This document shows positions 1 through 64,000 of a DNA stretch of 64,000 nucleotides, in pieces. The notes under the pieces are model-generated. The model saw nothing but the letters and a program-made list of their open reading frames with translations. It was not told the origin of the DNA and made no database searches. Position numbers and translations under genes: made by a program. Position 1 is the first letter of the stretch; every line of letters begins with the position of its first letter. Origin of the DNA: Schizochytrium sp. TIO01 (Eukaryota; Protista; Bigyra: Labyrinthulomycetes); assembly GCA_004764695.1 (NCBI GenBank), contig SMSO01000014.1, positions 243,648 through 307,647 of the forward strand, in the 5' to 3' direction.

Positions 1-2099
1 TAAATATGGTTCTTAAGTTTACTTTTTTTCTAAGTAGATATTTATACCTTGAGAGTTCTAGGTTTTTATTTTACATGTTCAACCATGTCATCAACAGTAC
101 CATGCTAAATTTGTAGAACTTTAACACCGCACCTTGCTAAAAATATAACATGAGTGATTTGAGTAAATCTCAGGATTCTGCCTACGAATGGAAAAGAAAA
201 AAAAAACGATTAACACTATCAATTCAAATCCTCTGCTATGAGAAACAATTTTATTTTTAAAAAATATCATCAATAAGGCAACTCGTTCAAGCAGATGCAT
301 GATTGGCTTACGTATTCTACTGCAAAGAAAATGTAGTCTTTTCTATGCAACTCGATAGTACTGCACCAGTTCTTTACCTTTTGGAAAGTACCTTTCCCTC
401 GATCTAATTGACTTTGCTAATTAAATCTTCCGTAATAGGCTTTTGCTTGTACTACACTATAAAGCTTTGCTTCCCACAAGAGCATAAACAATTGATCCCT
501 TTGCTTTAATATAATTAGGAAATCCAGTCTCATTTGGCATTACCAATCTCGACATTTTCCAAATGTTTTTTCTTTAATAATATAAAAATTAAGTATAAAT
601 CTTGCTGAAGGCTATGCCATAAATAATATAATTTGTAAAAGTTGTACTTTCACCACTGACAACTGCGTGTACAACAGTAATCATGAAATGGAGTGGAAAC
701 AAGCCTTGGCATAACACTCCAGCAAAAGGAAATGTCCCTTTAAAACAAAGTACTGAGGTGAATAATAATCTCAGCCTAGTTCACCTTTTTGATGCAAGAA
801 AATTCCTGGTGACGCTTGTGGCAACCAGCGTACTGTTTCTTTGTAATACTAAGACTGGATAACTAATAGATAATACATGCTGATCATTTGCTGTAGAATT
901 GTTGCAACACGAACATGCTTAACAATAAAACTGTTCCGTCAAGTTTGGAAAGAATTTCAATATAATTCAAACCCCCCGATACAATCAATGTGCACCTCTT
1001 CCCTTACTGAGCATCTTTCTATTTTCTTGAATGTGATTTTAGCAGAAGGAAGCACCTACCTAGTACCTCGGTCCAGTAAGGTTTCTCCCTTTGGACATAA
1101 ACCGCGAATTTCTTGGCGTCATCGCAATTAGAAAGGCTGCGCTTCCAACTCTTCATTTGAATTTGAACTAGTAGAACAGAGCTCCAGCGCAAGCTTTGCC
1201 TACTAGAATACTACAAGTTTTTGAGAGATGATTTGCAAGCCTAACCCTCCAGGGACGATGTTTTGCATTGAAGTCATTCCTAGCCTGCCTGTCTTGAATT
1301 TTCAATGGGCCTCTTACACAACCAGATCAGATCCTCAAGCAAGCAAGCAAGCAAGCAAGCAAGAGTCCAGTAGCTCAAGCTATAATTCGCAGCTGCAAGA
1401 CCATTGTAGTTGCGTGAGTAGTTTGATTCAGCGTCAAATCAGTTGAGATGATTTCATCATTTTCCGAGCCCTCGGCAAACGCAAGAAGAGCTTCTGTAGA
1501 GCCTTTTCCTCAGCCACCTCGCCATACTCCAGCCATCGATGGTGATTGATCACGCATGATGCATCGCCATAATCAGTCGCGTCACAACTCCATCAACTTC
1601 ACGCGGCACAGCCTCCTCAGTCCCCCTCTAAGCATTCCAAGGTCTCCGGACCAGTCAGTGGTAATGCTAAGTTACTGCAAAAAGGGTTGTTCTTCCTAAA
1701 GCGTGGACGGACCAATTTGTATTTGGTTTTTTTCCAGCTAGATCCGCCTGTTCTGTCTTCAACCAACAATGGCAATCAGCCATTCCCAGCTTCTCTTTTC
1801 AGGTAAAGTTCCTACTCGCCACTCTTCCCGGCGTCTGACGCGCCACTAGCACCAACAGTGGCAGACAAGAAAGAGGTCAAATAGGCCTAATCATCACACT
1901 TGATGTCAGCACCGGCGGCTCCAAAACCATCATGATAACGCCGACTACGATGGTAGCGAGCTTTTAGTATCTGCCCTATTTGACTATTTCATCCATTGTT
2001 GATCCGCACGTGGCAGCTGACAACGGTGAGAAATGGTGCTGCCACACTTCGCCAACTAGACATAGAGACAGGCAGGCAGAAAAGGCAGCACGTGCCGAC

Positions 2100-2132
2100 C
2101 TACGCAAGTGCTACGCAAGTGCTACGCAAGTG
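2100..2132. repeat. 11-bp tandem repeat (CTACGCAAGTG)x3
   Basis: Three exact adjacent copies read directly from the sequence. Confidence 0.9.
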
Positions 2133-4320
2133 CTGTTTCTGTGTGCGTGTGCTGCAGGTCCATGAGCATCTTCCTTTCAACTCTCTCGCGTGCAGCTCAA
2201 ACAACTCAGACGCATACTGCTTACTAGGTGCGTTTCGCTCGTGCGCGACTTTTAAATGAGGCGGACTTCTTCATGAACGTTGGCTTCGCTTCGACCTGCA
2301 CTTCGAGTCGAGGTTATCCCGTTATCCCGACGTCCCTCTTTTAGCCTTGTCTTGCAAGGATTTAGCACAGTAGGCGAAAGGTACAATGATACTAACCTGA
2401 ACTGAGAGGCGCAGTGGTCATCGTAAAACATTCGAACGTTTCTCAGTTCTGTCTGTGCCACCATTGCGTACTGTCATCTCGGTTTCTCCACGCTAATACA
2501 TATTTATGATCTAGAAAAAAGTGCACTTTGGAGCTTATGCACTTAATCATATAAAAAGCTATCAAGATGGTACGCACCACCAATCGTAGCACCAGAGACA
2601 GTGACTGCTACGGCGAAAACTCACCCACTGCCTATCATATATAGACGTCCGCAATTGCCAACATCATCAGCAAAATCGTTGAACAGAACTCCTCTACAGC
2701 TGACAGGACAGATCGCAATCAGCTGGCAAATGCAGCTACGGTAGGTACATTATGTATGCTCTTCTTTCCTCTTTTTCTTTTTTTTCTTCCCTATAATTAA
2801 AACTTTATACTTCATTTTAAAATTAAAATTAAAATATTTTTATTATAAAAACCCTTTATCAGTAGTAGCACTCACTATCTTGATCTTTTATCTCCATCTC
2901 AAATATTCGACCCTCGTTCCTTTTAATACTCGCACAAGCGCAAAACAGCAAAATAAACACCTCTTCTACGTATCGTAATTAAATTACACCCCCCTATTTC
3001 ATCTCACCATTGCTGATGATTGATTTTGCTCTTTTGGAAATAAAATATGCTCCTCAAAGCAAAATGGTTCATTCACTCATCCAGCAAGCCAAGCCCTTGT
3101 CGACATTGACCTATACCCCATCTAGCGCCCCTAACACTGCTTCTTCCTGAAGGAACACTCACACTCCACTCGCGCTCACTTTGAAGTTAAAAGGAAAAGC
3201 TTCCGTTTCTTCATCTCTCTGATTACAAAAGTACCGAATAAGTTTGATCGCTCGCCTTCTTTAAAGCTTGCTTTCCTGTTAGCGTGACCTGGCTCAACTC
3301 TTTTACGCTGTTCGTGTGCTTCCAGGTGCACCCTACGCAGTAGATCCAACAGGAGCCACGGTTTTCAGCCATCAGCCGACGGTTTGCAGAATAAACAATA
3401 AATAAAACCTAGGTTTCCTTCGAAGTTCTCGACCATTACTCGCCCAATCTTTCCTTTCGTGCGATTTCTTGCTTTCTCTCCAAGCCTCCCAGCAGCCAGT
3501 TCTGTTCTTTGCTCGCTCGTTCACTAAGTAAGTCAATCAGTCACTCAGTCAACCTTTCTTTCCCTATGATACAAAATAATAAACAATATTAAAAAATTAT
3601 TTAAAAAACAATGATTTAGAGATACTCGCCCGCTTTCTCCTATTCGCTCGACACGATGGACGCCTCTTCGAGCGAAAGGCGCCTCTCATGCGGACCGAGT
3701 TGGCTCTGCTGCTTCTCCGCCGACGATCTGTCCTGCGATAAATGAATGAATGAAATAAAGGCAAATAAATGGACATACATATATGCATACATACAGATAG
3801 ACAGACAGACAGACAGACAGACAGCATCTTAATGAAGGGGCCGATTGATAATAAATAAATCAACAAATAAATAAGATGAATGAACCCTGTCGCCAGAAAA
3901 GCCAACCAACGCTGCTTCGGCTTGAAGATACAGAGGCTGAGAGACAGAGAGAGAGATACACCCACCTTTGGTAAGGGAGGCACCGTCGCCATCGCTCGAC
4001 CCGCCTCGAGCCATGGAAGCATCGTGATTGATCTCCAGTAAATAGCACGCCGGATCACCGTCCGCGGGCAGATCAGATCTGCCCTTTGAATGTATGTATG
4101 TATGTATGTATGTTTGTTTGTAGGTAATATATGTGAGTGTGTGTTGCGAATGTGTCAGAAAGAACGAAGAAAGAAGGTTCATGAAATCGAAGCCGCGCGA
4201 GCGACAGAGATCGATGGATCGTCAAGAAGAATGGTCCTTCAGATATGCTGTCAATGGTTTTCTCTATTCTTTATGAATTAAATTAATAAACTCTCGTTTG
4301 ATGTATTTATTATGGATCTA

Positions 4321-4388
4321 TGTTTGTTTGTTTGTTTGTTTGTTTGTTTGTTTGTTTGTTTGTTTGTTTGTTTGTTTGTTTGTTTGTT
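4321..4388. repeat. (TTTG)n microsatellite
   Basis: Perfect tetranucleotide run of about 17 units. Confidence 0.95.
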
Positions 4389-5845
4389 TTGCCTGCAATG
4401 GTCTCTGCAGTGCGTTCTGTTCCTCCACGATATGGCAGCGTCGTCGAAAGCGTTGCAAAGCTGGAGTGGCGGACCGTCCCTAACTGCGGACTCGCCGCTG
4501 CCCGTGAACAAGAGCACAGCACTCTTTGCTATGGAAAGCAGCAGAGCATCGGCGGCGCTATCTATAGCTAGCTATGTATGTCCTTCAGAATCCTCTCATT
4601 GTCTTTTTAATGTAAATTCAAGTAAAGTTGAGAAGTTTTGCACGTCGGTTTTCTTATGGGCACTTTTATTTTTTGTTTACTTTCTTTTTTTGTCTACGGT
4701 CTTTTTTTAATTAAATTGTTTTTAACTATTACTACTATTATTTTTATTATGAAGTTTTCTTCATCTAAATTCTGTTTTGTATATCTGGAACGAGCACATA
4801 GAGCGATGGAAAAGACTTCGTGGCCTTCATTTTCGATTTTTTGCGACAAATCTATTTAGTGCACTTTGTTTGATGTGGAATTTTTTTCATTCATTTAAAT
4901 TGAAAATTTAATTAATTGTATGAGGTGACTTTCCTCTGTGCTGTTTACAATGTACCTTTCACTTTTAATTATTTTAACTTTTAAAAATAGTACTAGTAAT
5001 AATTATTCATCACCTTCTATTTCTTTTTAAGTAGAGTAAAAAGTAAAATGAAATATAAAATGAAAATATTCACCTTTTCATTTTTACCTTTTGCTTTTTA
5101 CTTTACTTTATTTTTTATTTTATCCGAACTCACACCCAATTGGTTCGAAATATTACTACCATCTTTTGATCATTGAAAAGCTAGCTCGGTCGTACTGCTG
5201 CGTCTCTATTTGTTTTACTGTTGATCTTTTTACTAACTAATTGGTTGCGAGGCTCTTTTAGCGCGCAGTGGTGATGGCTGTTGTTCCCGCGACGCCTTTC
5301 TTTTGACCGCTTCCTCTAATTTCCATTTGACTCTTTGGCAGTGATGGGAGTCCTAAGATCCATTTCTTTTTTGCAAGGGTTTGCTATTCTTTCCTCTCTT
5401 CGAAGTTGCTTTCGCGCTTTAGACAGATCCTTTTATTCAGAAAGGCGTCAAGCTGTTCTGTTCTGTTATGTTATGTTCTCCCTGGTGCCTCCATTGACTG
5501 GGCTTGCGCCTAAATATCGAAAGATATCGGAGTAGCTCGTAGAGAGACGAGACACGCAGCATCGCGAAAGCCTTCGTTTTGCTTCAAGTCTCGTCGATCT
5601 TTCCTGAGGTTTCCAGCGTATTCCCCGCGGCTTCCATCCAGCGCCCGAAAGAAGAAGATCGACCACCGGCGATCCCCAGTTTCGATTCCTTAGCACTTGC
5701 CATAGAACGCACGTAGTGAATGAATGAATGAATGAAATCACTCAATGAATGAAATCACTCAATGAATGAGTGAATGAATGAATGACAAAGTAACCCACTC
5801 ACTCGCTCCCTCAGGGCTGTTTCCAAGTGGGCTTTTGGCAATCAT

Positions 5846-5958
5846 CAAACAAACAAACAAACAAACAAACAAACAAACAAACAAACAAACAAACAAACAA
5901 ACAAACAAACAAACAAACAAACAAACAAACAAACAAACAAACAAACAAACAAACAAAC
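5846..5958. repeat. (CAAA)n microsatellite
   Basis: Perfect tetranucleotide run of about 28 units. Confidence 0.95.
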
Positions 5959-8949
5959 TTACTTACTTGAAAGGCATTTGGTCATCACGGCAACTTTCTC
6001 ATTCTCATAACCCACGAAGGCGAAGGGTGGCAGACTGAGCACTCGTCCACCCTTTGAACAAGCAAGCAAGAAGCTCGCGAGTTTTGGAAATGACAATCTC
6101 GATGGATAGATTTTCGGATTTCACGAAGTTCGAAGAAAGATCACAGCTCACTCACTCCTCCCTCTCATATATATACACGTAGAGAGATAGAGATATAAAT
6201 ACAGAGAGAGAGAGGCAATAAGGAGATAGATAGATATCAAGAGACCCTGGCCACAAGAAGAAGACTTCAACGCACGCCTTCCAACTTGCTTACGACCCCT
6301 CATGAGGGAACGAAATGAGGTGCCAAAAGCAAGCGAAAGCCCCACCGAGCGGCCCAGAAACAAAGTTTGCAGGACGAACCAAATCCACTCCACCTGCGAT
6401 TCGATCGACTCGCTGGCTAGCTCTTCGTAAGCCATCCATCCGTTCGCTGGAAACGAAGAAACGAAGAAACAAAGAAAGAATGCTCTTGCGTCCAATTCAT
6501 TTCTTTGATCGTCCATCACCCTTTGTATCCTATAGTCTACCAAGCACAAAAGCAAATCGAAACTTTTTTCTTTTCTTTCTTTCTTTTCTTTTCTTTCTTT
6601 TTAATGTTTTTTTAAGAAATACAGAACAGCCCACTGCGATAGCATAACTTTGTCTAAAAGAATTTGTCTTTATTTTATGTAAAGCTCTTTTCTAATTTAG
6701 GGCCTGTAACAGAAATGGACGTGGGAAAGGTCATCACAGTAGTACCAGTGATTAAACTCAAGTTCACTTGAACACTCACGTGGACACTAGGGAACCTGCT
6801 AGCCGCGGCAGTAGCTTACCACTGGCGCTCACCCTAGATTCTCTCGCCTCTAGAGCATCCGTGCTTCCCCTTGCCCTTCAGTGGCAGAGTGTCTCGCGAT
6901 CTCTCGATCTCTCTATTATGTTCTCTGGATCTTTTAAAGAGACTCGGAAAGGCACCAGTAGCAGTCCCCTACGGCGGCCTACTCCTGGGACTTTCTCAAG
7001 TTGAAAATTTAGTTTACGGCCGAACAGCATAGTTATAATGACTGCCGTTTTTGTTTGTTCTTAGCTGGCATAGCTAGTTACAGCTAGGCATTTAGTATTC
7101 AACTTGTTGACACAAAATAAAAGATTCTCGTTCTTTTAGCCTCGAAATGCTCCCGCCGTCGCGATGATTCTAAACGACCTGAGGTGCCTCTTACGCAGTT
7201 CTCACTGCACACGCCCAAACTGCCCAAACTGCTGCTAACCTTTCAAGTCGGGCGGCCAAGTTGCCTTGGATACCTACCTACTTTTCAGTCTGGCACAAAG
7301 GATTTGATAAATCAATTCAATTCATTGGCAACTTACTATTATGATAAACAGTAGGCAGGTAATGCGGCTTCTGCACGGAGCAAGAGAACCGCAATAGGTT
7401 GAACTTTGAACTTGAAGGACGGGAAGAACTCCAAGTGCAGCGAGAGACCAATGCAGGAACCTGAAGATGACATGACCACAACTGATACCTTCAACGAGCG
7501 TCAATTTGGAAAGTACAGCACTCGATCTCCCCCTGCGCTGGTGAGTGACTGATAATGTAATTAATTGTTGGTGCTTCTGCGAGCTGGGTCTCCAGCCCTC
7601 CGCAAATCGAGCGGAACCGCCGCTTAGTAGCTAGATGCTGACTTTGATGGGTGGCTGCGGCGCTCTGCAGCCTTCCTTTAGCAGAGCTCATTCCTCGAAT
7701 ACCTTCCCACATCGTTCCTGAGCGAGCAGCTTGCAACTTCAAGATCCACTGTCGCAAAGAAGATCGGCGGCATGGAGACGTAAACCTGAGGATCGAGCAA
7801 TCAATCAGTCAATCGATCGCAAGCAAGCAAGCAACGGACGACAAGAGGAAGGCACTTTCCCAGCCAGGTTCGCATTTTTCATGGCCCCCTGTCAGCCTTG
7901 TGGCAAATAGACACGATGCAAGTCAAACGCGAGGAGTGCTCAGACGATGGCTTTCACGATCTTTCCCAGGGTTACGCATTCCACCAGCAGGCGGAAATTC
8001 CATGGACAAGCTACTATTATCATTCGTCCTCCACAATCTCGTTTTTCTATCGATCTGCTGTGTGAACACACGATCACAACCCTCCTAGGTAAGACCACTC
8101 CTGTAAAGACTTAGATTGACTTGACACGAAATCATCGCATCATATCATATCATGCATGATACACAGGAGCTGTGAGCTTATTTACGCCGCTGGTACCTAC
8201 AGAATTCCACCTCTGAGAGCAAAAGCGTACTTACGAAGGAAGTCGACACAAAGTATTCGCTTTGCAACGTGACATCTCTTCTTGAGCACGATTATATTAC
8301 CTCCCTAACCTACCCACTGTAATATTGTCAGAAGAACCGCAGAGCTTCATTGAGCAAATCCCTCCCTCACTGTTCGTTCAGAGTCTTCACTCTTTGCTGT
8401 TCGCTCTTGACTAACGGACTGCCTGTCAGGTAAAGTTTCTTACTACTTTACCATCGCTCGCGGCGAGATTGATGAGATGGCCGAAGCTCTCCAGACATGA
8501 TGCCTCAACTTGGTCTTATGAGGCGCTCTTGCATGATGAAAATCATCAACATGCTCGGTAGGTACGACGCTCTGCGATCGAGCAAGCTTTAAATTGCGCA
8601 CGCACGTTTCTTCTTCACCCTTGCATTATGAAAACTGCGTGTTTCAAAATAGACTGATTGGAAAGTAGGTACGCTTGGGTCGATAAGTTTTTATAAAGCA
8701 ACACTGCTCAATTGATTGCCTAACAATAACTTTTTTATAAGAAACAATGATCTCTAAAGGTGCAGTGTGATCCTACGAAACTAGGACATGAGTAGACGTT
8801 CTCGGGGACGGAATTCCTATTATCTGCGCCTCTCTTTAAAATGTCCAAGTGGATACGAGAAGAATCTGAGAAACCGAAAATTTACATAGGGCCAAGTCCC
8901 ACATTCAGCTAGTTGATTGTCCTACCACTCCGTTCCTTTAAAAGGAAGC

Positions 8950-10750
8950 AGTTTTTCGAGGTTGCCCAAAGACGATCTTAAGATGGCTCTTTGAAATATT
9001 ATTCCCTGCTTCGACAATGAACTAGTGCGCATTGTTGCTACCTGTTCACGAGATGACTTTGCGAGTTTAATCTGATTTTAAAAGAAAACGTGCTAAAATG
9101 GTTGGTGTCATATGTGAAAGTTAATTTTTTAAGTTGAGGATTTTAAAGTTGTTTCTGCTTCTAGTCAGGAAATTTTTTAACACACTCCAAGTTCAACATA
9201 CTCTTGATGAAACTAGCTTTATTACAATTTGCGATAGAATGTCCAAAGTTGATAATTTGACCCCGCAGAAATATTGAGCACGTCTACTGACTTGATAGAG
9301 CACCCCTTTGCATATTGTCGGAAAGATAAGCAAGCCATTCGAAATTATCATTAAATTTCAATAATATTCTTTTCGAGTTACTCTGCGAATGCCTTTCAAA
9401 AGAACCAACGTCGGTATGGGGTTTTATCCATTCCCAACTTTAAATAATATCCGAAAAGTACAGCAACACATATCCTCTGTTGTCGTGATAACCAACTTCT
9501 CAGCGAACAATTTGGTCATTTCAAGAAAGTCGCCAATTACATTTCAGCGTAATCTCTCCTTCGTTGCTGTCTTAACCTCGCTAATATCAAGCAACTGCTT
9601 GACACCATTTTGAGTAAACCTGAAATTTGTTTGAGCAGGCGCCCCATTACGTTCTATAGAGTGGTTAGATAACTGAAGGACCAGGTGACCAAGATGTCGC
9701 TCGATTCCTTGCAAGTCCTGAGAGAGTGGAATGTGGTTTGGGATGCAAATAGAACAATCTAATACTTACCTGAGAAGAATGGGTGTATACAATATTATAT
9801 ATCACAATCACTTCCTCGTACATGTCCAATGAAAATAAATGAATAGAATAAACTTGAGTTGATGGTTGATTAAACAAAATTATCCCAGCTCTTCAGTTCT
9901 GTATATGATGGGTTGTACCTGCCTTAGTCTATAAATGTAACATCGATGATTGGGATGTAGCCCTTAGTTCGACTGACTGCGGAATTTTAAATGCCTTTCT
10001 AAGCCTTCGGGCTCCTACCTAACTTAACCTTGCCTAGCACAAAGAGAAGTGCCATGGCACATCATGATAAGATCCTGACGAATATTACATATGAGTTGGA
10101 CACCTAATAAGTGCTTCACAAGCCAAGGAACCTTACCCTATTGCTGAAAAATGCTTCTGGTCAGCTTGAGGTTGACTGTTAAGATAAAGGCAAGGGTCTT
10201 GATGAAGGCTTTAAAAAGATTGATTTAAGAGTCAGCGAACCGCTGTCCTGGAGAATACATTCCAGGACAGATGAATTCATATAGTAATTAAGGAGGTTAA
10301 GACACACTTGAAAGGTCTTAGAGATAATCGATGGACTTAGGTTAATTCAACCTCTTTAACCATTAATTCGAGTTGCGCCATACTGGATTCTACAGATTTG
10401 TAGACACACTTTGGTTCTTGGCTTCTCATCCACGAAAGTCTGAGTCTAGTCCTGCTGTATTAAAACCCCTATGTCCATGACGTCTATAAAAAGGGGCGCC
10501 AAGGACTCTAGCAATGTCTTGTCTACTAGTTCCTTCGATTGGAGATCTCAGCACCTATTCATACTGAATGAAATGCAGAAGAAATCAGAATGGTAAAAGT
10601 ATTCTTTGCAAATACCATTGTGCAGCATACTCTTCCAATTGTATAATAAGACCAATTTTCACAGTATCGATGAGTAGCTTGTGAGGGAGGTGCTTTTCCA
10701 TAGTTTGGATGTTGCTCTTTGCTAGGAGAATAAGTATTATCTTACATGCT
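8950..10750 (-). pseudogene. Decayed protein-coding gene of unknown (possibly LRR-like) family; contains repeat copy A
   Basis: Intact 52-nt intron 9769-9718 (CAG|GTAAGTAT ... CTCTCAG|GAC). It is followed by coding-like frames with scattered stops (DLQGIERHLGHLVLQLSNH...LR*NVIGDFLEMTKLFAEKLVI...; LNLECVKKFPD*...LKKLTFTY). Ends are approximate. Confidence 0.4.
10141..10553 (-). repeat. Dispersed ~400-bp repeat, copy A (decayed coding; LRSPIEGTSRQDIARVLG...)
   Basis: Aligns by eye directly with 12646-13018 and in inverted orientation with 13505-13895 (e.g. CTCTAGCAATG(T/C)CTTGTC(T/C)ACTAGTTC(C/T)TTCGATTGGA). Confidence 0.85.
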
Positions 10751-11620
10751 TACCATTACTCTAGTCACTCGATTCTTCTCCCTGGATCCATCGACTACGC
10801 TCTATGTATTGTTTTCCTGCTTTTATTTTAATGCTTGAAAGATGGACCACATGGATTGGCCGTTTTGATTTCTGGGTGCAGCCTACTGAGAAAATAAAAA
10901 AGAACAGGTTGATAGAAGAGGCATTTGTGTTATCTCTGAGGTTCAAAGAAGACGGAAATTTGGGAGGAATTGCTCCTAGAACAAATTGCTTTGAGCAGTC
11001 TGTTTTAAGATTCAACATCAATTACTAAGAAATGATTCTGGTTAGTTCCTACACAAATGAGGGCAAGATGCTTGGTGAAGGCTGAGGAACGCTTGATAAT
11101 ATATCGCATTTAGAGTTAGCAATCGGCTTTCCTTGGAAATAGACTCCAAGGAAGACTGATTCATGTTTTAATTAGGAATGCTTATCTGTGTTAGACATAA
11201 TTGACGAGTTAGGTTAAATCATCTCTTTAACCATCAGAGTTCATCATACTTGATTCTAGCGATTGTGTATCTGTATTTTTATTTCTTGCAATCACAGTGT
11301 TGAATTTACAATCACGCAAATCTAGTTGTAGTTCGATTCCTACGCTAAATTCTGGAAGTCTTACGATCACATTGTCTAAAACTCTGGCATTATATTTTGA
11401 ATTATTTCCTTCGATTAAAACCTCAGCACCAATATTATGAATCACAGAGATTAACTCTCGCTCGTCACATAATAACATTTGATTAGTATAGATTCTTTCA
11501 CGCGACCCTCAACTTTCAAATCGTTCATGTATTAACCGCTGTAATTTAGTAAATGTGAACGCTTCTTCATGCTTTCGTATCATATGTTGCCTTTGATTTA
11601 TTGATCAAGTACTCCGTGGT

Positions 11621-11677
11621 TGCTGAAACCTTCAATCGAAGAAACATGTGGACAAGGCATTGCCAGAGTCCTTGGCA
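11621..11677 (+). repeat. Dispersed repeat, partial copy D (LKPSIEETCGQGIARVLG...)
   Basis: TGCTGAAACCTTCAATCGAAGAAACATGTGGACAAGGCATTGCCAGAGTCCTTGGC matches the start of copy C. It continues as LRR-like LKTLEELGIVYHKNLTIKCKRLKS*. Confidence 0.75.
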
Positions 11678-12645
11678 AGGCATTAAAAACTCTCGAAGAA
11701 TTAGGTATTGTATATCATAAAAACTTGACTATCAAATGCAAACGTCTGAAGAGTTGAATGCGCCTACATGGTCAAGTGATTATGTAAGGACACAACCTTG
11801 AGTAATGGTTAATCAACCCTAAACCCTTGAGTTCTATGTAATACAAATAAAGTCTGTCTGAAGTTCCAAACCAGAAAATGGAATAGTATACCTAGATGTT
11901 TATCTTCGAGGTGAGCAGATCACTAACTTTCTCGCCCAAGTATGCAATACCTTTCTTGAGTTTTACTATACATTCGAAGCTGCTTGCTTTCATCTTTGCA
12001 ATTAACATCTGCATGATCAAAGATTAGCCATTTGCAGTTGGCTTGAACATAAATGTGCGATTATACACCCCAAAAAGATAAAAAATTAAACATACGCATG
12101 CACATGCAAAAGAACTAGTGGAATGACATAAGTTAACCTAATCTCTTCAATTATGTGTACCCTAGACCAATCCTGTTTCAGCCCTTTTGTCATATCGTAG
12201 ATTAAATCACCTCCCAACGATAACACATCGCTAACTCCAACAGCCAAAGTGAAACAAGCCTTCCTCACTAATTTGCCATAATTTCTAAAGTCAATTTCTG
12301 GCTAACAAGTTTCGTCGCTCAGTAATAGTACCTACTCTTACATTTGCAATTGCATTTTAATTGCCTTGATCCGACACCTGAATATAATCCCAACAATGTA
12401 TTTGCATTCTGAAAAAGAGACTTTCATCATCCACTATCTAAACGCGTTTTCTCAAGTATCAATCAACTCACGTAACAGTCCCCCTCGTGCGCAGGTGCAT
12501 ATAGATGTTTACGCGCATTTCAAAAAAACGTGCATGTGAGGATTTCACTTTAGATATGCTTGTAGGCTGAAAAATGTAGCTCGTGTAAAGCTTAGCAACC
12601 CTAATCCTAAGAGGCCAGAGCGTTGTACATACATGAATGTCAGGG

Positions 12646-13018
12646 TGCTGGAAAACGACTATGGCCAGCTGGAGGTTGACTGTAAAGATGAAGGATTGAT
12701 TTTAGAGAGTTAGCAAACTGCTGTCCTAGGATTCAGGGCTAACTGATTCATGGAGTATTTAGGAGGCTAAGACATTCTTGAACTGTGTTAAATATATTAG
12801 AATTTTTCAACCTCTTCACCCATCAATTCAAGTTGCACCATACGTAGTGTTCTAGGTAATCTATAGCCACACTTTTGGTTCATGGCTTCAGCTATCACGT
12901 AAGTCTGGTTGTCTAGTTCTGCCCTATTGTTGACCCTGTGTCTATAAGGTCTTTGCAAAGGGTTGCCAAAAGCTCTAGCAATGCCTTGTCCACTAGTTCT
13001 TTCGATTGGATATCGTAG
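12646..13018 (-). repeat. Dispersed ~400-bp repeat, copy B
   Basis: Direct, diverged copy of 10141-10553 (GAGGTTGACTGT.AAGAT; TTCAACCTCTT; CACACTTT.GGTTC.TGGCTTC). Confidence 0.85.
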
Positions 13019-13504
13019 TATAGGGAAAGCTTTTGATTCTTTCTATTTAGAGCCACCCATGGAAATGAAAGCATCTGTCTGGCGAGAATTTGCAAACATA
13101 GGGACGCTGGAGTATCTAGAAAGAAGTTATGAACGAATCAGTTACGGTGCGAAAAGAAAAGTGCACCAATTTATCAAGACACTGTGTAAGCATTTGACAT
13201 AATGAGTATGTTCAAAACGGAATTGTGAGAATATTCAAGATACTACATAAGAACCTAACCTTTTTGAATGTGGGTTTACGAGGTCCGTCGGGCCAACATA
13301 GGCGAATTAAACTCTCAATCAAGTTCTACAGTCAGTAGAACCCCAACTCATAACTCAACATCATCATTCTTGTCTTCTAAAAAAACTCCTCGTCCTTGTG
13401 CCAAAAGCAAGTTCTCGCTGCTTACAGCTTGAATAGTCTTGAGCGTACATTGCGGAATCGATACTTCCTATTCTGACAATTACTCAAGAAGCCTGTGAGA
13501 TGGC

Positions 13505-13895
13505 TGCTGAGATCTCCAATCGAAGGAACTAGTGGACAAGACATTGCTAGAGTTCTCGGCATCTCTATGTGAAACCCTCACATACAATGGGCTTACAATA
13601 GAGCAAGAGAAGGCAGCCAGATTCATGTGGCTGCCAGAGCTAAGAATCAAAATGTGACTACACATTACTTTTATCCAAGTATGGTGAAACTTGAACTGAT
13701 GATTCAAGAGGTTGAATTAACCTAGCCCCATTGATTATCTCTGACACCTTTCAAGAATGTCTCATCCTCCTTAATTACTAATTGAATCCATCTGTCCTGA
13801 AATTCATTCTCCAGGACAGCAGTTCGTTAACTTGTTAAAATTAAGCCTTCGTCTTGACAGTTAACCTCAAGCTGACCCGAATCATCTTTCAGCAA
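13505..13895 (+). repeat. Dispersed ~400-bp repeat, copy C (inverted relative to A and B)
   Basis: Reverse complement of A. Translates to LRSPIEGTSGQDIARVLG...MVKLELMIQEVELT*...LTVNLKLTRIIFQQ with stops and frameshifts. Confidence 0.85.
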
Positions 13896-15309
13896 GGGCT
13901 CAGGCAAGAAAATTGAGATATCCTTGGTTGGGCTTTCGAGCAAGAACAGGAATCATTTATGCACTACATATATCAGCGTTGATTTGCACGACAACATTCG
14001 GCATCAAGTAATCTATCAAATTGCCGCCATTTTTTAAATGTCTAAAAGCGGTACTTCATGATACGTTCGGAATCAAGTACACAAACTAGCTTCGAATTCC
14101 ACTTTAATTATGTGAGTTTGAAAGCATCCAGCAGTTCAAAATTTCAATGCAGAGCTTGTTTTCTTTTTAAATCGATCGTGTTACACTCATTGCGTGTGCT
14201 AATTGTTAAATTGAGTCTCTCTAAGCTATGATTTACAGGCCGCCCAAAAGTTTCAAACTGGATTTAGCAAGCCCCTCCCCTGTTGATGATAGATTTCCTC
14301 CACGAAGACAAAACCATTACACTTTGCAAGCTAAAGCTCTTGCTATAAATCTCCCACCACCCTCATACTTATTTTCATAATGTACTATCGACGTCTCAAA
14401 ATATTGTGTTTTCACTGTAGAGCCAGAGTATAATAAGATTCGATGAGAGTACCTGGGACACATGCACCATTTTGTGCATATCATGGAGACTTGGAAAAGT
14501 TTTGCGCAACCGGCTAAGCTTGTAATTAATGTTAGAACAACTAAATTCTAAATTCTATCATCGCAAATCCAATTACTATTCGACTCGTAGCAATCAGAAA
14601 TGCACAACTCGAGAAATCTATACTTCAAATCTTTAAGTCCCTAAGCAACCTTCACATGGGAGAAGTACTTTGTTGGCCAAAAGGTTCGCAAAGACTTGAG
14701 CAAGGAGGCGAAATATGAAAATATTTTACGTTTTTGAATCAGAGCTCCCAATTAATTAGGTTAGAGATCTGAGTACTTGTCTAGCTCTTGTGTCGAAATG
14801 GGTTAGTCGTCTATTGGATGCAAAGAAATGTCGTCACAGCGAGCGGGTAAATCTTGCTTTCAAAGTTTGGTTCTTAATATTCTGAACCTCTCTGTATGGT
14901 CGCAAAGGAGACCATTACGAGACACATCATGGCGAAAGGCTAAAGCTCCTGTTTCCCAATTTTTAATTTTATTTAATCGTGAATTCTCAGAGAAAGGTTC
15001 AAAACTACTAGATACACCGAAATGCCCAACTACGTTAAATGGAATGACCTGTACCTGTAGAGGCCAATATCAAGATGCACGTCGAGCTCTGTATGAGTGC
15101 AAAGCTATCTACAATATCACGGTGGCGGAAAGAAAGGGAAATAGTCTTTGTTTGTCCATGTGGTCAATTAAAACCAATTTTGCTGTTCAATTTGAGCTGG
15201 GTAAGAAGAACAGTTAATATTTTCTTTGTTCCCGAAGCCTCTCGAGTAGAACTCTGAAGACAGTATCAAACCCCCAACTCTCCTATACCACGGCAACACA
15301 GTCACCGGC

Positions 15310-16245
15310 ATGGGTGCCGAGAAAGATGAGTTAGCCAGCACTGGAGCTAGTGTCGACGCTTCTGAAGCCTCTTTACCTGCAGCAGAGCTGACGGATGTGG
15401 GGGAAGAAGATGGTGTTAATCTGGGCACCGATGCGGAGTCTTCCTCTGGAGTTGCTCCAAAGCTCGACAAGCTGGCAAAGGATACTCAAAACGAAACTCA
15501 GGACCTGTCTCAACATAAACCCCAAGACGAAACCCAAGACGATGAGAGATCTTCGATATTTGAGGTCCGTCTTCGACGCGCTGCCGAACTAAAAGAGCAA
15601 GGAAATGCTGCTTTCAAGGCGCAAGACTGGCAAAGCGCGTTGTCACTGTACGAGCGGGGACTGTATCATAGTGAGTTTGACGAGATGCAGTACAATTTTG
15701 AGCTTATGGATGAGCATCGAGCCCAAGTTGATGAAGCTCGCAATCCGCTTCAGCTCAATGCTGCGGCTTGTTGCCTTAAGCTCGAGGAACCTCGCCGTGC
15801 GGTGGACTTCTGTTCGGAGGTCCTAAAGGTGAGCCCAGATCATGCAAAGGCACTCTTTCGCCGTGGCCAGGCGCACCAGGCTCTCAAGGATTTTGAGAAA
15901 GCTAAAGCAGACCTAGTAAAGGCGGCAAAGGCTGCACCGCAGGATAAACTTGTTCGGAAAACTCTCAATGAAGTCCTTTCGAACCTCAAGTCCGAAGATG
16001 AGGCCTCGCGCAAGCTCTGGGCCTCCAAGATGCAACAGCAGATGCAGTCCTCCCCAAAACAGAGCGATGAGGACACACATGTTCACGAGAGTGAAAGCAT
16101 AGACGGTTCTGAGGGCAGTTCTTCCCGAAACATCTTTCAGGCAGCCCCATCAGCAGACTCTCGTGGCATGTGTAGACGCTACGTGTACAACTTTCTTGAT
16201 TGGCTTGGCCTCCTACCACACGAAACGCCCCTTAAGAACGACTGA
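15310..16245 (+). CDS. TPR-domain protein of the FKBP51/Cyp40 co-chaperone type (three TPRs, no PPIase domain)
   Basis: 311 aa. LKEQGNAAFK, LNAAACCLKL and KALFRRGQA carry the K/N/N/K/R carboxylate-clamp residues of Hsp70/Hsp90-binding TPRs. Acidic N-terminus. Confidence 0.9.
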   Translation: MGAEKDELASTGASVDASEASLPAAELTDVGEEDGVNLGTDAESSSGVAPKLDKLAKDTQNETQDLSQHKPQDETQDDERSSIFEVRLRRAAELKEQGNAAFKAQDWQSALSLYERGLYHSEFDEMQYNFELMDEHRAQVDEARNPLQLNAAACCLKLEEPRRAVDFCSEVLKVSPDHAKALFRRGQAHQALKDFEKAKADLVKAAKAAPQDKLVRKTLNEVLSNLKSEDEASRKLWASKMQQQMQSSPKQSDEDTHVHESESIDGSEGSSSRNIFQAAPSADSRGMCRRYVYNFLDWLGLLPHETPLKND

Positions 16246-18280
16246 TTTCGTTGAGAAGGACCCAAACTATATTGCGATTGATAGGCATAGGAAGTAAATT
16301 ACTTTGGCGGTTACACTTCTTTTGTCTACTATAGACGCGCAACAATTTGTGAGACCGTGCGCTTACGCTACTTCAACACTATACAACACAACTATGCACT
16401 GAGCGGCTCATGTACACTTGCATAATGAAAGTCAAGCTTGGCGGTCTCTCACTCTATTATGTGGAATGTTTTTCAATTATAAGTCTCTTCATTAAGATAA
16501 TGTTTTTCCATGCGGAACTCACGTTAATCCGTTCTCCTCGCATTTTCCTATGACAACCTTAGCTTTCAGCAAAATACCAATAAAAGGCACACGCCCATTT
16601 CCGTCTCGATCACCCTGAATTCTTAGGTTCCAAACTTCAAAATACTACAAAGATCCAGTAAAAACTATTACTCAGAATCCCTTGAATGCTTTCACTGCAT
16701 TGAGCTATTTTTTTGGTTCCAGTTGACGCCGAGCGCAACGGACCCAGCCCTAAATGTATAAAACATCAATACTAGCAGGCCACATTTCTTGAATACATTT
16801 TCTTCTCGTGTTGCTACCATGGTGTAGTACTTATACTGGTGTATGCCAGTATCTTGATCGTAGCATATAGTCGGCACTCATGATCAGAGAGAGTGCTAAG
16901 CTGCTCTTTTTATTAAAGTTCCCTGATCCCGTTGTTGTAATGAGCGGGCGAGCACAATTGCGGCCAAGGTTGAGCGAGTGAGTAAGAAAAAACCGAATTA
17001 ATGAGGGAAATCCCTCGCTGCGCCATACTAGGGTGTGCGGGTCTCAAGTTCGGGCAACTACTACTCCACCCCAAGCCTTTGATTGTGCAACTTTAGCCCC
17101 TCCCCCAAAGAGCCCCTGGACGCTTGGACAAGTTGCCAAGCGTCAAGCCAGCTTTTTGGCCCAGAGCACCCACCAGAAGGCACAGCACAGAGGCGTCAAT
17201 TGACTGAATAAAGAATCAAGGTTCATGGACCCCCACTTCAGACATCATCATTATCATCATCCGCGTGGCTCTATTCGCTATACACAATCAAAGAATCGAC
17301 TAGCAGCAAACAATTCGAGGCAAAAGTACGTAGCACTCTCTTTAGTTTCACTCGCGAACGCATGCAAGTGAGCGAGCGAGCTAAGATTCTGTGTCTGTGT
17401 GTGCAATTAAATAAGCTTCAGAATCATCCGTGCTGCAATTTCGTCTGTGGTCATCGTCCTCCTCCCCAACCATATTATGCCATTCATACTACGATAATCA
17501 TGCTATAAGTCCTGAGGATATTCAGGCAGACCCCCTTCGCTTTCATGGCGCACGCCAACTTCGGCAGTCGTCACAAACGAACCAGTAACCAAGACACACA
17601 CGCGCGCGCTTGAGTTATAGGCATTTACCTTCTACGATCATTTCCCTCATTCGCTAATAGAAAAGGTGCCTCCTATTAGGCTATGCTATTCTGTTTCTAC
17701 GCAGAACTCTTTCTTCATCATCGTTAACCGAGGCTACCTAGAAGAACTTCCATCTGCTGCTTGTCAGGCTTCTTCTTCTACTTCCTGCCAACCTACTACT
17801 AGAGTAGTACAGATCAAAGAACCCAGACCTCAATCGAGCCGCTCCAAACAACTTTCTCTTCTTCAAGTTTGCAGCAGACCTTTAACTGCTTCAATTGCTG
17901 CTCTGCCGCTGCTTCTGCAGCAAGTCCGGTGATTTGCTCTTCACGAAGCACTCGCTAGTTTAGTGTAGGAAGGATTCCTGACTTCTCCTGCAAACCCATA
18001 CAATATTGGCTGATTCGCTCTGATCAATTGCATTATCGCAAGTGCAGTGCCCTCTTCTGCTGCTCTTCTGCAGCACGACACGACACGAACAAACAAACCT
18101 TCTCTTTTCGTGATTGCAAGAAGCACTTAACTTGCAAGCTCACCATACCTTCATTCCTTTGTTTTTTCGCGCGTTGACCTAATCCATCGCTCTTTTCAAG
18201 TGTATTCTCCGCTGCACTTCTCACTCAACAGCATCCAAGCTCACAAGTTCATTTTCCTGCGCCGTTTCTAGCTCACTAAG

Positions 18281-18394
18281 GTTTGCTGTATTACACTCAT
18301 TCGCTCACGCTGATCAAATCGCATTACATTTCTCGGCACTTCATTTCATTTCACGGCATTCATTACACTTATTACATCGCATTTTTCACCACAG
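18281..18394 (+). other. Putative 5'UTR intron of the PAF-acetylhydrolase gene
   Basis: AAG|GTTTGC ... pyrimidine-rich ... CACCACAG|C, ending 22 nt before the ATG at 18417. Confidence 0.4.
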
Positions 18395-18416
18395 CAAGAG
18401 TTGATAGACAATCATT

Positions 18417-19736
18417 ATGGCGGACCTTGAAGCCCAGACTTCTCAGGAACAGGTTTCCAAATCCAGATCGAGTCGTCGGAGCTCGTCGAGCAGCGGCATC
18501 ACCGCGGCAGGCGACGGGCCTCCGGTTGTGAGCGTGGGGGGTTCTTCGCGGTTCTCACGAGCGAGCAAGCGCATCACCATGGGCAGCATCCTGAGCAGCG
18601 GTCTGGGCCTCCATGGCGCCATTCCGCCTGCCTTGGGGCCTCACCGCAACGTCGGAATTCTTCGTCTTCGCATTCCAGGATCTACATACGCTCAAATATT
18701 CTATCCTGCTCTGCCAGATGCGGAAAACACACACACGTGGCCAGAAGTAAAGTATTATCGCGAGGCAGCCGTGAAGGGTCTCGCAAACTTTGTAGAAGTG
18801 CCATACTCGCTCATGAGCAATTTGGTCAATGTCAAGCACCCGTTTCTGCTCAATGCTGAGATTGAGCCTTCCGAAGAACCATACCCTCTAGTAATGTTCT
18901 CGCATGGTCTTGGAGGCTCCGCAGAAATGTACTCCAAGGTTTGTATGGACATGGCCTCGCTTGGCTTCGTGGTTGTCGCGCTTGAGCACGAGGATGGCAC
19001 CGCGAGTTACTCCCAACCTGAAAATCTTAGTTCGCCACTCCCGTACACAGGAGCTCCCAAAGGCTTCCCTTATGAGCGGGACGGAGTCATCAACTTTCGC
19101 CGACCTTTTTTGGATCACCGCATGGCCGAGGTAAGCACTGCGCTTGAGTTTATGCGCAACGGGTCTGTAGAAGAGGCCAAAATGCAGCCTCTTTGCGAGC
19201 AGGAGCGTCTGCAGGATGTTTTTGATATGATGAACAAAGACGAGTTCTGGCTTTCTGGACACTCGTTTGGTGGTACCTCCACGACTTACGCAAGCTGCCA
19301 GCCTTGGGCAGTGGCCGCCAAGGGTATTATCCTCTTTGATGTCTGGCCGTTTCCCATTCCGAAAGATATTGTCAAACATGGCTTTGTGCAGCCCGTGCTT
19401 TCAATTGTGTCCGAAGAGTTCTACCACGGCAAGGAGATTGACATCACGCTTGACCTCCTTGAACACTCTAGCTCACCGCACACCTATAGCTTTTACATTC
19501 CAGGCACAAGACACCAGCAATTTTCGGACTTTGCCTTTGCCATGCGTGGATTAATGTTCCGCGTCGCAAAGGTTGCCGGCTCTCAGCCCCCTGAAAAGTC
19601 TCAGGCGGCCATATTTGCTGCTTTGCAGGGCTTCATGACTGCCGACTTTGAAGATGATTCTGAGGATGCGCGCCACTGGGCTAAGGATGCGGTCTTCGAA
19701 ACTGTCCTTAAAAACGCCGCTCAAAACTTGCTGTAA
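18417..19736 (+). CDS. Platelet-activating-factor acetylhydrolase family (PAF-AH II / Lp-PLA2-like alpha/beta hydrolase)
   Basis: 439 aa. IFYP, PLVMFSHGLGG, ASLGFVVVALEHEDGTA, nucleophile GHSFGG, acid FDVW, histidine HQQFSDF. Confidence 0.93.
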   Translation: MADLEAQTSQEQVSKSRSSRRSSSSSGITAAGDGPPVVSVGGSSRFSRASKRITMGSILSSGLGLHGAIPPALGPHRNVGILRLRIPGSTYAQIFYPALPDAENTHTWPEVKYYREAAVKGLANFVEVPYSLMSNLVNVKHPFLLNAEIEPSEEPYPLVMFSHGLGGSAEMYSKVCMDMASLGFVVVALEHEDGTASYSQPENLSSPLPYTGAPKGFPYERDGVINFRRPFLDHRMAEVSTALEFMRNGSVEEAKMQPLCEQERLQDVFDMMNKDEFWLSGHSFGGTSTTYASCQPWAVAAKGIILFDVWPFPIPKDIVKHGFVQPVLSIVSEEFYHGKEIDITLDLLEHSSSPHTYSFYIPGTRHQQFSDFAFAMRGLMFRVAKVAGSQPPEKSQAAIFAALQGFMTADFEDDSEDARHWAKDAVFETVLKNAAQNLL

Positions 19737-20019
19737 ATTGACCATAATAAACCTCAACACTCAACACGGAATCCAAAGCCTACTTCTACACCTTTTAGTG
19801 GGTAGAAATTCTAACTATTAGAGCGCACTAGTCGTTTCTTTGGGTGCATTCCTACACAAATAAGCAGACTTTGTCAAAAATATTGACAAGTCACTCTCTA
19901 TTGGTATACGTGAATAAATGAACAAGATCGAAGAATGCGTAGAGCCTGCCTTTCTGCGTTAGTTACTTCAAGTCAACCTTTTGGAGCATTTTCAGAATGC
20001 CTTTTACCATGCTTCAGTC

Positions 20020-20142
20020 TTTTCAAATTAAATTTGATCATGATGTTAGTTTCTCTTTCATTCTCCTCTCTTTTACTGTATTTTCAAATTAAATTTGATC
20101 ATGATGTTAGTTTCTCTTTTCATTCTCCTCTCTTTTACTGTA
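20020..20142. repeat. Tandem duplication of a 61/62-bp unit
   Basis: TTTTCAAATTAAATTTGATCATGATGTTAGTTTCTCTTT(T)CATTCTCCTCTCTTTTACTGTA occurs twice, differing by one T. Confidence 0.9.
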
Positions 20143-20665
20143 AAGTTTTGTCGTTTGCGATACTTACTCCTGCAATCTCATCCTATCTATCAAATATAGA
20201 GTTCTCAGTTGCACAGTTATTCTCATTTCCCATGGCGGATCTATAATCCTTTTCGATTTAAGACAGTTGAGCAATCCGACGAAGAGTTCTTAAACTCTTT
20301 TTCGAGTCAGTGTTGATTTTGAGTTCCCACAAATACTCGAAACCATTGGCTTCGACGAGAGATTTGCTAATTGAGAAATGCTAAAGTGCTTGTTATGTTT
20401 GACCTATAAGATTTACCTAAGCTAAACTATACCCTGCCGCCCCCGCGAAGAATAAATGCAAACATGCTTGCTAATTCACAAATCAGGAACTCTTTCGGGA
20501 CTCTGACGCTCTTCAAGCGAAAGCGAAACCAGAGCTTGCATACAGAGTGCCGGTGGACGCTTTAGCTCGGAAGCGTATGCAAGCGGTCAAATCTAGTTAG
20601 TTCTCTCTCGACCTTGCTGCTGCACGGACTGCATCTCTTGGTCGTGAGCTCCACCACTCATCAAG

Positions 20666-22123
20666 ATGTCTCTGGCGGTTCTTCTGCACGACGAGGCTGT
20701 GGCGTATGCGATCAAAGATTCACGGGTTGTGCTTGCGAACCCAAAGACCAAACACCCTTACTCAACACGCCCTTACCATGAAAACAAGTTTGGCGTCCTG
20801 CACGCAATTGTGAAAAGGCGCGTTGGAAGCCAATTCATTCTTGAAGATGATGAATTAAACCCAGGAGGCATTTCAATTCCTCTACTCTTACGGTATACCC
20901 ATCATATCGTGCTTATTGATGCGATGCGAAATGCATATGGAAACTGGTCATGGGACCGAAAGAATGCGCGATGCTTTGAGATGAGCGAGGAGAAAATTTT
21001 GGATTTGCGATGGGGCCACTTTTTCCCAGAAAGTCACATAGCTCTCACAGACAATGCTAACCTTCTCGTTAATCCATTGCCTCCAAGCGTTGGTGAGAGA
21101 TTTTCTAATCACCCCCTGGCAACTCAGGTTTATCAAGTTTCCTCTCCTGAAGATAAAACTAAAACAAAGCCTATACTCGCATGCTTTGACTACCACCCAC
21201 GAGTGTTTACGATTGCAACCCATGACATCCTCTACACTTATGATACACGTGCAAACACAGGTACAGGTTGGATCTCTGATAAATTTGCAAATGACCCCAT
21301 TTGTGTTCTAGAAAAATGCACCACTCCCACACACGGACTGATTTCTGTGCATGAGGACACGGTGAGGTTATGGGACGCACGCAAGGCCAATATGCCTATA
21401 TCATCTCTTGAGCATCTCATGGCTGGCGTTCCTTTGGGCTGTGATGTAAATAAACGAACTCTTGTAGCCTGGACACATCAACATGGAGACATCATAGCCT
21501 GTGAACTTCGCGCGCCTTACTCACTTCCAACGTTTTTCGAATTTTGTTCATCTGCTAAAGCTCGTGCACTGAAAGCGGCGAGTCGAGCAGATGCAGAAGC
21601 CGAAAGCTCCAAAGAGGACAACAATCAAGAGAGCAAACAAAATAATGGCGAAGATAAAAAGAATAAAAAGAATAAAAAGGATAAGACTAGTAAGAGCAGC
21701 GGTAGCGATGACAGCAATAGTGGTGAAGACAGCAGTAATCAAGACAGTAGTAGCAGCGATGATGACGATAGCAGTGATTCATCTGATAATGATTCAATTG
21801 CGTCGGGGTCATCTGGAATGCAGTCTGCAGCAGAGGCCGCCGATACGTCGCTTCAACCAAACTCACAACGCTTTGCAGTTCTTGAAAAATATCTTGATCC
21901 TGATGATGCAACAAGATCTTTTTTATTCCGTCGCTATGTGGGTAAAAAGCGAATGTTGCAGGTGAAGTCTCGCCACCCCACCATTGGAGGCTATTTGACA
22001 CCTCGAGGACGATTGATGACTATGGATGTCTACGGTGAACGAAACAAGTTTAAGATGAATGTGGATATTACTCAACATAAAATTGAGCAGCACCAGCTGA
22101 AGCAAGTTCCTGATGACCTTTAA
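20666..22123 (+). CDS. WD40/beta-propeller protein, TAF1C/Rrn6-like (possible Pol I core-factor subunit)
   Basis: 485-aa uninterrupted ORF. FDYHPRVFTIA...YDTR and VRLWDARKANMPISSLEH resemble, from memory, TAF1C segments FTAHPRVL...LDT and LVDERLPLVPMLKWNH. Lys/Ser/Asp low-complexity insert. The ORF is solid; the family call is tentative. Confidence 0.75.
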   Translation: MSLAVLLHDEAVAYAIKDSRVVLANPKTKHPYSTRPYHENKFGVLHAIVKRRVGSQFILEDDELNPGGISIPLLLRYTHHIVLIDAMRNAYGNWSWDRKNARCFEMSEEKILDLRWGHFFPESHIALTDNANLLVNPLPPSVGERFSNHPLATQVYQVSSPEDKTKTKPILACFDYHPRVFTIATHDILYTYDTRANTGTGWISDKFANDPICVLEKCTTPTHGLISVHEDTVRLWDARKANMPISSLEHLMAGVPLGCDVNKRTLVAWTHQHGDIIACELRAPYSLPTFFEFCSSAKARALKAASRADAEAESSKEDNNQESKQNNGEDKKNKKNKKDKTSKSSGSDDSNSGEDSSNQDSSSSDDDDSSDSSDNDSIASGSSGMQSAAEAADTSLQPNSQRFAVLEKYLDPDDATRSFLFRRYVGKKRMLQVKSRHPTIGGYLTPRGRLMTMDVYGERNKFKMNVDITQHKIEQHQLKQVPDDL

Positions 22124-23127
22124 AAAGACCATGTATTAAAGCATTTTACTGTTCGTGTTTCTCTCCTTTTGTTATTTCTATTTGCTTTCTCCACCCAGCC
22201 TTTTTTGTGTTGAACAATATAGATTACAAAGCACAAAATTAGCTTGTTCGTGAATTTCTCCGTTCATTATGATTTTTTGTTCTCTTTAAATCAGGGAGTC
22301 CTAAGAAAAAAAACATAACGTGTGACGCAGATACCTAAAATAACGGTCTTCATTTGTGCTGTTTCCGAAAACAGAAAGAATTGAAAAGTTTCTGAGGCAA
22401 GGACACAGCGCAACAACACACACAAAACACTTAATGAGAGAAAAAACATCATGGTAAACAAGGCACATTTGCTTATGTTGTAGTATTAAAATTGTTCGTC
22501 AGCATGAATGGATGTAACAAGATTGTTGGGTATGAAAAAAAAAAAATAAACGAGGGAGGGAGGGAGAGGGTACGAAAATATACGCGCGTCATCGCAGTTC
22601 TGTGGTGTTTACGAGAGACGTCGATACAACGTAAGATAAAGCGACAAAAAGGGACCCAACAATGTACTAGAACTATTGAGGCGTTGTGTCACAAGATATA
22701 AGAAAACAAAGAGGCACTGCATCGACGAGGCAAGCAAAGGGCAACTCAACGTTAGAAAGTTGATTGAACTCAGACCACGAACTACTGTGGCGACTTCCAT
22801 AAATGGAATACAGAAACAGGAGCAACAGCTTAGCAGACGGTTGAGATACTTGATTCTGTTGCACAGCCTAGCTGCTCGACTGCGTTCCTTTGCTCTAGTC
22901 TTGCGAGGAGGTGGTCACTTGGCCCCGGAAAACCACAACATTGGACAGGGATGACTAAAATCCCAAGATAAAAGAAGCTACAAGTACCTCCGTGATCTCA
23001 ATAGCAACAGTACGGTTCTAGAAAGAAAAATGAGTGCGAGAGACAAGGACAGACTAAACAATGGCGAGCTTGCGATCGTGTGGGGTCGTCTTTGTTAAAG
23101 TACTCAAGTGCAGTATGAGATCGGGGC

Positions 23128-23985
23128 TTATGCGTCCTTAGTCCGGTGTCCGTCACGGTAGACCTTAAAGGTTCCAAGAATCTGGTCCCAAATCATAGTG
23201 TTCTGTGCGTAGTTGCACTGTGGAAAACGGTGATGCATCTCGTGGGCACGGACAGAATAGCCGAGACCCAGGGGACCGAATTGAACGTCGTACTCAGTGT
23301 GGTTGAGGAAGGCCATAACGGCGTAGATTATGATGAAGATGGCAACTCCGACAGCATGGGCACCAGTCGGAAGACGTGCCGCCATTTGGAAGGACGCAAT
23401 GACGAGCGCCAAGCCGATGAACTGCTCCAAAGGGTGCTCGTTTGCAGCATCAAAGTAGCCTCGTGTGGGCATGGACTGACGATGGTGGTGCTTGTGGCAC
23501 AGGGCATACACAGAGGGGTGGTGCATAAAGCGGTGAGCAAAGTAGTACATGAAGTCGTCCAGCAAGAACACAATGTAGGTAAAGCCAAGAGTGTTGCCGA
23601 GTGTCACCTTAGTCAAATCGCGGGAGACGAGGCTCTCATCCTCAAAAAGCGCAAAGGCTCCAAAGTACATCATGCCGATGCCCTCCATGATTTGGTTAAT
23701 GAATAAAAACAGGTAGTCTTTGAACACCAATTCTTCAAGACCCTTGGCAATTGGCTCCGGTTCACGGGACGGGAGCTTGCTGACGCGGAACAGCTTACAG
23801 AACCCGAGCACAATAGGGTCCAACACTGTCACGCCGATAGCCTTGAGAACAACAAAGGCAATCCACACGTGCATCTCCAGGCCTAGAGGGTTCCATGCCG
23901 TCCTCTCTACTGAGTCCAGAGTGCCGTACGCCATCTCCAGCGCCTCGGTGGTGTTAAAGTTCATCATCAGCCCGCTCGCGTTCAT
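23128..23985 (-). CDS. Fatty-acid hydroxylase / sterol desaturase superfamily (ERG3/ERG25-like) membrane di-iron enzyme
   Basis: 285 aa with several TM segments. His boxes YYFAHRFMH, HKHHH, HPLE, NH and HEMHH, then NY...WDQILGT. Confidence 0.93.
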   Translation of the reverse strand: MNASGLMMNFNTTEALEMAYGTLDSVERTAWNPLGLEMHVWIAFVVLKAIGVTVLDPIVLGFCKLFRVSKLPSREPEPIAKGLEELVFKDYLFLFINQIMEGIGMMYFGAFALFEDESLVSRDLTKVTLGNTLGFTYIVFLLDDFMYYFAHRFMHHPSVYALCHKHHHRQSMPTRGYFDAANEHPLEQFIGLALVIASFQMAARLPTGAHAVGVAIFIIIYAVMAFLNHTEYDVQFGPLGLGYSVRAHEMHHRFPQCNYAQNTMIWDQILGTFKVYRDGHRTKDA

Positions 23986-26900
23986 TATTCACACCGTCGC
24001 CGAACAAACAAGCACACAGTCACAGCACACGCTGTCCCCGTTCAACCTATTCGTCAGCCCGCAGCCACTTGCAAGACTCCTTGTCTGCGATCTCCACAGC
24101 GGCCCGTTAGAGGTTTGCTTTCTCTGATCACTGCTGCTCTCCTTAAAGATGACGATGACGTGCGCAGCACAACAAACGGTGATGGCGTCACTGAGGTACA
24201 CGCTAAACTGACTGACGCGGTGTGAAGCAGGTAAGCAAGTTGGTGCAGGGGCTTGCCGTGCTCTCTGCTCGCGTTTGTCTTCTAGATGCAATGCTTCAGA
24301 GGCCTCGAGGTGACCTCAGAGGCACGTACGCTGGCGCTTCTCAACGCGCTCGTCCGCAATTCCCTTCTGCTGGCGCAATGCGATTCTCAATTTGGTAGCT
24401 GCCTTAGAGCGGCCCGGCTGACTACAAGTTTTCAAAGTGATCCTTCGAAAGCCAAAATGGTTTGTATAGCCACTTCTCTCAAGTGTGTTATCAAGAGGGG
24501 CAAATGAGCTATATACAGAGTGCGCACTGGCACATCGAAGCGTTTCGCCCTCCATACTAAATTTGTAGTTTCCTCTCAAAAGCAGCAGGTGGGACCCCTC
24601 GGAATGACATCCAGAATTCGATAAGTCAATGCCAATGCCAATGAATGCTGTGGTTCTTCTGATCAATTTCGTTTTCTGATCGCTGTGAGCGTCGGCAGCA
24701 GAGCCAGGATCGGCGCAGAACACGACATCAGAACAGAAGAGGTGGTTCTTCTCAAGGCGCGTAGAATTTAGGTTGTGGCGAGGGCGCTGAAGGCCTCGGA
24801 GGAAGCGGGACTGCTACTGATTTAGGTAGCATAGGTGCTAGCGTGCGCAGGCGGTGTTTTCTTCATCTTCCACCTTCATTGACTATATGACAAGAAAGGC
24901 AAATTCACCCATAATAATGAATGAAGGAATGAGTGAATGAATGACACCAGAAACGTAGTGCATACATTGATATCAATCCTTCGATCGACAAGTCAAGAGA
25001 CAAATGCCATTCCTGAACCAGCATCAAGTGCTGTGACGATTTGCCAGGTAGTTTGCGACGGGAAGTGCGGTTGTCATCTGGCATTCATTCATTCCTTCAC
25101 ATGAACCGGAGAACACATTCATTCATTCATTCATTCATTCATTCATTCAAGCATTCATTCATTCATCCATCCATCCAGGTTGTCGAGAGAGAGAGCAGAA
25201 GAAGTTGCTTCTACTCGCTTCAATCAATGATACCCCAACCCAAACCTACCTATCACCATTCTGCCAATCCTCTTGCTCTTTGACCTCCATCACAGCTGAT
25301 TCATCAGAGCAAACAGCCCGGCCGCCCCTGGGACGACGGAGAGCGCCATCATCAGCATCACCATCGTAAACCCTGATTGGTCCTTCTCCTCCGTTGTCCT
25401 GTACACAATCAATCAATCACTCAATCAATCCATCCAAATATTCTGATCACAGTCCATCGATTCAGCAATTTGGCAGCGGCATTGCAGAATGATCCCGAAG
25501 ACCCGCAGAATCAAGGACCAAGCTGTGCAGCTAAGCAGCTAACTAACCAAGCAGCCAAAAAAGCAGCTCAGCAGCTATCTCTCGCTCTCGCTCTCACTCT
25601 CACTCTCAAACGCAACTGCAACCATCCACACACACACTCACACATACACAGAGACGGAGAGAGAACATATTATTCACCGTCTCGACGGCATCGACGATGA
25701 TCATCATTCATGGCAACGGCAACGAAGTTTCGTCTCAAGGCCTCCGTCGATGCCTCCTAAGGCCGCCTACCGCAAACTCTAGGCCCTCGCTCTCGTTCTC
25801 TCTTGCCTGCCGTCGCCGTGAACCACAACAGAAATCGAGGCGAAACGAAAGCAGACAGACTCCTGGCGGCGCAGGCGGCGACCTCGCCACACCCTACGCA
25901 CGCACGTTCGCTCGCACGCCTCTCTGCCAGCCTCGCGGGCCCGCCCGAGCACCCGCGGAGGCCGAGTGCTCAGCGCCCTTGAGGAGGCTTGCGCTCGCTC
26001 GCGCATTTCTCCATTCGCGCTATCGTGACAGTGATCGCGCAATCGAGGCGAGGTCCCGCACATTCTTGTATGTAACCGTCGGTCGCAAAATGTTAACTCA
26101 CGCGCTCCGCGAGTATAGGAGTTCGCTATCCCTGTTAAGACACTTAGTCAGAGTCCCGCGGACGCCCGTTTAGTTGTGCTTTTTAGTAACTATGAATGAA
26201 TGAATAAATAAATAAATAAAGAAAGAAGTAAGTAAGTAAAAATTAAATTTGCTCTGTTTGTGATGATGGTTTCGATTGTAGAGATTGCTAAAGTTGTGCA
26301 GATCAGCAGCACCAGTGATCGCGAGAGCGGGGCATTGGTATTTAGGCGGAACGCGTGAGGTAGGGCTTCTGGACCTGGGAAGCGGCTTGAGCGAGGTCTC
26401 CGTGTAGGTTGGTTGATATGTTTCTTCCCGCCCTGCTTCTTTCCTGGGGCGTGGCATGCGTCACCGGGGTAGCTCCGAACCGTGCGCGCTGTGAGCACCC
26501 GGTGTGCGAAACAAAGGAGGTGTGTACTGATGGAAAGGTGCTTCTAGGCGAGCTAGGCAGAGAGGTGCTAGGGCAGAGGTGTGGCGCCTGCTGTTTCCCG
26601 AACGGCTGGCTATGCGCTAGCTGGCTGGCTCAAGGCAGTAAAGCGCAACTCAATGTAATGCCACTGAATACAATCATTACGCTTAGTTTGTTTTTCCGCT
26701 TGAGCTTGCTTTGGCCTCCTTCTTCTGTTGGATCACGAAAGATAACTTTGAGTATATATCTGTATAGTACTAGTTAGAAGTCTCAAAGCAGGATATTCTT
26801 GGGACACACTGATGTTCACAGAAGCGTGCTTTGCGACGCGTTGCGGTCATACTTTGTGAATTCTTACACAGCTTCGCCACCGTGGATCTGATCTGCGAGT

Positions 26901-27298
26901 TCGAGCTCTATAATATAAAGAGCAGCAGCTTTCTTGAAGCAAACTATACACAAGTGTTGGTGATCGAGGCGACGTAATTGGTGACCAGTCATAAACCCCT
27001 GTAGAATGCGATCCGTACCCTTGCAAGCCGTAGTCTATCGAGGGGGGGAGGGGAGGGGATCAGCGAAGCATACCTGCGACCATTCAACTGCGCTTGCTTT
27101 GTGGCGTCTCGCTCGCAAAAAGAACCATCCGCGGGCTTTATAGTAATAGCACCAAAACCGGTCGCCAACACTAGTTGCACAAAAGCTCAACGAAAAACTA
27201 TGGTCCATGCAAAAGTAAATTAATAAATTAAAATTAAAAAAAAATAAAAAATTAATTAGTCATAATAGGTGTCCTAAAATATGTGTATAAACAAGTGA

Positions 27299-27466
27299 AA
27301 TCCGCCCGGCTTGTCGAGCCCAGAAGTATATGGTTGACGCTTCACCAACAAGTGGGGTGGTAACAATACTCCCAGGGGCAGCGTATCAAAAGAATCGAGC
27401 GAGGGTTATAACTCGTAGCCACTAACCCCGGGAAGCCGGCCGGGGGATCGCGAAAACGCAAGTTTT
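27299..27466 (+). ncRNA. Candidate structured small RNA (Pol III-like), unidentified
   Basis: ~165-nt GC-rich island between an AT-rich/TATAA upstream tract and repeated T5-T6 runs. The ends pair (CCGGCTT/AAGCCGG), and internal stems use G-U pairs. Confidence 0.25.
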
Positions 27467-30062
27467 TCAGTTTTTAGTTTTCAGTTTTTTAGTTTTTTCC
27501 TGTTCGACGATGTATTAAGGTTTTTTCTTTTAAAACTTCTTCTTCGACATCAATTCTGCAGAAACTAAAAACCTCCTCAGGCAAAGTTCACGCTGGTTCC
27601 TCAGCGCTTATTTTCAGAGCCCCATCCAGTTTTCTCTTTGGTCTTTTCACCTTATTCAAAGCAGGCCTCCTCGCTGTGTAGAGAGCGCCTTGTAGCAGTG
27701 AGCTGTCGGGCTCTTGCCCTATTTTATCCTCATCACAAAAGTTATCCTCATCACAAAAAGACAGCCCTTCCCGCTCAACTTACGTACAAAGCCTGACACA
27801 AAACCAATCACTTGTCCACCCAAACTTTATCGGCTGCATTTCGTGCTAATGGGCGGCTCTTACTCGACTCTCAGAGCTCGTGATTGCCACAGGAGGCAGT
27901 GACAGTGTGCAGGAAACCGCAGATATCTCGTCCTACTTGCGTCGCAAAGCAGCAGCAGTTCACCTCTCTTCTCCTCTACAGAAAAGGAAAAAATGATCAT
28001 AAAAAAGGAAGCTTGCCTCAGCTGCTCTCTGTTTGATGTTGCAGTTGCTGTTATTCTTGCTGCTGATGGCATTGTTTGCTTTTTCTTGTACTTGAAGGAA
28101 TTAAAGAAAACAGCGCCAGCTTTTCATCTTCTTCTTCTTCTTCTTCTTCTTGTTCGAATGAAATGAAGGGAAAGCATGGCTACCAAAGTTGATTTCCAGA
28201 AGGGTAGGCTGACGAGTCGGGACTTCAGAGCCCGGGGGGGGGGTCAACATTTGATCAACTGCGCGATAAGCAGCCTACAGTCGATGGTTAAGAATAAGTG
28301 AGGAAGAGAATGAAAACGAATCAATGTATGCTTCTTTCAATTTTCTTTGAAAGTTTCTTGTTTGGCTTATTGTCAACAAATTACTGTATTTTCATCTTCA
28401 TTTTCTTTTCTTTTTGTCATTTTTATGAACATATTTTATTTTTATCGCTTTGTTAATCAATTCTTCCATTACTCACCATAAAACTTTCAGAATGAAATAT
28501 TGTTTTACTATTTTCCTTTTTCCCACGAACGAGCTGTAGCCGGTGTTATGTTATATACTACAATCTCTCTAAAGGTTTTCCTTCCTTTCCGCTTGTAAGA
28601 AGGTATCAGCAGCCAACGTTTCCCCTGAAAGTCCTTTTCGTTGTCGCAGCCACTCTCCCGCTCGTCCATTTATTTGCTTCTCCTCCACTACGAACAGAGC
28701 GCCCAGAGAGCACCCAAGAAGAAGAAAAGAAGAAGAAGGAAAAGAAAAAGAAGACGGAGTTGTTATGACAAGAAACGCGTAGGTAATAAGTATCCTCTTA
28801 TATGCGCAGCAATTGTATCAAGGCCTACAGTATTTGCTAATCCATCATACTCACGACGATTTTCATCACGTATATTTTCATTCAAAGTTTTCTTGCTCCC
28901 TCTACTTTTACGTAGGTAGCTAGGTAGCTAGCTGCTTGGTAGAAGGTCCTACCAGGCTCTTTCGATGATCTTTTTCGCCATGTCAATTCACTTTCATTAG
29001 GCCTGCGCTATCTACTACAGTAGATATTGTTCCTATTGATACAGACTATCATGCTAGAGCAGAGAGCTTGAGGGGAAAAGATTGAGCTGTGGGGAAGAAG
29101 CGATTTCGTTGTAAGTAGTTCATTGGGAAAGCTTGGAAGCCTCTGGATCTTGTAGACAGAGGCTCTGAAAGGTAGAAAGGCAGAAAGAAAAAGAAAGAGC
29201 AAGAAAGAAAAAGAAAAGGAGCGCCGAGCCAGTTATTTGAAGTAGAAGTGCAGAAGCTGCTACGGTGGGAGCAGCACTGTGTGGAGTAGCACTTTCTCTC
29301 TCCAAGTCTGTGGGTAGCAACATCTCCAATCAACACGCTCACGATAGCAAACCCGCGCGATGCGGTGCTGTTTGGCGCCGCGCTGCTTGCGCATCTTGTT
29401 TCGCGAGTTCCACACTGACGCCGCTAACCGCAACGGTGATCCAAGCTCCAAACGGCCATTCGGAGCACCAAAATTTTGCTCGAAGCTCGAGGCCAGCTGC
29501 CAAGGCAACCAGGCAAACCTCCCACGGGCTTTCCAAAGCCTGCCCGCCGACCACAGCTTCTTGCCTCAGTTTTCGTACAAACTGTTGTAGCATTGTTTCC
29601 TCTCAGATAGCAAAATGTCCTGCCTTCAAGAAGTACTTTATATATACTGAAAAGAAACGGAGTTGACCTCCAGAAGTAGGCAAAAGCTCAAAACCAAACT
29701 GCTGTGGCTACAAGCAGCCCCGGCATACCATCGTTTTGGCCCAGTGTGAGGTAGGATAGGACGCTGGAGCCAACCGAAGACAGCGGCTGAGGCTTCGTAA
29801 ACGTTGACGCTGTTGCATGAGCAAACAGGAGAGTATCGTAGAAATTGCAGATGTTGATTTTCTCTGAACAACAGTACCTAGTAGGTTAGAGATTTTATGT
29901 TGTCGACCTTATTCTTTAACTGGAGGAGCTGTTGGGACTGTTGGAACACACTTCTTCTCGTCCAGCCACTGTGCATGTTTGGTTGTAGTGTATTTGTGAG
30001 GGAATGCTGGAGAGTTGCAAATTGAAAAAAAAAACGTTATAGTAGAATCCCATTGTTCCTCC

Positions 30063-30063
30063 G

Positions 30064-30105
<42 letters not shown>

Positions 30106-30125
30106 TTGTTGTTGTTGTTGTTGTT
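30063..30125. repeat. (GTT)n microsatellite
   Basis: About 21 units with one interruption. Confidence 0.9.
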
Positions 30126-31133
30126 ATTTCCTTTTTTTTTTTTTTAGTACTCGTTCTTTCCTTTCTTTCTACAAAAGGACTCAGAATATAAATAACGAAG
30201 ATTTATGAATAAACATATAAGTTTTAGTTTAAGTTTTAAATAATAATATTAATAACTAAGATTCTGACCTGCCATAGCTAGCAATAGTGTGGCATCACCT
30301 AGGCCTAATGGTACTTTAAAAAAGAAGTTGCAAGAACACAAGCAAAATACCTTTTTCTTTTCTTTTCTTGGCTTCTTTTTTGTAAATTGTACAATAAACG
30401 ATACACACGAATAGCGTTGAAGTAGAATAGATTGGTCTTATTTTAATAGTTTCATAAGTCAGTAGGTATGATTTCTAGTAGGTAATGCAGTGCTGGTGCT
30501 TTTCAACTATAAAGTTGGAATAATTCCGCTCCCGAAACGACAGAGACTGTCCGTGGTACCTAGAGATTTAGTACGAATCAACAAGCTCGCAAATTAAGTT
30601 ACTGGCTCCTGCATGAAAACTATGGCGCAAGTCGATCTTTGAAATTGGGCAGTTAGGATCGCGGGTGGAGTGGATGGACGTAATTTCCGATACACACACC
30701 CCGTTTCATATATATCGAGTCTGCAAGACAACCAAAATAGGTTGCACAGTCAATGGATCTCAAACAAATTCAAACCTTGCATGCTCGCTCGTCATCTATT
30801 TGCATACACTCACGTGGAGCTAACAGGTCGATGTTTTTTTGTTTTTGTTTTTTTAATTCTTTTTTTGCCGACAAAAGCAACAGTCAAACCACCTGCCACA
30901 AACTCCGATTCCTTCGCCTTAGGTCCTAGTAAGGCCCTTTCGTCATCCTTAATAAAAAAGATTAGTCTGTTGAACAAATTCATCCGAACTTTGTGGGTCT
31001 TCTACAAAAGAAAGAAGCCTCTAGTTTTATTATATTCTTTTCGTTGTGCTGTTACTGACGCTGCTACTGTTGTTAAAGGTGCTGCTGTTGTAGAAGCCGT
31101 ACATGTACATACCGTCTCTACACTGGTATCTAC

Positions 31134-31134
<1 letters not shown>

Positions 31135-31170
<36 letters not shown>
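31135..31170. repeat. (CAG)12 trinucleotide repeat
   Basis: 12 perfect units; it explains the poly-Q and poly-L ORFs here. Confidence 0.9.
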
Positions 31171-31173
<3 letters not shown>

Positions 31174-33775
31174 CAATGAGTTCCGTCGCAAATGTATGTG
31201 GTCTCTGAATGGAAAGTATATCATCAGTGGTTGACGTACTCAAGGACAAAACCAGACATCAGCCAGGGAAGCTTCATCATGTCAGGTTCTCACAAAAAGA
31301 ATGGATAACTAAATATCTGATCTAGTGTAGATCAGATTGTGGAGGAAGAAAAAGGAACGGGAGAAGGAAAGTCATTCCGTGAGTTGTCTCTTACTCGACC
31401 AAGGTAAATAGAAAACCCTTAGTTCTATCGTGGGTTTTATTTTATTGCACTATCTCTTTCTTTAATTAAAACAATAACATATTTTTCATAAAATTATAAA
31501 AATCAAAATCATAGAGAGGAGGTATTAGCGCCCCTCCAACCACTCCATTTCCCCACTGGCCCTTAGCTCCTCCTACTCTTTCTCCTGCCGTAGACAGTGG
31601 AAGAACAAAGCTCGACGGAAATGCAACTAAAATTTGTTGGAAAGCCTCTTTTATAAAATTTAAGAAATCACAACAGACGATATCATGCAGCGAGTGGGTG
31701 GTCTCTCCAAAGATGAACGAATGAATAAGCGTTTATGGAAACTAAATATCTAAGTGAGTCCCTTTCCTGCTAGAGCCGACCAAGTTTGTTCGCGGGTCGA
31801 GCCACCAAGGGCGGCGACGGCGGCGACGGCCAGGACAAAAGTCGCATTATGCTAATGGTCTGAGAGCATACGCACTGATGGAGACAGCAGCAAGGCAAGA
31901 GAATGTAGCCTGCAGAAACAAACCACTGTTATTATTATATTTATTATTATAAATGATGCAATTCTTATTACTGCCCTAACTTAAAACTAAAAAAAGTAAA
32001 ATAAAACTTTCTTCAACAACTCACAAAGAAACAGCAGAGGGGAAAGAAGGATGTAGGAACTTTCCCTCTCAGAGTCTGAGGGGAATTGAGAAAGTGTTGT
32101 TCCGAGTATGTGAGCTATTTCCTATTTTTTCACTCCCATAAGGATTACTTTAGTGTTCCCCATCGGAGGCTAACAATTTTGTGTTTGCAGCTGGTTAGCC
32201 TAGTAAACTCTAAAAACATAAACATAAACATAAAAAACTTTCTGTTTTAAGAAATATTTAATAGAAAAAGCAAAATTAGCAAACCTTTTTTTTTTCTATA
32301 AAAATAAAGAAACAAATACTAATAATGATAATACCAGATTAAAAATTCGTCCTCATACGACGGGCTATGTCAATAACTATGACGGGTGCTTTGGACAATT
32401 GAGCGGTTGATGCACGACGATCGCCCCTTCTCCTTTTCGTCCGCTTCAACTTTCCGTCTACCCGACCATTCGTTTGCCTACACATCAATTAGCATCTGTG
32501 AGCTCATGTCCACATTCGTTCAATAATGTCATGTTTCCGCTTATTTCTTTGAATAAACAAAAAGTAGACAATTGAGGAGGCGAGCAAACAAAGAAACAGA
32601 CATACAAAGAGGAGAAACAAACACGCCACACAAGTCTCCTCCGCAGCAGCGCGAGCGGACAAGCAGACAGGCAGACGAGCGCTCAGCGCCGAGCGGAGAT
32701 CCCCTCGCAGAACAGTCATAGCACCCCTGAGTACGAAGTTGTGGTAGCTCCTCTGGCGGAGAAGAAGAAGGAAAGAGCACCCAGATCAACCATTCAGGCA
32801 TCTCTCCATCCATTCTCATCTGCCATCCACCTAGACGGGTAGACAAAGAAGCAGACAGACAGACAGCCAAGCGTGGGCGCCACCTGTGCACAGCTGCTCA
32901 GCCGTGTGCTGTTCTTTGCCAGAACGGAAACCCCTGATAGGCGACAGTGCTGGCTTAAGGGAGTGAACACTTGCCTTCTCCTCATCGAAGCGAAGAGTGT
33001 CCATAAGCAGCCTCTGTTTTAGTTGCCAAACACAGATACGAAAAGGGCGGCTAGTAAGGAAACCTAAAGCAAGCTGGCAGCAGTCAACCTTGGCGTGCCC
33101 GCTGCGAGCTGCTGAAGAAAGAGTTGAGCTACGCTGAGCTTCCCAAGCTGCCACCGGAAGCCTGTTACGGATACTTTGTTTGCTCCGTCGTTTGCTCCGT
33201 TGCGTCTTCTGTCTTTTCTTCTTTCTCGTTTGTTCATTCTTTCTTTTTATCGCTTCCTTTCCCCTTTCTCTTCCCCCTCCCACAGTCACTCTCCCTTTCT
33301 TTCTCCCCCTCTCTTTCTTTCTCCCTCAGAGATCAAAGTATCGCCCCTCTCTATCTCTCTCTCTCCCTCTCTCTCTCAAAAGATCGGTTATCTGTGGACT
33401 TCTATCTATTTTACATCTCTCTCAAGAGACGGTCCTTCGCGCCCACTCTCAACTCTAATCCTGGACCATAGCACAAGTCCTCCTTGAGATTCAACAGACC
33501 GCCTGAAACCAGTCTCGTCAAAGCCACAAAGGTACTAATAAGCACCATTCCACGCAACTCAGCAGAGGCGCCAGTGGCTCGGGCGCTGCAGGAAGGCAGT
33601 GGTTATCTGTGACTGCTACACAGTAAAGTGTAGAAGGCAGCTAGGGCCTTTTACTGCCTGGCTTTCCCACGACCTTAACAAAGGGCCAAACTCGAGATCA
33701 CCACGACCCACGACGAAGCTATAAGCGTCCTGGATACCTGAGCACCGCACCTGCGTGGCGGTAAGAAACTCAACC

Positions 33776-35461
33776 ATGGAAGAGGAGCAGCGCCTTGGCC
33801 CTCGCGAGAGGGCGACCGAAGAAGCTAGTGCCCACAGTGAAGGAATCGCGGGAGAGGTCAATTTAGACTCGAGCGAAAATGCCGAAAACTCGAGCCCAGC
33901 GACAGCAAGACAAGCGGCGAGGGCGAGAGCGAGAGAGGCAGCCTCGAGTGCTTCAGCGGAGCCTGTGATAAGAACAAGAAGGTCCAGGCGCACTCTGAAG
34001 AAGCACAAGAGATTTGACGATGAAGACCTGAGTGAACACGCGGTGCGGAAGAGGCAGGTCGAACAGCGCAGTGTAGCGCTCGAGTCCTCAGTGTCGATTG
34101 AACTTGTGAACCCAGCACTTATTGAACGACTCATGGAGCTGACGAGAGCTCGAGCTCTTGCGAAACTTGACGAAGACCTCGCGCAAGCCAAGGCAGAATT
34201 GAAAATGTACCGAAACGGCGACGGCGACGGCGAGGACGAAGATGATGAAGATGATGATGACGATGAAGATGAAGATGAAGATGCTGATGAAGGCGATAAT
34301 AACAATGTCGATGACGCCAAAGAAATGGAAGAATATAGAGAAAATGAAAAACCATCCGCAAATAGCCTCGTTGAGGAGGGGAACGGGACAGCAGAAGAAC
34401 GAAAGCTGGAGGAGACCACGCAAGAAGTACCTACAGCCGCGGCACAAACCGATACAGGCTTCTCCAGACACGCAAATAGTGATGAGAACAAGGATGAAAC
34501 TCGAGGCTCTCAGGAAGCTACACCGCAACAAGATCAGCTCCAAGGGAGAGAGCAAGAGCACGAAGATTCTACACCGTCAGCTAGCTGTGACCCCCAAGGC
34601 CGTCCTGGAGGGCCACAGCAGCAGCTACAGCAAACGAAAATAATGCATTTGCGTATCGATACTTCTGTCTCTACGTCCGCCGGGGAAGCAAAGCCGGAAC
34701 AGAGGGAGGGTTTAATTCAAGCAACTAATCCAAACATTGACAAAAACAATCATGTAAAACTACAGAAACCAACACGAGAAACCAAGACAAACAGCGAGGC
34801 GCAAGATTTTATCAATAACAAACAACACGACAGCCATGACGGCAAAGGCGCCCAAGAGAAAGAGAAGGGGAACCTCGTTCCTGCCATAGTACAAAGCGCC
34901 TATGGACTAGGCCAGCAACTCAATAGTGAGAGGTGGACTCTTACCAGAGCTGGTGTCGATACTGAAAACTCGCCCCAGTCTTCTTTTCCCAATCAAGTGA
35001 TCAAAGACTTCCAAGCGCCGACAGCTGACACTCCTATGAACACCCCGGTTGCGCGCCCAGTCGAAGATGCTGTTGAGGCCGAGGACCATGAAGGTGATAA
35101 AATCATGGGTGAAAACGATGATTGTGTGTTTAATACAGGCAACAGTGCATCCGCACTTAAGATACTTCCTGCTACAGACTTAAGACAAAGTGCCGCAGCG
35201 AATAGAGAACTCGAGCCCATAGATCTGAAAAGTGATTTTGCTGACGAGCTGCAGGAATCTTTCGGCCTTCTTGATGATGAAGGGAATGAAAAAAATAACC
35301 ACTTCGCTGAACACATTGAAGATATCGATAATAATCTTGAAGACAACAACACCAATGCAAATGAACAAATTTCATATTCCATTGAGAAAGTAGTGTCTCC
35401 CCAAGTATTACCAGATGTCCAGATTTCAACCAAAAACAGCAGAAACCCCAAGTCCGTCTGA
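33776..35461 (+). CDS. Acidic low-complexity/coiled-coil protein; probably the N-terminal part of the downstream PHD-methyltransferase gene
   Basis: First ATG at 33776, in frame with the GTG-start ORF at 33755. NLS-like RTRRSRRTLKKHKR, coiled coil, poly-D/E tracts. It overlaps the next ORF in the +1 frame with the same composition. Confidence 0.75.
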   Translation: MEEEQRLGPRERATEEASAHSEGIAGEVNLDSSENAENSSPATARQAARARAREAASSASAEPVIRTRRSRRTLKKHKRFDDEDLSEHAVRKRQVEQRSVALESSVSIELVNPALIERLMELTRARALAKLDEDLAQAKAELKMYRNGDGDGEDEDDEDDDDDEDEDEDADEGDNNNVDDAKEMEEYRENEKPSANSLVEEGNGTAEERKLEETTQEVPTAAAQTDTGFSRHANSDENKDETRGSQEATPQQDQLQGREQEHEDSTPSASCDPQGRPGGPQQQLQQTKIMHLRIDTSVSTSAGEAKPEQREGLIQATNPNIDKNNHVKLQKPTRETKTNSEAQDFINNKQHDSHDGKGAQEKEKGNLVPAIVQSAYGLGQQLNSERWTLTRAGVDTENSPQSSFPNQVIKDFQAPTADTPMNTPVARPVEDAVEAEDHEGDKIMGENDDCVFNTGNSASALKILPATDLRQSAAANRELEPIDLKSDFADELQESFGLLDDEGNEKNNHFAEHIEDIDNNLEDNNTNANEQISYSIEKVVSPQVLPDVQISTKNSRNPKSV

Positions 35462-38400
35462 GATATTACCAAGGAAAGTAGAAACAGATGAAACAAAGTC
35501 ATGCAACGAGAAGCTTAGCGTCCAGGGGGTAGATGTTCAATCTGGTGAGATTCTGAAAACTCAGTCTAATGCATTTACCCAGCCAACACCCACAACTCAT
35601 GCTACAGGTCAAATCTCGTCAGCGCATGGAACGTCAGGCGATGATGCAGATCACGCAGATAAAGAAAGCAGACAACAAAAGCAGGCATTGCCTCCTTCTC
35701 CTGTTTCCAACGTACATGTAAGCTCTTCTCCCTCCTTTTCATTTGAACAAGGTGTTAATGTACCATGCATTCAATCAACGTCGGAACATGGCGAGGGCAT
35801 ATGGGAGCAACAACAACCAGAACAGTCGGCTGAAAGGAGCACTTCAAGCCATAGTGATACCCTGTTCCTATCTCAAGTCCACCAGAATGAGAATGGGAGA
35901 GCAGGCAGTAGTACGCCTGGCCCTCAAGGCCTGTCCTCCGATCAGAATTTGCTTTCCTCCTTAACGATGGAAAAAAATCAGCATTCCTTCCTGGGACAAC
36001 CTCACAATGCTGTCCAAGAACAGGGTACGGTGGGCAAGGAGGGCAATGGTCATTGTGGTGTAAACCTTGAAGTCAATCATCAAGCCAATCACGAGGAAGA
36101 TAATGGCGACGATGATGATGGTGATGATGGTGATGATGGTGATGATGGCGATGATGGCAATGATGGCGATGATGGCGATGGTGATGATGGCGATGACGAA
36201 GGAGAGGATGAAGAGCAGTACGAAGACGAAGGGGAAGACGACGAGGAGGAAGGAGGCGAACAAGGATACAATGAAGGTGAGAGCGAGGAAGATGACGAAG
36301 ACAATCCATCAAGTCCTTCAAAGAGAGTCAAAAGATCAGAATCGGAAAATGGCTGCGAAGTCGACAGTACATCTGCACCTATTCGACCAATGCTCAAGCG
36401 AGCACCTCGGAAGTCTGGTGTCGTTCTACCACCGCGTCATAAATCAGTCTTTCGGAAAATGTCTAAAGATCGACGAAAAGCAAAGAAACAGCTCTTGAAA
36501 AACGCCGCTGCGCGTGCTGTAAGGCAAAACACCCGCCAGCAACCTAAGCAAACAGGCAAGACACCGCAGCCAGATAGCACGCAGGTTCAATCAGCATCAT
36601 TAGCAACAATGCATTCAGTACCTAACTCCCTACAGATTCCCGAACTTCAGTACACAGGAGTTGTCACCACCCCATTGCCAATGCAGGGTGCGGGGTTAAG
36701 CCCGATAGTAATGCCAGCGCCTCCCCAAAGCAAAGCAACATCAAGAGCTGGAGCTAATAAGATAAATAAGCAAAAGGTTCGATCTAAAACCTCGACCACA
36801 TCATCCCAACAAAGTGAGATATCCTCTGATGCAGATTCAAAGCGTATGCTCATGAATGAAGAAGCAGAAATACGCATTAAACGTGTTCTGAAACGAAAGA
36901 AAGCAATTCAAGTCATTGAGCATCTTCATATCCCAAAGGGCACCCAATGTCGCGTTCGTTGGTCAGTGACATGGCAGATTAAGGATTCGCGGACCCTTTC
37001 TTGGCTCAAATCATGGGAGGATAACGAAGAGGATGAGAAGGAGGAGGAGGAAGAAGTAGAAGAAGACGCTAGAGAAGAACCGCCTGTCTGCCAGGATAAC
37101 AACAGCATTGATGTGAACGTCAAAAATACAGACGAAAAGAAAGATAATGAAGCAGGGAAAACAAGCCAAGGCGGCCAGGCGACTTCGCAGTCCTCATCAA
37201 TAGCGAATGGATCTCGAGTGGCAAGCACGGAGGGCAGAAATGGATCTTTGAACCCAGTGAGTGCTACATCTGCACAGGTCTATCAAGAAGCATGTATGTC
37301 GCATGCTGCTGAAACGGTCGATTTAGCAGGCTCCACAAACCCGACAAGCTCCCCAATTCACGGCGTACATGATGGTGACGCCCCAGGGGCATCAACTTCA
37401 AATAACAGCCAAAATGAAGCAACCTCAGAACCAAACAAAAAAAGGAGTGTGCGCGTCACACTTACAGGTGATGGAGTACGATTGTGCCGTGCAACGAATC
37501 TTGGTCTTACGAAGCAGCGTGATTTTTATGCACTTCTTGTGCAAGGCGAGCGCGCGAAAAAGGAGCATTTGTATGATATTTGTGCAGAGTTAAAAGGAGA
37601 CCGTAATGAAGTCATGGTTGACAATGTGGTTATTAATGGAATCGAAGCCAAGCGTATTAGTGGGGTTCTTGATTGGACAATTCCCCAGTGGCTATCCCCT
37701 GGCGTCTACAAGTTAGAAATTGGAAGTCGGTCTACTAATGTGTGCTGTACCACTGAGTCTTTCCGCGTTACAGAGGCCTTTGGCATGCTCGACTATACTA
37801 CTGTTGGCGTCTGGTGCCTTTGTGAAAGTGTGCAGGCCTCTGAAGCTGTGGATAAAGGTAAAGTATGGGTTTCCTGTTCGACTTGCCATTCTTGGCAACA
37901 CTGGTGCTGTTACGAGCGTATTCCTGGGAATGAAAAGTTTAATAACGAACTCGGGTTCATTGGTCACAATCAGCATGATCCAATTCCCCACAACGACACG
38001 ACGTTTACATGTTGGTCGTGCTTCAATTACAGGTCCGTAGATCGTTTGAAGCTTCCGACCCCGATACGCTCAGAAGAAGAATATGCCTCATTGGTGAAAG
38101 AACTTGAGAAGGATCGTCTTCAGAGAATGATTCGCATGTTCAATAAAGCAAGTGGTGGATATTCGCGCCGAAACTTTGACCGCTTCGGTCGTGAGATCAC
38201 CGTCAAACGTCTCTACTGTACTCCAAATCATGCAGTGTGCTTCATCGGCACTCTCCTTGACAAAATTTTCAACTTCGGTATTGCTGGGCTGAATGACTTT
38301 GTACACACAGGCGCTCTGATGCCTTCAAATCCAGCGCCTGTAGCGCCTCATCCTATCAAGTGTGCAGACCTCGGCGCTGGCGTTGGCGCACTCACTTCGA

Positions 38401-38861
38401 TTCTCCCTGCAGGTTCAGTTAGCATTGAGATTGAGAAAGACAGGTTTCTCAAGGGATCTAAGCGGTATCGTGAGAGCAAATGGATTAATGGCGATGTTCT
38501 GGACCCTTCAATTCATGGTCCTTTCTTCAAGCGTTTTGATCTTATTATAGCCAATCCTGATTTTGAAGTCGCGCTCCCCTTCCTCTGCGCTGCATTGTAC
38601 ATGCTACGCGATCATGAGGATGCGCGCATTCTTTTCCTTCTCCCTAGCGACTATTTTGAAGCGAGCCCGCTTAGAAGTCGCTGTTTTAAGCTTCTGCCTG
38701 TTGTTGTGGAAACAGAGTTCAAGCTCGGTCACTTGAACTACCTCGAAGACGATCCACTTGCGCAAAAGCTCACGGTAGATTCACTTTTTGTTATCCGCCG
38801 AGGAAGGCTGAACAAATTTGTCCATACTGTAGTCAACGCTCGCCTGGGTGGCATGCTCTAG
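35415..38861 (+). CDS. PHD finger + C-terminal amino-(N6-adenine/N4-cytosine) methyltransferase-like protein
   Basis: 1148 aa. C4HC3 PHD (CLC...WVSCSTCHSWQHWCC...FTCWSC, 37815-38021). Rossmann MTase motifs in gamma-type order: YCTP, DLGAGVG, EIE, GD, FDLIIANPDF, ILFLLPSDYF (38214-38858). NLS-like basic clusters. Confidence 0.88.
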   Translation: MSRFQPKTAETPSPSEILPRKVETDETKSCNEKLSVQGVDVQSGEILKTQSNAFTQPTPTTHATGQISSAHGTSGDDADHADKESRQQKQALPPSPVSNVHVSSSPSFSFEQGVNVPCIQSTSEHGEGIWEQQQPEQSAERSTSSHSDTLFLSQVHQNENGRAGSSTPGPQGLSSDQNLLSSLTMEKNQHSFLGQPHNAVQEQGTVGKEGNGHCGVNLEVNHQANHEEDNGDDDDGDDGDDGDDGDDGNDGDDGDGDDGDDEGEDEEQYEDEGEDDEEEGGEQGYNEGESEEDDEDNPSSPSKRVKRSESENGCEVDSTSAPIRPMLKRAPRKSGVVLPPRHKSVFRKMSKDRRKAKKQLLKNAAARAVRQNTRQQPKQTGKTPQPDSTQVQSASLATMHSVPNSLQIPELQYTGVVTTPLPMQGAGLSPIVMPAPPQSKATSRAGANKINKQKVRSKTSTTSSQQSEISSDADSKRMLMNEEAEIRIKRVLKRKKAIQVIEHLHIPKGTQCRVRWSVTWQIKDSRTLSWLKSWEDNEEDEKEEEEEVEEDAREEPPVCQDNNSIDVNVKNTDEKKDNEAGKTSQGGQATSQSSSIANGSRVASTEGRNGSLNPVSATSAQVYQEACMSHAAETVDLAGSTNPTSSPIHGVHDGDAPGASTSNNSQNEATSEPNKKRSVRVTLTGDGVRLCRATNLGLTKQRDFYALLVQGERAKKEHLYDICAELKGDRNEVMVDNVVINGIEAKRISGVLDWTIPQWLSPGVYKLEIGSRSTNVCCTTESFRVTEAFGMLDYTTVGVWCLCESVQASEAVDKGKVWVSCSTCHSWQHWCCYERIPGNEKFNNELGFIGHNQHDPIPHNDTTFTCWSCFNYRSVDRLKLPTPIRSEEEYASLVKELEKDRLQRMIRMFNKASGGYSRRNFDRFGREITVKRLYCTPNHAVCFIGTLLDKIFNFGIAGLNDFVHTGALMPSNPAPVAPHPIKCADLGAGVGALTSILPAGSVSIEIEKDRFLKGSKRYRESKWINGDVLDPSIHGPFFKRFDLIIANPDFEVALPFLCAALYMLRDHEDARILFLLPSDYFEASPLRSRCFKLLPVVVETEFKLGHLNYLEDDPLAQKLTVDSLFVIRRGRLNKFVHTVVNARLGGML

Positions 38862-40048
38862 ACAGTAGCAGTACGTTGTCCCTCTTTTTTCGTGAGCATA
38901 ACAAACCTTACTTATAAATTATTTTAATATTGTAAGATCTCTCAACCTTCAGTCCCCAGGCAAGCTACACAGGAGTTTCTTGTGTTAAATTGCTAATTTC
39001 GTTAAGAAGAATTCCATTTAACTTGCCCCACACCACGTGCTTGCTGTTCACGTAATCCCCTCCCTTTTTGTAAAGCAAAACAAAGTGGCCAGTATCTAAA
39101 GAGAGAAACCCCAATAACCTGGTGAAGGGAGGATCGGCTGTATTTTTCCTCTAGCAAAAACACATACTAGCCTATCCACAGCTTTCACGTTGTTGACTAG
39201 AGCTGTGACGATTCCTTTATCATCGTAAAGCAGCATCAGTGTAATCTTATAGCATCCTGCCTCATTTGGCTTTGCGTAACGGACCCCCCGGTCCAAGAAC
39301 GATTATTTCTCCTTCCAACTATACAACTACATACAAGATTTATGTTTTCTATTGCTTTCCACTTCCTATAAATTTCAATCGTATCTATTTAGAAACCTTC
39401 CTTTACCGTTCTTTATTTCCCCTAGTCTGTCCCTTAGGACCTACTTAGTGCTCCCCAGCACCGTTGCTATAGTGGGCTATCTAGGAAGGACTACAATAGA
39501 GAATTTTCGATTCTCTATAGTATAACTTCAGTATACTGCATAGTAAACGAGGCTTTCACAGTAGGTTATAGCCAGGAATAGCACATGAAGAGTACCGATG
39601 CCATGGTAAGCGACTCCAAAGTGGTGAGAGCCCAAAGGAGTGCCACGGAGGCAGCAAATCGCTAGTCTTGAAGTGCCTTCGCGGTCCTGCAAGCTTGGAA
39701 CCGGCGCTCTCTCGCGGAGCTCCGTCATTCGTGGCTGCTGGCCAGCCGCAGGCGGCCCTTATCTACGACCGGCAGGCATGGACAGCTGGCCTCGGCGGCG
39801 CTAGGGAGCTGGCCAGATTAGACGACGAAGAAAAAAAATAACAAGAAGAAACTGCGACGGAATATAGTGAGACGTTGACCTAATCTTGGGGGATTTTAAT
39901 TCAGTTCTGTTCGTGGAAAATTAAGAGAGGCGTTCTCAAAGAGCGCGTAAGATCGTAGGTGCAGACTCTTTGCTTCTACTTGATTTGTTTTCTTCGTGCG
40001 GAAAGTCGGTTTGAGTATTAGCGATTTTTCGGGCTCGCTTGGCATCCA

Positions 40049-41102
40049 ATGTACCATGTGTTCGCGGCGACGATCGCTGGCGTTGGGATGATCGTCTCAT
40101 TGTATGCACTGCTGGGCGAGCGTTTCAAATGGGCTTCGTTCACAAGGTTCTCAGTGGCGACTAAAGTCCCAGTTGTCATCCTCTGTGTGTCAGGACCCAT
40201 AGGTACGTGGTATTTGTTTGCTTGTTTAAAGGACAGAGAACCGAAAATTTCCACTTGAGAGAGAACACTACAAATGTCGCGATTGATCAAGCAATTTGAA
40301 AGTCAGTAACACATACATTGGCCTTGGCAGGCTCTCACTCTCTCATGATTCACTTGTTGAATGATGAAATTCGGCTGGTTGCACAAAGATTGTTGCAAGG
40401 AATGAAGACTAACATGCATTATTCTTTATATGAACACGAATTGAATGTATATAGTCATGGTGACCTTTATACTTTATGCGTTTTTGGCATTTCTTTTGGC
40501 AACTGAGCGTGCCACAAGCACATGTTTTTACATTAGTGCATCATGGACCGTAATCTTTACAGACATGAGTCTTATTTTATACAGGGACTGGCGGGACCTT
40601 TGCAGGCGTAATGTTGACCTCTCACTTCACATTGTCAACTCAGTTATTTTGATATATACTTTCGCAAACATGCCTTACACACCTACATCATTTGTGCTCA
40701 TCTCACTCGGATGCTGGTAAGTTCATTTCTTTCGTTGCACGTTTTTGCTCTCAGTATGATTTGCTCACTGACTGTTTGAATCGCCAACTTTAACTTCACA
40801 GGGGTTCTCTTGTCATGTCGCGCGTCTTCAAGCGGTACATGGAGAAACATAGGCCTCGGTTACCAAGCCGAGAGGAATTTCAAGAGCGGGGAGGTAGGCT
40901 GATGGGTCAGTCTTCAGCCACCACTCAATGGTCAGAGACAGAGGAACATGACCACTATCATCATAATCAACAACCCATGTGGAGCCAGGACGCGCCAATA
41001 TCACCACCTTCAATCCAGCCACCACCGCTTTCTCCAACTGGAGGATACCAGCACCACGCGCCTCCGCTGTCACCAACCTCACCGACGTCTGTTTCTGACT
41101 AA
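40049..41102 (+). CDS. Spliced multi-pass membrane protein with a Pro-rich cytoplasmic tail (unknown family)
   Basis: Exons 40049-40202, 40455-40716 and 40802-41102 join through GT-AG introns (GTACGT...CTAAC...ATAG; GTAAGT...ACAG). Total 717 nt = 238 aa in one frame. Confidence 0.7.
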
Positions 41103-41896
41103 ACGCGGGGGTGGTTACAAGCGCCATCGCCGCTCAAGCACACATAAACTTGCGTACATACCTTCATACATATATACAACATAGAGGTCTTTTGGCCCGC
41201 ACTGAGAGTGCAATCGAAATAATCATACTTGTTTGCTCGACGATTCACGTATGGTGAGTAACAAGGCCCTTGCCGCACGAATTACTGAATTACTGGCGAG
41301 GCAATAGCGAAGGGATCGTGCGCTTTTAACCATTCCCGATTCTGGATTTTGCACAGATAAGAAAACAATCAAAATAAAACGAGATAGGACCCACTCCTGT
41401 GTCACCCCGGCTGCTTAAATTACGTGCGCACTACGGTATTGTTTCCTTTTTTGTTAATTAAAAATACGGCGGGTCTTCTTTCCACAACATGTATGCTTTT
41501 GACATTCCCCATACAAAAAGTAGCAAAAAGGTATTCCTGACCCCTTCCCTTTCCCGCTGTCAGAGTTTTGTTTCTTTCACACAAAAAGCTTACCTTTCTC
41601 ATCCCCTTTTCCATGACACAAATCAAGATATAGTAAACATCTTTCTGCATAATACACCGACAGACTGTCCTAGCCCCATAAAACCAGAAAAATAGAAACA
41701 GAAACAGAAGATCTGCCCCCCCCCCCAGAAACAAAACAAACAAAACAACAAGCAACACTATGAGAGCATTTTCACATAAACCTATTTACTTGTGAGTTTG
41801 GTGGCTCACTAACAGACATTTTGAAAAGAAATAATCTATAAGAGGCGAAAATTGATTAAACCTTCTATTGTAGACTCTATGATTGTCAAAAACTAT

Positions 41897-42908
41897 TTAT
41901 ACCATCTTGAGGTCAGAGTTCTCACCGTGGAGCTTCCGCACGTTTCCATTGCCCGATGCAGCTTCAGACGTGCCGCCAATGTCAGCCTCTTCTTCTTCCT
42001 CTTCTTCCTCCTCGACACCACCGTTCATCTCAATTGAAGTCAAAACATCGTCATCGTCATCAACAGCGATGATATCCGCCTTAAACTTAACCAAGAGCCA
42101 TGTAAAAAGAAGATAGAGAAAAAACAACAATACACTGAAGGCACCCACTGTAGCTTGCGAGGCAGTGGATCCGTCGCCGCACTTGCGGCGAGTACCTGCA
42201 ACGCAGGCAGAGATTAGCATAACTATGAACCAAACGAGTGACACAACCACGGTCTTGTTAGGCACTGCTCATTACCTTTGTATTACCTCAATACAAACAA
42301 TATAATTACGAACTTACTTTGCGCCATCATAAAGCTCATGCCCGTCAGAGCTCCATGAGTGGCCACAGTGCGGTATTTACGCAAGATGAGAGTTCCCATC
42401 ACACCGAGGAAGATCGCCAAGAGTGCAACCCATACGCCAATGAATCTATATTTTGGTTTTCAATGAACACAACAGCACATAAACAATGTCAGTTTGCCAC
42501 TCATTCCCTCATTCAAGCTTAGTTACCAAGTAGAACACCTCACAAAGTGCTTTTCCTGCGTTTGAATATCTAAAATCTAACGAGACTTCGTCTTCTGTTC
42601 ATATTTTACATTTTCGTAGGAGAATCATCCACATTCTTTCTCTTTGAAGTGCTCTTTTTTTTTTTTTTTCAGAAGTTGGCACTGCACTGCGAAAACTGTG
42701 GCCCTAGCCTACAGAGAACTGTCACTTACGCATAGCCGACATTGCTCCTGTCGGTACCGAGGGCAAACCCGGCGATCACGAGGGCGATAGTACAGAGCTG
42801 TGTAAGGATCCAAACTCTGGAGAGGACCTTGACACTATTTCCACAATACTGGCCCTCCGCCTCGCGGATGGAGTGGCGAGCCTTGACCAGACGAGTATGC
42901 ATTGTCAT
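41897..42908 (-). CDS. Spliced four-TM membrane protein with an acidic C-tail (unknown family)
   Basis: Exons 42908-42730, 42445-42318 and 42222-41897 have GTAAGT donors and TAG acceptors. Phases match; 633 nt = 210 aa; four hydrophobic helices. Confidence 0.8.
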
Positions 42909-43727
42909 TTGCCGTTTTGTACGCGTCAATTCTCTAACCAGAACTCCCGAAGAGCTCCTTGCCTAGCCTCGTCACGTGGTTTTCCTGGCGTACCTCGGGG
43001 ACTCAATCTGGCCGATTCTACTCGGAACCCGCTTCTCTCGCTACCAGAACACCTCGAATCCACACAGAGCCTCTTGACGCCACTCAGGACTAGACCAGAA
43101 GCTCAAGACCTCTCCAAGGTCTGCGACTCTGGCCCACAACCTCGCCCAAAACAGGAATGCTGAGGATCATCGAATCAAGAAAGAAATGATTGATCGAGTG
43201 AATAACTACGTAGCATTCATTTAATGAAAACATTAGTACTTACTAACAGTAGTCGAGAGAGATCCTTGGTAGGCTCTTATACACCCTCATATGCTAAACA
43301 TTAGATGTCACCTCATGGTGGCTTTTAGATTAAGGTCGTGATTGTCAGAGGACAGCGAGAAATAAGTTAGGGGCTATTCTGATTGAAGAGATCGCATGTT
43401 TATTTAATCACGTTCACGAGGAACTTCGGATGCCTCTAAGAACATGATTTGAGTTATCAACGAAAGGCGAGGAGGTGGAAGGTAGGATAAGAAGCAATTT
43501 GAGAGGACAAGCTATTTTGCTACAATGTGTAGCGGGCAGGATACTGGTATGAACTTGTGTACCGTATTCAGAGGCAAGCGAGCAACCTTAAGGTGGACGA
43601 GAGTAAGGCAGCTTCAAAAATAGAAAAAAGTAAGGAGGAGTTTTCTTCATTACTAGGTATATTAAATGAGACAAACCAAGAATAGTCAAGTATACATGCA
43701 CAGCACATCATTCATGTACTGAATAAA

Positions 43728-44723
43728 TTATTTTGCGGTAGTTCCCGGGGACTCGGCCCCAAAAGTTTGCTTTAACACGGAAATATGCTCAGGCGTAATG
43801 CCACAGCAGCCCCCAATTAGAGTAGCGCCAAAATTTTGAACCCACACTCTAGCAAATTTATCACAGTAGACCTGTGGCGGCACATCATCGCGAAGGGCCT
43901 GAGGTTCTGTTGAGCCAGCCATAGTCCAATCACTGGCAATCGGCGTTAGCCGATTTGCGTAAGCTCCGAGACGAACATCTGCAACCTTTAGTTTGTCTTT
44001 TAGTTCTGCGGCGGCCTCTAATGCCTCCGTTACCGCTTCAGGCTCTGCACAGTTGAAGAGCACCGCTTCCAGGGGCGCATGGGTAGCTTCAGCTTGCTGC
44101 AAGAGCTGGCTGATAGCTTCGCTCACTGGCTCGCCACTGCGGAGCTTAGCGCCTCGAGAAACAGTCCAGGAGCAAAACAAAGGCCGTACATAATCTCCCT
44201 CTAACGACGCTACTGCATCAACAGCTTGCAACATTTCTTCAATCGATGAAAGTGTCTCAGCAAGGTAGAAATCTACGTACTCATGCATAGCTTTTGCAAT
44301 CTTAGTGTACATTTCCACACCTTTGGCATGTTCCTGAACGAGGTCCGGCCTGTAGCTTTCCACCAGTGGTGGTAAAGATCCGCAGACCTTGCCGCTTCCG
44401 TGCTCCTGCACAGCTCTTCTCGCAAGTTGCGCAGCTGTCTGGGTGAACTCCAGGACCTCAGACTCCGAGAATCCAACTCCTTGAGTAATTCCATAGTTGT
44501 TTACCGTGATTATCTGAGATCCCGCCTCCAAAAATGATTTATGCACATCCACAAGTAAATCGTGGTGTTCTTTGTGCGTCACAGCTCGCGCAGACCACGT
44601 CTTACGATCATCTGGGAGCCCTCTTCTCATGAGCTCTTCGCCAGTGCCTCCGTCGAGAAGCGTCACCGCCAACCTCGTATCGCCGAGGCCCTTTTTCCCC
44701 ACAATCTGAGCCATCTTTTGCAT
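43728..44723 (-). CDS. Homocysteine S-methyltransferase family protein (Zn-dependent)
   Basis: 331 aa. LLDGGTGEEL, WSA, HKSFLEAGSQII, GSLPP, AETLSS; Zn ligands in NCAEPE and IGGCCG. Confidence 0.93.
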   Translation of the reverse strand: MQKMAQIVGKKGLGDTRLAVTLLDGGTGEELMRRGLPDDRKTWSARAVTHKEHHDLLVDVHKSFLEAGSQIITVNNYGITQGVGFSESEVLEFTQTAAQLARRAVQEHGSGKVCGSLPPLVESYRPDLVQEHAKGVEMYTKIAKAMHEYVDFYLAETLSSIEEMLQAVDAVASLEGDYVRPLFCSWTVSRGAKLRSGEPVSEAISQLLQQAEATHAPLEAVLFNCAEPEAVTEALEAAAELKDKLKVADVRLGAYANRLTPIASDWTMAGSTEPQALRDDVPPQVYCDKFARVWVQNFGATLIGGCCGITPEHISVLKQTFGAESPGTTAK

Positions 44724-45096
44724 CGAAGTAAGCCAAATTATGCTTGTTGAAACTTCTGCAGTCCGCTGGTCGAGGCTAATGATGCTATTGTTGTTTGACC
44801 AATGGTATGTTTTGATATCTTGTTCTGCTTTACAAATGAAAAAGGGAAAACGCCAGGGTAGAACACCTGGAACTATTGATCATACATATTAAAGAAAGAG
44901 CGAAGACAAAGAAGCACTACTATGCAAAAGAAGATCGTGTTTCTGGAGCGGTGCAGAACTAGAATACACTCTCAGCGTTTCGCGAAAAGAGTCTTTGGAG
45001 TTTTACGTTAGCGCTTCGCGGAAGCATACAGTGCCGTAGAGGTATTCCGGAGACTCTATTTGAATTTTGAGAGCAGCGACGTGTTGAGCTAAAAAG
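44724..45096. promoter_or_regulatory. Probable bidirectional promoter between the HMT and UCH genes
   Basis: 373-bp head-to-head spacer containing the palindrome TTTCGCGAAA (~44978). Confidence 0.4.
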
Positions 45097-45837
45097 ATGT
45101 CTTCGTCTGCTTCTTCATCTTCGGCGCGTGCATCCAAAAAGGTTTCCAAGACTCCGAAATGGCTCCCGCTGGAATCGAATCCTGATGTCTTGAATAACTT
45201 TCTGCAGCGCATGGGCGTAGAGGGTGGCGTAGAGTTTCATGATGTTTTTGGCCTCGATGACGAGCTTCTCATGATGATTCCGCAGCCCGTGGTGGCCATG
45301 TGCCTTCTGTTTCCAAGCACCAAGATCAACAAGATTCGCCGTGAGCAGCTAAAGGGCAAGTGTATCATGGACCCTGCCGAGAAGGGTATTTTCTACCTGC
45401 ACCAGCTGCCTCAATTTGGAAATGCATGTGGTACAATTGCTTGCGTGCACGCGACAGCCAATGTCCCGTCAATTGCATTTAGTAAAGACAGTCCTCTTGG
45501 TACCTTCATTGAGGAAAACCGCGGGCTTGACCCGGATACCATTGGTCACAACCTTGCGGACACCGTTTCAATCCACGAGGCTAGTGAACATAGCGCATCT
45601 TCTGGCACTACCGAGACGCCAGACCGTAATGACGATGTTGAAGGCCACTTTATTAGTTTCGTCTTCATGGACGGTCGCCTCATTGAGCTCGATGGCATGA
45701 TGCCCGGCCCCATTGACCACGGTGAGACGACGCAGGAAAACTTTACCAAAGATGTAGCTGATATCATCAAGAACCAGTTCATGGCACTTGACCCTGACAG
45801 TGTCAACTTTAATGTAACCGCCCTGAGCATTGAGTAA
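45097..45837 (+). CDS. UCHL3: Ubiquitin C-terminal hydrolase, UCH-L3/YUH1 type (peptidase C12)
   Basis: 246 aa. WLPLESNPDV, FHDVFGLD, catalytic Q..GNACGTIA, HF, ELDG. Confidence 0.95.
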   Translation: MSSSASSSSARASKKVSKTPKWLPLESNPDVLNNFLQRMGVEGGVEFHDVFGLDDELLMMIPQPVVAMCLLFPSTKINKIRREQLKGKCIMDPAEKGIFYLHQLPQFGNACGTIACVHATANVPSIAFSKDSPLGTFIEENRGLDPDTIGHNLADTVSIHEASEHSASSGTTETPDRNDDVEGHFISFVFMDGRLIELDGMMPGPIDHGETTQENFTKDVADIIKNQFMALDPDSVNFNVTALSIE

Positions 45838-46791
45838 CACCGCTCTTCTCTCTGTTGCCATTAAGCTATAAAAATCATGCTGCTTGTGATTATAAATCAT
45901 TTCTTTTCTGTTTTCTATTTATGGAGTATCCCCTTCCCAGCCCGACAGGAACTTGCCTTGAATAGTGTGCTGACTCCCTGAGTTTCCGTTTTCTTTAATC
46001 TAAAGTGGAGCAAATTTTCATAAGTCAAAGGCTTGTTCAATTATTGGTGGTTGCACTTGCAAGAAATACAACAACAAAAATAAATATAAATGCACTCTAC
46101 CTTGTGTCTCATCAAAATTAAATTTGGATAAGAATGAAATCTTTTCAGAGAGCAACCATTAACTTGTAATTTTTCCAGGTGGTACGTTGCCATCAAATAT
46201 CAATTCCAGCACAGGAATAAACATCGTTGTTTCGAAAGTCTTTTTAGCATTTCCCAACTTCCCTAACGGTAAGAAAAACAGACAGGGTGCGCCTCTTGTG
46301 TTTCTTTTGGTTTGCATCATATTTGGGTCAACGTTCAATCTCGTTCTGTTATACCTCTGGCAGAAGTCGGTAATTACATAAGGCAAGGTCGAGTCTTTCC
46401 AATTGGAGAGATGGTGCGATCTAGAGTTTATTTTCTCGTTGACTTGCGTTGGTAATATGATTATTATTACTGTCTAAATGATTTATATAAAACCTGCAAG
46501 GGCTACTTTAAAAATTCTGATAATGTCATTTTCTTCAATAAGAAGGATAAAGAAAAACAAAAACTGATTAGGAAGTACATTCCCTTTCAGTACGGGATTT
46601 AGAAGAGTACAAATCAAATCCATGTGATCCGTCATCCATTAACCCTTTCCCGCCCTCCAAAAGGGAGAAAAACAACAAAAAAAAAATGGAGAAAGGGTTG
46701 ATAAAAGGGGAGAAGAGAACTTCTGCCCTTTCATAGAGTGAGATGAATGAACGTAAAATCAAAACAGGGTGCGTTAAGTTGCGGCATGTTT

Positions 46792-48507
46792 CTAAACACT
46801 TTCGTTGCGAAACCAAGGGTGGGCACCTGCCTCTGCGGCAGATACACGCTTTGAGGGGTCAGTTGTCAACATTCTTCGGATCAGATCTTTAGCTGCAGGG
46901 CTGATATCTTTCCATGCCGACATTTCAAACGAAACTGAGCCAATCAAAATCTCACGATACAAGACGGAAACGTCTTCGGCCGAATCTGCTCCGAAGGGCG
47001 GAGAGCCGCACAATAGCACATACATAACAACACCAGCGCTCCAAATGTCAACTTGAGGGCCATAGCCCTTGCCCAGTAGAACTTCAGGCGCAACGTAGTA
47101 GTCGGTGCCACAGCTTGTGTAGGCTCGCGATCGGCCTCGGACCATTTGTTCAAGTTCCATTCTTGAAGAGCCTTGGTGCTTTTCTGACTTCTGTGAAGAA
47201 GGGCTGGTCGTTGATGTTGCACCACCATAACTGTGATCATCCTCACCATTACTGGCTGCCGTAGAATCATCTCCTGCCACAGACATTTCAGACATAGCAG
47301 GAACCATGGCCTCCGCCGAAAGGGCAGGATTGCGCTTTGAAGAGCCGACAGAGTTCGATTCTTTTGCATTATTTGCTTGCTGCTTTTGTTCTTTCGCCAA
47401 ATAGTATCCCTTTGCAGCAGCCACAAGATTGGCATCAACCTCAACAGAGTCCTCCACGCGCGCTGTACCAAGATTCTTGGCGAGTCCAAAGTCGCTAAGT
47501 TTGATATTAGTGTCAACCTCCCTGGACGTGAGAAGGATGTTCTCAGGTTTTACATCACGATGGATAACCCCCTGACCGTGAAGGTACTTGAGAGCATCGA
47601 GTAGGGTACGCATAAGCCTCTTTGTCTCAGACTCTGTATACCTAATCTTCTGCACAATTCGTTCATACAGGTCTCCACCTAACGCCAGATCCATGAGAAG
47701 AAGCAATTCATCACTCGTCTCAGCGACTTCGTGCAGCCTCACCAAGCCCTGGTGTCTCGCAGTCTTGAGAATCGAAATCTCCTCCACCACCCTTGCTCTC
47801 TGCGTGATCTTGCTCTTGCTCATTACTTTACACGCAAAGAGCTCTCCCGTCTGCCGGCACCGGGCAGCTCTCACTAACGATGTCGTTCCACGTCCAAGAA
47901 CTTCACCAACCTCGAACCTTCTTGAGAATTCCTCTCTTGACAGGGGCTTCACATCACTCGGCACAAACTCTTCCTCCTCTACATGCCTGTAATGTGCCGA
48001 CAATGTCAACGGGGTTAATGGTGCTGCAGGCGGGGCTTTTGCTGAAGACCCTCTCGAGGATGCTGCTCCCTGAGATCTTCCAGGGGTCGTGGGGGTTCTT
48101 GGGGTCATTGGAGTACTTGGCGTTTTCGGACCTGGCGTTGTTGGTGTTCTTGGTGTCGTTGTTGGTGTTCTCCGGGTCATTACTGCATGCATAGGGCTTC
48201 CCGAGATGGCCGCCGGTGCAGTCGCTCGCATTCTGAGCCTATCCATGGCTGGCTGTCTAGATCTAGGTCTCCTAAGAGGCAGCGCGGGATGGTTGAGCGT
48301 AAGTCCTGAGGAAGACGCTGAGGTTGCCGATGTCGCCGGAGAGCGTGGCCTCCCATGGCCGCCATGCGACCCCGACGCCGATTTCGGCATCGCAGACCGC
48401 CTCCACCACGCTGCTTGAGCAGCCCAAAGCCGCCTGCCCGGCCCTGGACCGCCCGAGCGCAGCACACGCCGTCGCTCTTCAAGGTCTGCGCTCGCGCGCG
48501 CCAGCAT
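46792..48507 (-). CDS. Ser/Thr protein kinase, CAMK-like, with a ~117-aa activation-loop insert
   Basis: GRGTTS, ACK, alphaC Glu (EEISIL), GGDL, HRDVKPEN, DFG, TSCGT..YVAPE, DIWSAG, AKDLI...R...HPWF. First ATG is at 48507 (the track start 48543 is TTG); alternative start at 48390. Confidence 0.93.
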   Translation of the reverse strand: MLARASADLEERRRVLRSGGPGPGRRLWAAQAAWWRRSAMPKSASGSHGGHGRPRSPATSATSASSSGLTLNHPALPLRRPRSRQPAMDRLRMRATAPAAISGSPMHAVMTRRTPTTTPRTPTTPGPKTPSTPMTPRTPTTPGRSQGAASSRGSSAKAPPAAPLTPLTLSAHYRHVEEEEFVPSDVKPLSREEFSRRFEVGEVLGRGTTSLVRAARCRQTGELFACKVMSKSKITQRARVVEEISILKTARHQGLVRLHEVAETSDELLLLMDLALGGDLYERIVQKIRYTESETKRLMRTLLDALKYLHGQGVIHRDVKPENILLTSREVDTNIKLSDFGLAKNLGTARVEDSVEVDANLVAAAKGYYLAKEQKQQANNAKESNSVGSSKRNPALSAEAMVPAMSEMSVAGDDSTAASNGEDDHSYGGATSTTSPSSQKSEKHQGSSRMELEQMVRGRSRAYTSCGTDYYVAPEVLLGKGYGPQVDIWSAGVVMYVLLCGSPPFGADSAEDVSVLYREILIGSVSFEMSAWKDISPAAKDLIRRMLTTDPSKRVSAAEAGAHPWFRNESV

Positions 48508-49641
48508 CGGCGAAGCGGACTCCGCAAGATCCCAAAGATACAAACCGGACTTTCGTTACGCTTTTAGTATCTTCCTTTCGTTACCTCTTCGGTAATCAAA
48601 TACCGCCCTTGGAACGATCAAAGAATCCTCAATAATCTTTGTGCCACTGTAGACTATAGGCCGCCGTGAAGTAGAGTAAAGGGCCTCCCAAATAGGATAT
48701 AGGATCCCACAAGTGAAGTATAGATCAGAAAGAAGAGTAAGCGGTGATTGAAAAGAAACACAATGAAAGAATGAAACAACTTGCGCCACGCCTTGAGTCC
48801 TGCCCACCGGAGGTCGCTGTCTGGCGGCAGGCGGCAGGCAGGGGGGCAGGGGGCCACTTGGTTCAACGCCTATATGTAAGGTGCAGCCGGAGCCTCAGTC
48901 AGTCGACGGATCGCCTGGCGGCAGCGCTCGCAAAACGCCACGGTCCACGGCAGGAGCGTCTGATTCGGGTTTGGTGCGTGCGATTTATTTGCTCTTCTGT
49001 TTCTTTCAATTTTTAATTTTTTTAAGTTAATTACATAAAAAAGAAAAGAGTTTTTTCTTTTCTTTTTCTCATTATTTATCTATTCTTATCATGAACTATA
49101 GGGAAAACCTCACCTCTTTACTTTGATAAAAATTTCAAGAGTCTCCTCATTTCTACGATGAGAACTTCGATCGCTCCCATATAATCAAAGGCGGAACTAA
49201 GCCACTCCGAGGATACCCGTGCTTGCATATCTGCTTTTCTGCGTGTGGCCATAGCGCCTCCCTCGCAGTCAGTCCTCATCGCCGAGTCATCGGCTCGCCC
49301 CTGCCTTGATTGACTCCATCGCAAGGAGTCGTACGTATCCTTTGAAAGACTTTCACTGAGCTGGCGTGGCATGAGAGGAATACATTCTATAATTAAAGTG
49401 ATACCAATGGATCTAAACCGAATGAGTGAATGAACGAATCAGTCAATCAATGAATCAATCAATGACTCAATCAATCCATCGGTCCATCAACCAGCCAATC
49501 AATCAGCGAAGCAAGCTCTTCGAGCCCAAGCTTGGGTAGCGCTACGGAGGCGGGAAACCGCTGACTGTCTCGAGCAAATCGTTGAAGATCGAAGGCGCTG
49601 ACAGCAGCAATGCCTGTCGATTGATTAGAGACAAGCAGGGC

Positions 49642-49704
<63 letters not shown>

Positions 49705-49705
49705 A
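49642..49705. repeat. (AGAA)n microsatellite
   Basis: About 16 perfect units. Confidence 0.92.
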
Positions 49706-52700
49706 GTAAGTGCCCGCGAGGATACGCCGATGCCAAGTCCACGAAGTCTGCGAATTGGCCTTCGTCTCGGCTGCTGTAGGGCTGGGTGTAAGTTGCCCGT
49801 CGCCCTCGGGTCCTTGGGCACAGCTCGCGTGGCCCTGTACGCCGCAAGCCCGGCCAGGATCCACACCCCAAAGCCATGGATGGAATTGCCGGTTCTTGCG
49901 CGGAAACCACCCAATTGGGGCCAAAGATAGGCTTATTATCAGTTATGTGTCTCTCTACTTCTACTATCTATTGGTTTCTTTTTATCTCTTTGTTAGTCAG
50001 TCAGTCAGTCAGTCTGTTTATTTATTTATCTATTCATTTGTTTATTTGTTTATTTATTTATTTATTTGTTTATTTATTTGTTTATCTATCTATCGATTGT
50101 TCAATCAACAATCGACGCCAAGAACCAACTACGCAGACCCAAGCAGCGACCTCGAGGCTCGCGAGGAGGTTTATGGACGCGACGGCGGGTGCAAGTGTGC
50201 CTCTGTAGCCTTTGGGAGCAGCAGGGAGCGGGTCCTGAGCATGTGGAGTGCGGAGCGAGGTTTTCACGGCACTTGGGATTCAAGCTTGAACGAGTTTTGC
50301 TTGCAAGAACGACTGCAGACTCGGACCTCCGAAACGCCAAACAGCGTAGGAAAACGCAGAAGATATGTGAGAGGTTGGGTGTGAGCTTGAGGGGGCTTCG
50401 CGGCTGCAAACCCAAGTACCACCCGAGGGGTGATCGGCTTTGGTGGACTTGTATCAGGAGCTTGCGAAATGCAAGGAGCCGCAGCTGGGCCCTCCGATAT
50501 TTAGTTTCATCGATTGAAGAATTACTGTTACTACTATTATTACCATCACTCACTGCCAATAGAAAATAATAAAAATAAAGTTATTTATAACTTTATTTCT
50601 AAAAGGAAACTTTCCTTTCGTTTCTTTTCTTTTTATTCAAAGAAATCTTTTCTCGCTAGGTTACGCTAGATCCGGACGATGCCAGATTAAGTGGTACATC
50701 GACCACCATCGCACTGGCGCTCAGGAGCCCGAAAGGCAAACTCGAGCGCCGCCGCAGACACGTACATATGATATCCTGCTTTGCGCCCTGACTCATTTCC
50801 TCGTGACTCACAGTTCGCAATCCGTGATTTGTAATTTTATATCTGTGATTTGGCACGAAACAATTATGAGAAAGACACATCAAACTTGACCTCGCTGTGG
50901 ACGTATGTATGTATGCATGTTCTTCAGTGCAGAAGCTGGCACCTTGGTCTTCACGATGGATACTACTTCATTCAGACACGGCAGGCAGCCAGCTCTGGGC
51001 AATGTCCTGGGCGCCCTCGCGATTCTTTTCGCGCGGACTTCATTGTCAAATGGCAAGATGGAGAGCAACTGTGATGGTCTCTCTAGGCTGGTATGCCTAC
51101 AGTTTACCATAGAACTACCTACCAACCTGTGAAGGTCCCATGGGACCACTCTCCACACCGAGCTTGGTTTAAGTTCCTTCTCTCCCCCAAATGAAGTGTT
51201 CAAAAGGGGAAAGGAACAGATAATCTCTAAGCCACTCCTACTCACAGATAGCGGTTTGCCAAAAGATTAAGGCCAAGTGAGAAAGAAAACAAAACAAACA
51301 AACAAACAAACAAACAAACAAACAAACAAAAACATCTTTTCTTTCTTTCCTTTTTCTTTACCGATTCGCGGACTGAAAGCTTTACTGGCGCTACACCAGA
51401 GCGATAACCTGCCTTGAATTCTTCAGACAAGCATCAAGACCAGGCCAGGGCCTGTTTCTTTCATGATTTTGGTCTCGTTTGCACTAGATACGCCCGAGAG
51501 GAGTAGGCACCTTCATTTTCTTTGTGGCCACTCCATGCTGGTGAAAGAGGAGATAGTTCCGATGTACGGTCTTCTTGTTCTTTTTAAGGCTAACTACTAA
51601 GCTAACCTAGTGTTAATAGTAGTATTGTTACCTTTGCAAAAGTTGGGTGGTTCACAAAGAGACGACCCCTGATTAACCTCGAAGTCAGGTTGCTGTGGAA
51701 AAGGCCAGACGCCACGGCTCGTGCCTTTGTGCAGTCTAAAAGAAATGCTTAGTGTCTACCGGGTGTATGGACGCTTTGGAGTTATATCCAGCAAGAGTAC
51801 AACACCAATGATAGAGGTGGCCACCATTGTGCCCATATGTACAGCAGATGAATGCCAAATGCTCGTTGCGGCGCGTGGTGTAAAACCTCGTGAAGCCTGG
51901 AAAGGCCTTGCCAAGGCTCAGTATAGTTTACTCTACTGACCTTGTCATTTTTTTTCTTTATAATCCACGCATGGGCGAGTCCCAGTGTGGATTGCCGCAA
52001 GACACCATCGTCGAAAGTCCTAGGTAGGGTAGTTCTGCGCAATTCCACCCAATTCCTGCTCACCTCATGCCTCCAATCATGCAGAAAACAGCTGTTTAAG
52101 ATATTGCATAGACCAAGCGAAAACCAAGTTGAGAAGTCCAAAACAAAACCTAACAGGAAGGATACATCGTTGAGTCTACATATATATATATATATATATA
52201 TATCACAGCGGAGCAGGAAAAGCTCTAGGTAAACATGATGGGTTCGTATGGAATTTCCCAATGTGCAAAAGCTAAATCACGATCGAGCGAGAGATTTAGG
52301 AGAGTGAGCGAGCGAGTGAGTGAAGCGAAACGAAGAGCAATCAAATCTGCGACTCGTGCAAATCGATTCTCAGTTTCTTATGCACCAGAGTACTTATTAG
52401 CGATGAGCTGCGAAGAAAAACTTTGTTGCACTATAAATAAAAACCACTAAAAGGTGCGGAATTAGAATTTATCGAGGCCGCATCGAGAGCCCACGCTGGT
52501 GCGGCGACCAACTTATTAGTTATCGTTCAGCATTCACAGGTCCCGTCAGAGGCGAACTCGTAGATGCCGTACAACAGTACCCAGAAGATCAATACTCAAT
52601 ATAAATCCATTCAGGAACATGCGGCGTCGATTACATTGCCAAGCTCATCACTCCTAAGAATGACTCGAAAAGGTATGAGCCACGGGCGATCGCAAGCTCC

Positions 52701-53230
52701 AAAATACAATCGTTGTGTACGAGGCACCGCGGCCTTCATGTCCTATTCTGCTTATTCGGTGGTAGGCACTTGTTCTACAACTTAATCGTCGTGGTCATGT
52801 ACCACAGCAACGCACTGTTCAGAATACCGATGACATCAGCATGCAGCATTAACAGCTGTTGAGACGCTGCTTACCATCACATTCGATTGAGTAACTTCCC
52901 CATTGATGACGAGCAAGCGGTGCGGGTAATTGACTTCGGCATGGTCAGTCAGGGTTGGAGCAAGTGGCAAACTGACTGCAGGTGACAATGCATCATTTGA
53001 AAAAGTAGATTTGTCAAACTAAAACAAATTAAAACCAAAGTTCAATTTCGCTAGTTAGTTTCATTTAAAATGGGGCGCGGCGAAAATTCGCCGCCTAAAT
53101 ACTCGCACATTGCGGGAAGTGGCGCTTATAGAATACGCATGCGCGGAAGCGCTGTGCACTTCTCTCAATAATGTCGTTTTGATTTCGTAATGAGTCATAG
53201 CGCCAAAGCCAACAAACTTCCATCCTGAAT

Positions 53231-54971
53231 ATGAAGCTACTGTTCAGTTCACTTTTGAACAATATGGAACACTACTACCCAAGAAAGAGGCCTAAGTGGA
53301 CCAACAAAGTGGTTCAAATTACTGTGTTCCAAAGCGTGAATCGCCGCCGTCGCATGCGGCTGGCGCTGCCTCGGCAACTCTACAGTACCCTCGCCGTTCA
53401 CAGGGCACCCTCAAAGCTCTGCATACCCCCTTTGGCGTGCCTTCATATTTACTTCGATCTGGACAAACCGTGGATCGGCCGAAGATTGCTCTCGAGCGTG
53501 ACCCAGACGGGTGGTTTTGACAAGACCAGAATACTTGTTGGTGGAAAGGGCATCATGACAGACTCTGAAGCGTTCGCATCTGATGCGCCAGGATGGCGCC
53601 AAAAGGCATCCGAAACGGCCCCCGGAGCCAAGCTTGAAGACACGGAGGAGCTCGGCCCGATTTGCTACCGCTGCAAAGGCTCAAAGGAAACCCTTAAAAA
53701 GGTCCTCGTAGAGGCCAAAAGTGCGGACGATAACAGCGAAGATGCAACTGCTGGCGATGATAAAAATGAGGATCAAACCGAAGATGTTAAGGAAAGCAAT
53801 GGAGACGAGCAGAAGAAGAAAAAGAAGAAGATGAAGAAGGAGCTCATTAAGGTCACATGCCCTATCTGCAATGGACTTGGTCGTATCAAGAAGAAGCGCA
53901 AGGAGGTTCTCCACGCGACCAAGGCGGGCAAGGCCAGCTCTCGCAAGCGTAAGATTCCTGAAGGGTGGGTTGTTCCTGGACCTCAAGCAAAGTAAGTTTA
54001 TTTCACACAGACGGCATTCGCCCCTGAACGCAGGAACACATCAAATAAAGAAACCATCCCAAAAGACTAACAAAGATACGTTTCATAACTTGCGCACACT
54101 TGTACAAATATGAAACAGAGGAGGCGTCGAGGCTGAAATGGGCGAGGAGATTTGTGCTTTACTCGGCCATTGGCGAATTTTCCAGCGTATCGGTGGTCAC
54201 CGCTGGTCCACTGACGATCTCGTGACCGCCTGGGTGGCAGGTCGTGCATGGAAAGACGCCAAGCCCGGCCGTACTGACGAGCCTGCATACTGTCTGGATC
54301 TTGGATGTGGTATCGGATCAGTTCTCATGATGGTTGCCTGGCAGTTCAACCAAGCCAAATGTCTAGGTGTAGAGGCGCAGGTCAGAAGTGCAACCATGGC
54401 TCGCCGCTCACTCGAATACAATGGATGCACAGACCGCTGCAAGGTTGTTCAGGGAGATATCCGGGAGTACGCGGATTTTGCCGAGGCTGCTCCAGATGGA
54501 AAATTTGATCTCGTAACTGGAACCCCTCCCTATTTCCCCGTGAACTACTCCGCAGATACAGGTGTCGCGACCCCGGGTCTCGGTGGACTTCCCTCTTGTG
54601 AACAATCTGCTCCTGCTCGTTACGAGTTTCGTGGTGGTGTAGAGGCATACTGTGCCGCAGCACGCCCACGTCTTCGGTCTCGTGAGTCTCGTTTCGTTGT
54701 TTGCGAGGGTCTTCTTGGCGAAAATCACTCTCGTGTCATCAATGGTGCTCGTGAGAACGGCCTTGAGGTTTTGAAAAAGGTAGCCGTCCACGGCCGCGAT
54801 GACAAGCCTGTGCTATTTGCAGTTTATGTCATGCGTCTTGCCGAACCTGACGCTGACCCTGCTGACGCTGCAAAGTCCATGGTAGAAGAGACTCTGATCA
54901 TTCGCCACAAAGGTGGCAAACGCTCCGACGCATATGTATCTCTTATGGCCGACCTTGGCATCCCGCCCTAA
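53231..54971 (+). CDS. Two-exon DnaJ-type zinc-finger + TrmN6/YfiC-like SAM-dependent adenine-N6 methyltransferase
   Basis: Intron 53992-54118 (AA|GTAAGT...GACTAAC...AACAG|A) fuses the two ORFs in frame (PGPQAK-GGVEAEMGEE). CYRCKG...CPICNGLG; FQRIGGHRWSTDD, LDLGCGIG, VEAQ, GDIR, FDLVTGTPPYF, ARYE. Start uncertain (ATG 53231, 53354 or 53555). Confidence 0.85.
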
Positions 54972-56053
54972 GAAGCTTGAGCATAGCCTCGTACTAAACG
55001 AGAGTGTGACTGTTTTGTGACTGATCACTAGACTCACTTACAGACCTGCACATTTCAACATAAACAAATCAACAAACGCAAAACCCAAGTATCCGCACCG
55101 AACAATTGTTCCTATTTCTCGTCGGTCTCTCTTCTTTTTCATGAGTGGCTTTATCCTTAACCTGAATGTTGGGAATATTAGTTGCTCTAATTTGTGGTAT
55201 TGTCTTTTGTCAACGTATCAAAGCGTCTAATACGTACATTTACTGCAATAGAATCCTTAATAGATTATCCCAGACGATTTTCCCCCATTTACTAGTCCTA
55301 GTTTTTTTGGTTTCTTTTTTCCTCGCATCTTTTATATGAACAAGATGCACTGTAATATCGCAGACGAACTTAAGATCTCCTTATAAGCGGCGCTCTACTT
55401 GATTCTGGATGAAATGGACTTGCTTGAGTTTTGACTGAAGTCGGACTATCATTCAGGAGATAGCCAGCATCCTCCTTTTCACATTCAGCACAGTACATTT
55501 ATATTTTTTTAAACCACAAGAATACAGTGAGTGTCCTTCTAGTAGGCCCGTCTACTTCTTTTCATCCGAATGGCAATTATCTCCTTTTGGATCTCCCTCC
55601 CTACATGAGCTTGCATTACTTTACTCTGGCATGATAACTAATCGCCTTGTTCGTACTTCTTTTCATCGTAACAGTAGTTTAAAGGTTCCTATGCAACTGA
55701 AGATGAGGTTACCAACCGAACTATCGTGACCACGACAATCGCAGCTCGCTCCATAGCATCTCCACTAAAACGAGCCTGCAGCTCAGCATTATATGTGATT
55801 TCGATCCTACACGCTGATCGCGATCCATCAAGGTGGCTCATAAGGATGACGTTGGTCTTGAGAATAAAATTTGATTCGTTGGAAACAACAAAACAAAGAA
55901 AAACTGAAGTCAAGATACAAGAGCTTTCGTAATTAGGTTTTACTGTAACAGTATGTATAGGCCCAGCTTTTAGAATATGGGCCCAGAAACAATCAGAAAG
56001 ATCATTGTCGTCTGGACGCAGAACCTGAATCAAAAGTGGGACTGTGGCGCGCA

Positions 56054-57547
56054 ATGGAAAGTGGGTGTCACGCCGAAGATGTCGTGGAGGACGCCCTGAG
56101 CAAGTTCTCTGCAGCAGCAGACCTTGAGGCCCGTCTGGACGTTGATGCTCGCCTAAAACACGACCCCAAGGCCGTCGCGGATGACAACGAAGCCGCAACC
56201 ACGGCAGCTGCCGCCACAGATGCATACATGAGTGCATGTGCAAGCCTGATGAGCGTACTGCCGCAGTTTTCAGAGGCTTCAAATGTGCAGGATTTGTTTT
56301 CTCGCAATATCCTTTTCATGATGGGCAGAATTGAGCAGCTTAGCGAATTACAGCAGCGACGAGGCAGCATCAGCGGCAGGCGCATGTCCGTCTCGCCCCA
56401 GGACCGTGAGATGCAACGAGCTCGAGCCCGACTTTCGCAACCTACTGACAGCAACGAAGCAAAAAGAACACGCGTAGCACAGGAAATTCTCGAGACTGAA
56501 CGAACCTATGTTAAGGCACTCAAATCATTGCATCAATACTATATTATCCCTCTCTGCGAACACCTCCAAAGTGACCAGGAACCTATCATCGATCACGCAC
56601 AACGGTCAAATATCTTTGGCAATATTGAGGAGATTTTGGGACTTGCCCAAAGCTTCCTGCAAGCACTTGAGATTAAACTCCAAAATTGGGGACCCATGCA
56701 AACACTTGGAGATACTTTCAAGACACACGCCATGTTTTTCAAAATTTATGTCATGTACACCAACCAGTACCAAGAAGGAGTGAAAGGAATAACAAGCTTG
56801 TTAAAGTCAGATGACCGTGCCAAGCGGGTGGCTAAGCGCGCTAGCAAAGCTGGATGCCAGGATGTCTCGTCCCTCATGATTAATCCTATTCAACGTCTCC
56901 CCCGTTATGTATTGTTACTTAAGGAGTTGCGTAAGCGCACACCAGACAGTCATCCTGACGCTCAACTGCTCGAAGCTGCCCTTGCGGACATTCATGTTGT
57001 TGCTGATCACGTCAACGAGCGTCTCCGAAGTCACGAAGACAATGCAAAAATACTGGAAATTCAAAGTATGTTATGGACTGCACGACCAGGTGGCGTGCCA
57101 ATCACACTTTTGGAGCCTGGAAGACAGTTCATCCGTGAGGGTAAACTCCTCAAGGTGCGCTCAATAGGCACATTGCGTGAGGTTCATGTTTTCTTATTTA
57201 CAGATATACTCATGTACTGCTCCTCATCACGACTGCTGCCTGGAAGATATCATTACCACAATCATTTGTTTTTCTGGGGTGCATCTGTAGCAGAGCACGA
57301 GGCGCGTTCAGAGGGTGTTGATCACCCTCGTGTTGGATGTGCTTTCAAGGTTACAGCTGATAATGCAGTGCGAATTTTTATTCCAGATACCTTGCAGGAA
57401 CGTGATGAGTGGATACGGGCAATCAATGAATGTCGTGACAAAAAGCTCGATCTGGATAAACGGAAATCTTTCAAGCGTGTTTCCTTGGGCTCCCAGGCCT
57501 CCACAGCATCATACACTAGTCCAAGGAATTCTGCTTATTATCAATAA
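56054..57547 (+). CDS. Rho guanine-nucleotide exchange factor (DH-PH)
   Basis: RTRVAQEILETERTYV, IFGNIEEI, LMINPIQRLPRYVLLLKEL...TPDSHPD, PH domain FIREGKLLK...VFLFTD...ERDEWIRAI. ATG at 56054. Confidence 0.95.
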   Translation: MESGCHAEDVVEDALSKFSAAADLEARLDVDARLKHDPKAVADDNEAATTAAAATDAYMSACASLMSVLPQFSEASNVQDLFSRNILFMMGRIEQLSELQQRRGSISGRRMSVSPQDREMQRARARLSQPTDSNEAKRTRVAQEILETERTYVKALKSLHQYYIIPLCEHLQSDQEPIIDHAQRSNIFGNIEEILGLAQSFLQALEIKLQNWGPMQTLGDTFKTHAMFFKIYVMYTNQYQEGVKGITSLLKSDDRAKRVAKRASKAGCQDVSSLMINPIQRLPRYVLLLKELRKRTPDSHPDAQLLEAALADIHVVADHVNERLRSHEDNAKILEIQSMLWTARPGGVPITLLEPGRQFIREGKLLKVRSIGTLREVHVFLFTDILMYCSSSRLLPGRYHYHNHLFFWGASVAEHEARSEGVDHPRVGCAFKVTADNAVRIFIPDTLQERDEWIRAINECRDKKLDLDKRKSFKRVSLGSQASTASYTSPRNSAYYQ

Positions 57548-59272
57548 ATTATTCTCTGTGCCAGCTCAGCTTGATCCGCTGCTAACCTTTATGGCATGCA
57601 ATTTACTTCCCTACTCATGTCTCTATAATAGATTCGTGCCACCTAAAACCTTTGTTCTGTTTTTTTCTCTAGAATCTGCATTTGCGATACCTACCCATGC
57701 ATGAACATGTAAACTACCTCCCTCCTACATATCCACTTGCTTGCGCACAGCCTCATAAAGACTGAACGTCACATAGACTTGTTTTTTCAGAACGTGCGCG
57801 TAGGTCAACCTAGACTTCGTCTCCATCTCATCATTCCCCGCATTCCCGCCATAGGCACATAACATCAACAACTACGACTACCGCTAACACTGCTACTACC
57901 AATAGTAGCGTCCCTCGCGCACAAAACCACCTCGTGTAAAACCTCGAATACTTCGCCCTGCCTAGCTACCCAGAAGGTGCTGCACGAGATCATGATGATG
58001 CATGTCTTGATCTGATTTGAGCGAAAGTTGTCTCAATCCCGTCTCATCTGTAAAAATCCAGGTGCTCTCGGCATTCGGGGCGGTGCACGAACAATTGATA
58101 GCACAACAGCAGGAAACTCATCCATCAATCAAGTCCATTCGTTGGTTAGTTAGTAATCACTGTCCGCGGACGCCGCTCAAATATCTATCTGTCAACTGCA
58201 GATCGATCATCCATCTCTTCTCATGATCGTCCAAACGTCTCAGAAGGAGAAGTCCTCAAGTTATTCGTTGAAAGCTGTTTTACATTCATGTACGTCATGC
58301 CGCAGTAGAAACAAATGATGGAAAGACCTCCTTCGTCCACAGCCACTCAGCCAACGAAGAAGTCTACGAAAGCACAGCGCCAGCCAGCCAATCAATGAAT
58401 ACAAACAGCACCAGCGCCAGACTCATCAAGATGCTCCACACGTGCGTGCAGACGCAGTGCTCAAGGTGTGTGTTTGGCCTCGAGGGCTAAACCTTAGTTG
58501 CGCCAGAACGTGCGAGAATGGCGAATGACAAGGACGCTTTCTACGATCCTCCATGAGCAACTCTTCAATGAACGAATCGTCGTTGATGAGAAGGGCGACT
58601 GACTGCTGTAGTTTAGGCTAGCCGTGCACTACGGCACCAATTGTCTCACGAGCTATAGAAAACCCTCACTCGCCTCGAGGTACCTGCAAACCAGCATCCG
58701 GGACCCTGACACCTACAGCGGCCCGGGCAGTTTGGAGCTTCTCTTCTCTCGCATGCGACGAAGTTGTTATCTTTTCCGCTGGCCTGCAGGTCCTTTGCGA
58801 TGGTAATCTGAGACGAGACAAGACATGGAGAAATGAATGCCTAGGTACCTGAAGAAAGCAGCTTTGCAATAGAAATTTTGAGCTCTAAGAAATTAAATTA
58901 AACTAGAGACGCCAAGCTATACTCGCTTTTCTGAGCTGCGGAAAGCTTAAAGCGAGTCTTGCGTCTGATTCCCTTTCCTGTGTCGAGAAAGTTTTGGCTA
59001 ATGTACAGTTTTCGTGGGAAACAATTAATAATAAAATTGATATATATATTTTTAATAATTTAATAAAAAAGACTTTTTTGGTGGAAGGAAACGCTATAAA
59101 AAGTAAAAACTTGCATAGTTCGCATTACATTGCATTGCAAAACTTGCATTGCGTTCCAATCCGTATTGCTCTGCTTCGCCGGCGCGTCGAATCGCCCCTG
59201 GCACCGCTTCAAGCCGACGCTAGGTCGGTACAGACACGCAGAAAAGGCTTTGGTCAAGGCTTTGTGGCCTGA

Positions 59273-60745
59273 TGCTCGCGTCCTTGCAGACTAGCGGCAC
59301 TCCTGCGGCCGTCGCGAGCACGCCTGGCGAGCTCTGCAGCTTCCGTAGTACGCCCCAGGATAGATTTCGAGCGCCTTCTAGCCGCTAAATCAGATCTCGC
59401 TGCGGAGCTTAGTGCGAGATTTCCCAACCGTGAACCTGAATTCTTGGGAAAACAGGTCGAGGTTGTCGTCACCCTTCGTGAGCGCCAACTCCAACTTCTC
59501 CGCGAAGCCCAAGATCTTCGTCAAGAGCGTAATGCCATCGCCAAGGCAAACAAAGGTGTTAAGGGAAAGCCTTCTCAAGAATCTCTTGATCGTGGTCGCG
59601 AGCTCAAGTCTCGCATCTCGGATATCGAATCTGAGCTTGCTGCTGTGCAGAAGAACCTTGATGAGCTAACCATGCATTTGCCCAACTGGCTGGATCCCCG
59701 AGGACCACGTCGTGGCGAGACAGCTGCACAACTTGGGCTCAAGGAGGAGGACCATGGTGAAGGTGTTATTGTTCGTGAGCGCTCGGACCCTATGCCACAA
59801 TTTGATTTCGATATCAAGGACCATGTCACGCTCGGAGAGAGCCTCGACATCGTGGACTTTAAGTCTCCGGTGAAATCCTCGGGCCCGAGGTTTGCATCTC
59901 TCAAAAACGAAGGCGCACTCCTTGAGCTCGGTTTGGCACAATGGATCCTTGGAAAACTATACAAGGAGCTCAAATTTTCACCGACCCTTACACCGGATCT
60001 TGTGCAACGGGATGTTCTTGAAGCATGTGGTTTCCAGCCCCGTGACGACTCGTCGCACGTCTATCAGGCTTACAACCACACACCGGATCACCGCGACGCA
60101 GAACTTTGCCTTGCAGGAACCTCTGAAGTTGCGCTTGCCGGATCTCGCATGGGCAAGGTTTACCGTTCTGGTCTCCCGGAGCGCCTCGCAGGATTCAGCC
60201 ACTGCTTTCGTGCCGAGGCTGGTGGTGGAGGTGCCATGAACCGCGGTTTGTACCGCCTTCACCAGTTTAGTAAGGCGGAGATGTTTGTATTCTCTCACCC
60301 AGACCACTCTGAAGCCGAGCTCGACCGCCTCGTGTGTATTCAGGAATCCATCTGCGATCAGCTTGGTCTTCATTGGCGCACCATCGATATGTACCCGGAT
60401 GAGCTTGGTAACCCTGCTGCCCGCAAGTACGATGTCCAGGTTTACATTCCGTCTCGCGGAGCTTACGGCGAGGTAGCATCCCTCTCCAACTGCACGGATT
60501 ATCAGGCTCGCCGCCTCGACATTCGCTACGTTGACCCAGAAACTCAGGAGCGCGGTTTCGTCCACACCCTCAACGGCACTGCCGTGGCAATTCCTCGTGT
60601 CATCCTCGCTTTGATTGAGACACACCAGCAGCCCGACGGTACTGTGAAAATTCCAGAGTGCCTCCACCCGTTCTTGCCCTTTGATACGCTCCACCCTTCA
60701 TTCGAGCCCGTCATTGACGAGAACCTCGAGAAGATTGATGAATAA
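59273..60745 (+). CDS. SARS2: Seryl-tRNA synthetase, organellar (mitochondrial) type; 5' start unresolved
   Basis: Class II motifs (TPDLV, LAGTSE, HCFRAEAG, RGLYRLHQFSKAEMF, KYD, GEVASLSNCTDYQARRL, HTLNGTA). The frame is open from 59273 with an R/A/L/S-rich presequence, but there is no in-frame ATG before the coiled-coil arm. Confidence 0.9.
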   Translation, partial: CSRPCRLAALLRPSRARLASSAASVVRPRIDFERLLAAKSDLAAELSARFPNREPEFLGKQVEVVVTLRERQLQLLREAQDLRQERNAIAKANKGVKGKPSQESLDRGRELKSRISDIESELAAVQKNLDELTMHLPNWLDPRGPRRGETAAQLGLKEEDHGEGVIVRERSDPMPQFDFDIKDHVTLGESLDIVDFKSPVKSSGPRFASLKNEGALLELGLAQWILGKLYKELKFSPTLTPDLVQRDVLEACGFQPRDDSSHVYQAYNHTPDHRDAELCLAGTSEVALAGSRMGKVYRSGLPERLAGFSHCFRAEAGGGGAMNRGLYRLHQFSKAEMFVFSHPDHSEAELDRLVCIQESICDQLGLHWRTIDMYPDELGNPAARKYDVQVYIPSRGAYGEVASLSNCTDYQARRLDIRYVDPETQERGFVHTLNGTAVAIPRVILALIETHQQPDGTVKIPECLHPFLPFDTLHPSFEPVIDENLEKIDE

Positions 60746-61639
60746 AAATAACACCCACCACTCAGACTCTTACAAAATCTTCATCACTCTGTATCTTGTC
60801 ACACCTGTTCTCTTTGCATTCTCCGTCTCTCCTTTTCATAATAATAAAAAAAAGCAAAAGCAAATTACTACCTCCTGCTCCTCCATCTACCTCAAAAAGA
60901 ATACTTGTATATATACAGCACCTTGACCTGCTAGCTCGCAATTTCCCCCAGCTTACCATGCCATCGTATCTTACAGTCCCCTCGTCCCTTCACCGCTGCG
61001 ACTACTAACTTGAAGTAGCTGCTGAGATATTACTGTGCCGTCTTTCTCGTCCCACCATCTCACATTGCTTTTTCTCATTATCATTACTACTCTAGCTAGG
61101 TACTCTCACCTTTCTTACTGCTACCCCAGCTAAACGTTGATTACTCACACGTCGGCATGATGGCGCCACGGTACACACCCGCTCGCTCACTCACTCACTC
61201 GCACACTGTCACGGTGGTGGCAGCCACGGCAATAGAAAAGTAACACATGGGTAGTGAAAGACGCTGTCGATGCGATCTCCCTGGCCCAACCGCCTCCCAG
61301 ATTCGATCATGCCGTGCTCCGCAGCCACGCGGAGTCTTGACAGCAAGCACGGCCAGTAGGTGTGGCACCACTAGTACGAAGATAGATTTAGGATCGGGCA
61401 CAGTCACTCTTCTCCACGATAGATATCGTTGCTGGCACGGTGGAGCCTCAGGTCGTGAGTTAACTGACAACCTCACGTGGCAGAATTGGTTTGCTACCTT
61501 GAGCTCTCGCATTGCTTCAGGCCGGGGGGCTTCGAAAATTACTTCGCGGCGTAGGGTGCACCACCGCTAGATTCCTCGAAGATGCTCATGCTGTCGGCGC
61601 TCAGTGTTACCATCTTGACGATTACTCCTGTGACCTCCT

Positions 61640-63260
61640 TTGCCACTGGCGAAGGTCGCTCCTCTACTCCAACGATCCCGGTTACTGCACGCGAATCAGT
61701 GCAAAGGTGCTAGCCACGTTTCGGGCATCCTGCTCAGTCCTCAGCAGAGCAGAGCTTTTGCAGTGCCGCAACATTCAGCAGGTCAAAGCCGTGGGTATCC
61801 TCGACTTCTGGTACACATCCTCCTTGCTTCAAGAGTTGTGCGCCGTCTTGTAAGTTCGCGCGGGTGGCATGATGGAATGAAAAAGAGCTTAAAGTCGCGA
61901 ACCAACCCGACTTGTGTACTACTATTTGTATATTTCCTCTTTCCTGGGCTTACTCTACAGCTACTTGAACCATGCCCAGGCTCTTCTCGCACCCAGCCGC
62001 ATCGTTCCAGGTAGTGACGGCGCTTTCTCGTTCGCGCCTCGACAGCAGAGTCATTGCTACGTTTGCTCAGCTCAGCTGTCATCCGTCTTGACTCGCCGTC
62101 ACTACCACCTCAGAGTTCTCATTCAGCTCAACCCCCAAGATGCCATCCACGTACCTATGTTTGTTCCTGCCTTGCCAGTTTGCCTGCGCGGCTGCCTGAC
62201 GGTGGGTGAATCCGACACAGTCAGACTCTGGCAGGCAGGCCTTGTCTGTGGCAGACCCAGTGGTTCGCTTCGGCGGCTTTGACCAGGTTATCCACATCCA
62301 TCGTTGCATTCCTCCACGAGAAAGAAGAACCCCAGGATTGCACTTGCACACCAAACGCAACCCTCGCGACACATCTAAGCGAAGCGGTCTGTCATCGTGC
62401 AACCTTGGAAATCGTGCAACCTTGGAATCTTCAATCCCTGCCACCATCACAACCATGTGAATCCCAACCTCGCAACCATTTGCCTAATCGAAACCTTTGC
62501 TGCAGATTTGCAACTCGGGTATATGTACTTCTCTGATATTTGATTCTTTCTTTCTCATAGTTTACTCCGGACCCTGGCCACGTGCGACCGGCACATACGT
62601 GCAGACCTTCGCGGACTTGTTTATTCCTCTCTTCCCAAATATCAGAATATACCGGGTCTGGTGGATATTTGGAGGTCCGTGCACACCATAACTGTGGCAA
62701 CTATTAGTACTGTGAGTATCTACTAGGAGGTATCTAGTACCTATTACAAACTTAGAGAATTAGTGCAAAGCAACCTCCAGCACAATGGTTGGGTTTCATC
62801 GTCACCATCGCGCTGCATAATGATGGCTTGTGCTGCAAAGGCAGTGCGAAGGCAGGCTTAGGCACTGGTTTACACAAGATGCAATCACTCCTGCTGCAAC
62901 AGCTACGAAATTCATCAAGCAGAGTAGTTTACTTGAACTCAGTAGGCAGGAAGGGCTGGGCTCACAGTTACCCACGTTCGCGCACAAAAATCTCCATTCG
63001 GAACTAGATAGCAGGTAGATATATACCTAGTACTACACAAGCAAGCAATAGTCCTGGTTACGCACTTTACTTCTGTCGTAGGAAGATTTTCAACATCATA
63101 GTTTCACTACCAGGTTGTAATACATCATGTGTGATGTTCTTGCTACCCCGTTTGCTCTACAGGCAATAGGAGAGAAACTTTAGAGTTAACTCACTCACTC
63201 TCACTTCCTCTCTGACAAAACCAAAGACAGCAGAGCATGGAACCAAGCAGTCACGAATCA
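61640..63260 (+). pseudogene. Frameshifted, coding-like hydrophobic region; possible decayed 5' part of the phosphoesterase gene
   Basis: Consecutive TM-like fragments in different frames (YYYLYISSFLGLLYSYL; FADLFIPLFPNIRIYRVWWIFGG; WLGFIVTIAL). A possible in-phase intron 63015-63299 links to the downstream frame. Confidence 0.3.
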
Positions 63261-63303
63261 TTGAGGCAATCTGAATGCCTCCAAAACCCAAACTTACAGC
63301 ACA

Positions 63304-64000
63304 ATGACTTTTGCTACTCAAGGCTCCGTAGTGGATAGGCCAGTCTCCTTTGCAGTGAGTGAGCTGTCCCATGGGAGTGACTTGGACCATGTGCAACATC
63401 AGTCTAGCTTTGACGTGGAGGAGAACAATGACCTTCATGTCCCGGATATTGGACCGTTCTGGCTTGAGCTCATCAATCCGCACAGCCGAGTGCCAAACGT
63501 CATGCTCACTCGCTTTGTGGTCGTCAGTGGACTTTGCGTAGGTCTCCTTGCCATCAGCTTCCTTGGCTTACGTAGTCCAACAGCATGGTCCGTGGGTCTT
63601 GGAGCCCTGGCTGCCTCCCTCATCTTATGGGTCTTCATTATACTTCGCGAAAAAGTATGGCCAAATAATTACCTTGTCGGTAAAAGAACTGGCAAGTATC
63701 CTATGGTCTCTTGGATGGGCTTCAGCTTTATGCTTGAGCTTCTGTACCATATGCTTGGTGAATCATATAACCCCACTTATAAAGATGCTCGTGAAACCCA
63801 CGCCCTGCGATCGCGAGCTCGTGTCTATGATGAGCGTACAAATGCCAAGTATGGCCCGGATGGTCGATTCTTTTTCGATTTTGTCGCCGACACGGGTGAT
63901 GGTTTTGATTCGAGCTACCTTGTAGCATACATGCTTGCACAAAAATCCATTACGGTGGAAGAAAGAGAACCTGACCAACCCCCTAAACTCGTTGAACTAC
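63304..64000 (+). CDS. Membrane-anchored calcineurin-like metallophosphoesterase (partial, runs off the window)
   Basis: Frame 1 is open from 63265 to the window end (missing from the ORF track because it has no stop). TM helices, PMVSW, then FFFDFVADTGDGFDSSYLVAYMLAQ, matching the DxGDG first metal motif of the plant/protist membrane phosphoesterase family. Confidence 0.75.
   Translation, partial: MTFATQGSVVDRPVSFAVSELSHGSDLDHVQHQSSFDVEENNDLHVPDIGPFWLELINPHSRVPNVMLTRFVVVSGLCVGLLAISFLGLRSPTAWSVGLGALAASLILWVFIILREKVWPNNYLVGKRTGKYPMVSWMGFSFMLELLYHMLGESYNPTYKDARETHALRSRARVYDERTNAKYGPDGRFFFDFVADTGDGFDSSYLVAYMLAQKSITVEEREPDQPPKLVEL

Follow-up and report, generated by a model that had tools for sequence, protein, structure and literature searches.

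The robust 6mA of unicellular eukaryotes is now explained by a single enzyme family, MT-A70/AMT1, and what makes it coincide with H3K4me3 nucleosomes has yet to be explained (PMC12695648). Fusions between a chromatin reader and a prokaryote-derived amino-methyltransferase (MTase) are of a known kind. Iyer, Zhang and Aravind (2016; PMC4738411) described a clade with a Tudor/BMB-like domain and a CW finger, for which they predicted a link between histone reading and 6mA and an origin from phage/cyanobacterial enzymes; they tie this clade to DpnM-type enzymes and to chlorophytes. Retrotransposon DAM domains (DIRS, DAM-LTR; bioRxiv 10.64898/2026.05.21.726589) and the chromodomain-N4CMT of rotifers likewise place a prokaryote-derived amino-MTase in a eukaryotic chromatin or transposon context. 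Plant EDM2 and EDM2-like proteins have a similar design, with atypical PHD fingers, acidic tracts, an NLS and an amino-MTase-like ELP domain (PF26055; PMC7529245); EDM2 itself acts on RNA processing at heterochromatin-containing genes. The PHD-MTase family presented here is best seen as a variant of this kind of fusion, and no description of it was found in the literature searched.

The gene lies at 33776-38861 of the window, meaning the whole 64,000-nucleotide stretch that was analysed, and it and all its features are on the + strand. As assembled, it consists of two overlapping ORFs in different frames (33755-35461 and 35415-38861), and the single span proposed in the sequence-only reading holds once one A is removed from an A5 homopolymer at 35432-35436, which leaves one uninterrupted ORF of 1,694 aa. 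Here the window is one base longer than the contigs of two other public runs (X17 and X19, contigs of uncertain kind, perhaps from RNA), which lack the extra A and have a single ORF. The apparent frameshift at A5 is an assembly error or a strain variant. Continuity of the merged ORF was established by script, and searches were made on the two pieces separately. The gene is single-copy in the genome. A contig from another strain has 0 differences over the PHD-MTase part and 13 in the 1.8 kb upstream, which suggests that this part is under selection.

The product is best explained as a nuclear protein of about 1,700 aa that is mostly disordered, the sole folded part being a C-terminal module composed of an Ig-like domain, a PHD finger and a mini-MTase. 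The N-terminal part (33776-35431) is of low complexity and rich in acidic residues, and no domain was found in it. Both the acidic tracts and the NLS-like basic clusters noticed earlier were located, the former as long Asp/Gly/Glu tracts at 36093-36260 and the latter at 36453 and 36879. Searches with Pfam and NCBIfam over both whole ORFs gave no significant family, and no reverse transcriptase or integrase domain.

An Ig-like domain probably precedes the PHD finger. Its conserved N-terminal strand segment (PKGTQCRVRWSVTWQ, 36933-36977), placed by the block alignment A1, would be split from the main part of the domain (37518-37784) by a low-complexity insert of about 180 aa. Columns P128, Y136, E139, F154 and G161 of A1 are invariant in this region, and two homologues give Ig-like matches to the Pfam family Kre9_KNH.

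The finger itself (37803-38024) is of the PHD-type C4HC3 zinc-binding class, with CxC as its first ligand pair. The ligands are C801/C803 (37815-37823), C821..C824-H829-C832 (37875-37910) and C866..C869 (38010-38021), exactly where the finger had been reported, and all eight (C14, C16, C34, C37, H42, C45, C79 and C82 of the alignment) show little or no variation across 28 homologues. The same is true of the Trp two residues before the His. A second conserved Trp precedes the first PHD Cys, and the two together suggest a methyl-lysine cage. Pfam recognition is weak: PF00628 matches the window fragment at E 0.004 and 17.5 bits, under its 24-bit cut-off, and 11 of 58 long homologues reach E <= 1e-3, some by way of an additional canonical PHD. 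Modelled alone with AlphaFold2, the finger is poorly defined (pLDDT 64, versus 76-93 in context); in a Foldseek search with this model nearly all of the best 50 matches were PHD fingers, each of them non-significant singly (E 0.03-2). Co-folding of the PHD-MTase with residues 2-41 of the genome's own histone H3 gave a score of 0.23, the mark being 0.34, which speaks neither for nor against binding.

A conserved helix (LQRMIRMFNKASGGYSRR, 38118-38171) joins the PHD finger to the MTase, and motif X follows 64 residues after the last PHD Cys, in agreement with the spacing of about 65 aa given before. The AlphaFold2 model of the last 369 aa has a pLDDT of 89.4 and a pTM of 0.90, on which grounds finger, helix and MTase are predicted to form one rigid body.

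The MTase is a compact class-I Rossmann amino-methyltransferase domain (38202-38858), in which motifs X, I, II, III, IV and VI were all found where the sequence-only reading had put them. Motif X, LYCTP (38211-38225; YCTP 38214-38225), lies on the N-terminal helix, and its P158 is near-invariant in alignment A2, while in A3 T307 is near-invariant and P308 invariant. Motif I is the SAM-binding loop DLGAGVG (38367-38387), and motif II (38421-38435, with EIE at 38427-38435) provides the acid at the end of strand 2; G210, G212 and the motif II residue E226 are invariant in the 75 sequences of A2. In the motif III region, WINGDVL (38481-38501), the Trp is near-invariant and the Asp is invariant in the PHD group. 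Motif IV is IIANPDF (38544-38564; ANPDF 38550-38564, NPDF 38553-38564), and its Asn, Pro and Phe are invariant or near-invariant across 68-75 sequences. The motif VI-like strand 5 and loop, FLLPSDYFEAS (38634-38666; FLLPSDYF 38634-38657), is kept in all three groups of relatives. By alignment, all SAM-binding and catalytic positions are retained in the mini-MTase, with the second Pro of NPPF as the sole exception.

This exception is characteristic of the family. NPDF is near-invariant in the PHD-linked group at 30-45% identity, and the Asp has therefore been selected and is not a sign of decay; elsewhere in the family the third position of motif IV is D, E, A, Q, T, S, I or P. The suspicion that the change from Pro to Asp marks a loss of function is thus weakened, since it is not a one-off but the norm in the PHD group. 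Loss of motifs I and IV from orthologues had been named as a ground against the original proposal, and both motifs are kept. In the mechanism described for such enzymes (PMC4738411), the target amino group is held by the side chain of Asn and by the carbonyl between positions 2 and 3 of motif IV; with NPDF conserved, both can be retained. Ser in motif IV is the rule for 4mC (PMC4738411). Because the first residue of the motif is instead an invariant Asn, 4mC, which had been offered as a possible product, is unlikely. The bdelloid rotifer N4CMT, which makes 4mC, does so with a Ser-type motif. No mention of NPDF coupled to a methyltransferase was found in the literature searched.

An exhaustive homologue search returned 151 relatives in three groups. 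The first is eukaryotic and PHD-linked, with NPDF almost invariant; the second has the MTase at the C-terminus of Ty3/gypsy-type integrases; and the third consists of proteins of about 200 aa with canonical NPPF. A finger of the form CxC..C..C..W.H..C lies just upstream of the MTase in 34 relatives, and the fusion of a PHD finger to an amino-MTase is accordingly real and conserved, as had been claimed. The PHD-MTase module marks a conserved and unnamed eukaryotic family. A profile of 68 sequences, used in a word-indexed homologue search, retrieved the same family only, with no named relative and no EDM2.

The claim of a prokaryote- or phage-type origin gains from the short group. Profiles of the PHD and short groups align in hhalign at 99.9% and E 2e-33 over 176 columns, which span the entire domain, and the basic residues of the prophage-type proteins are paired with basic ones in the PHD group (GRVAY/GHLxY, GRQ/QKL), so that the same binding mode is suggested. 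Cyanobacterial MAG contigs with short-group kin were found using query P0055, and none in a contig search with P0067. RecT, SSB, DUF5131 and HNH genes adjoin the two cyanobacterial relatives whose neighbourhoods were read, a prophage-like setting. Those members of the short group that were scanned hit PHROGs whose annotation is DNA methyltransferase, phrog_799 with E values as low as 1.6e-24, and one is 36% identical to a cyanophage 'putative DNA modification methylase' (E 5e-21). A tblastn search of 50,697 phage genomes with the window MTase as query gave no match, and NCBIfam gave no family for the short prokaryotic group.

The cyanobacterial (pro)phage MTases of about 200 aa (PHROG 799/3820; Acaryochloris phage A-HIS1) are homologous to the window domain over its whole length and share with it the TP, the Gly loop, motif IV, LLP.D.F and a C-terminal hairpin. 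They differ in being stand-alone, in having DDWETP and in their canonical NPPF, and are functionally uncharacterised. On this comparison, the window MTase domain corresponds to a complete small prophage-type amino-MTase, one without a target-recognition domain.

The resemblance to the clade of Iyer et al. (PMC4738411) is one of described architecture, the text of that paper giving no accession: in homologues P0003-P0007 and P0022 the PHD-MTase is preceded by just such a Tudor/BMB-like domain and CW finger. Unlike in that clade, DpnM, Dam and MethyltransfD12 were never among the sequence or structure matches of the window family. On Pfam models, which may differ from the preprint's own DAM model, there is no Dam or MethyltransfD12 match to the window domain at E <= 10 or to the transposon-borne relatives at E <= 1. 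Unlike the retrotransposon DAM domains, the window MTase belongs to a single-copy host gene free of reverse transcriptase and integrase, and a PHD-fused host family is not mentioned in the preprint (bioRxiv 10.64898/2026.05.21.726589). The oomycete DAMT enzymes were considered as kin and rejected, as they belong to a different family, PF10237 (PMC6211444).

The predicted fold is of the M.TaqI/HsdM/METTL5 amino-MTase type. Structural matches were lmo1582 (Z 17.7), METTL5 (17.2), HsdM (16.1), BsaXI (16.0), PH1948 (16.0), M.TaqI (15.6), EcoKI M (15.3), CamA and M.BseCI (14.9) and HEMK2-TRMT112 (13.6), and the matched DNA enzymes align to the very C-terminus of the domain. The features of the [DNSH]PP[YFW] superfamily, namely the class-I Rossmann fold, the Gly loop and the acid after strand 2, are present, while the strand-4 signature in its strict form is replaced by NPDF, with Asn, first Pro and Phe kept. 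Those of the gamma class or Group 2, namely the motif X helix and the order X-I-II-III-IV-VI, are also present, and M.TaqI aligns from its own motif X. With M.TaqI and the EcoKI HsdM type the domain thus shares the Rossmann fold, motif order, an N-terminal helix with TP, the Asn and aromatic residue of motif IV, and Z scores of 15-16 to the domain end. It differs from them in having NPDF instead of NPP[YF], in being fused to a PHD finger in a 1,700-aa eukaryotic protein, and in having neither a target-recognition domain nor a specificity subunit: only 3-4 residues of the protein follow the catalytic domain, and upstream there are only the Ig-like domain and the PHD finger. No recognisable DNA-binding domain and no RNA-binding domain was found in the protein. 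The protein gave no match to MT-A70, whose fold is circularly permuted with DPPW, and Pfam gave only a sub-threshold MTS match on the MTase (E 0.04). HemK is the best PDB sequence-profile match (E 2.5e-8), with Erm and RsmC comparably good. The motif order had been taken as the mark of DNA methyltransferases; this does not stand, because METTL5, an rRNA enzyme whose type shares the motif X helix, and HemK, a protein enzyme, match equally well.

The reading that we favour has three steps. The PHD finger would dock the module on the histone H3 tail; docking would bring the enzyme to nucleosomal or linker DNA close by; and the enzyme, showing little sequence preference itself, would transfer a methyl group from SAM to the adenine N6 amino group. 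It is held tentatively, as possible rather than probable, and in it we infer histone binding, catalysis and DNA substrate alike. The related MTases carried by Ty3/gypsy integrases are a further pointer to a DNA or chromatin setting. A histone-guided 6mA writer of prokaryotic origin is plausible but unproven, because enzymes that act on DNA, on RNA and on protein cannot be told apart by this fold. Against it were counted the METTL5- and HemK-level matches, the departure from strict motif IV, the lack of a DNA-binding domain, the lack of a direct phage tblastn match, prokaryotic kin that are uncharacterised and have no NCBIfam family, and the negative E. coli result with retrotransposon DAM domains that is given below. 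A further point against it is that 6mA writing in related protists belongs to the MT-A70 family and is attributed to AMT1 at ApT (PMC12695648). The present genome has one MT-A70 match, on contig C31 and apart from the window gene. As part of the genomic setting it was counted in favour of a 6mA role, but the PHD-MTase is, in view of it, not needed as the main 6mA writer.

METTL5 and its archaeal homologue PH1948 are among the top structural matches, which would suit a co-transcriptional RNA adenine MTase or RNA-processing factor recruited by chromatin marks, in the manner of plant EDM2/OsEDM2L. A plant cluster with PF26055 (Mtase_EDM2) and PHD_NSD is among the top three look-alikes in the ESM Atlas (score 0.85), although that score is at the level of a lead only, with 166 shared features where the guide is 170. 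EDM2 combines atypical PHD fingers and acidic regions with a domain resembling N6-adenine MTases (PMC7529245), and for OsEDM2L a link to m6A on the EAT1 transcript is given in PMC9342612, citing Ma et al. 2021. However, homologue searches detected no sequence relationship between EDM2 and the window protein. No EDM2-like plant protein was recognised among the 151 relatives, a weak point given that the sequence library has no names, and the lack of an RNA-binding domain also counts against an RNA substrate, which we consider rather unlikely.

We are about equally doubtful of a histone (protein) amino-MTase, in which the PHD finger packed on the enzyme would feed the histone tail into the active site, and the Asp of NPDF would help to handle a charged Lys, Gln or N-terminal amine. 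For an NPPY enzyme that acts on protein there is the precedent of HemK2/N6AMT1. The single predicted body and the poor model of the finger alone agree with such an arrangement, as do the fixation of Asp in the PHD-linked group where the position is otherwise variable, the HemK and HEMK2-TRMT112 matches, and the lack of a nucleic-acid-binding domain. However, the nearest kin match DNA methyltransferase PHROGs and sit in prophage-like neighbourhoods, the basic residues shared with them suggest the same binding mode, and the wider family tolerates many residues at the third position of motif IV.

A catalytically silent module, binding SAM or (methylated) nucleic acid as a sensor, reader or MTase partner, is unlikely. 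Inactive MT-A70 paralogues act as such partners. The non-canonical NPDF is in its favour, and there are parallels in the DIRS1 MTase domains, judged inactive by Iyer et al. (PMC4738411), and in retrotransposon DAM domains, possibly of a different family, which gave no 6mA in dam-deficient E. coli (bioRxiv 10.64898/2026.05.21.726589). However, conservation across deep divergence is strong for the Gly loop, for the acid of motif II, for motif III and for three motif IV residues (Asn, Pro and Phe), which is not expected of a mere scaffold. That the gene is a decaying pseudogene or transposon remnant, as its two overlapping frames and its relatives on retrotransposons might suggest, is very improbable, given the single ORF in the contigs of two other runs, the whole conserved module encoded by the second ORF alone, the single copy with no reverse transcriptase or integrase domain, and the 0 substitutions in the module in another strain.

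To return to the favoured reading and its histone counterpart, a histone-reader finger and a prokaryote-type amino-MTase in one host gene make a candidate for the coupling of 6mA to H3K4me3, or for an RNA or histone mark. There is some chance, though not a large one, that we have here a chromatin writer not recognised before: a prophage-derived mini amino-MTase, its second catalytic Pro changed to a conserved Asp, in rigid union with an Ig-like domain and with a PHD finger that reads methyl-lysine. It would be either a de novo adenine methylase or a histone methyltransferase. The former would couple H3K4 methylation to 6mA in AMT1-bearing protists and explain their co-localisation; the latter would have evolved from a DNA-modifying enzyme. 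In that event the Ty3/gypsy integrase sister group would represent a second family of amino-MTases carried by transposons, one that Pfam does not see. Retroelements with adenine methyltransferases have been described recently, and this sister group enlarges that picture. Domain-based surveys will have missed the family, because it has no significant Pfam or NCBIfam match.

The window also contains a DH-PH RhoGEF gene, a kind not known from apicomplexans, and an apicomplexan source was rejected as unlikely. The rDNA of the genome is dispersed, near contig ends.

The gene at 33776-38861 (+ strand) encodes, behind a low-complexity N-terminal part, a real and conserved module, in which an Ig-like segment is followed by a PHD finger and a small methyltransferase (MTase) domain carrying an NPDF motif IV. 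Its function, as judged from sequence, is most likely chromatin-targeted methylation of an exocyclic amino group. The conserved module has no curated family in Pfam or NCBIfam, and no description of it was found in the literature searched.

In the assembly the gene is carried on the + strand (33.7-38.9 kb) as two open reading frames in different frames, ORF1 (33755-35461, 568 aa) and ORF2 (35415-38861, 1,148 aa), which overlap by 47 bases. The overlap contains an A5 run (35432-35436), at which the contigs of two other public runs (~99% identity to the window) are each one base shorter; their remaining length differences from the window are multiples of three. With one A deleted in silico, a single frame of 1,694 codons stays open between the ATG at 33776 and the stop that ends at 38861. 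It is the extra A that splits the gene, and the single span proposed by the sequence-only reading is therefore right once that base is removed. The joined frame was used as a continuity check, while the ORF1 and ORF2 pieces were searched separately. The extra A is an error in the homopolymer or else a frameshift peculiar to this strain, and whichever it is, every conserved part is contained in ORF2 alone, with the bulk of the Ig-like/PHD/MTase module at about its residues 700-1148 (37518-38858). If such an extra base is typical of the assembly, other long genes too may have been wrongly divided at A/T runs.

The ligands of the PHD finger lie exactly where they had been read from the sequence (37815-38021), and the acidic tracts and basic clusters described with them are also present. 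Across 28 homologues the pattern CxC-X17-CxxC-X4-H-xx-C-X33-CxxC is kept unchanged or nearly so, as are a Trp two residues N-terminal to the His and a Trp ahead of the first Cys. By itself the finger is recognised only weakly: Pfam PHD matches it with E 0.004, which is under the cut-off, its PDB sequence matches are the Spp1, PHF20, BPTF and TAF3 fingers at E 0.3-2, and modelled alone with AF2 it has a pLDDT of 64. The best 50 Foldseek matches of this isolated model are nearly all PHD fingers, with many H3K4me2/3 readers among them, and no single match is significant (E 0.03-2). The finger is far better defined inside the 369-residue AF2 model described below. The Ig-like segment ahead of it is conserved among homologues with the same PHD linkage (the PHD-linked group). 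In the window protein, the probable Ig-like domain is split by an insert of ~180 aa (36978-37517), which is low-complexity, acidic and Ser/Thr-rich, and is absent from the compact homologues P0003-7.

The MTase motifs were all located at the positions first noticed, 64 residues beyond the finger. The original observation is confirmed as a whole. AF2 was used to model the last 369 residues, with a 75-sequence alignment as input. The resulting model (pLDDT 89.4, pTM 0.90) predicts one rigid body, made up of the finger, the Rossmann domain and a long helical linker that joins them. An all-against-representatives structure search gave matches over residues 150-369 of the model to lmo1582 (Z 17.7), METTL5 (17.2), HsdM (16.1), PH1948 and BsaXI (both 16.0), M.TaqI (15.6), EcoKI M (15.3), and CamA and M.BseCI (both 14.9), and Foldseek agreed with this result. 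Pfam and NCBIfam gave only sub-threshold matches to MTS, RsmC and KsgA, and the family profile matched the PDB sequences of HemK, ErmC', RsmC, EcoR124 HsdM, PH1948, M.TaqI and METTL5 at E 1e-8 to 1e-5. By its modelled fold the domain clearly belongs to the amino-methyltransferase superfamily, and within it to the M.TaqI/EcoKI-like group with an N-terminal TP helix; fold and profile do not, however, separate DNA, RNA and protein substrates. A separate 277-aa ORF at 54138-54971 (+) matches Methyltransf_25 (E 1e-8) and MTS (E 5e-7) and is unrelated to this gene.

The sequence-only reading had proposed a writer of 6mA or 4mC. Ser in the first position of motif IV is a hallmark of N4-cytosine enzymes (PMC4738411), and was found in none of the family sequences surveyed, so that 4mC is an unlikely product. 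For the other half of the proposal, adenine N6 in DNA is placed first, if tentatively, among the possible targets. A co-transcriptional role on RNA, like that of plant EDM2, which is itself a fusion of a chromatin reader with an amino-MTase (PMC7529245), is doubtful: EDM2 is an ESM Atlas look-alike of the module, but no sequence link between them was detected. Methylation of histones, for which a protein substrate would be as compatible with the fold as a nucleic acid, is doubtful to the same degree.

A non-catalytic role would fit the earlier suggestion that the P-to-D change in NPDF may abolish catalysis, and is less probable again. The Gly loop, the acidic residue after strand 2, the Trp in the motif III region, the Asn, first Pro and Phe of motif IV, LLP.D.F, and the C-terminal hairpin (GH/GR..Y and D(S/A).F) are invariant or nearly so over 68-75 sequences, and the motif III Asp is invariant inside the PHD group. 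Iyer et al. (PMC4738411) describe how related enzymes hold the target amino group, through the first motif IV residue and the main-chain carbonyl that separates the prolines, with the base stacked against the aromatic side chain; by analogy, NPDF can retain all three contacts. Since the Asp is fixed across the PHD group at sequence identities of 30-45%, it is under selection and does not signal decay. NPDF is the norm of this group and no isolated loss-of-function change. A second strain's contig has no differences from the window in the PHD-MTase part and 13 in the 1.8 kb upstream, as would be expected if the module were under the stronger constraint. That the gene is a pseudogene, as its split frame might suggest, is very improbable.

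Relatives of the 369-aa module were sought with an exhaustive phmmer search of 1.84 billion representatives (E <= 1e-3), which matched 151 proteins, one of them a metagenome fragment with 99% identity. Censuses of motifs and domains, together with a maximum-likelihood tree built quickly from 108 domains (unrooted, with moderate SH-aLRT supports of 88-93), divide them into three groups. The PHD-linked group has 32 tree rows, and the same finger lies directly upstream of the MTase in 34 matches overall; motif IV is NPDF nearly throughout, with rare NPAF, NADF and NPPF, so that the proposed architecture and its unusual motif both recur. Some members add a CW finger, a Tudor/BMB-like domain or a second canonical PHD. 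One entry has the EukProt identifier CFRG1341T1, and the family therefore extends beyond one lineage. A short conserved motif, [YF]E..R..N[IV]..N...L..LG, is found upstream of the module in P0003-P0007, P0013, P0022 and P0050, and is absent from the window protein. The integrase-linked group (28 rows, motif IV NP[P/D/E/T/Q/S/I]F) includes 14 metagenomic or Logan proteins in which the MTase is a C-terminal extension of a Ty3/gypsy-type Pol, in the order RT, RNase H, integrase, SH3, MTase (P0038, P0039, P0052-54, P0058, P0063, P0069, P0073, P0088, P0115, P0119, P0138 and P0153). The short group (38 rows, SH-aLRT 98) consists of ~200-aa proteins with DDWETP and a canonical NPPF. The scanned members have matches in PHROG families that carry the annotation DNA methyltransferase, with E values as low as 1.6e-24 for phrog_799, and one has 36% identity to a 'putative DNA modification methylase' of cyanophage A-HIS1. 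NCBIfam has no family for these prokaryotic proteins.

The ancestry of the module is of the prophage type, and a sister group is carried by transposons. Short-group relatives with 44-47% identity occur in cyanobacterial MAGs as stand-alone enzymes of ~200 aa (contigs L003:5956-6609 and L004:5860-6588), among RecT, SSB, DUF5131, RRXRR-HNH and HTH genes, a prophage-like replication/recombination context. Alignment of the PHD and short groups with hhalign (99.9% probability, E 2e-33) spans 176 columns, which is the entire short protein, and the eukaryotic domain is therefore the counterpart of a whole stand-alone enzyme that lacks a target-recognition domain. The tree places the PHD group beside the prophage-type group and the integrase-linked group farther off, with all prokaryotic rows on one side of a branch. 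One transfer between domains would fit this layout, although the unrooted tree sets neither its direction nor the order of host gene and transposon.

Such fusions of a chromatin reader with a prokaryote-derived amino-MTase have precedents, reportedly including the bdelloid N4CMT. Several clades were described by Iyer et al. 2016 (PMC4738411), among them a chlorophyte-type Dam clade that may be the same family as the one described here; that clade was linked to DpnM-type enzymes, whereas these are never among the matches of our family. Oomycete DAMT enzymes were considered as relatives and rejected, being PF10237, a different family (PMC6211444). DAM domains are also carried by DIRS and LTR retrotransposons, where orphan copies were treated as transposon remnants and expression in dam-deficient E. 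coli gave no 6mA (bioRxiv 10.64898/2026.05.21.726589, May 2026); a PHD-fused host family is not mentioned there. The window domain has no match to Pfam Dam even at lenient thresholds, nor do the integrase-linked Pol-borne relatives match Dam or MethyltransfD12 at E <= 1. The latter may thus be a second LTR-retrotransposon-borne amino-MTase family, missed by the DAM-based screen of that study.

The assembly (64.07 Mb, 37 contigs) has a single copy of the MTase, together with canonical histone H3 genes, one MT-A70 match and two DNMT-type matches. In Aurantiochytrium and Creolimax, AMT1-type 6mA occurs at ApT beside H3K4me3 nucleosomes, and MT-A70 enzymes alone were considered (PMC12695648). Among the genes of the window, which are largely intron-free, is one for a DH-PH RhoGEF. 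Full-length eukaryotic SSU rDNA is found on at least 11 contigs (C4, C5, C7, C12 and C35 among them), several copies being 4-105 kb from a contig end, and C33 holds two copies in facing orientation with 27 kb between them. The arrangement has the look of subtelomeric rDNA that is dispersed, chromosome ends possibly being joined, and would resemble the subtelomeric rDNAs of Aurantiochytrium named in the title of Collier et al. 2023 (cited in PMC12695648).
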